DNA of 64,000 nt, taken from the NCBI RefSeq assembly GCF_000143415.4, contig NW_003314261.1, positions 3,402,880 through 3,466,879 of the forward strand, written 5' to 3'. A program made the position numbers and the translations under genes. Below are positions 1 through 64,000 of the stretch, piece after piece (positions within the stretch are counted from its first letter, which is position 1; every line of letters begins with the position of its first letter). The stretch is from Selaginella moellendorffii. Taxonomy: Eukaryota > Plantae > Lycopodiophyta. The notes under the pieces are model-generated. The model had not been told where the DNA came from and ran no database searches. It saw nothing but the letters and a program-made list of their open reading frames with translations.

Positions 1-942
1 CTTTCGACGAGAATTTCTCTGTTATGTGGGCTGACGACCATGTACAAACAACTGGAGAAAATGGGAGCCTTGTGCAGCTAATGCTCGATAGAAACTCTGG
101 TAAGTAACATTCTTTCAATAGTCTACTGATTTTCCTTTACGTTTTCTTTGTAGGATCCGCCTTCTCGACGATAAAAAAGTACCTGTTTGGATTCATCAGC
201 ATGAATCTCAAGCTGGTTCCGGGTGATTCAGCCGGAGTTGTCACTGCTTACTACGTAAATCTTCGTCTTTCTCGATGCTTCAACTTTTATTTCCTTTGTT
301 TCGCAGCTATCGTCCGAGACCGACAACCGAGATGAGCTCGACTTCGAGTTCCTTGGCAACCGATCCGGGCAGCCATATACTTTGCAAACCAACGTCTATA
401 GCAATGGAAAGGGAGAGAGGGAGCAGCGGCTGATGCTCTGGTTTGATCCCTCTCAAGACTTCCACGCTTACTCGTTCCTCTGGAACAAGCATCATATTGT
501 GTAAGCTTTCCTTTCATTCATTTGCTCGATCTTATCTCCAAGTCGCAGGTTCTACGTCGACAAGACCCCCGTCCGCGTCCACAGGCTCACAAGCGCCACC
601 CAAGACGTGTTCCTGTCCAAACAGCCAATGCGGCTCATCTCGAGCATCTGGAACGCCGACGGCTGGGCGACGCGCGGTGGAAAAGAGAAGATCGACTGGA
701 GTGGAGCGCCGTTCGTGGCGTCCTACGCCGAATTCACCGTGGATGGATGCGACGAAGGGGACGCTGCGTGCCTCGCAAACACGAGCAGCCCCTGGTGGGA
801 TAGGCCGAGTTCGTGGGAGCTGAGCGTTCAAGAAGAGCAAGCGCTGGGCGTGGTGAGATCCAAGTTCTTGATATATGACTACTGCCTAGACACCAACAGG
901 AATCCATCACCTCCTACCGAGTGTAGTGTTAATCCCAAGTAG
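1..942 (+). CDS. XTH: Xyloglucan endotransglucosylase/hydrolase (GH16), 5'-partial, 4 exons visible
   Basis: Spliced translation gives ...[16 protein letters not shown]|[31 protein letters not shown] (DE[I/L]DFEFLG catalytic motif), [11 protein letters not shown] and the C-terminal YDYC...PPTEC; GT-AG introns; stop at 942. Confidence 0.95.
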
Positions 943-1438
943 ATCTATCAAAAGTATGTGCCTTCCAAAACCACAGGGTGGTGCTGCTGGGTATGTGGTT
1001 TCCAGGGGTTTGAGCATTTGCTCGTGTTATCACTTGGCTGTGGCAACAAAACTGTGACAAGAAAGCCGCGGGATGGTGGGTGACACAGCTAATAACGAAT
1101 GTGGCCCTCAACGCAAGCTCGGATATGGTGGTCTCGGCGCTTTTTTAGCTCGGGCTGTGCGTAAGAATCCAAATAATGTAGTTTGTTCTTGGATCAGACC
1201 TCCAGCAAGTTGAGTATTCGAAGCCGGCCAACCTTGCCGACCTGGTCAACATTAGGAGACAGCTGGTCAAGGAGCCGGTCAAGGGGGTCAACTTTTACAA
1301 CGGGGAGGCCATTCGCAGGTTTGCACCATTCACTTGCAACCCAGCCGTCTGAAGAGCCCAAGAAACGCAAACTAGTTGATAGGATTTCCAAATATACAAT
1401 CATGATATAAGATATTTATCTCTTATATGAATATCTTT

Positions 1439-1460
1439 TATATATATATATATATATATA
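1439..1460. repeat. (TA)11 microsatellite
   Basis: Read directly. Confidence 0.9.
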
Positions 1461-1728
1461 AAAGATAACACGTACACGCCAACTAAAATACAGAATTACG
1501 CAAGGCATCCAATTGCGTATGTATTTGAAAAAGATATAGGTGTCTTGAGATCAATATATCGTCCATGCTGCATGTATCTTATTTTAGAGAAATGTTGCAC
1601 TGTTGGTTTTCACAGGCACGTCTCGTAAGACGGGCAAATAACAAACACGTCACGGATCCTGAATATATGCATGATCCAATGTTGGCACAACTACACCTGT
1701 TTACAATTATCCATCGCACAAGAATTTC

Positions 1729-3221
1729 ATGGAAACAAGCAGAAGGAGGAAGTGCATCTTGAGCATCGATGGAGGTGGAGTGAGGGGTGTTATTCCCGCG
1801 ACAATTCTTGAGTACCTTGAGGATTGCTTACAGGTTTCTTTGGGAAAATTATCAAAGCAGAGTCATCTTTATTGGCTTTGATCTGATCTCTCTCTGTCAG
1901 GAGCTAGATGGTCCTAGTGTCAGGCTCGCGGACTACTTTGACACCATTGCTGGAACCAGCACCGGAGGGATCATCGCCGCAATGCTGGGGACGCCTAGCA
2001 AAGACAATCGGCCAATGTTCATGGCGAAAGAGATCACTGGGTTCTACTTTGCGAATGCGCAGAAGATATTCCCGCAGTACTTGTGTGTTCTCCTTGTTCT
2101 TTTTCAGATGGAAAAAACTTTCGAGCTCCTAGTAATGAATTCTCACTCTTAACAGTCTCAAAAGCGCTGCTGGACTCTTCGGGCCAAAGTACTCCGAGAA
2201 GCCTATGGAGAGCCTCCTCCACGAGTATATTGGAGACTTGAAGATGAGAGACACACTCGTTCCTCTCGTCATTCCAACCTTTGACACTAAACTCCAGCAG
2301 CCTGTGTTCTTCACAACTTCAGAGGTTTGCGTCCATGATTTTGTGTTCTGATATTTAAGAAGTTCAAGACTTCCAGGCCAAAACAAACGAATCCAAGAAT
2401 GCGTTTCTCCGAGATGTTGTCCGGGGCACCACCGCGGCTCCAACTTATCTGCCTCCAAAATATTTCCAGATGCCTACGGGAGTGGAATTCAACCTGGTTG
2501 ACGGTGGCCTCGCCGCAAACAATCCAGTAATTTTTCATACGGTCTTTAAAGCTCTAGTCCTTTTACTCAACTAATTTCTATCTATGTGAAGACTTTTCTA
2601 GCCATTGTTCAAGCTCTGAAGGATTCAGAAGCTCAGGATCCAGGATTGGTAGGCACTAAACTGCTCGAGGTATATAGATAACTATATTTCATTCGTGTTA
2701 GCTATTGTGAATTGCTATCAGAGGTTCGAGGAGTTGCTGGTCATATCTCTTGGTTGTGGCGATCAAACCGTGAGCTACACGGCCAAGGAGATAGCAAAAT
2801 GGGGGGCTCTCGGCTGGGTGGTTCATGAGAACGGGGCTCCAATCATCAACATGCTCTCTAACGCAAGCGCCGACATTGTTGACCACACCATCTCGTCGCT
2901 CTTCCGACTTAGTGTGTGCGAGCAGAACTTCCTTCGGATTCAGGTACTAGAAAAGTTCGAGTTTGACAAATGTCGTGGATTTGGAATTTTTCTTTTTGAC
3001 AGACGCCGGAGCTCGAGGGCAGCATTGCGGAAGTTGACAACTCGAGCTTGGAGAATTTGAAGAAGCTGGCCATGGTTGGGAAAGGCTTGTTGGAACGGCG
3101 AGTGCAAATGGTGAATTTGGAAACGGGTACCTGGCAAGATGTTGGGAATGAAACCAACCAAGAAGCCATTAAGAGGATGGCTAACTGGTTATCACAGAAT
3201 AGAAAAGGCACAAGTTTTTAA
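1729..3221 (+). CDS. Patatin-like phospholipase (pPLAII type), multi-exon
   Basis: [20 protein letters not shown] (oxyanion motif), AGTSTGG (catalytic Ser), [19 protein letters not shown] (catalytic Asp), LVISLGCG; stop TAA at 3219-3221. Confidence 0.93.
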
Positions 3222-3374
3222 AATTCCATTTTAAGATCCGGTTTCTAGCTCTTCATGTGCATTGACACGGTAAGTACAAGCCTCGCCTGAAGATGTTATA
3301 AAAATTGAACTACTTACATTTCTAAATCACGCCTCCATGTCGAATGTCAATGACAAACTGTTTCAAGAGAAAAT

Positions 3375-4688
3375 TCAAGCACTTACATAACACTTCCAGT
3401 AATCTCTTTGGTCTGATATTGTCTTCCTTGCCTTCAGGAAAACATTAATTTGTTCTCTAGGCTCGTTTCTTGCGTTCGTAGTCAAATCCTGCAAGAGATT
3501 TAAAAACCAGATTAGAGAATGAGCAGAGCAAAAGAAAAGCAGAGCAATCCTTGACGAGCCTGACGACACAAGGTCCCACTTCTTGGCCCCGCGTCACAGG
3601 AGCAATCTTTTCTCCCGGATAGTTACTTGCTGCACGACTGCATTCTGCGATATCTTTCTCTGTGGTGTTCTCTGCTACGCTCCCATTAATACGCCAGCTG
3701 TGGAACAAACTCTCCAAATCCTTGCCACTTCGACGAGAGCTTTCGCTTATAGGCCTCCTCTACCATGACAGAAGCACTCGAAGTTGACGTTTCTGCAGCG
3801 AACTATCGTCGGGCCGTCCAAGCGACGCTCCATGCTAGCTCTCGTGCACTCTGCACTCAGATCCCGTTAACAAACAACATATCTCAGATTGAACTCTACC
3901 TGGTAAATTTATTTCCCGGAAAACAATCTCAAACTCTTCTGGGCTTTCAATGAAATTTTCCATGTATTCGACCTTGATATTCCTCACAAGAAACGCGTCA
4001 TGTGTGTTCAAGTCCTGCAAGAAGACACAGTAAATCAAATCACTAAGATTTCACTCCCACACTCACCTATAAAAAATATAAAAACCACTTCATGGTCTCC
4101 ACCCAGCACTGGCTTTAGCAAATGGTAGCTTCCAGAAGACGCCCAGTACAGCATGTCGTCCGGTCGCCAGTCCGTCAGAGAACTCGAATCTTCTTGCACA
4201 CATACTGCGGCCACGAAGTTCACAAAGCTCTGCTCGGCATTGATCTGGAGAATGCCAGAAGGCATGCACTCTCGCCATATCTCATATTGCGCCCAAACTC
4301 ATTCCTCTGATAAGTGGGCGAAGGGGAGTTTTGGCAGAGTGGTAGACCCTGTTGTCTGTAGGCCTCGTTGATCTGTCCACCATAATATATTCGTGTTTGC
4401 CCTGGCCATCGGGGCATTGGAGCCACTAGAAGAAGAGGTTGCTCATGGCCCTCGTCGGACAATGGAGCTCCAAAACTGTGGAGTGAAGCTCGACTTTGGA
4501 ACGAAGACCCGCGAATCTGTCAGTCGAATGCTGAGAGCGTCCATGATCTTTTGATGTCCTGCTAGGAAAGAAGAAAACGGAAAAACGTGAAAAGGCTTGA
4601 AGAAAAGAAAATGGTCTACGTACTTGATCGCTCCTGGCTGGGATCCAGAGGCATGTTTCTGGCGCAATCCGGCATTCCGTCCCATCAT
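3375..4688 (-). pseudogene. Fragmented ORFs of unknown family (possible disrupted lineage-specific gene)
   Basis: Several coding-like ORF pieces (4443-4688, 4035-4265, 3835-4038, 3457-3717) with intron-like T-rich gaps, in shifting frames; no domain recognised. Confidence 0.3.
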
Positions 4689-5528
4689 GATTAGTCTGTT
4701 GGATTCGGTAAGAAACTCACTTTTCTTTTCTTCTCATTTGACTCGATTTTTGCAGGTGAAAGACGAGGAAGACGAAGAGGATAATTGGACAGACGAGAAG
4801 TTGCATGACTGTATGTTTCTAGACTTCAGTTCCTTCGGTACTGATTCTTTGTCTGCTTTCCAGCGATTGATAAGCTACTCTGCTGCTTCAAGCCTTGACA
4901 ACACCTCCCAAAGCGTTCGAGTCCAAATCAAACCCCTCCACCACGTTTTCGACGTGACAGAGCCCCTGTGCCAGCTTTTCTCTCGGTAAAAAGGGATCAT
5001 TGTGTTACCGAGACTAAACTAGCTCAGTCTTTCCGCCAACAAGATGATGGTGTGGAGCTGGAAGATGGAACAACTCTCTCGCCCATTGAAATTCTGGCCA
5101 CTACATGTCAACAATTTGACTCGTCTCACAAGTATGACAAGTGCTCAACTCAAGGAGCTGGAAGTGTGTCTGTGATTCAGGGAAGGAACTAGCATGCCCC
5201 AATCACAACGACCTTTTGAGCAGAGTTGGTCAGGGATCTCATTCTCGAGATTTCCTGTCGGTTTGGGTTAGCAGCAGAGATCCAGAGCCAAGCGGCTTGT
5301 ATACCCATGCCTTTTGCAGATATCGTAGCGCACCTTATCAACGTGATGCTCGGAGCACGAGAAGTGGTGCAGCTCATCGAGGAAGGACGGGAAGAGGGGC
5401 GCGATGCCATGGCGGGCATAGATTTCATGGATGCTGCGCGCCAAATACTTATTACCCACGGTGCTGCGCCATTTGTAGAAGACGCGAACAGCATGGCGTC
5501 CGCCCAGAAGAGCTTGCGCCTCTCCTGA
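4687..5528 (+). pseudogene. Disrupted orphan ORF of unknown family
   Basis: ATG at 4687, GT-AG intron at about 4708-4755, then VKDEEDEED...; a frame change near 4985 and in-frame stops near 5190-5220 precede a helical C-terminal ORF (5226-5528). Confidence 0.3.
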
Positions 5529-5935
5529 TGACGCACCAGCCGGTCGCTGCAAATGCACAGCAAAGGAATATCAGGGATTTCCGCTAATTGCCAATAGACG
5601 ACAGATGTGAGATCAAGTTGGATCACTCTAGATAGCAGACACAGAGAAAGAGTCTTCCAATGGCATTCATGTTAGTTATCTTCAACTGTGCACATTGGTT
5701 CTAGATAAGCATACACTAAGGCTGATGCAAATTTTACTAGATCCATAATTATAGCCATATGTATTAGCATTATTAGTGTTTTTTAGATTGGCATTTTCCA
5801 TTTCCTAGGTGAAGTCTTTCATACTAAGAACATTTTATTTATGCAAGGTTTTGATATTGGGATTTTTCTGTAAAATGAGAAATCATGTAAGTAGTGAAAG
5901 GATTTTGTATGAATAAGTTAATGACCTTCAATCCT

Positions 5936-8642
5936 TACGATGCCGTATATTAATATTAGCGTAGTGGGATTTTGGTAGCCATTGGATTGGTTTCAATCTG
6001 GACCACTCGCTCTTGTATATAAGCTAGGGTTTTTGGGTTAATTGATATGCACATTTCTGTATTCCCTTTCTATATTCCATGCACTCACAGAGAAAAATAT
6101 TATTTAAAAGTCTTAAAGTCCTTAAATGTATAAGTCTCATTTTATGACAAAGCTTGATAAGAATATATATTTTTATATTAATTATCATTTGTTAAATGAT
6201 GTGATGATCTTGGATATGTACCCTCTTCCTCACATTACCAATTTTCTAAACCTTTTGGAGCAAAGTTGTTAGTTCACTAAATTAGATTTTGTTTTTGGGT
6301 ACTAATAAGTGTCGATGGCTGAAGAGGATGTTCCCAAAACTATTTTCCATACCCCATTTGGTTTATATAAGTTATTAATGATGTCATTCAAATTGAATAA
6401 TGCTCCAATAACTTTTTAGTAAATAATAGTGAAATTTTTGTGATATGCTAGAGATGACTGTTGATTTTATTAATTGTATCTTGATCCACTTAGAAGGGAT
6501 GTAAAAAGAGAATGTCTGTGATGTTTGTAAAATGTTGGATCAGTTGTGAGAAGTTGATTTAAAATTAAAGTGGTCAAATTGTGTGTTTGGATCCAAAACA
6601 TGACTTAATTTAAGTTTTACATTTCTTATGAAAGTTTGCAAGTGTGAATGATGTGTAATACTTCTTCAGCAAGGTGTAATGTCTTGATTGTTTTATTAAT
6701 CTCTTTTGATTGTATTGAACTATTGTATACTAAATTATTCATATCATATTTCATCTAGTCTGAGGATTACAAGAGGGCATTTATAAATCTAAAAGAAGTG
6801 TTGACAATTTTCTCAATTTTGGTGTATCTTGATTACATTCAACCTTTCATTTTGCATATGGATATTTTTGATATTAGTCTTGAAGATGTATTGATCTTCA
6901 ACATTATCCCATTGTATACATTAGTTATATATTACAACTAGCGAAAGTGAGCTACTTTATGATAAATGAGTGTTTAATACCATTATCTATGCATTTTTTA
7001 AATGAGGATTCTTTGCCATTGGCAGTTGCTATACTTAATGTTTAGTGTCTACAAGATATAGAGCAAGATTTATCTTTTCTTGATGAAGTTCACGAGGCTT
7101 AAAAGATTGAGCTATGGATCTAAAGACTTCGAGATGGGTTTGAGGATCTTGCATCACTTGTTAATGACTTGCCATTTTGGCATTTACATTCTCAATATCG
7201 CTTTGAAGATAACCTTCTTTATTTTGTAGAGACGAATCCTAATGATCATTTATGGCTGGTGGTGCCTTTTGTCTTTATTCCATGGTTTCTTTATGCCTAC
7301 CATGATTCTTTTGTTCTATACGGGCATATGGGATATTATTGTGTGACCGAAAAGCTATTCAGGTTTTTCTATTGGTCAAAGATATTACGTGATGTTATTC
7401 AGTATGTGCATAGCTGCGTTTGGTGCTAAGTTCGTAATACTCACCCTTGTGTCATGGAAGGATAGTTAGAGTCAATTGCAATTTCCCGTCTATTTGAGTT
7501 GGTAGTGTTTGATTTTATAGGACCTTTTCCACGATTGACTACTGGCAATGAATATATTATTATTGTTTTTGATTATTTGATTCATTGGGTGGAAGTTAGT
7601 GCTCTTGCTAGCACCTCTACAATTGCTATTGCATACTTCCTTCTCAATCGAGTAGTGTTCCAACATTCTTGTTTGGAGTGGATTCTTTCAGATAATGGTC
7701 ACATATTTATGGCTAAGGCATTTTATATTTTGACATTTCGGTTGGGGATATACCACACTTTCATGAGTGCTTATCATCCACAATTAAATGGTTTGGTGGA
7801 ATGACTCATTTGGACATTCAAAGGAATGATCGCGAAGTACATGAACTTTTAGTATTCGGATTGGGATGGTTATTTGCTGTTTCTTCGGTATGCATATGTC
7901 ATAGGGGTGTAGCGTTCTATTAATGCTTCACCATATAAACTCCTATATGATCATGATCTAATATTACCAACAAAGCTAAGTTTACCTTTGTGATTGCCAT
8001 GAACTGCCGATGGTAAGTCGTGGGATTAGTATTTGATGAGCATTCTTCCACTTGTTCAAGTAGAGTTTGCCGAACACTTAGGCCGGGTACAAGTGAGATA
8101 ACAATAGCGCTATAACTCCCATCATTGTCCACTTGCGGAGTACAAAGTGGATGATTTGGTGTTAGTCTGTTTTCCTCATCCTATAATACATGGTTTATCT
8201 AAGAGGCTCCTTGCTTAGTGAAAAGGTCCGTATCAGGTGTTGCAGCAAATTTGATCACAAGTTTATAAGGTTCGATATGATGTCTAGCAGGCTGATCCTT
8301 TAAAAATTGTGCATATCCAATGGTTGAAATGTTTCGTACAAAGGGATCAAGAGCAACTAATACCACCTACAGATTGGCCAATATCTCCTTTTGACGTTTG
8401 TCCAAATCCGGGCCCATCTACAAGAGAACCCTAATGGGCTTTTATTATTTTGAGATGAGCGAATGATGTGAAGTCCAAGTGTATAGCTATGATGCTATAT
8501 ACTAATATTAGTATAGTGGGATTTTGGTAACTGTTAGATTGGTTTTAATTTGGACCACTTGCTTTTGTATATAAGCTAGGGTTTTTGGGCTAATTGATAT
8601 ATACATTTTCTGTATTCCCTTTTTATATTCCATGCACTCACA
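5936..8642 (+). mobile_element. Degenerate, internally deleted Ty3/gypsy LTR retrotransposon
   Basis: Direct repeats at about 5936-6089 and 8467-8642; the latter has TGTGA...TCACA termini after a purine-rich tract. RT remnant (YPLPHI...KTIFHTPFGLY) at about 6200-6420; integrase zinc-finger remnant (YHDS...GHMG...C..C) at 7169-7429 and core (DFIGPFP...SDNG...AYHPQLNGLVE) at 7499-7804; many stops. Confidence 0.85.
8467..8642 (+). repeat. 3' LTR (176 bp), with a partial second copy at 5936-6089
   Basis: TGTGA/TCACA inverted termini; contains TATATAA; about 150 bp align to the upstream copy. Confidence 0.85.
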
Positions 8643-9399
8643 CTTATAATTAATTTTAATTATATTAAATTTCAATACAATATTAATATCTAATTCTTTT
8701 TCAATATAAATCTAAAGTTTCATTTGATTTTATTTGGATTTATCTTAAGAAGCATACAATATACAAAATATATTACTTATTAGGGATGAAAGATGTACTA
8801 AAAGTTTGACATTGAAGGAATTATGTGCAAGTGTAACTTGGGATCTAGTTGATTGTGATTTTGTAAATTTTCTTGTTTGTAGTATTAATTTTATAACTAA
8901 TAACTGTATACTCAAGATTACAATATGCTACTTGATGTTGATGCTATTAACTTCCACTTTCAACTCTAATGCCTTTGAATATGTTATTTTTGCCTCCTTT
9001 GATCAAGTATTTGTAATTTTTACATGTTTATTGTTTCTTAATTTTGGAACTTTTTGATAAAAGTGTTGAGGTTGAGCTTGTAGTTGTGGCACTAGTCCTC
9101 TTCATTCTCTAGTGATATACTTGGGATGGTGTGAATTGATCAATATTATTGGCTCGCTTGTTCATTATTTTCTTTTACAATTTTAAGGTTCCTAATTATT
9201 TTTATTGCATATTAAATTCCAAGATCATCTAAAGTTAATCCCATCACTTCTATTAACTTTTGACCAAAAAGTCATATCAATATATGTGTGTGTGTGTTTG
9301 ATGTGGTAAGAATCCATAACCAAGTTGAAGAAGTCTGATGCCAAGAGCTGATAACTACTCTAAATGATAGAAACAAGAGAAGACAAAGGAAAGAAGGAG

Positions 9400-12300
9400 A
9401 AAAAGTTGAAAAAGTGAAAAGGGAAATGAAGTGTAAAATTTTGGGTTAGAGCATGGGAAAAACTCTAAGTTAAAATTAGACACTCAAGTTGGGAAAAATA
9501 ACAAAAAGAAAAAACAATAGAAAAACAAAGCATGAATCTAGACTCTAGCCTTGTAAGTCTTCACACCTCCAAGAAATTCCTTGAACATGCCCAACTCATC
9601 CTCAAAGTTCTATAGAAGAAAAAGTGGAGTGAATGCATTGAACATGTGGTAGATGATGAAAAAAAAGACCATATCTAATATGATGTAGCAAAATATGTCA
9701 TTAGGATTTCATGTAGAGCGTGCCATGAACCAAGATGAAGTGGCTTCTATAGCCAAATGCAGCTAAAAGCATGTGGATGTAGAGAGTTTTTTACTCCATT
9801 AATGAGGGTCTAGATGCCTATTCTATACAGGCCTAAGTGATTGAAGAAAAGAGTTGGAATGTCTTTAGATTTGTTATGCTATGCTATATCTTTTGTCTTT
9901 GACATTCAAAAAGCTTGATTTTTTCTGTGTTGTATTACTAAAGTTTGCTTGATAAAGTGATCTTGGAAGATCCCAAGTACCATGTGGAAATGATGAAAAA
10001 CTAAGATTAGGTATTTGTGATGATGGAATGCAGTGATTATGAAAGTGAATAGAGTGATGTATGAATGTAAGTGGATGGAAATGAAGAGGAGGATGTGTTG
10101 TTAAAAGTGATAGAGACAAGAACCTAGGAACAAAGAGGAAAAGCCGAAAGAATAAGCTCCTAAACAAATGGAGTTAATACCACTCCAAGGCTGAAATCCA
10201 ACCTTGAGTTTGTGTCTACAAAAGAAGACTGCTTCGAAGGATATGAGAAAAAATTGAAAATAAAGAGGAAAAGAAAAGAAATCTAAAAAACCTAAAGAGA
10301 GGAAAAAATTCACCGCTAGTGAAGAAGACGGTGAGTCGAGTTTTTCTTGAGTGTTGTCTTGAAGAAGCTTGCCTCTAGAGGGCAAAGGGAATCCTAAAGA
10401 AGGCACTGGATTCTTTTGAAAGTCAAGCTGAAGGTAGGCATGATAATCCAATGCTTGCAATGTCGAGAGAATTTGAGGTCGCAAAAGACATTGATATGAG
10501 ACTTGGAGCATGATGTTAGGCTATGTTGGCTGCTCTTGGATGGGGAATGTTAATGCTGCTGAAGAGGAGAAAGTCACTTTGAGTGCTTCTAGAAGTTTAG
10601 TGGGCGAACAAAGTGTTGATGCTTGGGAAAGCTTCCATGAAATCGAATGTGTTGTGTGGTTGTGGTCAAACTAGATCTCCATGATGAGAATGGTGTCTGT
10701 GAAGGCTCCATGATTGAAGACACCATGCTAAGAATCGGAGCTGAAACATGAAGAAATTTGGAGTCATATGACTATGCAAAGCCATGTCAAAGTGGTTGAG
10801 TGGGCTTGGAGGTTTTGTCATTAGAACACTAATGACAATTTATTTTGGTTGTGGGCTTTGCTTAAGGCATTTGGGAAGATTCAATTTGCTGAATTAGGCT
10901 GCCACTTTGCAACATTTACCACGTTTAGGCATTTGCAATGACTTAAGCATTTTATGTCAATGACAACACATTCACAATCACTTAGAGGATCAATTTGGCA
11001 AGGACTAGTCTCCACTTTTAAAGGTAAGTTTTTGCATTTAATATGAGAGCTTGATTTCCATGAGGAAGGATTCATTGAATCTAGAAGATACTTTGCCTAG
11101 GGATTTGCAGCAGCCCATAAAGATGGCTAATCTAATCTATATTATATAGCAGAATGTGGATTTATCCCTCTTCACACATGGAGCTTCATCAGCATAGAGT
11201 CATAGAGTGGAATTTGAGGTCTTTTGTGACTCAAATGGAATTACAATAAATGTGGGCAAACATAACTACTTTCTTCAATCAATGCATGGATAAGCTTAGA
11301 TTTGAGCAGAGTCAATCTTGGATACAAAGTAGAAGTGATACACAGAGGTGACAAAGCTTTTTCTCAAGATGTTTGGACAGGAGAAGGATCTCCAATAGCT
11401 TCACACCAAAGTTTTTTTCTTTTTGACATCACCCCATGAATCTATTATTGACTATATCTAGTGGTTCAAGCAACATTGGAAGCTATGCCTCACCCAAATC
11501 CTAAACCTCATATAGTTGCCACTTTTATCTAGGGACTAAAGCAGCTCATCCAACACAAACTTCTTAAGTGTAAATGTCATTTAGCTTTTAAGTATGCTAA
11601 GGGAGGTGATGAGTTTTGCCTCACTCTAGGTGTTTCTCAAGTTGCCCAATCTCCATTTAACCACCTTCTAAAGCATCTAATCACAACAATTTCTTGCCAA
11701 CTTGCTTCCAGAGTTACGAAAGAGAGAATCCCACAATTGTTGAAATCTGCCATCATAGAACTTTGCCAGTACAAAGGCTTCCTTGAGCATCAATAGCAAG
11801 CTTTCTTGCAACAACAACAACAACTCCGCCATTCTTGATGAGCTTAAGGCATTGAGACTCTAGCAAATAGAGATAGCACTAGATGACCCCATTGATGGTA
11901 TAACCATTATGAGGCAAGTAGACACTTGAAAAAATGGTGTTATCACCTCTATTTAGAGTTTTGACCTCTTATGAGACAAAGAGTCTAAGAGCATTCACTT
12001 GTTAATAACTCTACACTTTGGCCACCTCTATATGGATATTAGTAATAGCTCCAACAATGTGCAATTGAAGCCGCTCCATTGACAAAAAAAGGGAAAGGAA
12101 ATGGCTCTCCACATGAACATCAACAATAAGACACTCATAGCTGTGATTGAGCTCAAAAGAAACATTAGCAAACAGCCCTAGACATCAATGGAGAGCAAGG
12201 CTCAATTGTTCCACAAGTCTTAGACCCAACCATCGCATGCAAATTGCCCTTTAAGTTGGCATTTGCTAAATCCTCTATAGTTGATGTTGGACCTTCTCAG

Positions 12301-13950
12301 CTTGATAGCACATCTTCTGTAGGCTTACATCTCCCATGACTCTAGCATCTTCAACTCTTCTGACAAACATCCTGCAACAAGTATGCACACTTCCATCACC
12401 CTTTCACTTGGACAACTTTTGTGATCAATCCCAAGATTTGGATAGCAGCTAGAAACCCTTGCATGTTTATGACAACATATTTTTCATGTTGGTGAGGAGA
12501 TCCATATCATAGATACCATAGGAACACAAGACCTAGGAGTTTTTATGGCATTGATTACTCTGCAAGATACCATCACAGCATAAGCACTCTTGGATTCGAG
12601 TTCAAGAAGTAATATCATCTCATTAACATTGGCAAAGTCTGTTGGGCTCTAGATCCAAAACAATAGAGCCGTCATCCTCAAAACCTTTGGAAATCATACT
12701 ATGATCCCTTAGGCATATGTTGCCAAGTACCGATATCAATCCAAGGGTTCTCATTGCTGGTGGATTTTATGGTGGTGGACTTTCAGCAAATGAACTCACA
12801 CTCCCTCACCAATCTTATCATCTTGGGATGCATATAGCACTTCCAAGCCCAATATTAAAACATACTGGAAGAAGAGGATGATGTAAATTAGTGACAAGAT
12901 CACTACCAACAAGCTTTACAACGGCTGTTCTTTGATGGAGAGGGTTTCTACTCCTACTTCACAGCCTAAGCATACTTTTGTGCCCAAGTGGACTACTTTT
13001 CTAGCTGAGTTGGCTGTTGTCTTCCCCGAGCTCCTCAACAATCCATCACTATTGGAAATGGTGGTATTCAACATCCACACTTTTTCTACATCCAACACTA
13101 CTACTAAACCATCCATATCTATATGTTCTAGTGTTATATAGTCCTTGTCACAATTAGAACTTGCTTCCATGAAAAACTCAACCACAATTTTAGAGATTTA
13201 TTACATGCTAAAGGTGAGAAAATTTGATTGGACTGTTTTGCTATGGGCACTTCCAGTGGCTCAAGAGGCATTTAGGAGGCTCTTATCCAGCTAGATGCCA
13301 ATCCTATGCAACTTTTCTCCTTACTCTAGTCTAGAGTGCATGCTCACAAAAGGTGATGATATTCCCCATGTACCACTAGTAGTGACCAACTCCTCAACCT
13401 CTTTATTTGAGGACCGAGCTTCTTGGGATTTCACAGCTCTCTCAACAACAACAAATGAGATTCTAGTCAAGCTTGGAGTCAGGGACAACATGAAAGCATG
13501 TGAGTGATAACACTATTGGTGTTTTAGCAATCGACTTTCAGTGATTAGGAGATTCTGGGACACTTAGAGACATCAACCTCTATACTCACCACACAAACTC
13601 CTTCAACCACACATCTCAAACAACATAGATCACATAGTTCCCAATAAGTGGTGTTTACTCATGCCAAGAAGATCCAGACTTTCCAAAGTCCTTTATTTGG
13701 ACCATATATCCACCATATTGTTTGCTCTTATTTACTAACTTTGCCTTTCTAGAGCACACTCACAAATCCATGTACTTTATTATGGAACCCCACAAGCTCG
13801 ATAAACAACACTCTTATGACCACTTAGTCTACTATCTTGGCTCCAAATCTTTATCCTTACTAGAAAGGAGCCTCACTTTAGGATCTAGCTATAGAGAATA
13901 ATACGGCACATCCCTTAAAGTTGGCGGCAACACAACTCTAACCTCTTTTC
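9400..13950. mobile_element. Highly degenerate non-LTR (L1-like LINE) remnants, apparently in both orientations
   Basis: Plus strand near 10750-10850 reads IWSHMT...KVVEWAWRFCH*NTNDNL, resembling zf-RVT. Minus strand near 13560-13690 reads KVWIFL...VCVVSIEVDVSKCP, resembling L1 ORF1/DUF4283. ORF 12916-13185 weakly resembles an AP endonuclease. Riddled with stops. Confidence 0.4.
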
Positions 13951-16409
13951 TTGAATTTTCTTGAATTTTTCTTTTCTTGAGCCCATCAAATGAATTGGTA
14001 CATTCTTTCCCTAAAACTTGAGCTTAGAGTGAAGAAAGTTGAGTGTAAAAAATCTAATAAAAACTGAAAGAAAAATTTTGAAACACTTGGAGCTGGTGTT
14101 TCAGAAGTTGCGCGAACACAAACTATATGCTAAGGAAAGTAAATGCGCTTTTGGTCAATTGCGCGTAAACTTTCTTAGTCATATAGTTGGTAGTGGTGTA
14201 ATTGAGGTTGATCCAAGACCATTGTATCAGATGTTCGTTTCTTCCTTGGTTTGGCAGGATACTATTGTAAGTTTGTCCGCAATTTGCAAGAATTGCTCTT
14301 CCGTTGACTGAGTTGACAAAGAATAGTATTCTATTTCATTGGACACCAGCTTGTTAGCGTGCTTTTGTATGGTTGAAAGAGATCTTGACTACGGTTCCTG
14401 TTCTCAGGATCCCAGACCTTGATAAACCCTTCGAAGTGCATTGTGATGCATTTGACTATGCTATTGGTGCCGTGTTGCAGCAAGATTGTGACAAAGTGGT
14501 TGGTGTTATGCTAAGGCAACATGGTTGTCCCGTTGCGTTCTATTCTAAGAAATTGGATGAAACTCAACGAAGATGGCCAACGCATGAGAAAGAGATGTTT
14601 GCTATAGTGTCGACCCTAGAACACTGGAGACACTACTTGGGTGGACATACCAAGGTTTATACAGATAGTAACACACTAAGCTACTTTGCTACACAGCCTA
14701 AGCTTATGCCAAAGTAGGCTCGTTGGCAAGAGAAGCTTGCTAGATATGATATTGAAATCATATATAAACCAATATTGTTCCGGATGCATTGAGTCGTCAG
14801 GCTCAATTCCGGGCAATATCGGCAATCAGTTCAGACTGGTTAGAGGACGTTTGAGCTTCATATGGAAGTGATCCATTGGCGAAAGCAATCTTACTTTGGG
14901 CGGAGTTGTCGAAGCAAAACCCTGGTAGCGAAGCAGCGAAAGTTGTTGGTTGAACCAACGTGAAGCTTCACTTCTCAATTCGGGATGGGCTTATATTCTA
15001 TAAGCAGGAAAGATTGTATCTTCCCTCTAAGGATTTGCAACAGTTATTTCTATGGGAACATCATGATGTTCCGGCAGCGGGACATGGTGGACAGCGAAAG
15101 ATTCTGGCTTCATTGAAAAAGGGAATTTTCTGGTCTGGTATGGAAGGTGATGTAGCGGATTATGTCCATTTCTGCCCTATATGCCAGCAATGTAAGCTCA
15201 GAACTGAGAAGCAGGCTGGAAAGTTGCAGTGCATTCTAGCACCGGCATGGCCATTTCAGAGTATGACACTTGATTTCATCACTTGCTTGCCGAAGTCTAA
15301 GGGTTATGATACTTTGATAGTGGTTGTGGATCGGTTGTTGAAGATTGCACACTTTAGCCAACTATGGGAACAGTAAATGCGAAACAAGCAGCAAAGCTCT
15401 TTTTCCATGAAGTAGTGCGAGTTCGTGGTCTTCCCGAAGAGATAATCTCAGATAGGGATCAAGGTTTACAGGGAAGTTTTGGGGCACACTATTCCAGCTG
15501 TTCAGTACCAAATTGAAGTTTAATACGGCTTATCATCCTCAGACTAATGGGCAGATCGAACGTGTGAATGCTCAAGTTGAGGATTATCTGCATTACTATG
15601 TCACGGTGGACTAACGCGACTAGGTTGAGCATTTAGACAATAGAAATTTGTTATAACAACACATTTCATAGCGCTATAGGCTGTTCTCCATGGGAGATGC
15701 TGCAAGGGAATGCTCGTGGGGTTCCTCAACAAATTATTGTACCGAAACCAATGGCCAAAATGTTGGTCCCAGCCGTTGAGACTTATGCGGAGCAACTATG
15801 CCAAGGTTGGTCTAGAGATATTGAGGTGATGGGTAAAGCTCAGAATAGGTATTGCCGTGATAAGGATCAGCATCGTCGGAATGTATCCTATCAAGTGGGA
15901 GATCAAATATGGCTATCTTCCCGAAACTTGAACATTAAGGGTTCTTTGTCTCGGAAGCTCTTGCCGAGGTATATTGGACCCTATCGGGTGTTGAAAAGAC
16001 TTGGTGATGTATCCTATCAATTGGATATTCCACAAGAGATGTTCAGCCTTCATGATGTGTTTCATGTCAGTTTACTAGCCCCATATGATGAGGATCCTAG
16101 CCGCTCTAGGGATGTTCGTCCAGCTCCGGATGTTATTGATGGTGAACCGGAGTATGAGGTTGAGGCCATTCTTTTGTCTCGTAAGGCACGTGGTGGTCGT
16201 GCGAAGGAATACCTAGTTAAGTGGAAAGGTTACCCATCTTGTGAATCAACTTGGGAACCTCTGAAGAATCTTACACATGCCCGTAAGCTTGTCACGGAGT
16301 ATGAGAATAGTAATAAAAAATAGCTTTTGTAAATCTTGTAATAAATCTTGCAAATTAATAAAGTAATATATTTCTATAAATTAAAAGTGTCGTTTCTCTT
16401 GTTCGTTCA

Positions 16410-17540
16410 TACTTGGGTCAGTTTTGGCAGGCTGACTTTGGCACTTCAGTGCATGGGTCCAATCCATAACCATGGGGATAACTATTATAGACTGATCACA
16501 AGTTCCCACCTCTCTCTCGATGACTCATTTTTGAAAAGGGGCGTGGTTATGTAAACAACTTAATCTACTAGTTTATAGTAGTTGTCTAAATCTTCCCGAC
16601 GGGGTTGATTTCTTACTCAGGGGAAGTTGGGCCTCTGGCCTTCTCCCTATATCCCTGCAGGTAGGGATGTATCATTCCTTGTAAGCCGAGTGGTACTCGG
16701 AGCAGCAAGGGTGGCTAACTCCGTTAGTCATTTCCTTGTCGGTGACGGCTGGAGGGTGTCTGAGTTTTAACATCTTTGGACGTAGAGGAGAGGTCATTCC
16801 ATAATTCATTTAAGTTGGTGTGTTTCCCACATAGTGTGCTTTCCGTTAACTTTTGGAGTTGTTTCCTTGACGGTTTGCTAGACTCAGGTATACATCAACG
16901 AGGACGTCAATCTTCCCTAAGGGGGGGAGAGTGTCGCGAATGTGACTTTAGGTATTGAAAGATACTTGTTGGCTAGTCCTTATGGACACTCTCTCCTTAC
17001 TACCACAACGGTAGGAGGTCGGTACTGCTGGTTCCCTTTATGGTCTCCGCCCAAGCTAGTTGAGAAACTGGTCAGCACATGTTCACTTAGACCGGAAGGG
17101 CACTAAGGAAGGAAATCCTAAGTTGTCATTAAGTTAAACATACTTGACATGGTGACGAGAAACTCATGATGCTGACCTGCACTTGCTAGTGTTGGGAACC
17201 CCCGTGATATTGAGACTAGTTCCTCAATATTTGCTAGATGATAGCTTACCGTATCTGCCAAACACCCTCGCTATCACGCCTTTTGTATTGGTCTCATTGC
17301 GGTCCCAAGTGTTATTTATGGAAAGTGTCTAGATTAGCTCATTTGGCATATCTACAGAATGTAGAGATTAGTTTGAACACAATGGTATTCGTCCTGTGTC
17401 CAAATTTACAATCTAGTGCCATTCCATATTTAGTATGTTTTGGACTTGTCCCAGAGACTAACTCCTGGTACTAAGGGAGGCTTGGGGTGAAAGCCCAAAG
17501 CATGTGTTCCTCAAGGGGAGGGGGGGGGGGGGGGTGTTGT
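16410..17540 (+). ncRNA. Putative large structured RNA domain in the chromovirus 3' UTR
   Basis: Near-continuous hairpins, several GNRA loops and one UUCG-derived loop, a candidate pseudoknot, and compensatory substitutions against the second copy at 19685-20318 (see findings). Confidence 0.6.
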
Positions 17541-17842
17541 TGTAGGGGGTTGGAATGCATGTCCGACCACCTGAAACATTAGTTTGGCTCCCGTTGGGCT
17601 GTGTTGCTCTTTGTTCTGCGTCCGGCTTGGGTCTAAACCCAAGCTCCACGCTGCTCTAGTCGGTGGGGTATCCTCCTCCTCGCGTTAGGCCACCAGTATG
17701 CCAAAATTGTGCCAGACTCCGTCTGACACCATTTTGCGTGTAGGTGTTGGATATGGGGAGTTGGTGCTCATGGGATTGTATCGGACCCTCGTTTTGTAGC
17801 ACAACGGGCTTGGAGTTCGGCTCCAAATTCAGGTGCGCTACA
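17541..17842 (+). repeat. LTR (302 bp)
   Basis: TGTAG...CTACA inverted termini just after a polypurine/G-run; no partner LTR in the window. Confidence 0.7.
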
Positions 17843-20318
17843 ATGACTCAATGACATGACTTTAGTGTTTAAGTCTTGTGAAAAACAAGTTGAAAAGTGA
17901 TTGTTGGTTGCTTTGCAACTAGTGATTGCTTGTAGATTTTGTCGAAGACTGTGACACTTGCTTCACTTGATGATGGTTCAACAATGATGGGCTTGCTTTA
18001 CTGGATGGTGTTGTGGAGGATCGTGTGATTAGACTTATATGGTTTTCCATGTTAGTATGTTGATTTTACCTCTATTGGTATCATTTGGTTGCATTTAGTT
18101 CGTAGTGTTGGATTTCATTGAGTCTTGGACACAGTGAATCACTCCTTGATGAAGTGTTATCTATAATTGAGTATTGTTGAAGAATTAGTCTCGGATATTG
18201 ACTAAAGTATTTTTGACTTTGGCTAGCTTAGTTGCTAAAGAGCTTTAAATGGTGATTCACTCTTGCTTTTTTCTAGCTTTGTTATGGTGTTGATAGCATT
18301 GAAGTGATGCTTTGTCGTTGACATTGTTGATGTTGAGATTTGAGTTAAATGATATGTTTCTCCATAGGATTGATATTGAGTCTCATTAGTCTCAATACAA
18401 TTAGTGTTTATGCTTGAGCTGTAGCTTTATGTTATTGGCATTTATGCTTTTGCTAGTTAGTAACTGTATTGACGTTCAAATGAACTGAGTGGCAAGTTGA
18501 GTTAGTTGTGTTCTAAACGAGATTGTTTAGTAGAGGTTGAGTTTTGGCTTTTCCTTAAAAAGTGATTTAGTCATGGACTATGCTAACTCTATAAGTGGAA
18601 GGGTTAGTGATCAATATTGGAATGTTTGAATCCTTTTTAGATTTAAGTTGGGATATATTGATCATGAATGATTCTTCTTATGCTTGTTATGAAATGAGTT
18701 ACATCTTGCTATAGATGGTTTCATGGAAGATTGTTTAGTGTAAACTTGTTAAGTATAGCTCCATTGTGTTTGGCTTTTGGATTGATGCAGATATGCTCTT
18801 TATTAGCTTTGCATTATGAAGTTTAGTTATAGATATGTTGAGGAGGATATTGTGGGTTGCACTATAATTTCTTCTTTAGCATTGAAGTTGATTCATGCGA
18901 AACTCGTGATCATTGTTAGGCAAGACTTGGCTATAAACTTCTTCGAGCTTTTGGTTCCTTAAGTTTTTATGCTCATTGTTTCATTTGTTAGAAGTTGTTG
19001 GGGAAGGCATTTTTGCTTTTTAGCTTTGATGTTGAAGTTGGTTTTTGCATCGAGCAATCATTGGTGATGATCGACTATCATCTAGGATAGTTGATTATCC
19101 TTATCAAAAGGTTTTGCTTGATTATTGTTGATATAGAATGATTTGTTATTCTTCAGGATAGTGGATTCCTTCTTTGACGATGATTCTACATATCTCTTTT
19201 GATGGGATGATTAATAATCTTTCATGGTGGTTAATTGTTCTCTTTGATAGCTTTTGGCTTTCCGCAATACTACATGTTCTTTGTGATTTGTTCTGGATTG
19301 ATCTTTTGGGTTTGAGACATCAATAGGATGTTGCCAATGCTTGCTTGAGCAACTCTGGTTCCTTAGTATTATTGACCAAAATCTATTCAAATTGACTTTT
19401 ATGATGGTTGGCATGAATGAGTGTTTGTTGGTCTTATTGCATTCATTCTATTCTATTGATTATTGCTTGAGTTAGTTTTGATAGATTGGGATGTTATTTC
19501 CTTCGGGTGATACATTCGCGAGCATTATGCTTGTCAATCAATAACTATTAGTTAACTTTAATAGTCAAATAGTATCAATGGAATACTTTTGTGTTCTTAT
19601 CTAAGATTTATTCACTGATAATTAAGTTTCTAAGATATCGTTGTCTATGACTTTGATATTGTCCATCTTTTGATCTTTGAACTTTGGCCAGTATAGGCAG
19701 ACTAGCTTCGGCACTTCGTGTGCATGGTAAAATCTTTAGTCATGGGGTAGCTACTGTCAACTGATCACATAACCCGCCTCTCTATCAATGTTTTTTATTC
19801 CGTTAAAAGGGCGTGACCGTATAAACAACTCTAACTGCCTATTTATAGTAGTCTATCTAAACCTTACCAACAGGTTTGGTTTCTTTGCTCATGAGGGTTG
19901 GGGCCTCTGGCTTCTCTCCCTATGTCCCTGCGGGTAGGGGCATATCACACTTTTGTAAGCTGGGTGACACCTAGAGTAGCAAGGGTGGCTGACTCCGTTG
20001 GTCATTTGCTTGTTGGCGACGGTTGAAAGGTGTCTGAGTGGGTAGCGCATCCACGTTAGACAAAGAGGTTGCCTCCTAACTCATTTAAGTTGGTGCATTT
20101 CTCACATAGTGTGAATACCGTGAACTTTTTCTAGAGTTGTTTTTTTGATGGTATTCTAGACTCGAGTATGCATCGACAAGGATGTCGATCTTCTCTAAGG
20201 GGGGAGAGTGTCGCGAATGTGACTTCAGATATCGAAAGTTACCTATTGACTAGTCCCTAGGGACACTCTTTCCTTACTGTCACAATGACAGGAGGTCAAT
20301 ATTGTTGATTCCCTTTAT
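17843..20318 (+). mobile_element. Second, older gypsy-family fragment carrying a homolog of the structured 3' UTR
   Basis: Faint integrase-like traces (LDFIES; EELVSDID) near 18110-18200; 19685-20318 aligns with 16415-17040 (roughly three-quarters identical by eye), including TAAGGGGGGAGAGTGTCGCG. Confidence 0.65.
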
Positions 20319-21093
20319 CAGCCCCTCTTATTCAAGTGTTAGTAATGAGGAATGAGCATGAAGTGATTAATGGATGAGTCTTTAAAAAGTGACACAAGAA
20401 GGATTGACAAATGACAAGTGTTGTGATATATGGAAGTGTCGGGATCGAGTTCGAGATGAAGTTTGAGAAGGAGTCTAAGATTAGGGAGCATATATATAGA
20501 AGGGTTAGACTCTAGTGGAATTAGTTTGGCAAAAAAAGGCCAATGTGACCCAAAAACACCCACGTGTTGGGTGATGATATAACTACTAAGGACTCTAAGA
20601 CTAGAGTGAATATGGATAAACAAGTAAGGTATCTTGGTGAAATGTTCAAGAGCTAACTCTAGTTCCTTCAGGAGATTGAATGGTTGATACTCCCAATCTA
20701 TTACCTACTTGAATACCTAGTGTGGCTCAACAGAACCTTGCTTTAGCCACATGGCTAGGGCATCTAAGGGCTAAAGGTGGGGAAAGTACCCACGAAACTT
20801 GTGTAGGGTTGTAGTGTTTCAAAATGTCATCCCAAAACCCTAGACTGTGGAAAGGAAGATGAACAATTCTTTTGGGTAGTGATGAAAGATACAATTAAAT
20901 GGCAAGGAAGTCACAAAGGTCAATGGGATTTAGTGGTTGGGCCTTCGGGCCTTAACCCTGGTGAACATGGCCATGAATGGAGAAAAACTTGGTGGGGACT
21001 AAAGAAAAGATATTGGGAAAGGCTATTCTCTATATCTTCATGTACCTTAAGGATGCTAAGGTGTGATCTTAGGAGGACCACTCATGGACAAAT

Positions 21094-21704
21094 GACTTAG
21101 TCTCTAAAAGATGGGACTATGGCATAGGTGATCTAGGACTACTAATGAGGCAAGGGTAAGTGAACATGGCTTTACTGTAACAAGTTGATATATCGATGGT
21201 ACTTTTGGGGTGTCTGTCATGGGATTGGACATGTGGAGCACTTGGATCAAGTGCAAAAGCTGAGTGGCATAGATGCCATTCACGGGGCTAACATATCCCC
21301 AAATTGGGAATATATCTTATGGAGATTATGAGTGAGACTCCTCCAAGTGGTTAAAAGTGTAATTAAGTGACTAAAGAAGAATGGAAAATTTAGTCATTGA
21401 CATGATGGTCTAGTCTTGAAGAGACAGGACTATGGTATGGATGGTCTTGGATTACCAATGAGACAAAAGTGAATAGATATAGCGTTAGAATAACTGGCTG
21501 ATATATCAATAGTACCTTTGGGTGTTTATAGTAGGATTAAACATGTGGAGCATTTATACCAAGTGCAAAGGCAAAGTGGCATTATGGGGCTAATAAGTCC
21601 CCAAATTGGGAATAAAATTTATCAAGGTTGTGAGATAGACTTTTTTAAGTGGTCAAAAGTATAGTTAAGTAACTAAAGTAGAATGAAAAAATTAGTTGAT
21701 TACA
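21094..21704 (+). repeat. Diverged ~310 bp tandem duplication, possibly retrotransposon gag-derived
   Basis: 21094-21400 and 21407-21704 share GGACTATGG, TGATATATC, ACATGTGGAGCA, CAAGTGCAAA and TCCCCAAATTGGGAATA in the same order; an MRQG-like gag trace is present. Confidence 0.7.
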
Positions 21705-21799
21705 AAGGGATTTTACTTACACTTTAGACTTGTTAGTTAGTTCAAATATTCATCCAATATTTTATATGAGCAGATGTCATGGATCAATCTATCATCTAG

Positions 21800-24200
21800 G
21801 TCCTAGATATCAATATTGAAAAGGCTAATCCAACAAATATTTTTGCTTAAAGGTTGGTGAAGTCATGTTATAAGACAACTCAAGAATTGTTGATTTAGTG
21901 GAATGGCTATTTATGAACAAAACTACATGAGAAACCAAGAATGAACGGAAGAGTGTTTCCAAGTTTTTGTAAAGACTTGAATGACATTGTTGAGGAAGAG
22001 GAGAATTAAAGTTTATAGTTATATTGCTATATGATTGAGTTGTTTGTTTTACTTTCATTTTTTTATTTCTCATGCAAGAAAGTTGTATTGCTTTCTTTTT
22101 GTCGTGGCTGTTTATTGCAATATTGGTGTTGTCGTTTACATATATTTTTTCCATGGCCATATTGCTTTAGACTCCCTTCATATAAGTCTTGTTTAGCTTC
22201 TCGATCTTGCAATTCATGGCTAATTTATGAAGGAGGGGAGAATGACATGAACCACAAGAGAATTCTAAGAATATACTTTGGCATGTGGGATTTAAAGCTA
22301 AAAGACCTTAAATGTTAGGAGATTAGCCTTTGTTCATTTCAAAAGTTCTCTGAGTTTGTTCCTTATTCATTTCAAAAATTCTCTCATTGTTTGTTTACCC
22401 TATAGTTTTTGGAACCAAAAGAAACTCAACTCACTATTGATAACCCTTTATAGCAAAACTAATAAGCAAGCATTGCCATCCCAAAACTGTTGCCTATTAT
22501 CTAGAGCATTACTTGAAATAACTCAAGAAAAAAAGAATGATGAAAATGGCTACAAAAAATGTATTGAGCCAAACCATGGAGAAATATACTTAGATGTGTC
22601 TACAATTGCTATTGCTTCTATCAATATAACTTATGATCAAAAAGTTTTTTTTTTTTTGCAACCAAATGATAAATATACATTTACCGTTGTCATTACAATC
22701 ATTTGATGTGATCCAATAGGTCAAAAAACATAAGAGACTAATATACTTCATGATGTCATTTGCTCTAAAATAAGTGTGGGCTATAACTTGGCTTGATTCA
22801 ATTAAGTAGTAGATACTCTATTTCTTGTGAAGTTTACCTTTTTTATAGGCATACACCTGTCAGATATTCATACACATTACTCATAACAAGTATACATAAA
22901 AACAATTCCTTACCATAAAGAAGTGTTTGGCCTCCTTTGATGGTAATGTATTGGTTTTTAATTTCAAATAATTATGAGCCATCTTTGCTCAGCCACAACA
23001 TATCAAACCTTCACAAGACCAAGGTGCAAAGGTGCATCCGATATAAATATCAACTTGTTGTAACAGCCAATATTGATCTTGTATTGTAAAATGAGGCAAA
23101 ATATATAGACACTAATGTGGTTGTGGGGGGTGGGGGGGGGGGGGGGGGGATCAGTGAGCACATGGTTTAGGGTTTAGGGTCACCTCTATATTATCTTGTT
23201 TACCCATAATCAGATTGCTTTAGTCCACTCCATGATCCAAGCCTAGTGAGCCTCATTTAGGCTTACTCCCATTTTAGAACCATTACTTTGTAGAGGGAGC
23301 ATTTCAAGAATTCTTAAATGGAAATTGCAACTGTACAATCAAAAAAATTAGAAATGATAGAAAGTACTAAGCATATACTTGTGGAATCACTTCCACTTCT
23401 TGCTATAAAATTGAAAAACCTTTCCAGCCACTCTATCCTAAAGTCACTAAAAGGCCTTACATGCAAACAATGTTCTACATTACATTGCAACAAAAGAAAC
23501 AATTCTTACTAATGATAGTTATTAAAAGTCCTTTGCCAACTCTCCTTAGTCAATATATTTTTTAGAATAGTTCTTCTATCTTCTCCTTACCCTTCTTTTT
23601 GTCATTAGGATCTAGCTTAGCATTAAGTTTCACATTTGGCTCGTCACCTTTATGGTTTGCATTTTTGTTTGGGTCTTTGTTCCCATTTGCATCCAGGGGC
23701 TCCTCATTCTTAGTCATATCTAGGTTTGGGTCACCGTTCTCAATTATATTATTGCCATCACCACTTGGGTTAATAACATCCTTTGGCTCCCCCTTCTTGT
23801 TCACATGTGGACTCCTTGATATTGTTAGCATCCTCTCGCTCCCCGTTTTCAGCTTTATTGTCACTCTCATCTTTAATATTGTGCTTGGAGAACAAAATCA
23901 CACATTTGCCATGTGTAGTAATTGACGCATAAACTCGAAAGAGTGTGTTTTTAAATGGAATTCCAAGGTACCTAGCAAAAAAGAAATTATAGAAGTAAAA
24001 GAAAAAAAAAACTTACATTGCAGCCATCATGCTTTCTTCATTTTTATTATTGTTGAATTGTTGAAAGCTTGCAAGATGATGTCAAATCCCTTTTTCATGA
24101 TATTATATCTATAATTTTTCCTATCACAAATCATTTTTCCTCTCCACATAACCACTAACAAACAATAATGAACATAGTCTTGCACAATAATAAACAATAT
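21800..24200 (-). mobile_element. AT-rich decayed element, possibly a DNA transposase remnant
   Basis: Broken minus-strand coding-like pieces (23562-23870, 23314-23502) and a GHGKNIC trace near 22140-22160; family not identified. Confidence 0.25.
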
Positions 24201-24368
24201 TAGCAATACACTATGCAATGCAAAGAATGAAACAAGAATGAGCATGGTGATGCATAGCCATGAGCAATGTTAGTGATGCACTATATGATGTGAGGAATGA
24301 AACAAGGATAAACATGGCAAGGCACAACAATGAGAAATATTGGCAATATGCTATGTGATGAAGAATGC
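24198..24368. repeat. ~70 bp tandem repeat, about 2.4 diverged copies
   Basis: Units start TATTAGCAAT / TGTTAGTGAT / TATTGGCAAT; the first two share GAATGAAACAAG...CATGG. Confidence 0.65.
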
Positions 24369-25165
24369 TAATTGTAAGAAGAGATTACACACAATCCATG
24401 TTTAATATGCCCGATGCAGATGCAAATGTGGATGTGTGTGCACTAGATTGATGCAAATGGAAATGTGGATACTTGTGTAATGAATTGCAGTGGTGAGACT
24501 TATTTGGCACTTGATCAACTTTTTAAGAATGTTATGATATTGGCATCCAGAGAATCATTCTTGTTAAACCTTTGCCAAAAATATTGGTGCTTTGGGATTA
24601 AGGGGAAAAATATTTTAAGATATTCTTTGCCCTAGGACGAGTTGCCAAAGTGAGAATGCATATCAATTGAAGTGAAGGAATCATTAGTGAATCATTCAAT
24701 GCCTCTCCAGACGTTGCCCTCTCAGCGTAAGCTACCATTGCTGCTGGCTTGCCAATTCTAGGTTGATGAAATCTATTGTGATCTTGATAGAAGTTGGGGA
24801 TTTTCATCACAAGCTCGATCCCATCTAGAAGATGGGGATCATCATAACACCAGCAGTAGGAGGCTAACGATTGCATCTTTAGCAAGATCATCCATGGCTA
24901 TGCCTTGGCATCCAAGGTACTATGATCTCTCATGGATCCATGTTCTTTATAGATTTTCTTTTATTTTCTCTTTGGGAGCTCTATGAGGACAGCATTCTCA
25001 ACATAAATCCACTGTGCGTGGTTCAAGAATCTCAAATTGGTTAGTATATTCTCTTCAATAAAACGATTACCCCATCTATATAAATACCCTAACTACTCTT
25101 ATGTAAAAAGAAGCGAATAATAAAGGCCCCAAAACAGTTAATAAACCTGATGAATCACGCAAACT

Positions 25166-26554
25166 CTAGAACAAAGCCAAAGAAAGGATCACCACCGCCA
25201 TGACCGTCGTCTTCCCGGCGAGGAATGGCACTGCCGCAGCTTTGACACTGCTCTTAGCAGCAGTCACCGCCGCGGGTTTCTTCCTGCCCGAGCCCCTCCC
25301 ATCATCGCCCATCCGACGGTAGCGCTCGCAAACCTTGGTACACCGATCGTGCTCGTGGAACCGGCAAGCCGCGCAGCTCGAGCACTCCGTGTCCCGGCTC
25401 TGGCCGCAAGCGGCCGCCTCGTAGAACCCATCGCCGCACGTAGCGCAAGGCGAGCAGATCTTACACCCGGTGGTCGCCGCGGTCTCCGTGAGATTGTCCC
25501 CAGCCACCACCACCAGAGGCGCGAGCTCAAACTGAGTGGATCGGCACGACGAGCTCTCCACGCACACCCCCTGGCTCGCGTTGAATCCCAGGTCGGGCGG
25601 CGCCGCCACTTGATTCCCCCAGCACTCCACGCCTCCGTGATCATCCCGATCCAGCCTCACGCCGCAAGTGTATCGATCCCCGGCGGTGATGAGCGAGAAG
25701 GCCACGCCCGCGGGAGCGCTCGACTGGCCGACCGAATCGTCCCCCCAGCACTGCGCCGAGTGGTTGTCGAGCCGGATGCCGCAAGTGTGGAACATCCCCG
25801 CGGAGATGGCCGAGAAGGCCACCCCCTCCGGCGGCGAGCACTGGCCGTGATCGTTGGCGCCCCAGCACAGCGCGCGGTGGTCCTTCCGGAGGATGCCACA
25901 GACGTGTGTCCGCCCCGCCGCGATGGTGTCGAAGAGGCTGCGCTGGTTGAAGCGGTTGCGCTGGGCGGAATCGTTGTGGTCGCCGGACATCTGGCCCCAG
26001 CACACGACCCGGCCCGTGTACTGCGTGAGGCCGCACGAGAAGTAGTCGCCCGCGGTGATGCTGCGCATGGGGATGGTGATCGGGGGCGAGCACTGGCCGA
26101 AATCGTTGTTGCCCCAGCAGTCCACCCGGCCCTCGTCGCCCGGGAGGATGCTCTTGTCCCGGATTGCGCAGACGTGCCAGCCGCCGCAGTTGATGGTGGA
26201 GTAGCGGACGCCCTGGAAGGCCGCGGGGACGATGCTGCCCGGGGTCTGGCCCCAACACACGGGGTTGTGGCCGTCGAGCGTGAGGCCGCAAGCGAAGTAG
26301 GCGCCGCCGGTGAGCGACCAGAGCGAGATGTTGGCGGGCGGGATGGAGGCGTTGTTGATCGCGAATGTGCCCCAGCAGCGTGGATTGCCGGAGCTCGCGT
26401 CGATGCCACAGACGGAGAAGCTCTTGACCGGGGAGGAGCCGGATCCCCACAGCGCCGCCATGGTGCTCATGTAGCCGAATGCATGCGCCGCGGAGACGAT
26501 CGAGAGAAAGATCGCGATCAGGCGCAGGAGGCGGTTGCTGCCGTCGAGATCCAT
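25166..26554 (-). CDS. Intronless CRINKLY4/ACR4-type ectodomain protein without kinase (signal peptide, crinkly/RCC1-like repeats, TNFR-like Cys region, hydrophobic C-tail)
   Basis: 462 aa. About seven repeats of [ILT]xxGxx[HFY]xC[GA]...CWG; Cys cluster CSPCATCGDGFYEAAACGQSRDTEC; N-terminal signal peptide; C-terminal TVMAVVILSLALF. Confidence 0.88.
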   Translation of the reverse strand: MDLDGSNRLLRLIAIFLSIVSAAHAFGYMSTMAALWGSGSSPVKSFSVCGIDASSGNPRCWGTFAINNASIPPANISLWSLTGGAYFACGLTLDGHNPVCWGQTPGSIVPAAFQGVRYSTINCGGWHVCAIRDKSILPGDEGRVDCWGNNDFGQCSPPITIPMRSITAGDYFSCGLTQYTGRVVCWGQMSGDHNDSAQRNRFNQRSLFDTIAAGRTHVCGILRKDHRALCWGANDHGQCSPPEGVAFSAISAGMFHTCGIRLDNHSAQCWGDDSVGQSSAPAGVAFSLITAGDRYTCGVRLDRDDHGGVECWGNQVAAPPDLGFNASQGVCVESSSCRSTQFELAPLVVVAGDNLTETAATTGCKICSPCATCGDGFYEAAACGQSRDTECSSCAACRFHEHDRCTKVCERYRRMGDDGRGSGRKKPAAVTAAKSSVKAAAVPFLAGKTTVMAVVILSLALF

Positions 26555-27063
26555 CGCGAGGCACCCTGGGAATGGCGAGAGCGGGATCGAATGGTCAAAA
26601 TCCGCAAGAAATCCATCAAGATCGAGGCGATTCTAGAGCGGGAGCGATCAAGATCCAGCGAAGACGCAAGAAAGATTCACGCGAAGCATGGAATCGGCAA
26701 AGCAGAGCAACGATCGAGTGCCGATGCGATCAAATCGTAGAAAGATCCAGAGGAGAGGCAAGAAAGATTCAATCGAGCAAGGACGCGATCAAGATCCCGA
26801 AAAGAGGCAAGAGGAATCCATAATATCACAGGCAGAGCACCGGAGAAGCAGCGATCGACAGGAAAGAACACGCATTGGCTTACCTCGAGCTCCCAGCGAT
26901 CGCGAACGAAAGCTATCGACGTTCCTGGGGCAAAATATTCGGAGAGAATCAATTTATACCACGGCCACTTTACACGTGGCACTCACGCTCCACGTAAGCA
27001 TTAGGGCAGACTCGAATATCCGGTTAACGTTGACGAATATCCGTTCTAGGCCTGGGGTTGAAA

Positions 27064-27644
<581 letters not shown>

Positions 27645-27681
27645 CGAAGCATTAACTTTTTCTCACTAATGAAAAAACTAT

Positions 27682-27732
27682 TGCGGTGAGCGTGTATTCA
27701 GCACGCGACCTTCCCAGCTGAGCTATCCCCGC
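27682..27732 (-). pseudogene. tRNA-Phe pseudogene copy 1 (about 22 nt deleted including the anticodon arm; B-box mutated; followed by T6)
   Basis: Reverse complement starts GCGGGGATAGCTCAGCTGGG and ends ACGCTCACCGCA, matching plant cytosolic tRNA-Phe(GAA). Confidence 0.85.
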
Positions 27733-27793
27733 TTAAGCTTGTAATCAAGTTCTTAGCGCCAAAATTTAGTCGAGTTTTCTTCGAAGGCACTCT

Positions 27794-27864
27794 TGCGATG
27801 AGCGTGGATCGAACACGCGACCTTCAGATCTTCAGTGACGCTCTGCGAGCTGATCTATCCCCGC
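27794..27864 (-). tRNA. tRNA-Phe(GAA)-like copy 2, 71 nt (2 nt lost in the anticodon stem; probably a pseudogene)
   Basis: Retains the CTGAAGA anticodon loop and GTTCGATCC B-box; D-stem and acceptor-stem mismatches. Confidence 0.8.
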
Positions 27865-27925
27865 TTTAAGCTTGTAATCAAGTTCTTAGCGCCAAAATTT
27901 AGTCGAGTTTTCTCGAAGCCACTCT

Positions 27926-27987
27926 TGCGGTGAGCGTGGATCGAACACGCGACCTTCAGATCTTCAGTCGAGCTGATCTATCCCCGC
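27926..27987 (-). pseudogene. tRNA-Phe pseudogene copy 3 (about 11 nt deletion)
   Basis: Acceptor and T arms intact; deletion 5' of the anticodon loop. Confidence 0.85.
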
Positions 27988-28050
27988 TTTAAGCTTGTAA
28001 TCAAGTTCTTAGCGCCAAAATTTTAGTCGAGTTTTCCTCGAAGGCACTCT

Positions 28051-28111
28051 TGCGGTGAGCGTGGATCGAACACGCGACCTTCAGATGCTCTCCGAGCTGA
28101 TCTATCCCCGC
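28051..28111 (-). pseudogene. tRNA-Phe pseudogene copy 4 (about 12 nt deletion removing the anticodon)
   Basis: Acceptor and T arms intact; starts 24 nt downstream of the stop codon of the adjacent gene. Confidence 0.85.
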
Positions 28112-28135
28112 TTAAGCCGCTTAATGTAGTTCTTA

Positions 28136-29862
28136 TTAACGCCAAGATTTAGTCGAGTTTTTCTTCCAAGCCAGCGCTAGCACAGACTTCCACAGCCGCT
28201 TGGTCTTTCGCCCTTTAGATTTCTCCAGCTTAAGAACTTTGCTTTCACTGTCCGAGATATCACTTTTGCTGGGAAAGCTTGATCTTTCGTTGGAGCCACT
28301 GCTGCTGCTGCTACTATTGGCCCTGGCTCCCTTGTACATGATCCGGCAGCAAATGTGTGACACCAGGAAGAGACGAAGAACAGCTCGGGCTTCTTCCGGA
28401 TCTTCCACCAGTGGCTGCTGCTCCGGAGCTAGAGCCGGGACGACAAAGTCGAGCAGCATGGAGCCGACTTGTTCTGCCGTGTTGCCGTGCTCGTCCATGA
28501 GCGTCACCGCGAAAGTCATGAGCATGTCCCAGAAGCTAGCAGCATCGTTGTCCTGGAACGCTTCTAGTCTCTCCACAGTATCTGTGTTCTTGAGTAAGAC
28601 CACGAGGAATCCAGCCGGGAGTAGCCTCTCGGGAGGATAAGCTCTCACGAGCTCGCGAATGGCGGCACAGCACAGCCCCGCCCTGGAGTGATCGGACGAG
28701 CTCAGCATCTTGAAGAGCCGCTTCTGGCTCTCCCGTGCCGCGGCGATGAGCGTGTAGGCCGAGCTCTGAGCGGTAGTCGTCCAGCTTCCGTCGAGAAGGA
28801 GCTCGTCCTCCCAGAAGTTGATCGTGTTGATGAGCGTGCACAGCATGGAGAGCTTCTCCATGGATGTGCCGAGAGCTAGGAGCTCCTCGCTGGGAGGCTG
28901 GAAGTCGAGAGCAGCATCGTTGTTGTGCTTGGAATGGTGACGATCATCTTCGACGTGCTCGACCTCGATTTGGTTTTCTCCTGTTCTCGGAGTTTCATGC
29001 TGGAGAAGCTCATCCGTTACGAGAGCGTTGAGGGCATCCGAGTCCGTCTCCGAGGGGCTTGTAGAAGAGGATGCCCGATCGCTCGAACTTCGTTTGTGAT
29101 CTTCATCTTTCTTAGAGTCTTCTTCTAAAGCAGCAAGCCCGGCTTGTGGAGGATCCTCCTCCTCAGAGAAGAGTGAATCTACTCACGAAAGAAACACCAT
29201 GATCAGTTGACCAGAAGAACAAAAACCAAGAACAAATACCATTTTCTTCTGTTTTAGTGTTCGTTGTTGTCTGATCTTAACTGATAGTAGCATTCGATTT
29301 TTCCAGCCCTCGCACGAAATCGCTTCTACCAACTGGTCTAGATGGAAGCCGGGGTGTGAAAGAAGTAGCCGACGCTTTGCATTTAGCCAAAGAAAATGTG
29401 CTGGTCTCGCTGGTATCAAGGCTAGCTTTAGTCGACCAAATGTACCGAATGAAAAAGAAGTAAGAACATACCTGTGAGACGAGGCAGTGTCCGATACCAA
29501 ACGACCACCATCCACATTTCCATTTCCACCCTGCGCAGCAACCTATAATCCAATAATGATCGAAGAAAACAAGCTCACCTGGAAGAGATTCATTCCATTC
29601 GCGATTCTGAGTAGCAAATTCGAGCTCATCTCTTGCAGAGCCTTGACGCTGCTCTGATCGTCCTTGAGCTGCAAGCACAATCTCCCAAAGTAGCCTCCAG
29701 CGTCCGCGGTTTGCTGATTGAGCAGCTTCCTTGTGCTCTCAAAGAGCTCCCGGGATTGCCTCCTGTGACAAGAGAATTCTCAATCGATTCTATGCCGCTG
29801 GAGCGCAGTACTCACAGATTGGCCAGTCGCTGCTGGAAGAAGCGATCGTCCTCCTCCGCCAT
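28136..29862 (-). CDS. Uncharacterised multi-exon protein (acidic disordered middle, helical C-terminal domain)
   Basis: Exons join via GT-AG: MAEEDDRFFQQRLANL|RQSRELFESTRKLL...GMNLFQ|GGNGNVDGG...|...|DSLFSEEEDPP...FQPPSEELLALGTSMEKL...KKNSTKSWR*; last exon is open from about 29179 to 28136. Confidence 0.7.
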
Positions 29863-29913
29863 TCTCCCCTCTTGTTGGATGCGAGGAGCCCTAAATAAAC
29901 CTAGAGTTTCTTC

Positions 29914-32900
29914 ATGGGAGTTCATGGATTATGGGAGCTCTTGGCGCCAGTGGGGCGGCGCGTGTCGGTGGAGCTCCTCGGCAACAAGAAGCTGGCGATC
30001 GGTGAGCTTGTGATTCGCGAGCTTGGGATTTCTCTCCAGCTGTTACAAGTCTTCATCTCTTTGTTTCTAGATGCCAGCATTTGGATCATCCAGTTTCTCA
30101 AGGCTATGCGCGATGATCGTGGAGAAGTGATGCGCAATGCGCACCTCCTGGGATTCTTTCGCCGGATTTGCAAGCTCTTGTTCCTCCGCGTCAAGCCTGT
30201 GTTTGTCTTCGATGGTGGCACGCCATTCTTGAAGAGGAGGACTGTGATTGCGAGGAGAAGGCAGCGAGAGCAAGCACAGTCGAAAATCCGCAAGACGGCT
30301 GAGAAGCTACTGCTGAATCACGTACGTGTGTGAGTTTCATTCTCAGCGTCTCTGACTCTCTTGTTTCATTTTTTCTTGTCGCAGCTAAAAGCAAAGAAGC
30401 TCGAGGAACTCGTTCGTGAGGAGCAACCAAATGCTCCAGACCAAGCACGAGCAAATGGAGAAATTCCTTCGAGCTCTTCTCAAGCCAAAACTTCTTCTGA
30501 CCAAGAAAATGCCGACGCATTGTAAGTTTCCAGTGATTGATGTTCTTGTTTTCTATCGTGGTTTTCATTTTTGTTTCATCTCAGGTTGACAGCTTCTTTA
30601 GCAAAAGAGTGGGAGGAAGATGGTGCCATAGACTTGGATTCTGGCTCCGAGGAACAACAACAAATACTCGTAAATCCAACGGCCCTTTAGATCTGTGAGT
30701 TTGCTGATCATCATAGTCAGTGTCTATCAGTTCATGTTGATATTTCCATAGCTGTTGTGTTTGTCTTGCCTTGATCGTCGCTGGCTTCCTTCTTGCTTGG
30801 GTTTGGAAATTCGTTCTGATCTCGTTATTCTTGTTTTCGGCAGCCTGTGGTTAACGGAAAAGTTGATCCCGAAGTTCTTGCGTCGTTACCGCCATCCATG
30901 CAACTTCAACTCTTTGACGAGGTTCGGATCTATACTGTTGCGTGTACGCTCGTTAATCTTACCTTCGCAGATGAGGGAGCAACTTGTTGCAGAAAATCGA
31001 CAGAAGTTTGAGAAAGTTGCCAAGGTGTGTAAGATTTGACATTCTGTAGTGTGCTAACGATATTTTTTTTCAGGCACCTTCTTCGTTTTCAAAACTTCAG
31101 ATTGAGGCTTACTTAAAAACAGTAGCCTTTCGCCGGGATATCAATCTCGTGCAAAAAGCGGCTGCGAACATAAGTAAAGATGGTGTTCCGAGCGTTCGAA
31201 TTGCTTCAGAAGCCAATCGCGAGTATATTTTCTCGACGGAAGCTGGAAAGAAAAAGTATGGCATGTTTTATTCTCATTTTCCTAATAGCCCTTTGCCTTT
31301 TGTGGCAGGAGCCAAGATGGGGTGCAAAATGTCGAAGAGACTACTGTGAAGCAGATGTCTAAGGACATAGAAGAAATGGGAGCAGCAGATAGGAGCACTG
31401 TTCAGACATATCTCGATAGTAAAGGGAGAAAACGAGTTAGCAGGATCAGGGGAATGGGTGTTCGGATGACTCGTGATTTACAGTGGAACTTATATCTTAT
31501 GAAAGACAAGGCATCTCAAAGTAAAGAAGACGAAGTGATAGAACTTCCAGCAGACGACGAGAGCTACGCATTTGAAAAACTGGTTTCTGAAGATCAAATA
31601 GCTGTTGAAGGAGATGGTGACGAAACCAATGTTTCAGCTGGGCAGACTAGTAGTACAGGAATGAGGGTCTCGTTCGTCGATGATGGCAGCCTCCAGCCCG
31701 ACGAGCTTTTTGCAAGGTTGGTTTCGGAAAGCCAGCCGGATGAAATTGAATGGGAGGAAGATTACGGAAGTGATGCACGAATATCTTCCGCCAGAGAAGC
31801 TCAAGATGAAGCAGGATCTGGCAGTCTTTCTCGTTTTCAAAGAAATGACGTGATTACTGAGACAGGGGCTCAGAACTTCCAGGTTTCGTTTGTGGACGAT
31901 GGTAACCTTGAGGTTGACGAGACGTTTCAAACTTTGGCTCGTGGTCAGGAGGACGAAGAGATCGACTGGGAAGACGACGGTCACGAGGTGGTGTCAGTCT
32001 GTGAACCTGATGCTCGGAAACAGTCTAAGATGATCGGTATTGGAGATTCTGCTTTGAAAACTACCGGTGTCATGGAATTAAACGGGAACAAACAAGCTGA
32101 AATTCAAGCAGGTTCTACTGTTCTCAATCAAGGTGAAAGATACGAGCGTACGAAAGACATGCAGGCTGATAGTCACCCTCCTCAAGCTGATAAAGTCCTG
32201 CCTGACGCTGAAGAAGTTGAATGGGAGGAAGATGATAATGTCGCACAAAATATTTCCGAGAACACTTCGCTAGTGGACGTTGGCGAGCCAGACGCCACGA
32301 AAAGTGAAGAAAACCATCCGCTGGTTTCAAAACCGGACGATGACAAAGGCACTGGAGGGGAAGAAGTTGCACGGAACGTTTCTCCTGGTAAATTGATTGA
32401 GCAAAAACCGGACAACAAGGACTCATGCAACATTGAGCATGGAAAGCTTACTGGAGTATCCGACGAACAAGCTCAGATTGAAGAAGCAATTCGTCGAAGC
32501 CTAGTGGACTTTGGACTTCAGAAAGCTTTTAAGCCTCTTACCATACAAGAGCCAGACTCTGTGAAGCATGGCGCAGTTCAGGACAAAGAAGAATCTGAGC
32601 GCTCACGTAAAGGAAAGGCAGTTCTCGACAACACAATTGAAAAAAAAGCTAATGAGTTGGAAAACACTGAAGTAGTCCTTGATTTGGATCAAAGCAGGAA
32701 GGCAACGATGATAACAGAGGATGAAGAACGGTTTCTCGATGCTGAGGACAGAGCAGCTCGGCACGCACGGATCAACGAGGAAAGGGAAAACTTGCTACAA
32801 GAAGAAGCGGAGCTTCGAGCAGAGAAAAAGAGAAACGAACGTAATGCGGAGACGGTTACAAATGAAATGTTTGCCGAGTGCCAGGTAGCTTGTTTCATAT

Positions 32901-34765
32901 GGGAGCTAACTCTTATTCTTATTACGTAGGAACTACTTCAACTGTTTGGGATCCCGTATGTGGTAGCACCCATGGAAGCTGAAGCACAATGTGCCTTCAT
33001 GGATGCAGAAGATCTCGTCGATGGTGTGATTACGGATGATTCGGACGTGTTTCTTTTTGGAGGCCGCAGTGTCTACAAAAACATATTCGATGGCCACAAA
33101 TACGTCGAAACTTACTACATGAAGGTAAGCTGTCCATTTACTAATTTTTGTGACTCGTTTACTTTTATAGGATGCAGAGTCTGATCTCGGTTTGAATCGA
33201 GATAAGCTGATACGGATGGCCATGCTACTTGGCAGTGATTATACCGAAGGAATAAGGTAATATCAATCCGTCAAGTAGTTTTTCTCTCGCGTCAACATTG
33301 CTGTGTTTCAGTGGTATAGGAATTGTGAATGCCATCGAGGTTGTGAATGCCTTTCCTGAAGAGGATGGGCTGCAAAAGCTTAGAGACTGGATAGAGTCTC
33401 CGGACCTTATGCTCCTTGACAAGGCCCAGGGTGTATCTCGAAAATCGACCAAGAAATCGCAAGATAATCTCGATGGGAGTGATGACGCTGGCGTGGAGCT
33501 TGACAAGAGAAAAGAAATATTTATGCACAAACACGTAAGTTTTCTTGCTTTCTTTCGTAAGCAGCATTTCGGTCTTGTTCGTTTAGCGTGCAGTAAGCAA
33601 GAACTGGACGATCCCTTCTTCTTTTCCCAGCAAAGCTGTAGTTGAGGCGTATGAATGTCCTCAAGTAGACAAGTCGAAGGAAACCTTTTCGTGGGGTCGG
33701 CCTGATCTCGACTTACTTCGGAAGTAAGATATCACGCAATGTTACAACTGGCTTAATGTTTTTAACGTGACACAGGTTTTGCTTTGAAAAATTCGGATGG
33801 ACAAAGGAAAAAGCCGATGAACTTCTAGTTCCAGTTCTGAAAGAGTACGATCGTCGTGAGGTAAGATCGTACCTATACTTGGCTTGTGATTGCAATATCT
33901 TTGATTGCAGACGCAACTACGAATCGATGCGTTCTACAGCTTCAACCAGCGATTCGCGAAGATCCGAAGCAGCAGGATTCAGAAAGCCGTCTCTGGGATA
34001 ACGGGGCAAACACTGCCGGAGATGATTTATGGTGCCATTCCAGCCACGAAGAAGACAAGGAGGATAAAACCATCGGACGAAAACTCTGCTCCGAAGCCAA
34101 GGAAGAGAAAAGCGACAGCTGCTGGGAAAAAAACTGAAGCAGCTCAAAGGACGCCGCGAAAACGTCAAGCAAGAGCCAAAGGTGGAGCCGCAAAGGATAC
34201 AGAGGCGCAGGTTCCGGAAATCACAACACCCGCAGAACGATCACTGGACGAAACACCTGAAGATGGCGGCGCACGAGAGTTTGTTTCAACGGCGGAAGGA
34301 TCTCAGTCGGAAGACCGAGAGTTCGTTCCAATGGAGGAGGACATTGCAGCTTTCGAGGCAGCAGAAAAACCGTCGGGAGGAGGAGGATTTATTTTGGAAG
34401 ATCCAGAGGCTCGAGAGTTTGCTGCTCCGAGAGCACACGCATCAAGTGGAGGAGGATTTATTCTAGAGGACTCGGAAGATCTTCGTGGTCCTACAGAGGA
34501 GGACCTCGAAGCTTACGAAGCAGAAGAAATGGGCGAGATGGAAAGAGGTGGAGGATTCATTGCGGAAGATCATCCTGGAGATGGAGAAGTTCGTCGCCAA
34601 GAGGAAAATCTGGAAGAGTTTTCCCTGGATCGTCCCGAAGCTCCGGAAGAAGAAGATCGTCGCGAGAAACAATGGAGAGACGAAAGAGATGGTGACGAAG
34701 AAAGGCGCGATCCGAGCTTGCTGGCCATTCCAAACTTTCGAAGAAAACGCAAAAGCAACGATTAG
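29914..34765 (+). CDS. UVH3: XPG/RAD2 structure-specific endonuclease (nucleotide excision repair)
   Basis: [10 protein letters not shown]...DASIW...[11 protein letters not shown] (XPG-N); [10 protein letters not shown]...[11 protein letters not shown] and [10 protein letters not shown] (XPG-I/H3TH); UBM-like [14 protein letters not shown]; UIM-like IEEAIRRSL; PIP box QLRIDAFY; long acidic spacer. Confidence 0.96.
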
Positions 34766-34827
34766 TTTTGCTTTAATGTGGCCATTTAATTAAGGGTTTA
34801 GGGCTCTCGCCCTAGAGCAGAGGAGTT

Positions 34828-36048
34828 ATGGCGACCTCGGCTTGGACGATGCCGCATTCTTCGTCCTCGTCGCTGCGATGCGTCGTCGATGGCCTCCATC
34901 CCAAGAACAAGGTACATAGATTAGGCGCTGCTTGCCGGAGGAGCTTAGTTTTGGCGAGAGCGCGAGAAGAGAGACGAGGGCTTCTCTGTGAGCAGTGGGG
35001 TGTTGGAAGCTCTGGCCGTGAGTCGAGGCCGTCGGAGGCTGGATCGCTCCTCTTGGAGCCCGCGGGAGTGTTGCTCCAGCAGCGCATTGTATTCCTCGGA
35101 TCGCAGGTAGCGAAAGTTTTTACAAATTTTCATTCTCTTTGGACGTTTCTTTTGTTTTTGTTCTTGAAGGTGGATGATGTTTCTGCCGATCTTATCATCA
35201 GCCAGTTGCTCCTTCTCGACGCTAAAGATCCAACCAAGGATATCAAAATGTTTATCAACTCGCCCGGTGGCTCAGTTTCAGCTGGTAAGCTGCAAGAATT
35301 TTTTTTCGAGAGTTTGGTTCTCCTTCCATCTTCTGGCCAGAGTTTTGGTTCTCTTTTTATCTTCTGGCTAAGCATTTGACAGCTTCCAGGGATGGGAATT
35401 TATGATGCTATGAAGCTCTGCCGTGCGGACGTCTCAACTATTTGTTTCGGGCTAGCAGCGTCGATGGGGGCTTTTCTGCTGGCTTCTGGAACAAAAGGAA
35501 AGAGATATTGCATGCCAAATGCTCGTGTCATGATCCATCAACCACTGGGAGGTGCCGGCGGTGTGGTAAGTAAAGCTTCCTTTCTCTTAATTTTGAGACT
35601 TTTTTAGTCTTTTCGTCGCATGTCTGCTGAGACTTTATATTCGTGTCGCTTGTTAGGCAATCGACGTTGGGATACAAGTGAGAGAGATGATGTACCACAA
35701 AGCAAAGCTCAACAAAATCCTGTCTCGCCTAACTGGAAAGTCTGAAGAGCAGGTTGCTTGTATTAGACTTCTATTTGTTCAAATGCCTGAGACTGGAAGA
35801 TTTTTATTTTGCAGATTGAAGCTGATACGGACAGAGACTACTTCATGAATGCGTGGGAAGCAGTCGACTACGGCCTGGTGGATGGTGTTATTGACGACGG
35901 AAAGCCGGGGCTTGTAGCACCAATTGGCGAAGCAAAAGAGCCTCCAAAGACTCGAGTGTCTGACTTCTGGACTATAAAGGACGGCAAAAAGAACAGGCCT
36001 TCAGAGGACACACAAGCGGCTTCCGAGAAAGAGAAAGCGGCTGTCTAG
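34828..36048 (+). CDS. CLPP3: Plastid Clp protease proteolytic subunit, ClpP3-like
   Basis: Transit peptide; [10 protein letters not shown]; FINSPGGSV; [11 protein letters not shown] (Ser); VMIHQPLGG (His); DTDRDYFM (Asp); C-terminal [12 protein letters not shown]...PPKTRV.DFW typical of ClpP3. Confidence 0.9.
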
Positions 36049-37002
36049 TCTAAGCTCGACGAAGGTATCTATCTATTCCTCTCTTTCACATTTTCGGCTC
36101 TTGGTCACCAAATACTTTTGTCTAACATTCAGTTTGTAGGTAGGGGCGCTGGAAAGACCGTAAAGGACATCACCGTCTTCCAAGTTAATGGCCGTATGAC
36201 AGCGTCACATGGTCCTTGAAGCATCTAATTAATTTTAAAAGCTGACGCTCTTAGTTTTTGTACTATGGCTGGTGTAGACGACGACGAGCTCATTCCACTG
36301 TCGAGAAAATGGTGTTGGGATTGGGAGAGATACCAATCCGTCCCGCGAGGGATCCTTTAATAAGTCAATCCTCGGCTCTTCAATGTGATGTATTCTATTT
36401 CTTCATCTCTCTTTTCGTATCTCTTAAGCTTGTCCTGTTTTTGTCAATGCTTTGCAGGGAATCCGCTCATCAAATGCATGTAACCTCTCGTTTTAGTGTC
36501 CGTCTTGTCTCTCAGAGACCATCCCCAGAACTACTTGCGACTTTCGTTGGCTGTCTTTATAAATGCGACCATGTTGACCTCTTCAATTCTGTCACCAACT
36601 ATAACTCGGAGAACGCAGCAGGATTATCCTCGTGACTAGCAGACGCTTCAAGCGGCTTGTATTGTTCCAGCTTTCTCCCGCTTGAGAAAGCTGGCCGCCG
36701 AAGTTACACGACGAAAGGTCTCTGTTTCTTCCTCGGCGAGAATATGCGGCGCCATTTATTGGGAGTAAGCTAAGTCTGGATTTGGTTTTACTAATCACTG
36801 TGAAAACACTTATAAAGACGACAGGTGTGCTGTGCGTGAACAATCCTGGCAGTCCTTCCTTTGGGCATTTCTCTTTGCGGACTCTGTGGAGAGAGCAAGA
36901 GGAAAGCAACTTGGTATGGGTCCTCTTTGATCCTCTCTGGTACACTTGGGGCGGCTTATTCCTTCGTTTTGCTGCCTCGGAGCGCTACTACCAGCACACT
37001 CT

Positions 37003-39709
37003 ATGGCTGCTGCAACGACTGCACCACTCTCGTCCTGGCCGTGGACGTTTCTCGGGAACTACAAGGTCCGTGCTTTAGTTTTTTGCCTTCTGCATATTTT
37101 TAGTGGTTGACTGAGTGATGATGGTTTTCTGTGCTTCTCTGTCCAGTATTGGATCTCGGTTCCCTTTGCGGCAAGAGCTCTGTATGCAAACTTCTACAAT
37201 GCTGCTTACAAGGACACAGATAACTGGTGCTTGCACATTTTTGTTCTGTGCCTGATTCGGTACCAAACATTTTTCTATGCCTCCCTGTTTCAACACTTAC
37301 ATGGGGTAGTCAAGAAGCACCGGGTCAGCGCCTTCAAGATCACATTCGAGCAACTGGATAGAGAGTTCCACTGGTAAGTCAAGATGGCGCTTGCTGCCTT
37401 TCTGTGCTGATTGTTCTTTGCTTGTATCCAGGGACAATTTTATCATTCTCCAGGGGCTGATTGCATTAGCAGCGCATTCGTGGGTACCTGGCTTCAGCAA
37501 TCTTCCCGTTTGGAACTACAAAGGATGGCTTTACGTTGTAATCTTCCACGCGTTGGTCACGGAGCCGTTGTACTACTGGATCCACCGCGCTTTCCACGAT
37601 GGCCACCTGTTCAAAAATTACCATTCTTTGCACCACGCTTCTGTGAACCCGGAAGTCGCCACAAGTACGTGAATTGTCCTGGCTTTATCCGTAGTGACCA
37701 CTTTTCTTTCAGCTGGTAACTCGACGTTCCTGGAGCACTTGGTACAGACTGGATTGATAGCTCTACCGCTGCTTGGAGCCGCTGTCATGGGAGCTGCGTC
37801 AATTTCTATGTTCTACTTCTACATCCTATCCTACGACGTGCTCAAGATGTATGGCCATTTCAACTGCGAAATTTTCCCGGAGTCACTTTTCCGAGCCTTT
37901 CCGCTGCTCAAGCTGGTGGTCTACACGCCGTCGTAAGTTTTCGCTACACCCTTTTTTATTTGGTGCCAAGCTGCATAAGAACTCCAATTTATGCATTTGT
38001 CGCGATGTGTTCTCTTTTTGCTTGACTCCGCTTTGCTTTTATGAAGTTTGGTGGGGGTGCGCCTTAACATCACTCCAGTTGCTGGAAGTCATCACGTGCT
38101 TTCATTTAGTGACCTTCATTGCATCCTTCTGGCGAGTTGCAAGCATATAGAATGCATTGGGCGGGCCTCGATTTGTTGAGACAGTAATTCTAATTCCCTT
38201 CGCGTTACTCTCTTTTCCAGGTATCATTCTCTTCACCACAGCAGTCTCAACTCCAACTTCTGCCTGTTCATGCCAGTTTATGATTATTTGGGGGGCACGA
38301 TGCATCCCAAGACAGAGGCTCTCTACACGGCACTTCGTAAAGGTTGGTGTGCTGTTTTTCTTAGATTTGATTTTGTCCACGGCGCCAAGATTTTTGAATG
38401 TTTGTTTTCATTCCCAGGTCGGAAAGAGGAGGTTCCTCAGTTTATATTTTTGGCGCACATAATTGACTTCATGTCAACGATGCACACGTCGTTTATTTTC
38501 AGGTCTCTGGCTGCCGAGCCTTTCGGGCCGAGATGGTTCTTGTGGCCACCTCTGATATTGACAGTCCCACCCATGTTTGCAATGTGGGCCTGGGGGAGAA
38601 CGATGGTCTACAGCGAGTACTTAGTTGGACGTGTCCATGCTCAAGTTAGAGTTATTCCTCGATATGGTTTCCATGTAAGCTTTTGAGTCCTCTTTGCAGT
38701 TTTTAGTGCTAATTGTTTTTTTTCTTCTTCTAGTTTTTCTTGCCGTTTGGTAAGAAGAGTATCAATGGATTCATTGAAGAAGCAATCCTGGAAGCCGATA
38801 GATCAGGTGTTAAGGTATTGAGCCTTGCTGCGCTTAACAAGGTATGATACGTCGTCTCTCTTCTTCAAGCATAGAAGCATTGGTTAATATATATTTGCAG
38901 AACGAGGAACTTAATGGAGGTGGTGTGCTCTTTTGGAAGAAATACACCAACTTGCGAGTAAAGATAGTCCACGGCAACACACTTACTGCTGCCGTGGTTA
39001 TCAACGAGCTCCGACCGGATGCGAAGGAAGTGTTTTTGACAGGATCAACGTCTAAGATCGGTCGCGCACTAGCTCTTTACCTTTGCAGGCGAGGAGTTAG
39101 AGTTCTGGTACTGTGGCAATTCACGTTTCTTTGTGCTGAATTTCTCGTTGGCATTGCAGATGCTTACGAATTCGAGGGAGCGTTACGAAGCAGTTGTGAA
39201 AGATGCCCCTGTCGAGTTCCAAAAGAACTTGGTGCAAGTTACCAAGTATCAAGCGGGACAAAACTGCAAGGTACTTCCGTACTTCGTTTCTTCTTACGAG
39301 GCTTTCTCATTCTTTTCTCAAAACAGACGTGGATCGTAGGAAAGTGGATCTTTGCCAAGGACCAAAGCTGGGCTCCTCCTGGTACCTTTTTTCACCAATT
39401 TGTCGTGCCACCGGTAGCAGAAATCCGGAAAGACGTTACTTACGGGAAGCTCTCAGGAATGTACTTGCCGAAGAACCATGAAGGCTTGCATTTCTGCGAG
39501 GTAAGAGCTTTTTTTGTTGAATCATCTCATCATCTCATTGTTTGTGACAGTTTACAATGCCTCGAGGCGTGGTTCATGCATGCCATGCCGGAGGACTACT
39601 CCACGCGTTGGAAGGCTGGGACCATCACGAGATTGGTTCCATCGATATAGAAAACATTGACAAGGTGTGGCAAGCAGCGCTCAGGCAAGGTTTTGCTCCT
39701 TACGTATAG
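37003..39709 (+). CDS. CER3: CER3/WAX2-like very-long-chain alkane/wax biosynthesis protein
   Basis: [21 protein letters not shown]; WCLHI; [17 protein letters not shown]; His boxes ([15 protein letters not shown] twice); WAX2 C-terminal NEELNGGG...[10 protein letters not shown]...HACHAGG; stop at 39709. Confidence 0.9.
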
Positions 39710-39926
39710 GAGAAAGGAAATAAAACAAAAAGAAACAGAAAACGATTCATTGTGTCCGCCACCCGCCGCCGCCGCCGCTATCATCGCCGCCACCGCTACG
39801 ATTTGCTCGAAAAAGAGAGTGTACATTTTAAACTTTCTTTAAAGCAAAGAACGTTAATCAACACAATATCGTCCAGAAAGAATCAGCACTGCTAATTCTT
39901 CGATGGAAATCTTTAGAAGCTCCACA

Positions 39927-40804
39927 TTAGCTCGACAAAACTCCTCCGGAAAACTCCACCATCTGGTGATATAGATCGATTGACATTAGAGTTCTTCTAA
40001 ATCGCATAAAAGATGCAAACCTGTGGTGGAGGCAGTGACGAGACCCAGTCTGAGGCATGAGTAGGAAGAAGGCCCAGCGAGTTTAGCTGCAAGGAAAACA
40101 TTTGATCCTATCTTTTGTCTAAAAACTTGTGGAAAAACTTACCTTCCAGAGTCCCATTCCAAGAGCCACCAAATTCATGGCGATGAACAAGAGCTTGGGC
40201 ATTAGGACGTCCGTTCGAGCATCTTTGTATGGCTCGAAAACTGTGAAAGCAAAGAAAAGAGTCAGAAGAGAAATGGAGATGGCGATAGAAAACTTTGTGA
40301 CAACCTTTCCCGATTCCTTGAAGAGCACTGATGGGCTGCCAGAGAGCCGAGAATGTAATGCCAATGCTGAACAAATGGACCGTGTTCCCAGCCATCCACA
40401 TCATGAATCCCATCATAAAGAGATTCCGGAAAGGAGCTTGAGCGATTTCCCATGCTTTCTACACACACGAACACACAGTAAGATCACACAGTAAGAACAA
40501 AGAAAGAAAGAAAGCAAACAAAAACTCTAGCAGAAAAAACTCTAGAGAAGAAGAAAGAAGAAAAGAAATGTTACCTGTTGTTTCCACGATGCCTCGACCT
40601 TCTCCTTTTGCCTCGCAGCGCTAGCATCTTCCTGCGATCACGCCCCAAAATCCTTCTTTCAGGTCACACAAACCGCGAGATTTTTACACTCACAATCTCT
40701 GAAGAAGCGCCTCGTGAGTAGCCCGGCGGATCGGCGACTTCCCTGGACGACGTGCCATCGCCAAAATCAATCGCCCATTTCCGCGCCTTGCTGCCCCTCT
40801 CCAT
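39927..40804 (-). CDS. EMC4: ER membrane protein complex subunit 4
   Basis: DPPGY; KAWEIAQAPFRNLFMMGFMMWMAGNTVHLFSI; GLWK|LNSLGLLPTHASDW. Confidence 0.92.
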
Positions 40805-40890
40805 TGAGAGAGCTAGGGCAAATCGAAGAACTAGCCTAGAGTTTTGTGAAGTGTTTTAGGGGTTAGGGTTTTTTGGCCACCGGCGCAGCA

Positions 40891-43032
40891 ATGGAGGATT
40901 CTCGTCCCGTGGAGGTCGCGACGCCGGCATCGGGCGATGCTACAGGTGCTCTGCTGCAAAATCTAGAGATTTCTGGGCAAGAGAAGCAGCAGCAGCAACC
41001 CGATGAGGCGGAGGCGAAGAATCGCAGGAGCAAGAACAAGAGCAAGAAGAAGAAGAAGAACTTCGTGCTGGAGCCTTCCTTTCCCTGGAAGGTAGCGACT
41101 GTGAAGAATCGGGGCCGCTGTGCCGTCGCGACGAGGTGAGTGGTTCTACGCATTTTTTCTATTTTCCTTTCGTTGTTTGTGAGTGAGTTTTTTTGGAACT
41201 CTCTCAGGGCGATCAAGGCTGGAGAGGTTGTCGTGGCGGAGCAGGCCATAGCATTTGTTCCTCGCGGGCAGTATCGCAAGGCAATCTGCCATGTCTGTGG
41301 CGTCAATGTTGCAGAGAATGGCCCAAAGTTCGAGTGCTCCGCGTGTAACTACACGATTTTCTGCGAGGTGAGCTTTTGATTCGCGATCGAGAGCCTTACA
41401 TTTGTTTGTTTCAGGAGTGCTACAAGCCTCCACAGGGATCACACGAGAATTACTGCGCTGTGTATAGAGAGATCGCCAGCATTGCCAGAGACGAAAACTG
41501 CGATGCTGATCTTTTAAGGTTGGTTTTCAACCTTGCATTGAAAAAGGCTGGCACGGCTCAGGCAAGATCGTCTTTTCTACAGTTGGAACTTTTAATCGAG
41601 ACTCTTCCATTTCAGAACTCGAAAGATGAAACTTGCACAGTAGACGGTGTGATACTCTCTTGTTTCAAAGACGCTCTGGGCTTGGAAACTCACAGGAGCA
41701 AAGCTCCATCCAGTTGGCTGGAGGCGGTCCGAAACGGATGCACCCGGCTGCACAAGATTGCTTGCGTGGGAAACGGTGGGAAACTAGCTCCTATATCGTG
41801 CAGTATAGGTAAATCGTTTCACATTCTCTATTCAATGCCTAACAGTTACGTTTCTTTCAACCACAGAAGAATTGGAAATGCTGGCCACTCTGATCAACAC
41901 CAATTCTCATGGTATGGGTGCACAGAATCTACAAAACACGCATGTGGCCCTCGGCCTATTTCCATATGTTTCTATTCTTAACCACTCTTGCCGGTAAGCT
42001 CTTGTTTTTATGAATTTTTTTTGGACTGAAACTGATGGTAATTTGTAGGCCAAACTGCTGTTTTGCTTCGGAAGGTTCTGTGATGTACGTGCGAGCAGTC
42101 CAAGATATTCCGAAGGGAGCTGAGGTGATCGCCGTTTTTATTCTGCGTTGATTTGGTCTAATCTAGTGCAGCAGCTTTGTCTTTCATACATTAACTTATA
42201 TGAGTCCCGCCGAGTACGTAAAACACTGTTGGTGGCAACAAAGCATTTCGACTGTACTTGTGACCGCTGCGTAGAGCCTCTGAACACATCCATTGACAGA
42301 TTTCTTGAGGTAAGCCTGGAATTTAAAATCCTTGTTTGCTAAAGATTATCCTGGCAGGGCTGTGTCTGCCATGTTAGAGGCTGCGGGGGAGTTTTTCTCA
42401 GAACGGCAGCTTTGCATGAAGATCAAGCGTCGTCAACTACGTGGGAATGTGATTTGTGTTCGCGGGTCCTGGATCCAGAGTCTATGAGGTTCAAGGATCC
42501 TCCTTGGGAAGTGATTGCCAAAGCCGAGGAGAGGCTTGTGGCTGCGGTTCGTATTTACAGCGAACGACGCTTCAAAGAGGCCCGGAAATTACTGGAAAGC
42601 TATCTATCTGAGTTCACGGGAAAGCTGGTATGGTGTTCATAAATCTTCGCAAACATAACTGCATTTTCTTTTCAGCACCCTCTTCACGTGTTCCTCTTCG
42701 ATGCTTTAACTCCACTTATGAACTGCTGCCGAGCGATGGGAGATGCTGAGGAAGGACTGCGCGTTTGTCGTCTCATATTGCAGTGCATGGAAAAGGTCCT
42801 ACCAGGTCCATCACTCGAGCTTGCGAACTTTTACTTTTGCCTGGGCGAAATGTACCTCGAGAAAGCACAGGCTTCGTCTCCAGTTATTGCAAAGAGATCA
42901 AACAAGCAGGTAAATGACTTTCGCTTTTATGTGGAGTCTACAATGTTTATTGGAATGCAGGCTCAGGAAGCTTTTCAACGTGTGAAGAGCATCAGAGGCG
43001 TTTGTCTAGGAAAACCAAGTTTGCCTTCGTGA
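40891..43032 (+). CDS. SET-MYND (SMYD/ASHR-like) protein-lysine methyltransferase
   Basis: GRCAVATRAIKAGEVVVAE; MYND-like CHVC...CSAC...FCEEC; LNHSCRPN; ELCLSYI; post-SET FDCTCDRC; TPR-like C-terminus. Confidence 0.88.
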
Positions 43033-43887
43033 AGCGTAAGAAGATAGTATCGGCGGTGTTCTTTTCGGCAGAAATTTTATATATGTTTCTTTCTTCTAAT
43101 TCCTTGTTTTCGCAACGCTGCTGAAGCATCAACGAGTGGGTCCCGAAATTGATGAGCAGCTATTTGTTTAGTTGTGCAGGCATAAACAATAGCGATCGTG
43201 AAAGTGATGAGACAGGCCTCTTATCTTAAGCTTAATCATTTCAAGATGCAAAGAGCCAGCTTTGGATTGGTAAGTTCATCATTTTCTTTCGAAAGTGACT
43301 CAAACTGAGACCGTGTTTCGCAGATTGGAGGCAAGTTGCCGGAAGTGCAAGACTTTAAGCTTAGAGCCGACATGCTGCGTATACGTAGTATGCAAGTGGA
43401 GAACATTGTTGGTGGTAAGGCACTCGTCTTTGAGTGCCAGTTAAGCTTTGAAATCGCGTGCACAGCTTTTTAAACTTTGTGGAGAAAAAAGGAGGAGCAT
43501 TAGAGATGTCGACCACTGTCTGTTTCTGAGGTACTAAGAAAAGCAAATTGTTTTTACAAAAGCTCGTGCTGACCAGATGTTCCACTTCCAGGTCTGCGGA
43601 AGATCTTCTTTTTGGCTCGCAGCCGGAATCGAATAGGTACTCCTTTTGTTTTTTTTTTTTTTTTCTCCAGCTGGAAGCTACTGACCAGAAGTGACGGATC
43701 CTTCTTCGTGTTCGTCTTCTTCTGGTGAAGAAAGCGCTGTTGGTTATACAGAACTGGCTGACACCTTGTATACACCACGCAACTGTCATTTCGCCCAGTC
43801 TTTGCTTCCTTCCTCCGTCGCGGATTCGGTTCTGCCTTGTTGGAACTCGATACATCCAACGAAGAAACTTGCAAGGTACGAAGACTT

Positions 43888-44925
43888 TCACTCCACCAGC
43901 ACCAGGATTGAGTTGTAACTGCCTTGCAGATCCGACGACTCCCCGACAACCGAGACCGCGTAAGACGCCGCTGACGACGTAGATGAGAACGAACACGACG
44001 CGGAAGGCGGCAGTGCGAGCAGAGGCGACGATGGCGAGAGCCTACCGAGCATTCGTCTCAAGTTCCTCCACCGGCGCTTGGCCGACAGAGACCCACCAGC
44101 CGAGGAAGAAGTCGACGGAGAACTAGACAGCGACTTGGAGGTGGCATTCTCGTCCAGATCCAAAACCAGTTGGACCACCTGAACCGATTGCTGCGGCTGG
44201 TGCTGGGAATCGCTATCGCCCGACGTAGAACTCGACGAGGAAGAGGAGCTAGAAGAAGATGGCGATGGTGTCGACGACGACGATGAAGGAACTAGATCCG
44301 TGGAAGAAGACGTTGGCGGAGAAGTGGTGGTGGCGACGAGATTTAGATCCGGAAGAAGCAGCAGCTCTGGGACGATGCTCTTGGGACATCCAGCGGAGTT
44401 GGAGCTGGACAGGAGGCTGGCACGGCACAGGGGACAAGTGGAGTGGCAATGTAGCCACATATCTATACACTCGGTGTGGAAGCTATGGCCGCATTTGGGG
44501 AGAGTCCGGCCATGATCGCCCTCCTGGAACTCGCACAGGCAGACCGCGCAGCAATCGAGCTTGATCTTGTCGCTCTCGCGGAAGACGAAGAGGGGGAGCG
44601 ACTGGATGATGGACTTGTCCACGCCTAGCGCCGGGGAATTGGAGAAGAAGAGGGGGTCCGCGGCCGCCGCCGCCTGGATCTGCTGCTGGATGGCTTGGAT
44701 CTGCTGGAGGTGGAGGAGGCGGCGGCGGCGCGCGGCGAATTGGGAGCTCTTCCAGAACCACTTGGCGTAGAGGTGGAGCGAGAGGATGAAGAGGATGACC
44801 GAGAAGAGGACGACAATGGCGGCAATCATGATCTTGATGTTCACCTGGTAGGGATTGGAGTCGCTGCTGCTGGCGATGGCGCTGGAGCTGCTGCCGCTGG
44901 GATCCATTGGCGATTCAACGCCCAT
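43888..44925 (-). CDS. ATL-family RING-H2 E3 ubiquitin ligase, intronless
   Basis: N-terminal TM helix; GVD (GLD) motif; CAVCL.EF...LPKCGHSFHTECIDMWL..HSTCPLCR; Ser-rich tail. Confidence 0.93.
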   Translation of the reverse strand: MGVESPMDPSGSSSSAIASSSDSNPYQVNIKIMIAAIVVLFSVILFILSLHLYAKWFWKSSQFAARRRRLLHLQQIQAIQQQIQAAAAADPLFFSNSPALGVDKSIIQSLPLFVFRESDKIKLDCCAVCLCEFQEGDHGRTLPKCGHSFHTECIDMWLHCHSTCPLCRASLLSSSNSAGCPKSIVPELLLLPDLNLVATTTSPPTSSSTDLVPSSSSSTPSPSSSSSSSSSSSTSGDSDSQHQPQQSVQVVQLVLDLDENATSKSLSSSPSTSSSAGGSLSAKRRWRNLRRMLGRLSPSSPLLALPPSASCSFSSTSSAASYAVSVVGESSDLQGSYNSILVLVE

Positions 44926-46977
44926 TTCTCTCTCCCTCTCGATCGATCGACCGCCAAATGGGAGAAATGGAAGAATGAGAGAGATTGGGAGAAAGGAGTC
45001 GACCTAAAATGTCACGACACAGAGCATTGGGCCAAAATTGTCAACTGGCATTTCCAAGGCCTCTCTCGTCCAAGTGTGTTGATTTCTTCGTCGCGGTGAC
45101 GGGCGGCCCTTCCAATGGCCGGCTCGTCTCGCCTGTCTCGCCCGTCGCGCCACCCACCTGACGGGCCCTGACGAGTCAACATTTCACCGTACGCGCGTGG
45201 TTCCCCTGGTGGCCCGGTGGAAAGAGCGCTGGGGTTTTAAAGGCCCACCGGATCGGCGGGAATATGCCCGCGGCACGACGGGCACGTGGACGGGGAAAGC
45301 GACGGGCCACACGCGTCCGTACAGGTGGTCAGGCCGTCACACACGAAAGGCGGGTGAAACAGTCAACATGCAGTTAATGTTATTCCTTCCTGGGGGGTGG
45401 AATTTGTAAAAATGGGTGGGTAACTAGTCAACGTGGAAGATTGTAGTAGTATAGAGCTGTGTCAGTGAAATAATGTTGGGGTACCATATAGCGAGAAAAT
45501 GGGACCATGGCTTTTATTTCTATTCCATTCACTGATATGGTTCTACAACGTCTTAGTAGCAGCGATATATTTCATGAAATCTATCAGGGCGAAAGGCCGA
45601 CAACAGGGAAGACTTTTTGATCAAAGAGATAAGATCTGGAAACCAACGAAACAAAGCAAGCGAGAGAAGCGTTTTAGTCAACAGAAAAAAAAGATCACGT
45701 ACTAGTTTGCGCTCCATTTTTTCTTGATCCACTGGCTTTACCGATCCATCCAGATCGCCGGCAGGAACTTTTTTCTTCGATCGATATATACGCACACTTT
45801 CGTTGTGCACTGCTCGTTTCCATCCATGGCGAATCTCTCTGTCCATGCCACAACGTGGTGGAGCATGGGGATGCTTTATGCTGCAGCTTTGGCCCAGTCC
45901 ACCACCAGGCAATTGTTTGAGTAGCTTCCTGGAGAAGAGAGGTGACCAAAAGATTTAAGAAACTACTTACTTTGCTCTTGCTCCATCAGTCTTCTGCATT
46001 TCTGGAAAGAGAGATAGCATGAAGATTTCGATTCAAACAGACAACTTACTTTACTGAGATCGCTTCACGCAAGGAACCGCACGAAGTGTTCTTTTCGCGA
46101 GACTTGGAACACGGCTCTACATTGACCAGCATCAAAAAACATTATAATGTCACAAGACACCGCTCATTGGAGCTTGCTCGCTTGCCTTGGTCGGTCGTGA
46201 AATCGGTCGGGAGCGGGAGAGAGGATGCAAGGTTCACCATTTCAATGCTCCATGCCACTTTTCTAGCGTAATTCTTTCACTGTAGGCAAAAATGGAAGAA
46301 AAAGGATAAGCATTAGAGCTATTAAATGCAGCCATTTACCGTCCACGTGGATGGAAATAGTCATTTTGTCTCAAACTCTCGGCCCCGATGCCTTCCTCAA
46401 CATGAGGAATATGTCCCATGTGGAATAATGAGCACTCAAGGGCCCAATATTCGCTTTGGCAGCACCTGTCATATAACACTTGGTGAGCCAGAGAATCAAG
46501 GGATATATAAGTGTATGAAGAAAAACAACCAGGAAGGAGGAGGAGAAGCAGAAGAGCCATCCATCCTTACCTCCGACTAACGTCCAATGCAGGGAGTCAA
46601 GACCCAGTCGGCAATTTGGCTTCGCGTTGCTTTTCCGTTGGCCTCACTGCTGGCGCTGCTTTTCGTGATCCACCAGCTGCCTCACAAGGTGCTCCTCCGC
46701 ACATTGATACTGCAGATCCTCCGAACTTAGTGTTGTTTTGAATCAATTGTCTTTTGTGTTTTCGCTTGATTACCTGTTGCTCGGGGACTGTCCTGTCCCC
46801 CCCGTTCTGCCTTTTCAGCATTTTCTTCTTCTTTCTTCTCTCTTTCCTTTCCTTCGCTTCTCTTTTCCTGCTTCTGCTCCAGCTGCTGCTCAGATATTCC
46901 TCCCATATATTCGTGCTTCTCCAGTGCCTTTGGGGCCGAGAGAGAGAGAGAGAGCAAGGCGGGCGGAGCAGCCGCAA

Positions 46978-49900
46978 ATGGCAGCAGCAGCTGCTGTTGC
47001 TGCTGCTGGAGCTGCATGGAAGGCAGCCTCCTCCTCCTCTTCCTCTTCCTTGTTCTGGTCCAGCTGCAGGACAACGCATGTAAGTCGTGGTGTTGTAGCA
47101 CAGAAACTAGAAGCGAGAGGTAAGGAGACCAAGCTACTCACTCCTGTGATGACTTCTGCGGCTAACTGCTTGTCGGGTGGATCCTTATTTTGTTCCCAGG
47201 CCGCGATGATGCTTCCAAAACTACGCCTTCACTGCGTGCAGTGCCGACCGCATCAGTTCCAGGTATAAAAGAGAACTAACTCACCCGGTTGTGCGCTTGC
47301 TGCTAACTTAACACTATCTCCAGTTTCATCTCGCGTGCAAACTCCCGGACGGAAGCTTCCAACACCTCGGCAAGTCCCAGAAGTATGTTCTGCAAGATCC
47401 CGTAAGGCCGGAGGTCCTGATCGGAATTCTTCTTGGTTTGCAGACAATTCCAGCGACTGATGGCGGACGAAAGTGGGAACTCGTCGAAACCGTAAGAAGC
47501 ATGTTGAACTCTCTGCACGACGGGGAGATATCCGTGTCAGCCTACGATACGGCTTGGGTGGCACGAGTACCCGCTTTGGATGGCAGCAACACGCCTCAAT
47601 TTCCCATGTGCCTAAACTGGATCATGAACAATCAGCTCGAGGATGGATCCTGGGGTGATAGAGACTTGTTTCTTACGTATGATCGCATCTGTTCGGCACT
47701 GGCATGTGCAATAGCTCTCAAAACCTGGAACACCGGAGACAAGATTGTTCACAAAGGTAAGTAATCACTTTCAGAAGAAACACAAAGACCAACCATCTCA
47801 TTCTCATTCAGCCCTCGAGTTTATTCGCAAAACTATGCCTAAGATGGAGTTGGAGGACAGTACTCACATGCCAATAGGATTTGAAATTGTGTTTCCGGCA
47901 ATGATAGAGGAGGCCATGGCACTCGAGCTTGACATCGACTATACAGCGCCCGTGCTCCAAACAATTTATGCTGAAAGGAAGAAGAAACTTGAAAGGTTAG
48001 ACATAGAAAATGTTCCGAGACAACCTTACTGACGTGATACCCGCACGCAGAATACCCATGAATGTGGTCCAGAACTATCCCACCACTCTCCTGCATTCGT
48101 TGGAAGGACTTCATAAGACTATAGACTGGGACAAGGTCATAAAACTGCAGTCACCAGATGGTTCACTGCTCTTCAGCCCCGCCTCCACAGCATGCGCACT
48201 GATGCATACGGGAAACGAGAAATGCCTGCAGTACCTGAACAACCTCGTCAAGAGATTCAACTGCGCAGGTAAAGGAATGGTGAAACTTTACCTCCGAGAA
48301 CTCCTGACGTAAAAACTCTTGTTTCTCGACAGTACCAAATGTATACCCAGTGGATCTGTTTGAGCATCTCTGGATAGTTGACCGCTTACAACGCCTGGGA
48401 ATCTCTCGCTACTTCACTCAAGAGATTAAATCAGCTCTTGACTACGTGTACAGGTGTGTATGCGTAGTACCACCTATGACAAACACACAACGTGAGAACT
48501 TGTAACAGATACTGGACAGACAAAGGAATAGCATGGGCCAGAGGTTCACCTGTTCAAGACGCTGACGATACTTCCATGGCCTTCCGGCTCTTGCGAAGTC
48601 ACGGATACGACATATCACCAGGTACTCTCCAAGCCATACCCGCTTCTTTCGTCACTTCTCATATCGTACAACACAGACGCCTTTAAAACCTTCCAAGAGG
48701 GCGATTCCTTCGTCTGCTTCAGCGGGCAAGCGGGTCAAGCAGTGACAGGAATGTACAACTTGTACCGGGCTTCTCAAGTGATGTTTCCCGGCGAAACAAT
48801 CCTGGAAGAAGCAGGCTCATTTGCCAGAAAGTTTCTCGAAGGAAAACGCCAGGAGAATCAGCTGTACGACAAGTGGATTATCTCTAAAGATCTGCCAGGA
48901 GAGGTATGCGTTAGAGCATGTCACAAAACAAAACTGACCTGTGAACACTTTACAGGTCGAGTTTGCGCTCGACAACCCAATGCATGCTAGATTAGAAAGA
49001 CTGGCAACAAGAAGATATATCGATCAGTACGCGGCTGACGATGTCTGGATCGGGAAGAGCCTCTACAGGTGAGAATCCTTTCACGGAAATCAACGCTGCC
49101 AGCTAACTCCTGTAACTGATACAGGATGCCCTTCGTCAACAATCCAATTTTCCTAGAGCTCGCGAAGGCAGACTTCAACATGTGTCGGGCTCTGCACAGA
49201 AAAGAATTTCAGCAACTTGAAAGGTGATGAAAGTATATATGTAAACAAGACATACTCACCCGAAATCCATCACAGGTGGTACGACGAGAGCAGCCTGTCA
49301 ATGTTCAAAGGATTCTCCCGCAGCAAACTGGAGCAAACGTTCTATTCAGCTGCTGCAACCATCTTCGAGCCGGAGCTCTCACCAGCAAGGCTTATTTGGT
49401 CGCAATGCTGGTTCCTATCACTCGGTATTAATGAATACTTTGACTACCAAGGGTCCACCAAAGAACTTGAGGATCTCATAAACAACGTCGAGAGGTAATT
49501 CACGCCACAAATTCAATGCCACTCGAGCTCTGACAGCTGATGCACAGGTGGAACGTGAACTCGCTTGGAAACTGCTCGGCCAAAGTGAAAATACTGTTCG
49601 TCGAGCTCTATAACATCGTTCAAAACCATAGCAAGCAGGGCTTCTTGTACCAAGGCCGGAGTATAGGAGGGGCGCTGCGAGAAATCGTAAGTGTTTTCGG
49701 TGAGAATCGTTGATAAATCTGATCAATATTTGCTTTGGCAGTGGAAAACGTGGCTATCGAGCCTACTGCAGAGAACCAAGTGGAAAATGTCAGACAACTA
49801 TCCAACTTTGGAGGAATATCTAAAGGCCTCACATTCAAGCATCGAGCCTGCTGTCCGGAGCACTGTGTACTTCGTCGGCGAAACGCTCGCCACCGGAGAT

Positions 49901-50301
49901 TTAAAAGACTCGGCCATTTGCCAAATGATGAACACTGCTTCACGCCTGGTACAAGATACACACACGGACAAGGTAAACCCGAAGAAATAGACGAAATAGG
50001 AAATCCCTTACCACCATTCGAGATTTTCCAGGTGGATTCAAGCCTCAACAGTATCACCATCTACCTTGAAGAGAATCCTCAATTAACTGAAAGTGAAGCA
50101 CTAAGTCAGGTCCAAGCACTTGCGAACAAGAACATGCAGAAGCTTCTGTACGAGACTCTGCAGCCCGGCGCGCTGCCACAAGCTTGCAAGCAGCTCTTTC
50201 TCAATGCGGCCAGAATTATGAACGTCTTTCCAGGTACCAATAAAGTACAGGCCAAACTCTCCAACCATGTCAAGAGAGTACTTTCCCAGCCCGTGCTGTA
50301 A
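46978..50301 (+). CDS. CPS: Class II diterpene cyclase, probable monofunctional ent-copalyl diphosphate synthase
   Basis: Ala/Ser-rich transit peptide; SAYDTAW; QLEDGSWG; LLHSLEG; VPNVYPVD; class II motif DADD. The class I DDxxD position reads NEYFD and the NSE/DTE position reads [10 protein letters not shown]. Confidence 0.88.
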
Positions 50302-50337
50302 ATAGCTAACAGCCTGACAGAGGAAACATTTGGTGGA

Positions 50338-51783
50338 CTACACAGCCAAGTTCGCGCTAATGTAGCTGTAGAGCAACCATAGAAGAAGCCCAAGTATGCC
50401 TTCGGCAATAATGCCTCTGTAAATTCTGAAGGGATCTGCTATCGAGTTTTCAGTTTTACCGACCAGGTCCCGGAAACTCAAGTGTTCCTGACTGTGAAGG
50501 AGAGCGTAAACTACTCCGGAGAGATGACCCCTTCCAATAACTCCAACCACAGTCTTGCAGCCCGTAACTGCTTTGCTGCGCTTCAAAGACCACGCCATAT
50601 ACTGTACAACAAAGCTAAGTGTCAAACGACTACATCAAAGGAAAGTGACTATTCTAAAAGAAAGCGCACCAGATCGCGCTCCCAAACGAGGTGTCGCAAT
50701 AGAGAAGGAAACTGAGAGCTCATAAAGGAATACATGCTTGAAATCACATCGTCGGACTTCATCGACTGCTTAACAAAATCAGAAACAGTAAATTATAATC
50801 CATAAAAGCCTTCACCTTCAACGCTGCTTCTGATGCGTCAACATTGGCAAACAGGAATGTCTGCAAGAACGTGTTAGCAAGACGCAGACGCTCCTTCCAC
50901 GTCAAAGCGCGCCATGCGCGATTCAACTACAGAAACTACACAAAACATTAACAAGCAGCTCCCGGCAAAACTACACTTACAGTGATTTCAATAGGCCGAT
51001 CACCCAAAACAAGCTGAGCTTCAACTTCTTTCGCTGCTCTTCTTGCAGCCCTGAACTGTAAGCAGCAATCGCCATGAATATCCAGCTTTTACGTCAATGA
51101 ACTGTCTTACCTCTTCGCCAACTGGCACAGCCGCAGACTTAGAAATCTTTTCTGAAACACTGGCAAGCAGCAATCTCAGAAAAAATGCTGATCTCCCACC
51201 TGAGAAAAAAATATGAAATCGAATGGAAGCTATATTTTAAATAAAAGACAGATTACCGAGATTAAAACTACGAGCCAAAGCTGCATTGCGATCCGTGCCT
51301 GTCAACGATAAGAAATTCGCGGTGGAATTCGCCATTGACGGATCCAAATACATAATTCCAATCCTGCGGCATCCAAAATCCTCACCCATTGTTTACTAGA
51401 GATAGAGTGCTACATGCTTACCTGCTTTTGCAGAGCTCCACAACGACATTATCGGGACGGATTGTCTTGATCGCGCGCTCGACCTGTTGCGCCGAAACCT
51501 GGGACACATGAGCAGTCCCGACGAGAATCACCAGCTCCGGCTCACCATTTTCACCCGCATTCACATTCCTCACCGCTACGAGTGATCCCTCGCGCACAAT
51601 ATCAATCAGCTGAGGCCATCGCGTCGCCACGATCTCCTCAGTGTCCATCGACACCGCTTCCCTGTAGCTGAAATCATCCGGCGGACCCGAGATGGAGCAC
51701 GATTTCGACAATGCGCGGACTGGAATTCCCGATAGCGCCCTGCTTCTTGGCGCTAGAACCCTAGGCGGTGCTACATTGATCAT
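50338..51783 (-). CDS. TraB-domain (PrgY/GumN family) protein, probably organellar
   Basis: ILVGTAHVS...IRPDNVVVELCKSR; EFRAA; LGDRPIEIT; VWERD; VVGVIGRGHLSG; C-terminal TM. Confidence 0.88.
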
Positions 51784-51864
51784 CGCAAAAACCCTACAAT
51801 GACCTGGGCGCTGCGACCCACGTAAGTCGTACGGACGGTGTGTAGTGGTCGTGGCCGAGGCCCA

Positions 51865-51925
51865 TCTCCACGTGCCCACACGCGGATAGCTTCCCAGTTG
51901 CACGGGCAACGCCACGTCAGCGATT
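51865..51925. promoter_or_regulatory. ACGT-core elements (G-box CACGTG, GCCACGTCA) in the divergent TraB/BTS promoter
   Basis: Motifs read directly; function not shown. Confidence 0.35.
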
Positions 51926-52310
51926 CTTATCGCGGCGTGGTTTTACCGGGCAAAGTAAATGCTACTATGTCGCCGAAAATACCTCCCTCCTGCCGCTGCG
52001 GCGCCGCATCGTGGAGGTCACATGTTGCGGCGCTCTTCAAAAACTAGCTAGAAAGAAACATTTAGCAAAGTCTTGGCCTAGGTATTTCAGCCTCTTATTT
52101 AGGGCGGGAGTGAGAGAGAGAGAGAAGCGTTAGCTAGGGTTTATGCGCGGGTTCTACATTCTAGCGATCTAAAATCACAGGATTCACAGAGAAAAATGCT
52201 TTGCATTTGGATAATGCGTCTCGGATGCCCGTCCAGCGCCTTCTCCTTTGCTACCTCTCCAGGTTTGGCGGACAGATTTGCCGTCTGGTGTTCTTGAGCT
52301 TGCTCTGGCG

Positions 52311-55300
52311 ATGGCGAGCCCTGTGATTGTCGATCTAGCTAGCGCCGTGCCGATCGTCGAGCCGGCGGCGGAGTCAGAGGACGACGTCATGCCACCGATT
52401 ATGCAGTTCATGTACTTCCACAAGGCGATTCGAGCGGAATTGGAGAAACTGCACGGCGATGCTCTGCAAATAGCCAAGAGCAGCGACCAGGAGATTAAAG
52501 GACTGATCCGGCGCTACCAATTCCTGCGCAGTGTGTATGAACACCATAGTAGCGCAGAAGACGAGGTTCGTTTATTTGTTTTTTTCTACTTTCCATCGGG
52601 CTCTTTTCATCTTCTCTATCAGGTAATTTTGCCAGCGCTCGATCTGCGCGTTAAGAACGTCGCGCATTCGTATTCCTTGGAGCATCAAGTGGAGGGCAAC
52701 CTTTTCGAGCAGCTTTTTGAGCTTCTCAACGCGGTGCTCGCGGTTAAAGACGATGGTTTGAAGGAGAGCATCCGGAATGTTGTGTGCTGCACGGAAGCAC
52801 TGCTAACGACTCTTGTCCAGCATTTGTGCAAAGAAGAAGAACAAGTATGTGTTGTTTGTTCCTTGTGCTTTTATCTTATCAAAACTCTAACTTGACAGTT
52901 TTTCTTTGTCAGGTATTTCCTTTACTTGTGAAGCACTTCACTTATGACGAACAAGCCGCGCTCGTTTGGCAGTTTCTCTGTAGTATACCGGTGAACCTGA
53001 TGGAATTGTTTCTTCCCTGGCTGGCTTCGTCCCTATCACTGGAAGATCGAGACCAAATGATAGCTTGTATGCGGAGGATTGTACCAAGTGAACACCTTCT
53101 CCAACAGGTATGGACTAACTCTATTCTATCACCGGCGTTCAGATATGCTATTGCAGGTGATTTTTGCATGGCTCAAAGGAAGGGAGACTTCGGGCACGAA
53201 AATGTCAAGTATGGAACAGGAGGCCTTACAACCGGATGACTTATCAGGAGACCACCAACGCAAATTTCCTATAAACAAATTGCTTTTGTGGAACGATGCT
53301 ATCAAGAAGGACATGGAGAGGCTCGCGGAGGAGGCTAAACTATTGCGGTCTGCGTCGCCATCTACATTGTCTTCGTTCGTGGACCGGCTGAGGTTTCTGG
53401 TCGAAGTGTGTATCTTCCATAGGTATGGTTTTCTATAATGCTTCGAATTTGTTAATTATCTTTTTTGGTCAGTGCTGCGGAAGATAAAGTACTCAGTCCG
53501 GCAGTTGGTCAGAGAGCAAACGTTGAAGAAGATAACCAACACCTGGAAATGGTTCAACGTTTAGCGGATGGCATTCTAGCCATTGGACACCTTGAAGGGA
53601 AAGCCGATGAGCTTTGTATTGAGGTAGAGTACGTTATTCAAACTATACGGGAGCACTACTTCAACCCGGAGCTCAAGGTATCATCGTGTCTATGTGGTTT
53701 CCATGAGCTGACTTCTTTAGTTTCGTGATATAGTTGATTTCTCTCGCTCAAGAGCATTGCACGATTGAGGAGCAACGTGTTCTTTTATACCGAAGCCTAA
53801 GAGTTATGCCTTTGAGAATGCTTGAACGAGTTTTACCTTGGTTTGTGGAAATGCAAAGTGACAAAGAAACCAGAGATATGCTACACCATATGTGTCTGGC
53901 AGGTAGCTCTATTTATTTTCATGTATTCTATTTTGTGTTGATGTTAACTTTCTTATTGGCATTTTATTATGCAGCACCGGTTTCTGACAAGCACCTTGTT
54001 GCTCTCTTTTCCGGCTGGGCATGCAAGGGGTGCCGTCAAAACTCAGACAGTTTCAAGTGTATATATGCCGGGGAAGCACACGAGTGTCCTGTGAAAATGC
54101 TGGAGCTTGAGCAGGTCAGCAATGAGGAAAGTACTTCGTCTGCCGGCTCTACAAGGTCAAAGCGCCCTCGAGATGTTGGAGACAGTGAAGGCTCTTCGAC
54201 GTCTTGCAAAAATGCTGTATTGAAGCAGTGTTGCGTCCCAGGACTGGGAATGAAATGTCCAAACCTTGGGATTTCCAGAGTTCCTGTCCGCAAGCCGCTC
54301 AGCTCTCCGAAAAGCTCTTCTTTGGGATGCAGTCTCTTTGGTTGGGGGAAAGTTGACAGCACGTCACCAGTAGAACCAAAGCCGATCGACCATATATTTC
54401 AGTTCCACAAAGCCATTCGGAAAGACATGGAGTACTTGGACTTGGAGTCTGCCAAGCTAGACAGTTGTGACGAAACGTTCCTCAGGCAGTTCACTGGACG
54501 GTTTCACTTCTTATGGGGTCTCTACAAAGCCCACAGTAACGCCGAAGACGACATCGTTTTTCCAGCCTTGGAAGAGAAAGAAGCTCTTCACAACGTCAGC
54601 CACTCGTACTCGTTGGACCATAAACAGGAGCAGCACCTTTTTGAAGAGATTGCGAGATTTCTGGAAGAGTTATCACGTCTCTACATCCCGGATTGCCTGC
54701 TCGAGAAATCGGACATCAACGCTATTCGAGAGAAACGGGGAGACTTGGCTCAGAAGCTTCAAGGCATGTGCAAGTCTGTCCGGTGTAGCCTGGATCATCA
54801 TGTTGCAAGGGAGGAACTTGAACTCTGGCCTCTTTTTGACAGGCATTTCACTTTTGAGGAGCAGGATAGGATAGTTGGTAGAATAGTCGGGACTACAGGT
54901 GCAGAGGTTTTACAATCAATGATCCCATGGGTTACGGCGGCTCTCACAGATGGTGAGCAAACTGGGATGATGGAGTCTTGGAGACAAGCTACGAAAAACA
55001 CGATGTTTGACAAATGGCTGAGCGCGTGGTGGGGAGATAGCTCACTTAAGTCGTCTCCCTCGTCTCCTCCAGCTACAAGGGATCCTTCGACACCACCTTC
55101 CGGCTCTAGCGAGTCCTTGCAACTGGTGGCTGATTACTTTGCCAAAGATTCGACAAAGGAGTCTACCGTGCAAGACGACGAAGGGGAGTCGGGCGAGACT
55201 CTTGAGCCGGAAGAAACTGGTGACTCTGATACTAAATCTGAAAGCTGCAAAAGTTGCTCAAAGTACGATGCTGCTCAACACTGCTGCATGAGAAGTGACG

Positions 55301-56691
55301 AGAAGGACAAACCGCAAAAGCTTGAAGCGGACACAGGAAAGTTTAAACCGGGATGGCAGTACATCTTTAGAATGAACCAGAAGGAACTAGAGGCTGCCAT
55401 CCGTAAGGTTTCTAGTGACAGTTCCCTGGATCCTCGGAGGAAAGCGTACCTTATACAAAATTTGATGACCAGGTTAGCTCCTCCTCAAGTTTTATGTAGC
55501 TTGCCTGCTGATTGTCACCATTTCTAATGCTCTCTTTTCTTTTCAGTCGCTGGATTGCCGCTCAGCAGCATTCTTTACAAGAAACAGATACGTCTGGAGA
55601 CATTCCTGGGCGCAGCCGGTCCTATCATGATCCCGTCAAAGGTATATACGGTTGCGAGCACTACAAAAGGAACTGCAAGATTCGGGCCGCTTGCTGTGGC
55701 TCGCTTTTCGTTTGCCGGTTTTGTCATGACAGAGCGAGTGACCATCCCATGAACAGGTACTCTTGTGGTGTTTCGGTTATCAAGCAGATACTCAGCAGTC
55801 TCTTGTTTTTTAATAGCAGGCATGAAACGAAGGAAATGCTGTGTATGCAGTGCCTTGAAGTGCAACCAGTCGCAGAATCCTGTCACAATCCTGAATGCTC
55901 CGGCTTCAGAATGGCCAGGTATTACTGCAACATTTGCAAGTTCTTCGATGACGACACAAGGTCAGAGCCAGTTTCATACTCGCAGAGAATCGTTTTTCTA
56001 ATCCTTTGGCTTTCGATCTTTCTCAGGGACATCTATCACTGCCCCTTTTGCAACCTCTGCAGAAAGGGGAAGGGCCTGGGCATCGACTATTTCCATTGCA
56101 TGACCTGCAATGCGTGCATGCACGTGTCCTTGAAGGACCACAAGTGCAGGGAGAAAGGCCTGGAATCGAACTGTCCGATTTGCCATGACTTTCTCTTCAC
56201 ATCAAGCAGCCCCGTGAAAGCTCTTCCTTGCAATCACTTCATGCACTCCGACTGTTTCCAGGTATCATTTCCAGATTTTCTCATTCACTTCTTGTCTGAC
56301 AATTTGGAGCGATAGGCATACTCTTGCTGCCACTATACATGTCCCGTCTGTTGCAAATCCTTGGGAGATATGGCGGTAAGTTCTCTATCTCGCTCTCTCG
56401 TTGTATTGCGATCGATCGTCTCTTAACACTCGACAATGATCCAGGTTTACTTCGGGATGCTGGACGCTTTGTTGGCGGCTGAGCAACTTCCGGAGGAATA
56501 CCAGGGCCGCGTCCAGGTGAAAATCTCACAACCAAAGGAAAGTGTGCTCTAATGTTTGGTTGTTCCAGGACATCCTCTGCAACGATTGCGAGCAAAAAGG
56601 AACAGCGCCATTCCACTGGCTATACCACAAGTGCCAAAAGTGTGGCTCCTACAACACGAGGACAATCTACGACGGAGGATCTCACAGATGA
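52311..56691 (+). CDS. BTS: BRUTUS/HRZ-like hemerythrin + CHY/CTCHY zinc finger + RING E3 ligase (iron sensing)
   Basis: Hemerythrin repeats (YFHKAIRAEL...HHSSAEDEV; QFHKAIRKD...AHSNAEDDIVFP); GCEHYKRNCK; NCPICHDFLF...CNHFMH..CF; terminal KCGSYNTR. Confidence 0.94.
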
Positions 56692-56889
56692 TCCTAAAAG
56701 TTTGGAGAGAAAAATGGCCAAATTTTTGAGAAGAAAATAAACGAAAACGACTGTACATTCCAAAGCTATAAATTGAAGCGAATATACTGTGACATGAGTG
56801 GATATTCTCCAGAATTATGTCTAGGATTGTGCTAATCTTAGTGTGCCTCAAGAGCCCTAGTTCTAGTCTAGGGTTTTTGTGGTCTCGCA

Positions 56890-57898
56890 ATGGCGGTGTC
56901 TTCTTCGACCTCCGGCTCTTCGGAATCGCTGTCGCGGCATCACCACCTCAAGCATCGCCGCAGGAAGCACAGCCGCCGCCACGACGCGAGCTCCGCCGAC
57001 GGCAGCAGCGGCGCCACCAGCAGCAGCTCCTCCGACAGCGATGCACACAGCGGCGGCGGCCGGATGAGACGCGCGAAGCGAAAGCACCGGTTAGTCCTTC
57101 TTTTCTTTGCTTGTAGTGCGTGATTGTTGACCTCGAGCTCTTCGATCCATGGCAGAGGTGATGCTTCGAGCAGCGAGAGTGACACCGATTACGATTCCGA
57201 GAAGCGGAAGCGCAGGAAAAAGGAGAAGCTTCACAGATCACACAAGAAGGTCATTTGTTTCCTTTCTGCTTGGTCCCGCTTTGTAAAAATCTCTCTTTGG
57301 CTTTCTAGGATGGTTTGAAGGAGAGAAATCACAAGCACAAGAGCAGGAAGCACAAGCGGGAGGTACGATTCTTTTTTTGTTTAGAGCAAGGATTTTGATA
57401 CGCGTTTGCTGCCTATGCATTGGGCCGTTCCATCATCGGAGCTGTGGTTTGCAACATTGTTTGCCCAACGTATGGCATCATGGGACCTTACTCCTTTGAT
57501 GCTGCTGTGAATGTGGGGGCTCTTATATTTTTTTTTCCTCTTGGCAACTCTGGAGCTACACGCAGAAATCGAGCGATGAAAGCAATGGTCCCGTGCAATT
57601 GTCCAAGGTTTGGTTCTTTTTTTCTTGCGTTTCTGGGATTAAGATATGCTATTCTTCTTGTGGCAACAGTTCCTGGGTCGGACAAAGGACGACGGCGTTC
57701 GTCGAAGCGTTGTTTCGGGTAAAAAGGTCCGTCACTGGTTGGTTCTTTCGGTTTTGTGATGTCTGTTTCACTGTGGGGTTCTTGTTTTTCTTTTTCTTTT
57801 TTCAGATTCAACTCAAGGTTGAAAAGAGCAAAGAAGACAGAGCTGCGGAGACGAAGCGCAACGAGCTCTTGAAGTTTTTGAATGCTAGCTACGATTGA
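56890..57898 (+). CDS. Small Lys/Arg/Ser-rich nuclear-type protein of unknown function, 6 exons
   Basis: Exons join in frame, ending GPVQLSK|FLG...RRSVVSGKK|IQLKVEKSKEDRAAETKRNELLKFLNASYD*. Confidence 0.8.
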
Positions 57899-58297
57899 AA
57901 ATGGCGAGAAAAGATTCGTTTGGTGTTTTGCTCTCCAAATGTTCTTTTCTTGACTTTGTTCTTATCAAAGAAAAGGGAAACGTTTAGACTCTCAAATCGC
58001 CACGCTTTGATCCATTCCGTTTGTCGCTCGTATGTTTGGAAATGTCTTTGCTCGCAAGAACAACGTGCGCCTTTGCATTGGGGCACGCGAATGCTTTCGA
58101 CGACCCAGATGCGTCCACAGCGATGACGTTGGTGCGTCAGGAAGCTTCCTGGCAGCTGCCCACTCTCTGGACTTTATAAGCCTTTTGATCGCCCCAAGGA
58201 GAGCAGAGCTTCCACAATCCATTGCAACAATCTGGGACAAAGGGAGACAGATCAGCGCCAGGAGCTGATTTTCAGATTTTGGAGCTCCAGCCAAGAT

Positions 58298-58929
58298 ATG
58301 GAAAGTAATCTCCCTCACGAGCAAGGGGCGCAGCAGAGGAATTGCGGAGAGATGGGCGACTTGATCCAGCGGCTGCTCTTCGATTTCGAGCAGCAGATCC
58401 AGCAGGAAGAAGAGATCCAGCTCCAGCAGCAACAGAGACTCCACAATCAGCAACAATTCCAGCAACAGCCACACCGAGAAAATCAGCAGCGACAGCAGCA
58501 ACAGCAGGAAGAAGAGATCCAGCTCCAGCAGCAACAGAGACTCCACAATCAGCAACAATTCCAGCAACAACCACACCGAGAAAATCCGCAGCGGCAGCAG
58601 CAACAGCAGGATGAAGGCATGGTCTCCGACCAGGAATCCGGCCTGCAAAACGAGGAGAACTTCTCCCCCATCCGGAGCCGCCACATGATCGCCGAGAGGC
58701 AGAGGAGGCGGCGCGAGGCCGAGCTTCTCGCAGCGCTCAAGTCGCTCCTGCCATTCCCCACCAAGGTAAGATATATAGCTCTTTAGATTTCATTTCCTCA
58801 GAGCTCTCATCTCCGACCAAACAGAGAGACAAGCTGTCCATCCTTCAAGGCGCGATACGATACGTCCAGGAGCTACGGACGGACTGCGCTGCCAGTCGAT
58901 CGGAGCGCGGCGAGGATTCCATCACCTCC

Positions 58930-58972
<43 letters not shown>

Positions 58973-59163
58973 CGAGCAGCGGCAGCAGCAGCACGAGAAT
59001 TCGCGTCAGGGTGGAACAAGCGGCGCTCGTCTCCGCGCTGGAGCACATCAAGGCGCTGGGCTACGAGGTTGATTCGATTGAGCTCAACCCGCCACGAACC
59101 CATGCGGAGCTGGTGGTGCACCCAATTGTGAGATCGCATTTTCAATCCTTTTTATTCTCGTAG
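58298..59163 (+). CDS. bHLH transcription factor with Q-rich regions and an ACT-like C-terminus (3' end uncertain)
   Basis: HMIAERQRRRRE...LKSLLP..K|RDKLSILQGAIRYVQEL; H-E-R DNA-binding triad. Confidence 0.85.
58403..58606 (+). repeat. In-frame 102 bp x2 tandem duplication in the bHLH gene
   Basis: QEEEIQLQQQQRLHNQQQFQQQPHREN[Q/P]QRQQQQ occurs twice, with near-identical DNA. Confidence 0.9.
58933..58971 (+). repeat. (CAG)13 coding microsatellite (polyQ)
   Basis: Read directly. Confidence 0.9.
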
Positions 59164-59348
59164 AAATCTTCTTATCTGTTGATACTAGGTTCAACTGAGC
59201 TGCACTACCGGACTTCAAGAACTCCTTGACCAGCTATAGTCAATCTTTAGTTGCTACAGTGATTAAGCTAAAATTGGGCATCTTTAAAGAGATGTTTAAG
59301 AAAATTATCGTTTACCAGCAGCCTATTAAGTCATGTAAAACCAGGACT

Positions 59349-59561
59349 ATGGAAAGGGTAATGGAGAACGTCGATATCCTTTTGTGGCTCCCGATGCCGA
59401 TTTTGCTGAAAGCTAGAGCTGTTTGCAAGGCTTGGAAAGAGATTATTGATTACCCATGGTTTATACGCCGTTATGCAGAGATCCATCGCCTCCCATCTTC
59501 CTGGCGGAGATCGCTGGCCCTGCTAGCAAAAAATATTTTTACATGCGTTTGGAGGCCTTGA
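59349..59561 (+). pseudogene. F-box-only fragment
   Basis: ILLWLPMPILLKARAVCKAWKEII..P.F matches the plant F-box consensus; no substrate-binding domain follows. Confidence 0.6.
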
Positions 59562-59689
59562 TGGAGAAGGTCCCAGAGTCGTCACGCCCTCGTCCGGTGT
59601 TTGCGCCAACATCACCCTTTCCAATTGGATTCATATGTATAAAATAAGAGCAAGCCCCGGTTTTTGCCCTAATTCTAACTTCCACCAGC

Positions 59690-60683
59690 ATGGATCTCGA
59701 CTACGACCCCATCTACTGCGTGGAGCAAATCCAGATCCCTCCCGCGCTCCCCGACATTCTCAAGGGCTTCGCCAAGGAGGCCATCCGATCGCAGCCGCCC
59801 TGCCTCCACGAGTTTGCCTGCACTTACTTCCAGCGCCTCCTCGCCACCGCCAAATTGGACGCCACCGCGCCCCCTCCCACGCTCGCCCAAGTAAGCTTTG
59901 CGCTTTCTCTCTCCTTTGGTTTCCACTCCTTGCAACTCTCCCAATTGAGATCTCCTCTCCCTGGGTGGCGCTTCTTGGTCTCCCGTTTCTTCCTGTTTCT
60001 TGCGAGGAGGTTTTCTAGAGTTTGTTTTCTCTTTGATGTTCCAAAGCATAACTTTGCTAAAATCTCTTTCTTGTGGCTACCTAGCTCCAGGCAGTATGGG
60101 TGGATCTCAAGGACACGGAATCCATGAACCCCGAAACTCTCCGCGAGATTTGCGCCTCTCACGGCATTGCCTCGGCCGCCTTCTCCAAAGTCTTCCAGCT
60201 TATCGAGTTTCCATCCGACCCCGTCGATCCAAAGGAGATTCTCGTGCTGCTCGTCACCACAACAGCAAAGGTTCTCTTTTCTAAGTTTTTTCTTTCTTTT
60301 TTTCTGTAAGAGTTGGGAATGGTGCTCCTTTTGCAACACTGGATCTGACTCTCGGATGGTGTGGATGGAATTTTTTTTTGCTTTTGAAAACAGAGCTTCG
60401 TAGCGGTTATTGATGCGCTCTTCAAAGTCTTTGGACACAAAACAGGTGGTAAGATGTCAGTGCCTCTCTTCTTCAAGATTTTGTTCTTTATGGCCAAAAG
60501 AGACAGGGACATCTCCCCCCAGACAGTGAGCGACCTCACAAAATCACTGTAAGCTTCTCCTATCAAAACCTTCCAGGTTGACACTTTTTCTTTGTTTTGC
60601 GCAGTGCGGACAAAGACTGGGTCTCCTTCGGTGACGTTCGAAGCAGTCCACACATGCAACACTACTTCAATACGAAACCATAG
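59690..60683 (+). CDS. RSP11: RIIa dimerisation/docking-domain protein, radial spoke protein 11/ropporin-like, 4 exons
   Basis: PIYCVEQIQIPPALPDILKGFAKEAIRSQP...FACTYF is the ROPN1/RSP11 N-terminal signature. Confidence 0.82.
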
Positions 60684-60825
60684 CCACGACGTGACAAATG
60701 GAGATCTCTGAAGGACACCTTTGAAGATGAGAGATGCCAAGCTTCTCTTTATGCCGTGCTCGCAACAGAGATCAAATCAAAGACGAGCACAAACTTTGGC
60801 AGCTCTAAGAAATGAAAAAGCTTCG

Positions 60826-62545
60826 CTAGATCATTTCTGGAAATGCAAAAGATGGTGTTCCTGGATTCTCCATGCGACCGCTCGGCGACGAGGAGTGGAA
60901 GAGCTGCTCCAGATTGACGGGCTCGATCACCGTCGCGTTCCCGCGCCACAGAGCTTGAGCGTACTGCTCGTGAACTCTCTCGGAGGGATGATAAGGATCC
61001 CACCATACGTGGGACGATGGCTCCTCGCAAAGCTCGTAGCTCAGCTCCGGATCCACGCTCTCGATCCCGCAGTGTCCACGGCCGTGGAAAGGCCCTGCTC
61101 CGCAGCAAGCTTGTGCGGGTTCCTTGAATCCTGGATTCGCAAAGAAGAGGAAGAGTTTAAGAAGCAACGAGAGGAACTCTAAGATAGAAAAACTCTCGAG
61201 GAAAACAAGAAAACTAAGCGAAACCACGAAAAACTTCGAGCGAGAAAGCAAAACAAGTATACGAAAACAAGAAAACTACGAAAGGAAACCACGAACAACG
61301 AGAAAAACTTCCAAGAAAACTTAAGAACGAGCAAAGCATCGATCACGTACCGTAAGCTCCAAAGTTATTCTGCCGTTCTTCGAAGAAATCGTAGAAATGC
61401 GCGCGGACGATGATGGAGTCGGGATGGATTTGCCGCAACCGCTGGATGGCGAGGCCGAGCGCGTAGTTGTGAGCTTGTCCCAGCGCAGTGGCCGGTTCGT
61501 GGCAGCCACCACTGCCATTGACGATCCGCAGAGGTGGTAAGCATCCCAGAGGCCCAACTCCAAACATGACGATCTTTCGGGCTCCCTTGGAGTGGAGAAC
61601 CTGTTAAGAAACCATAGTGGTATCCAAAGAAACTGGAGAGAGTGATGAAAGCTTGGAGGTTACCTCGATCGCTTTGGTGATATTGGAGACAACCAGGGTG
61701 ACGAATTGCTCCGGCGTGAAAGCTTGCTGGAGGTGTGGATGGCTGAAGTAGCCGCTCAAGTAGTCATTGCTGCCAATGCTGATGAGATAGACGGCGTTGG
61801 AGAGGAACTCCTCGTACTCGACCAGGTTCCTCTCCTTGGAAACGTTGCCGCAGAAGTCCGCAAAGTTTTCCAGCTGCTTGCTAAGCGGAGTTACCTGCGA
61901 AGAACTTTGGATGATCCTGGAGGTGTACGGAAGGAGTCACTTACCATTCCTTCGTTGGTGTCATCAAGAGCACCGGCTCCTCCGGATCCAAAGTTGGCTC
62001 CTTGAGCTAGAGACGCGTCGGGTTTCGCGTATGACTCCACAACAGGGAAGCCAGCGTACTCGGCTATGACGAAAAAAAAAAAAAAAAGATCATGAGAAGT
62101 TCACGAGTAAAAAGAGGAGCATTTCCCGAAAAGCAAAAGGGTCTATAAAGGCAAAAGGAGAAATGCTATCGTAGCTTGAGCTTTTCTCCATGGCCGCTAT
62201 GAGGCTGAGAACTTTGAAAGAAAGATTATAGACAAGAAAAACTTTGGGAGGAAAAAACGAATTTTTTTTGGAGGAAAGAACTCACTCACCGATGAAATCG
62301 ATGATAACTCGGCCTTCGGTGAATCGCCCAGTGGCCTGGCCCTGGAATCCCTTGAAGCCATACGGGTAGCGATTGGCCTGGAAGTTGAAAGGCGTGGCGG
62401 GCGAGTAGAAATTGGTGCCAGTGTCGACAGTGGAGTCTCCAAACACGATGATGGCTGATGGCTCGCCTCTCGCGATGCCAAGCTCTTGCAAGCCCAGCGC
62501 CAAGAGGCAAAGCCAAGCAGCGCCAATCCAATGCCTCCTCGCCAT
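60826..62545 (-). CDS. GDSL esterase/lipase
   Basis: Signal peptide; IVFGDSTVDTG; TGRFTEGR; GANFGSGG; SIGSNDY; GPLGCLP; ACCG; WDPYHPSE. Confidence 0.94.
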
Positions 62546-62744
62546 GGACGAAGGAAGAAAAATAGAAAAATTCTTAAAGCGATAGTAGAAAATAGAGGCA
62601 CGGTTCATTCAAAAAAATGGGACAAAAAACAAATCCTAGCGGAGGAGACGAGATGCCGCTTCACAATCACAAGTGGCCCTCGAAGAAATAGATTTGGGGG
62701 AAAATTACGAGAAGTTACCGCTTTAGACACCTTAAGTGATGATC

Positions 62745-64000
62745 TTACGATGAACTCCGGCATGAGCAATAGATTTCGGTTCTCATCGCGTCGATGGCTG
62801 CGTGATCCTGCGTGTATCGCTCAGGCCCCAGATACACGCCACACTTTTCCAGCAGCGCCACGGACGCCGGCTTCCCAAAGCAGGAAGCGTAGAGATTGAG
62901 ATACTCCAAGTCCTGTCACCATCAAAAAAACGAAGCTTGATTGCCTTTTTTTCTTTCGTGAACTTTGTACCTGGAGTCCACTTAGAACTCTTTCGAGGCG
63001 TACTGAAGAAACCGGCTCACTGCTGCCTGGGGTGAAAACTTCCCCGGGATAGAACAAAACGCCATCTCCGGGAGGCAAGCCCCGACGGAAACGTATCTGG
63101 AGGAAGACAAAGCACACTTTTTATGGTCAGGCACTGAAAGATGATGCTCTACAAACCTCAGCAGCAGGACAGAGTGATTTCTCGTAGCAATTCGTACCCC
63201 AGTAAAGGAATCCCGAGCCTCCTTCTTTCCACGCTCGCCAGAGAACCCCACGGTGTTGCGTACCTCGCATTCCAAGGTGCCAGTTTGGGTGAGGATCAGA
63301 CGGCCCCATACAAACGTAAGTCCACCATTCCTGAAGACAAGTACAGTGTTTCTATTGAACTCAAGTACGCAGTCAAGACTTTACCTCGCGTTGATCGGGT
63401 TGCAATTCCGCTACGATTTCTTTGACCAGGTCCTCGCGACCTCCCAACACCCATTCACTGCGAGACAAAGCATGGATCTTTTTAATGTGTAAAACGTGAA
63501 ACATTGCTACCTCGTGCAAAATATTTGCGTATGAGGCCGTAGAAACGATGGAACTTTTATAAACGCCTCAAAACTCCCAGGTGGATATTGCACGTCGCTT
63601 GGACCTGGTAAAACAGATGCTCGAATCAGTAGAAGACTAGGAAACCAAATACCAGAATAATAAGTCGTTAAAATTCGAGAGTTTGGCGCAATTGACCTGA
63701 TCTCTTCTGACATTGTTCGGATAAAATCGTATTGGTCCGAGCTCAAAGGCTGCCAAAAAAGTGGCCAGTACAAACGTCAACCCACAGTTGTTCGTTACAA
63801 TACCTCGTCCCACAAATAAAAATATGACTTCCGCCAGTGCTCTTTTGTGCTTAGAATTTCGATCTCCCTTGTCACGAGATCCTTGACTGCATTGGAGCTG
63901 TCACATAGCGTAGCACCTCACAAAGGCATAAACATCGTTAGGCTTACTTGGAAAGAACAGGAGCATAAGGAACAGCATAGGCTGCAAGCCTTGGATCCGA
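62745..64000 (-). CDS. DUF4091 / GH123-like glycoside hydrolase homolog, 5'-partial
   Basis: YFYLWDE; WTYVCMGP; GSGFLYWGTNCY; PGDGVLFYPG; SSVRLERVLSGLQ|DLEYL; stop at 62745. Confidence 0.75.

What the first reader, a model, noticed from the sequence alone, without database searches (positions are those of the whole stretch)
34373..34570. XPG/UVH3 tail carries three copies of the XPA ERCC1-binding motif: a candidate explanation for XPA-less NER in plants
Seen: after the nuclease domain and PIP box, the acidic disordered tail contains [10 protein letters not shown] (34373-34402), SGGGFILED (34445-34471) and RGGGFIAED (34544-34570). Two of them are preceded by a similar helix (EEDIAAFEA / EEDLEAYEA). 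Established: human XPA recruits ERCC1-XPF through the peptide DTGGGFILEEE, and plants perform dual-incision NER without a recognisable XPA orthologue. Inference: here the 3' nuclease XPG itself may tether the 5' nuclease ERCC1-XPF(UVH1), absorbing XPA's scaffold role and coupling the two incisions. I cannot confirm that this is unpublished.
Basis: partly seen in the sequence, partly recalled or inferred. Interest (0 to 1): 0.9.

Follow-up and report, generated by a model that had tools for sequence, protein, structure and literature searches.

The report
XPA-type ERCC1-docking motif on plant XPG
The disordered tail of the spikemoss DNA-repair nuclease XPG/UVH3 carries three copies of the short peptide that human XPA uses to recruit the partner nuclease ERCC1-XPF; this peptide is the best-conserved element of XPG tails from stoneworts to flowering plants, so the open question of how plants do excision repair without XPA becomes directly testable.

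Summary
Window 34373-34570 (+) encodes [19 protein letters not shown] and RGGGFIAED. They lie in the last exon of the Selaginella moellendorffii XPG/UVH3 gene (29914-34765). Composition predicts 0.0011 such copies; 0 of 20,000 shuffles reach three. Spliced transcript contigs from four studies keep the exon intact.

The motif is not a Selaginella oddity:
- In 92 non-redundant complete streptophyte XPG tails, GGGFC is the most widely shared 5-mer (89/92), ahead of the PIP-box words.
- The consensus [DE]-Y-L-x-x-G-G-G-F-C-Φ-[DE]-[DE] matches human XPA 67-80 (KIIDTGGGFILEEE) in core and flanks.
- It occurs from Chara and Closterium to angiosperms, in one to four copies.

The proposed anti-correlation with XPA holds only in part:
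- XPA-less diatoms and Nannochloropsis carry acidic GGGF-Φ repeats in the XPG spacer.
- XPA-less chlorophytes (Ostreococcus, Chloropicon) have none.
- One XPA-containing fish has one tail copy.

Binding to ERCC1 is an inference. I could reach no plant ERCC1 sequence and could model no complex. I found no paper that reports this motif in XPG.

Verdict: this is a real, strongly conserved linear motif, and an ERCC1 dock is the most likely function (about 0.55).

The parts
29914..34765 (+). XPG/UVH3 (ERCC5-type) gene, coding region from ATG to stop, multi-exon
   Evidence: tblastn of P0001 (S. moellendorffii UVH3) covers residues 1-1342 over 29914-34762. Pfam finds XPG_N and XPG_I separated by a roughly 700-aa spacer.
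29914..30330 (+). XPG N-terminal nuclease domain ([10 protein letters not shown]...), interrupted by a short in-frame intron near 30004-30072
32930..33254 (+). XPG-I nuclease region, two exons (32928-33122 and 33169-33254)
   Evidence: Pfam XPG_I on P0001 residues 824-905; exon borders from spliced contigs
33909..34790 (+). Last exon, including a short 3' UTR. It encodes the PIP box, the disordered acidic tail and the C-terminal basic signal.
   Evidence: Spliced transcript contigs of four studies lie on 33909-34790 uninterrupted. AlphaFold2 mean pLDDT is 54.9 and most of the tail is below 50.
33914..33937 (+). PIP box QLRIDAFY (PCNA-interaction consensus Qxx[ILM]xx[FY][FY])
   Evidence: the flanking words are conserved in 80-85 of 92 streptophyte tails
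34334..34360 (+). Short acidic amphipathic helix EEDIAAFEA preceding motif 1
   Evidence: (helix 143-149 of the model)
34373..34402 (+). Motif copy 1: [10 protein letters not shown] (XPA-type GGGF-I-L-acidic)
   Evidence: P0001 has one more G here, so the glycine run varies in length between the two sequences.
34445..34471 (+). Motif copy 2: SGGGFILED
34496..34522 (+). Short acidic helix EEDLEAYEA preceding motif 3
   Evidence: (helix 196-209)
34544..34570 (+). Motif copy 3: RGGGFIAED
34736..34762 (+). Basic C-terminal end FRRKRKSND, a likely nuclear localisation signal. The equivalent [LM]RRK[KR]R ends are conserved in plant XPGs.
   Evidence: the function is inferred from sequence only

Best explanation
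The three peptides are copies of a short linear motif that sits in the disordered C-terminal tail of XPG throughout the streptophytes. Its consensus is [DE]-Y-L-x-x-G-G-G-F-C-Φ-[DE]-[DE]; Selaginella has I in place of C and lacks the Y-L. Core and flanks reproduce the XPA 67-80 peptide (K-I-I-D-T-G-G-G-F-I-L-E-E-E). [quoted passage not shown] The most likely function is therefore to dock ERCC1-XPF (UVR7-UVH1 in Arabidopsis) onto XPG. XPG is already held on TFIIH at the repair bubble. In these XPA-less organisms the 3' nuclease would thus bring in, or license, the 5' nuclease, and several copies would add avidity.

Shown here: the motif exists, is expressed, lies in a disordered region, is far beyond chance, and is the most conserved element of the tail across about 500 million years of streptophyte evolution.

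Inferred: the partner (ERCC1), the mechanism, and the link to XPA loss.
For: (1) The sequence is present, and there are 3 copies against 0.0011 expected, with 0 of 20,000 shuffles reaching that.
(2) Conservation is strong. Of 153 land-plant XPGs of 1200 aa or more, 142 have GGGF, and 228 of 231 occurrences lie in the last 450 aa. The 11 without are truncated or mis-joined models, or carry GGFC. In 92 non-redundant complete tails, GGGFC is the commonest shared 5-mer (89/92), above the PIP-box words, and 92/92 have GGF[CILVM].
(3) The range is wide: liverworts, moss, lycophyte, ferns, Amborella, monocots, eudicots, and the streptophyte algae Chara and Closterium.
(4) The flanks match XPA. Positions -4/-3 are hydrophobic (Y 197/231, L 188/231; XPA has I-I). 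Position +4 is C or I, +5 is mostly hydrophobic, and +6/+7 are acidic in 185/231 and 205/231.
(5) In XPA the GGGF motif is necessary and sufficient for ERCC1 binding and for recruiting ERCC1-XPF. Gly72-74 form the U-turn and F75A abolishes binding (PMC6320978, PMC3488251, PMC2034474).
(6) The region is disordered, with pLDDT below 50 at all three copies, and no Pfam domain covers it.
(7) The exon is intact in spliced transcripts.
(8) Two other XPA-less lineages carry acidic GGGF-Φ repeats at a different place in XPG. All 7 XPGs of the clade holding the diatom Nitzschia inconspicua (the other six unnamed) and Nannochloropsis have them in the spacer.
(9) XPG's physical presence is needed for the ERCC1-XPF 5' incision, by a mechanism stated to be unclear (PMC8888383; PMC12873601).
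Against: No binding data exist, and I could not model a complex. I could retrieve no plant ERCC1 sequence, so conservation of the groove is untested. Position +4 is an almost invariant Cys in plants where XPA has Ile, and the upstream D-Y-L is not an XPA feature; the plant motif may therefore be tuned to a different surface. Chlorophytes (Ostreococcus, Chloropicon and related marine clades) lack both XPA and any XPG GGGF-Φ motif, so XPA-less repair does not need it in general. A fish XPG with XPA present has a tail copy, so the motif is not specific to XPA-less lineages. Orchids and Escallonia have only two glycines in some copies.
Confidence: 0.55

Rival explanations
1. The motif is a real conserved docking peptide, but for a partner other than ERCC1. 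Candidates are a TFIIH subunit (p62 PH domain, XPD, XPB/p52), RPA, or a plant-specific factor. The likeness to XPA would then be convergence on a Gly-turn plus aromatic anchor.
For: XPG's disordered regions are known hubs for TFIIH contacts, and acidic stretches with an aromatic anchor bind p62-PH (PMC12873601). The human XPG C-terminus cross-links to XPB and p52 (PMC8888383). The plant-specific invariant Cys at +4 and the D-Y-L at -5..-3 are not XPA features. Chlorophytes repair without the motif.
Against: Known p62/Tfb1-PH motifs are of the F-x-[ED]-V type (FIEV, FEDV, FVEV). The plant motif reads F-C-Φ-[DE], and Selaginella reads F-I-L-E, so neither fits. GGGF followed by a hydrophobic residue and acids is the published ERCC1-binding determinant. 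A review reports that TGGGFI was found in no other mammalian protein (PMC3488251), which argues that the motif is specific rather than generic.
Confidence: 0.25
2. The motif acts within XPG or as a regulatory element. It might fold back on the nuclease core, or act as a modification, degradation or redox switch through the conserved Cys. In that case it would not be a recruitment site for another repair factor.
For: The near-invariant Cys at +4 in 224 of 231 copies is unusual for a purely hydrophobic anchor. The copies sit between a PIP box and a nuclear localisation signal in a regulatory-looking tail.
Against: Selaginella (Ile), the fish (Ile) and the protist copies (L/F/V/M/I in 33 of 35) do without Cys, so hydrophobicity is the shared requirement, not thiol chemistry. 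Copy number of 1-4 in plants and up to 6 in protists, and the shift between tail and spacer, are typical of intermolecular docking motifs. No data support intramolecular binding.
Confidence: 0.08
3. The peptides are chance products of a glycine- and acid-rich low-complexity tail, or a lineage-specific tandem duplication without function.
For: The tail is acidic and disordered. Copies 1 and 2 are nearly identical, which fits a recent local duplication.
Against: 0 of 20,000 composition-preserving shuffles give three copies. GGGFC is the most conserved word of the tail in 92 non-redundant streptophyte XPGs, and it persists from Chara to angiosperms while the surrounding sequence is unalignable.
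Confidence: 0.01

Closest known systems
XPA 67-80 ERCC1-binding peptide (human XPA KIIDTGGGFILEEE; NMR complex with the ERCC1 central domain, PDB 2JNW as cited in PMC4710682)
   Same: It has the same G-G-G-F core. Hydrophobic residues follow directly (I-L in XPA and in Selaginella copies 1 and 2) and an acidic run comes next. Two hydrophobic residues lie 3-4 positions upstream in the general plant consensus. Both motifs sit in a disordered segment of a core excision-repair factor held at the repair bubble.
   Different: The carrier is the 3' nuclease XPG, not the scaffold XPA. There are one to four copies instead of one. Cys replaces Ile at +4 in nearly all plants except Selaginella. The acidic run is shorter, 2-4 residues against 7. 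Binding to ERCC1 is not demonstrated for the XPG copies.
Acidic TFIIH p62/Tfb1 PH-domain-binding segments of XPG/Rad2, XPC/Rad4 and UVSSA (F-x-[ED]-V type)
   Same: These are also short acidic motifs with an aromatic anchor in disordered parts of XPG, present in several copies and used for assembly of the repair complex.
   Different: The anchor pattern differs: F-x-E/D-V against G-G-G-F-C/I-Φ-D/E. The PH-binding segments lie in the spacer of animal and yeast XPG, whereas the plant motif lies in the C-terminal tail.
PIP box of XPG (PCNA docking)
   Same: It is another conserved short docking motif in the same C-terminal exon, present in this gene at 33914-33937.
   Different: It has a different consensus and partner, and it is less widely conserved word-for-word than GGGFC across streptophyte tails.

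Membership tests
XPA-type ERCC1-binding linear motif | Core G-G-G-F (Gly72-74 U-turn and Phe75, both essential in XPA) | tested here: met
   All three window copies have it. So do 89 of 92 non-redundant streptophyte tails. A few orchid and Escallonia copies have only G-G-F.
XPA-type ERCC1-binding linear motif | Hydrophobic residues directly after Phe (Ile76, Leu77 in XPA) | tested here: met
   The window has I-L, I-L and I-A. In plants +4 is C in 224 and I in 3 of 231 copies, and +5 is L, M, V, A, T or I in 192 of 231.
XPA-type ERCC1-binding linear motif | Acidic cluster downstream (E78-E84 in XPA; contributory, not essential) | tested here: met
   The window has E-D after each copy. In plants +6 is D/E in 185 of 231, +7 in 205 of 231 and +9 in 172 of 231. 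The run is shorter than in XPA.
XPA-type ERCC1-binding linear motif | Lies in an intrinsically disordered segment and orders only on binding | tested here: met
   AlphaFold2 pLDDT is below 50 over all three copies. No Pfam domain covers the tail. Flanking sequence is unalignable between plant lineages. Ordering on binding was not testable.
XPA-type ERCC1-binding linear motif | [quoted passage not shown] | not testable with these tools
   No two-chain prediction is on offer, and no ERCC1 sequence could be fetched.
XPA-type ERCC1-binding linear motif | The partner ERCC1 keeps the groove residues (R106, Q107, G109, N110, L139-S142, R144, N147, H149, R156 in human; PMC2034474) | not tested
My recollection that Arabidopsis ERCC1 is well conserved here is a lead only.
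XPA-type ERCC1-binding linear motif | Needed in vivo to recruit ERCC1-XPF and for excision | not testable with these tools
   This needs plant genetics (uvh3 complementation).
XPG/Rad2/UVH3 nuclease (FEN1 superfamily) | XPG_N and XPG_I nuclease halves separated by a long spacer | tested here: met
   Pfam XPG_N covers residues 1-97 (E 8e-30) and XPG_I covers 824-905 (E 9e-27) on P0001. tblastn maps P0001 onto the window.
XPG/Rad2/UVH3 nuclease (FEN1 superfamily) | C-terminal PIP box and basic nuclear localisation end | tested here: met
   QLRIDAFY at 33914-33937 and FRRKRKSND at 34736-34762.
p62/Tfb1 PH-domain-binding acidic motif | Aromatic anchor followed at +3 by Val or another hydrophobic residue (FIEV, FEDV, FVEV) inside an acidic stretch | tested here: not met
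   The residue at F+3 is E in copies 1 and 2 (F-I-L-E) and also in copy 3 (F-I-A-E), and D/E in the plant consensus. Motif definition from PMC12873601.

The most novel reading that the evidence does not exclude
GGGF-Φ peptides on XPG are an old and widespread ERCC1 dock. They sit in the tail in streptophytes and at least one vertebrate, and in the spacer in diatoms, eustigmatophytes and other marine protists. This direct XPG-ERCC1 contact would be the missing physical reason why XPG's mere presence licenses the 5' incision. In lineages that lost XPA it would become the main or only recruiter of ERCC1-XPF.
Probability: 0.3. Interest if true: 0.9.

Novelty: new variant of a known kind. Interest (0 to 1): 0.82.

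Why it matters
Reviews from 2020 to 2025 and a dedicated 2024 study all list 'how do plants excise damage without XPA' as unresolved (PMC7761550, PMC10810185, PMC12707071). The XPG field also states that it is unclear how XPG's presence enables the ERCC1-XPF cut (PMC8888383). A conserved XPA-type ERCC1-binding peptide on XPG itself offers one concrete mechanism for both questions, testable with peptides, point mutants and existing uvh3 lines. If true, it would show a docking motif moving between scaffold proteins while the partner's groove stays fixed. It would also predict that other XPA-less lineages (chlorophytes, red algae, kinetoplastids) hide the motif on yet another protein.

Tried and rejected
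- A PDB sequence search with the tail found nothing relevant. The 14-residue XPA peptide chain is below that library's length limit.
- ESM Atlas feature searches gave only generic XPG_N clusters for the N-domain and no usable hit for the tail. They return no sequences.
- I tried to reach an ERCC1 sequence. A regular-expression scan of the window and all 80 fetched loci (1 Mb) for ERCC1 signature words found none.
- Tsodikov 2007 and Orelli 2010 are not held in the library. Their results are cited through reviews.
- Chance or low complexity is rejected by shuffles and conservation.
- A gene-model artefact, or an intron removing the motifs, is rejected by spliced contigs.
- A TFIIH p62-PH motif is rejected on pattern.
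- A second GG[FWY] element lies just after the conserved RIASExxREY[IV][FL] segment of the spacer in chytrids, Mucoromycota and Micromonas-like algae. I judged it a different, non-acidic element and did not count it as the motif.
- A strict XPA/XPG-motif anti-correlation is rejected as stated: chlorophytes lack both and one fish has both.

Full report
**1. Observation**

Window 34373-34570 (+) translates to [10 protein letters not shown], 14 residues, SGGGFILED, 24 residues, RGGGFIAED. The stretch lies in an 858-nt open frame (33905-34765) that ends a multi-exon gene starting at ATG 29914 with [10 protein letters not shown].

A search of 1.8 billion representative proteins with this tail found one near-identical protein, P0001. 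It is 1342 aa and 98% identical over the tail. NCBI names it 'DNA repair protein UVH3 isoform X1 [Selaginella moellendorffii]'. An earlier scan note also names this genome as S. moellendorffii.

Pfam places XPG_N at residues 1-97 and XPG_I at 824-905 of P0001, and no domain covers the tail. P0001 maps over 29914-34762.

- A canonical PIP box, QLRIDAFY, lies at 33914-33937.
- EEDIAAFEA and EEDLEAYEA precede copies 1 and 3.
- The protein ends in FRRKRKSND.

**2. More than chance, and expressed**

The tail composition predicts 0.0011 copies of GGGF[ILVMCF]. Three are seen, and 0 of 20,000 shuffles reach that number.

I laid Logan contigs from four studies on 32900-34900. They are spliced: five GT..AG introns are removed. 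They cover the last exon 33909-34790 with no gap or indel. The three copies are therefore in the mature mRNA.

A single-sequence AlphaFold2 model of the tail has mean pLDDT 54.9. All three copies fall in stretches below 50.

**3. Conservation in the green lineage**

Every full-length hit of the representative search carried the motif, apart from two C-terminally truncated models (Arundo, Spirodela). A few, such as Dendrobium and Escallonia, have only the two-glycine form GGFC. The usual form is [DE]YLxxGGGFCx[DE][DE], in one to four copies.

I pooled all land-plant XPGs of 1200 aa or more that were fetched (153 proteins):
- 142 contain GGGF.
- 228 of 231 occurrences lie in the last 450 residues.
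- Position +4 is Cys in 224, and -4/-3 are Y (197) and L (188).
- Position -5 is D/E in 180, +6 in 185 and +7 in 205.

The 11 proteins without GGGF are truncated or mis-joined gene models, or have GGFC.

In 92 non-redundant complete tails, GGGFC is the single most widely shared 5-mer (89/92). It ranks above the PIP-box-region words (80-85/92). All 92 have GGF[CILVM]. The rest of the tail is not alignable between lineages.

Named carriers include Marchantia, Riccia, Physcomitrium, Selaginella, Adiantum, Amborella, orchids, Brassica and many eudicots. They also include the streptophyte algae Chara braunii (LMCGGGFCADEDDE) and Closterium (RLHGGGFCVGEEQ).

Selaginella is the variant form. It has Ile at +4 and L or A at +5, so copies 1 and 2 match human XPA over GGGFILE. 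The usual upstream Y-L is replaced by a short helix.

**4. Likeness to XPA**

The literature gives the following:
- Human XPA reads 72-GGGFILEEEEEEE-84 (PMC2034474).
- The minimal ERCC1-binding peptide is XPA 67-80 (PMC4710682).
- TGGGFI is essential and the E-run contributory.
- Gly72-74 form a U-turn in the ERCC1 groove.
- F75A abolishes binding, and Kd is about 0.5-1 µM.
- TGGGFI was reported in no other mammalian protein (PMC3488251).
- The GGGF motif is necessary and sufficient for recruiting ERCC1-XPF (PMC6320978).

These are two hydrophobic residues at -4/-3, the GGGF core, hydrophobic residues at +4/+5 and acids at +6/+7. The agreement therefore goes beyond the four-residue core.

The motif does not fit the other known acidic docking class in XPG. 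The p62/Tfb1 PH-binding motifs are of the F-x-[ED]-V type (FIEV, FEDV, FVEV; PMC12873601).

**5. Distribution outside streptophytes**

A metagenome scan with an XPG-I profile returned 80 intron-free XPG loci. I read their full open frames and clustered them. I labelled clusters by exact look-up: L002 is Chloropicon roscoffensis, the 21-locus cluster is Ostreococcus, and L078 is the ascomycete Cadophora. I then placed them on a tree with named proteins from a profile search. XPA presence or absence comes from Table S1 of Kose et al. 2024.

| Lineage | XPA status | XPG motif result |
|---|---|---|
| Chlorophyte clade (Ostreococcus, Chloropicon; Micromonas- and Bathycoccus-like clusters by tree position and GC only) | absent | Short tails and no GGGF-Φ. 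MMETSP transcripts of the same length marked complete, and the NCBI Chloropicon model, show the proteins are complete. |
| Diatom clade (Nitzschia inconspicua plus six unnamed relatives) | absent in Phaeodactylum, Thalassiosira, Pseudo-nitzschia, Fistulifera; present in Fragilariopsis | All 7 have 1-6 copies of acidic GGGF-[LFVMI] in the spacer between the nuclease halves. |
| Nannochloropsis (full-length forms L059/P0407) | absent | Two copies in the spacer. |
| Unlabelled marine clade (L051, L046, P0393) and two unplaced marine XPGs (P0403, P0428) | unknown | Tandem repeats of up to six copies. Over the 35 protist copies, diatoms and Nannochloropsis included, +4 is hydrophobic in 94% and -7..-3 are about half acidic. 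|
| Fungi | present | None. Ascomycetes have a conserved [DE]D[LM]AGGF with two glycines. Chytrids have GGGGF[AS]IK in a non-acidic context. |
| Fish, Astyanax mexicanus (one species) | present (two genes) | One tail copy, VAFGGGFICSD, 79 residues after the PIP box and followed by an E-run. Shuffle p is about 0.002. |

Three of four XPA-less lineages sampled carry the motif on XPG, in two different positions. One does not. One of four XPA-containing lineages sampled has a copy. This is suggestive but is not a clean anti-correlation. Red algae and kinetoplastids were not sampled.

**6. Interpretation**

The motif is certainly a functional linear motif under strong purifying selection.

Its partner is inferred. 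ERCC1 is the only established ligand for a GGGF-Φ-acidic peptide, and it acts in the same pathway and the same complex. XPG's presence is known to be needed for the ERCC1-XPF incision for unexplained reasons (PMC8888383; PMC12873601). I put about 0.55 on 'docks the ERCC1 central domain'.

Two histories fit the data. In one, streptophytes and ochrophytes gained the motif after XPA loss (compensation; the different positions suggest convergence). In the other, an ancestral tail motif was retained (streptophytes and fish share the order PIP box, motif, basic end) and became more important once XPA was lost, while chlorophytes lost the tail altogether. The data cannot choose between them.

**7. 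Novelty**

Full-text searches found no paper that notes the motif in XPG of any organism. The searches combined GGGF/GGGFC, XPG/UVH3, ERCC1/UVR7/AtERCC1, XPA-like motif and ERCC1-binding motif. Recent reviews state the XPA problem in plants is unsolved. The library lacks most subscription journals, so 'not found' is not proof.

**8. Limits**

- No complex could be modelled.
- Labels for the Micromonas- and Bathycoccus-like and several protist clusters rest on tree position only.
- The vertebrate evidence is one species.

Noticed in passing
window 34828-36048 (+): A multi-exon ClpP protease gene starts within about 40-60 bases of the XPG mRNA 3' end (34790). Pfam CLP_protease matches with E 6e-26 and 1e-08 on two exons.
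   Followed up: partly
window 34373-34390 versus P0001 residues 1213-1220: The glycine run of motif copy 1 differs in length between this window (S-GGGG-F) and the NCBI protein (SS-GGGGG-F). The tail is 98% identical overall, so this is probably the other haplotype or another accession. It shows that extra glycines before the core are tolerated.
   Followed up: partly
P0001 residues 194-218 (window about 30850-31020); also P0240 and P0049: [quoted passage not shown] It is below the Pfam cut-off but recurs in Selaginella, Marchantia, Amborella and many angiosperm entries.
   Followed up: no
P0001 residues 275-290 ([13 protein letters not shown]; window about 31200-31250) and equivalents in other XPGs: A spacer segment RIAS[ED]xxRE[YF][IV][FL] is conserved from plants to fungi and marine protists. 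In chytrids, Mucoromycota and Micromonas-like algae it is followed within 10-40 residues by a non-acidic GG[FWY] element that plants lack.
   Followed up: partly
L061-L065, L073-L079 (metagenome loci) and P0289 (Cadophora malorum): Ascomycete XPG/Rad2 spacers share a conserved [DE][DE]D[LM]AGGF-x(5-10)-LPPW element about 350 residues upstream of XPG-I. It has two glycines only, and its function is unknown to me.
   Followed up: no
L014-L020, L048-L050 (metagenome loci): XPGs of the Mamiellophyceae-like clade end 40-45 residues after the PIP-box position. They have lost the whole C-terminal tail, including any basic C-terminal signal.
   Followed up: partly
P0193, P0195 (Corchorus) and P0257 (Ipomoea): Some database XPG entries are fused in silico to a drug/metabolite transporter (Pfam EamA) or end in transporter-like sequence. 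These are probably gene-model run-ons, and they explain some apparent motif-less entries.
   Followed up: partly
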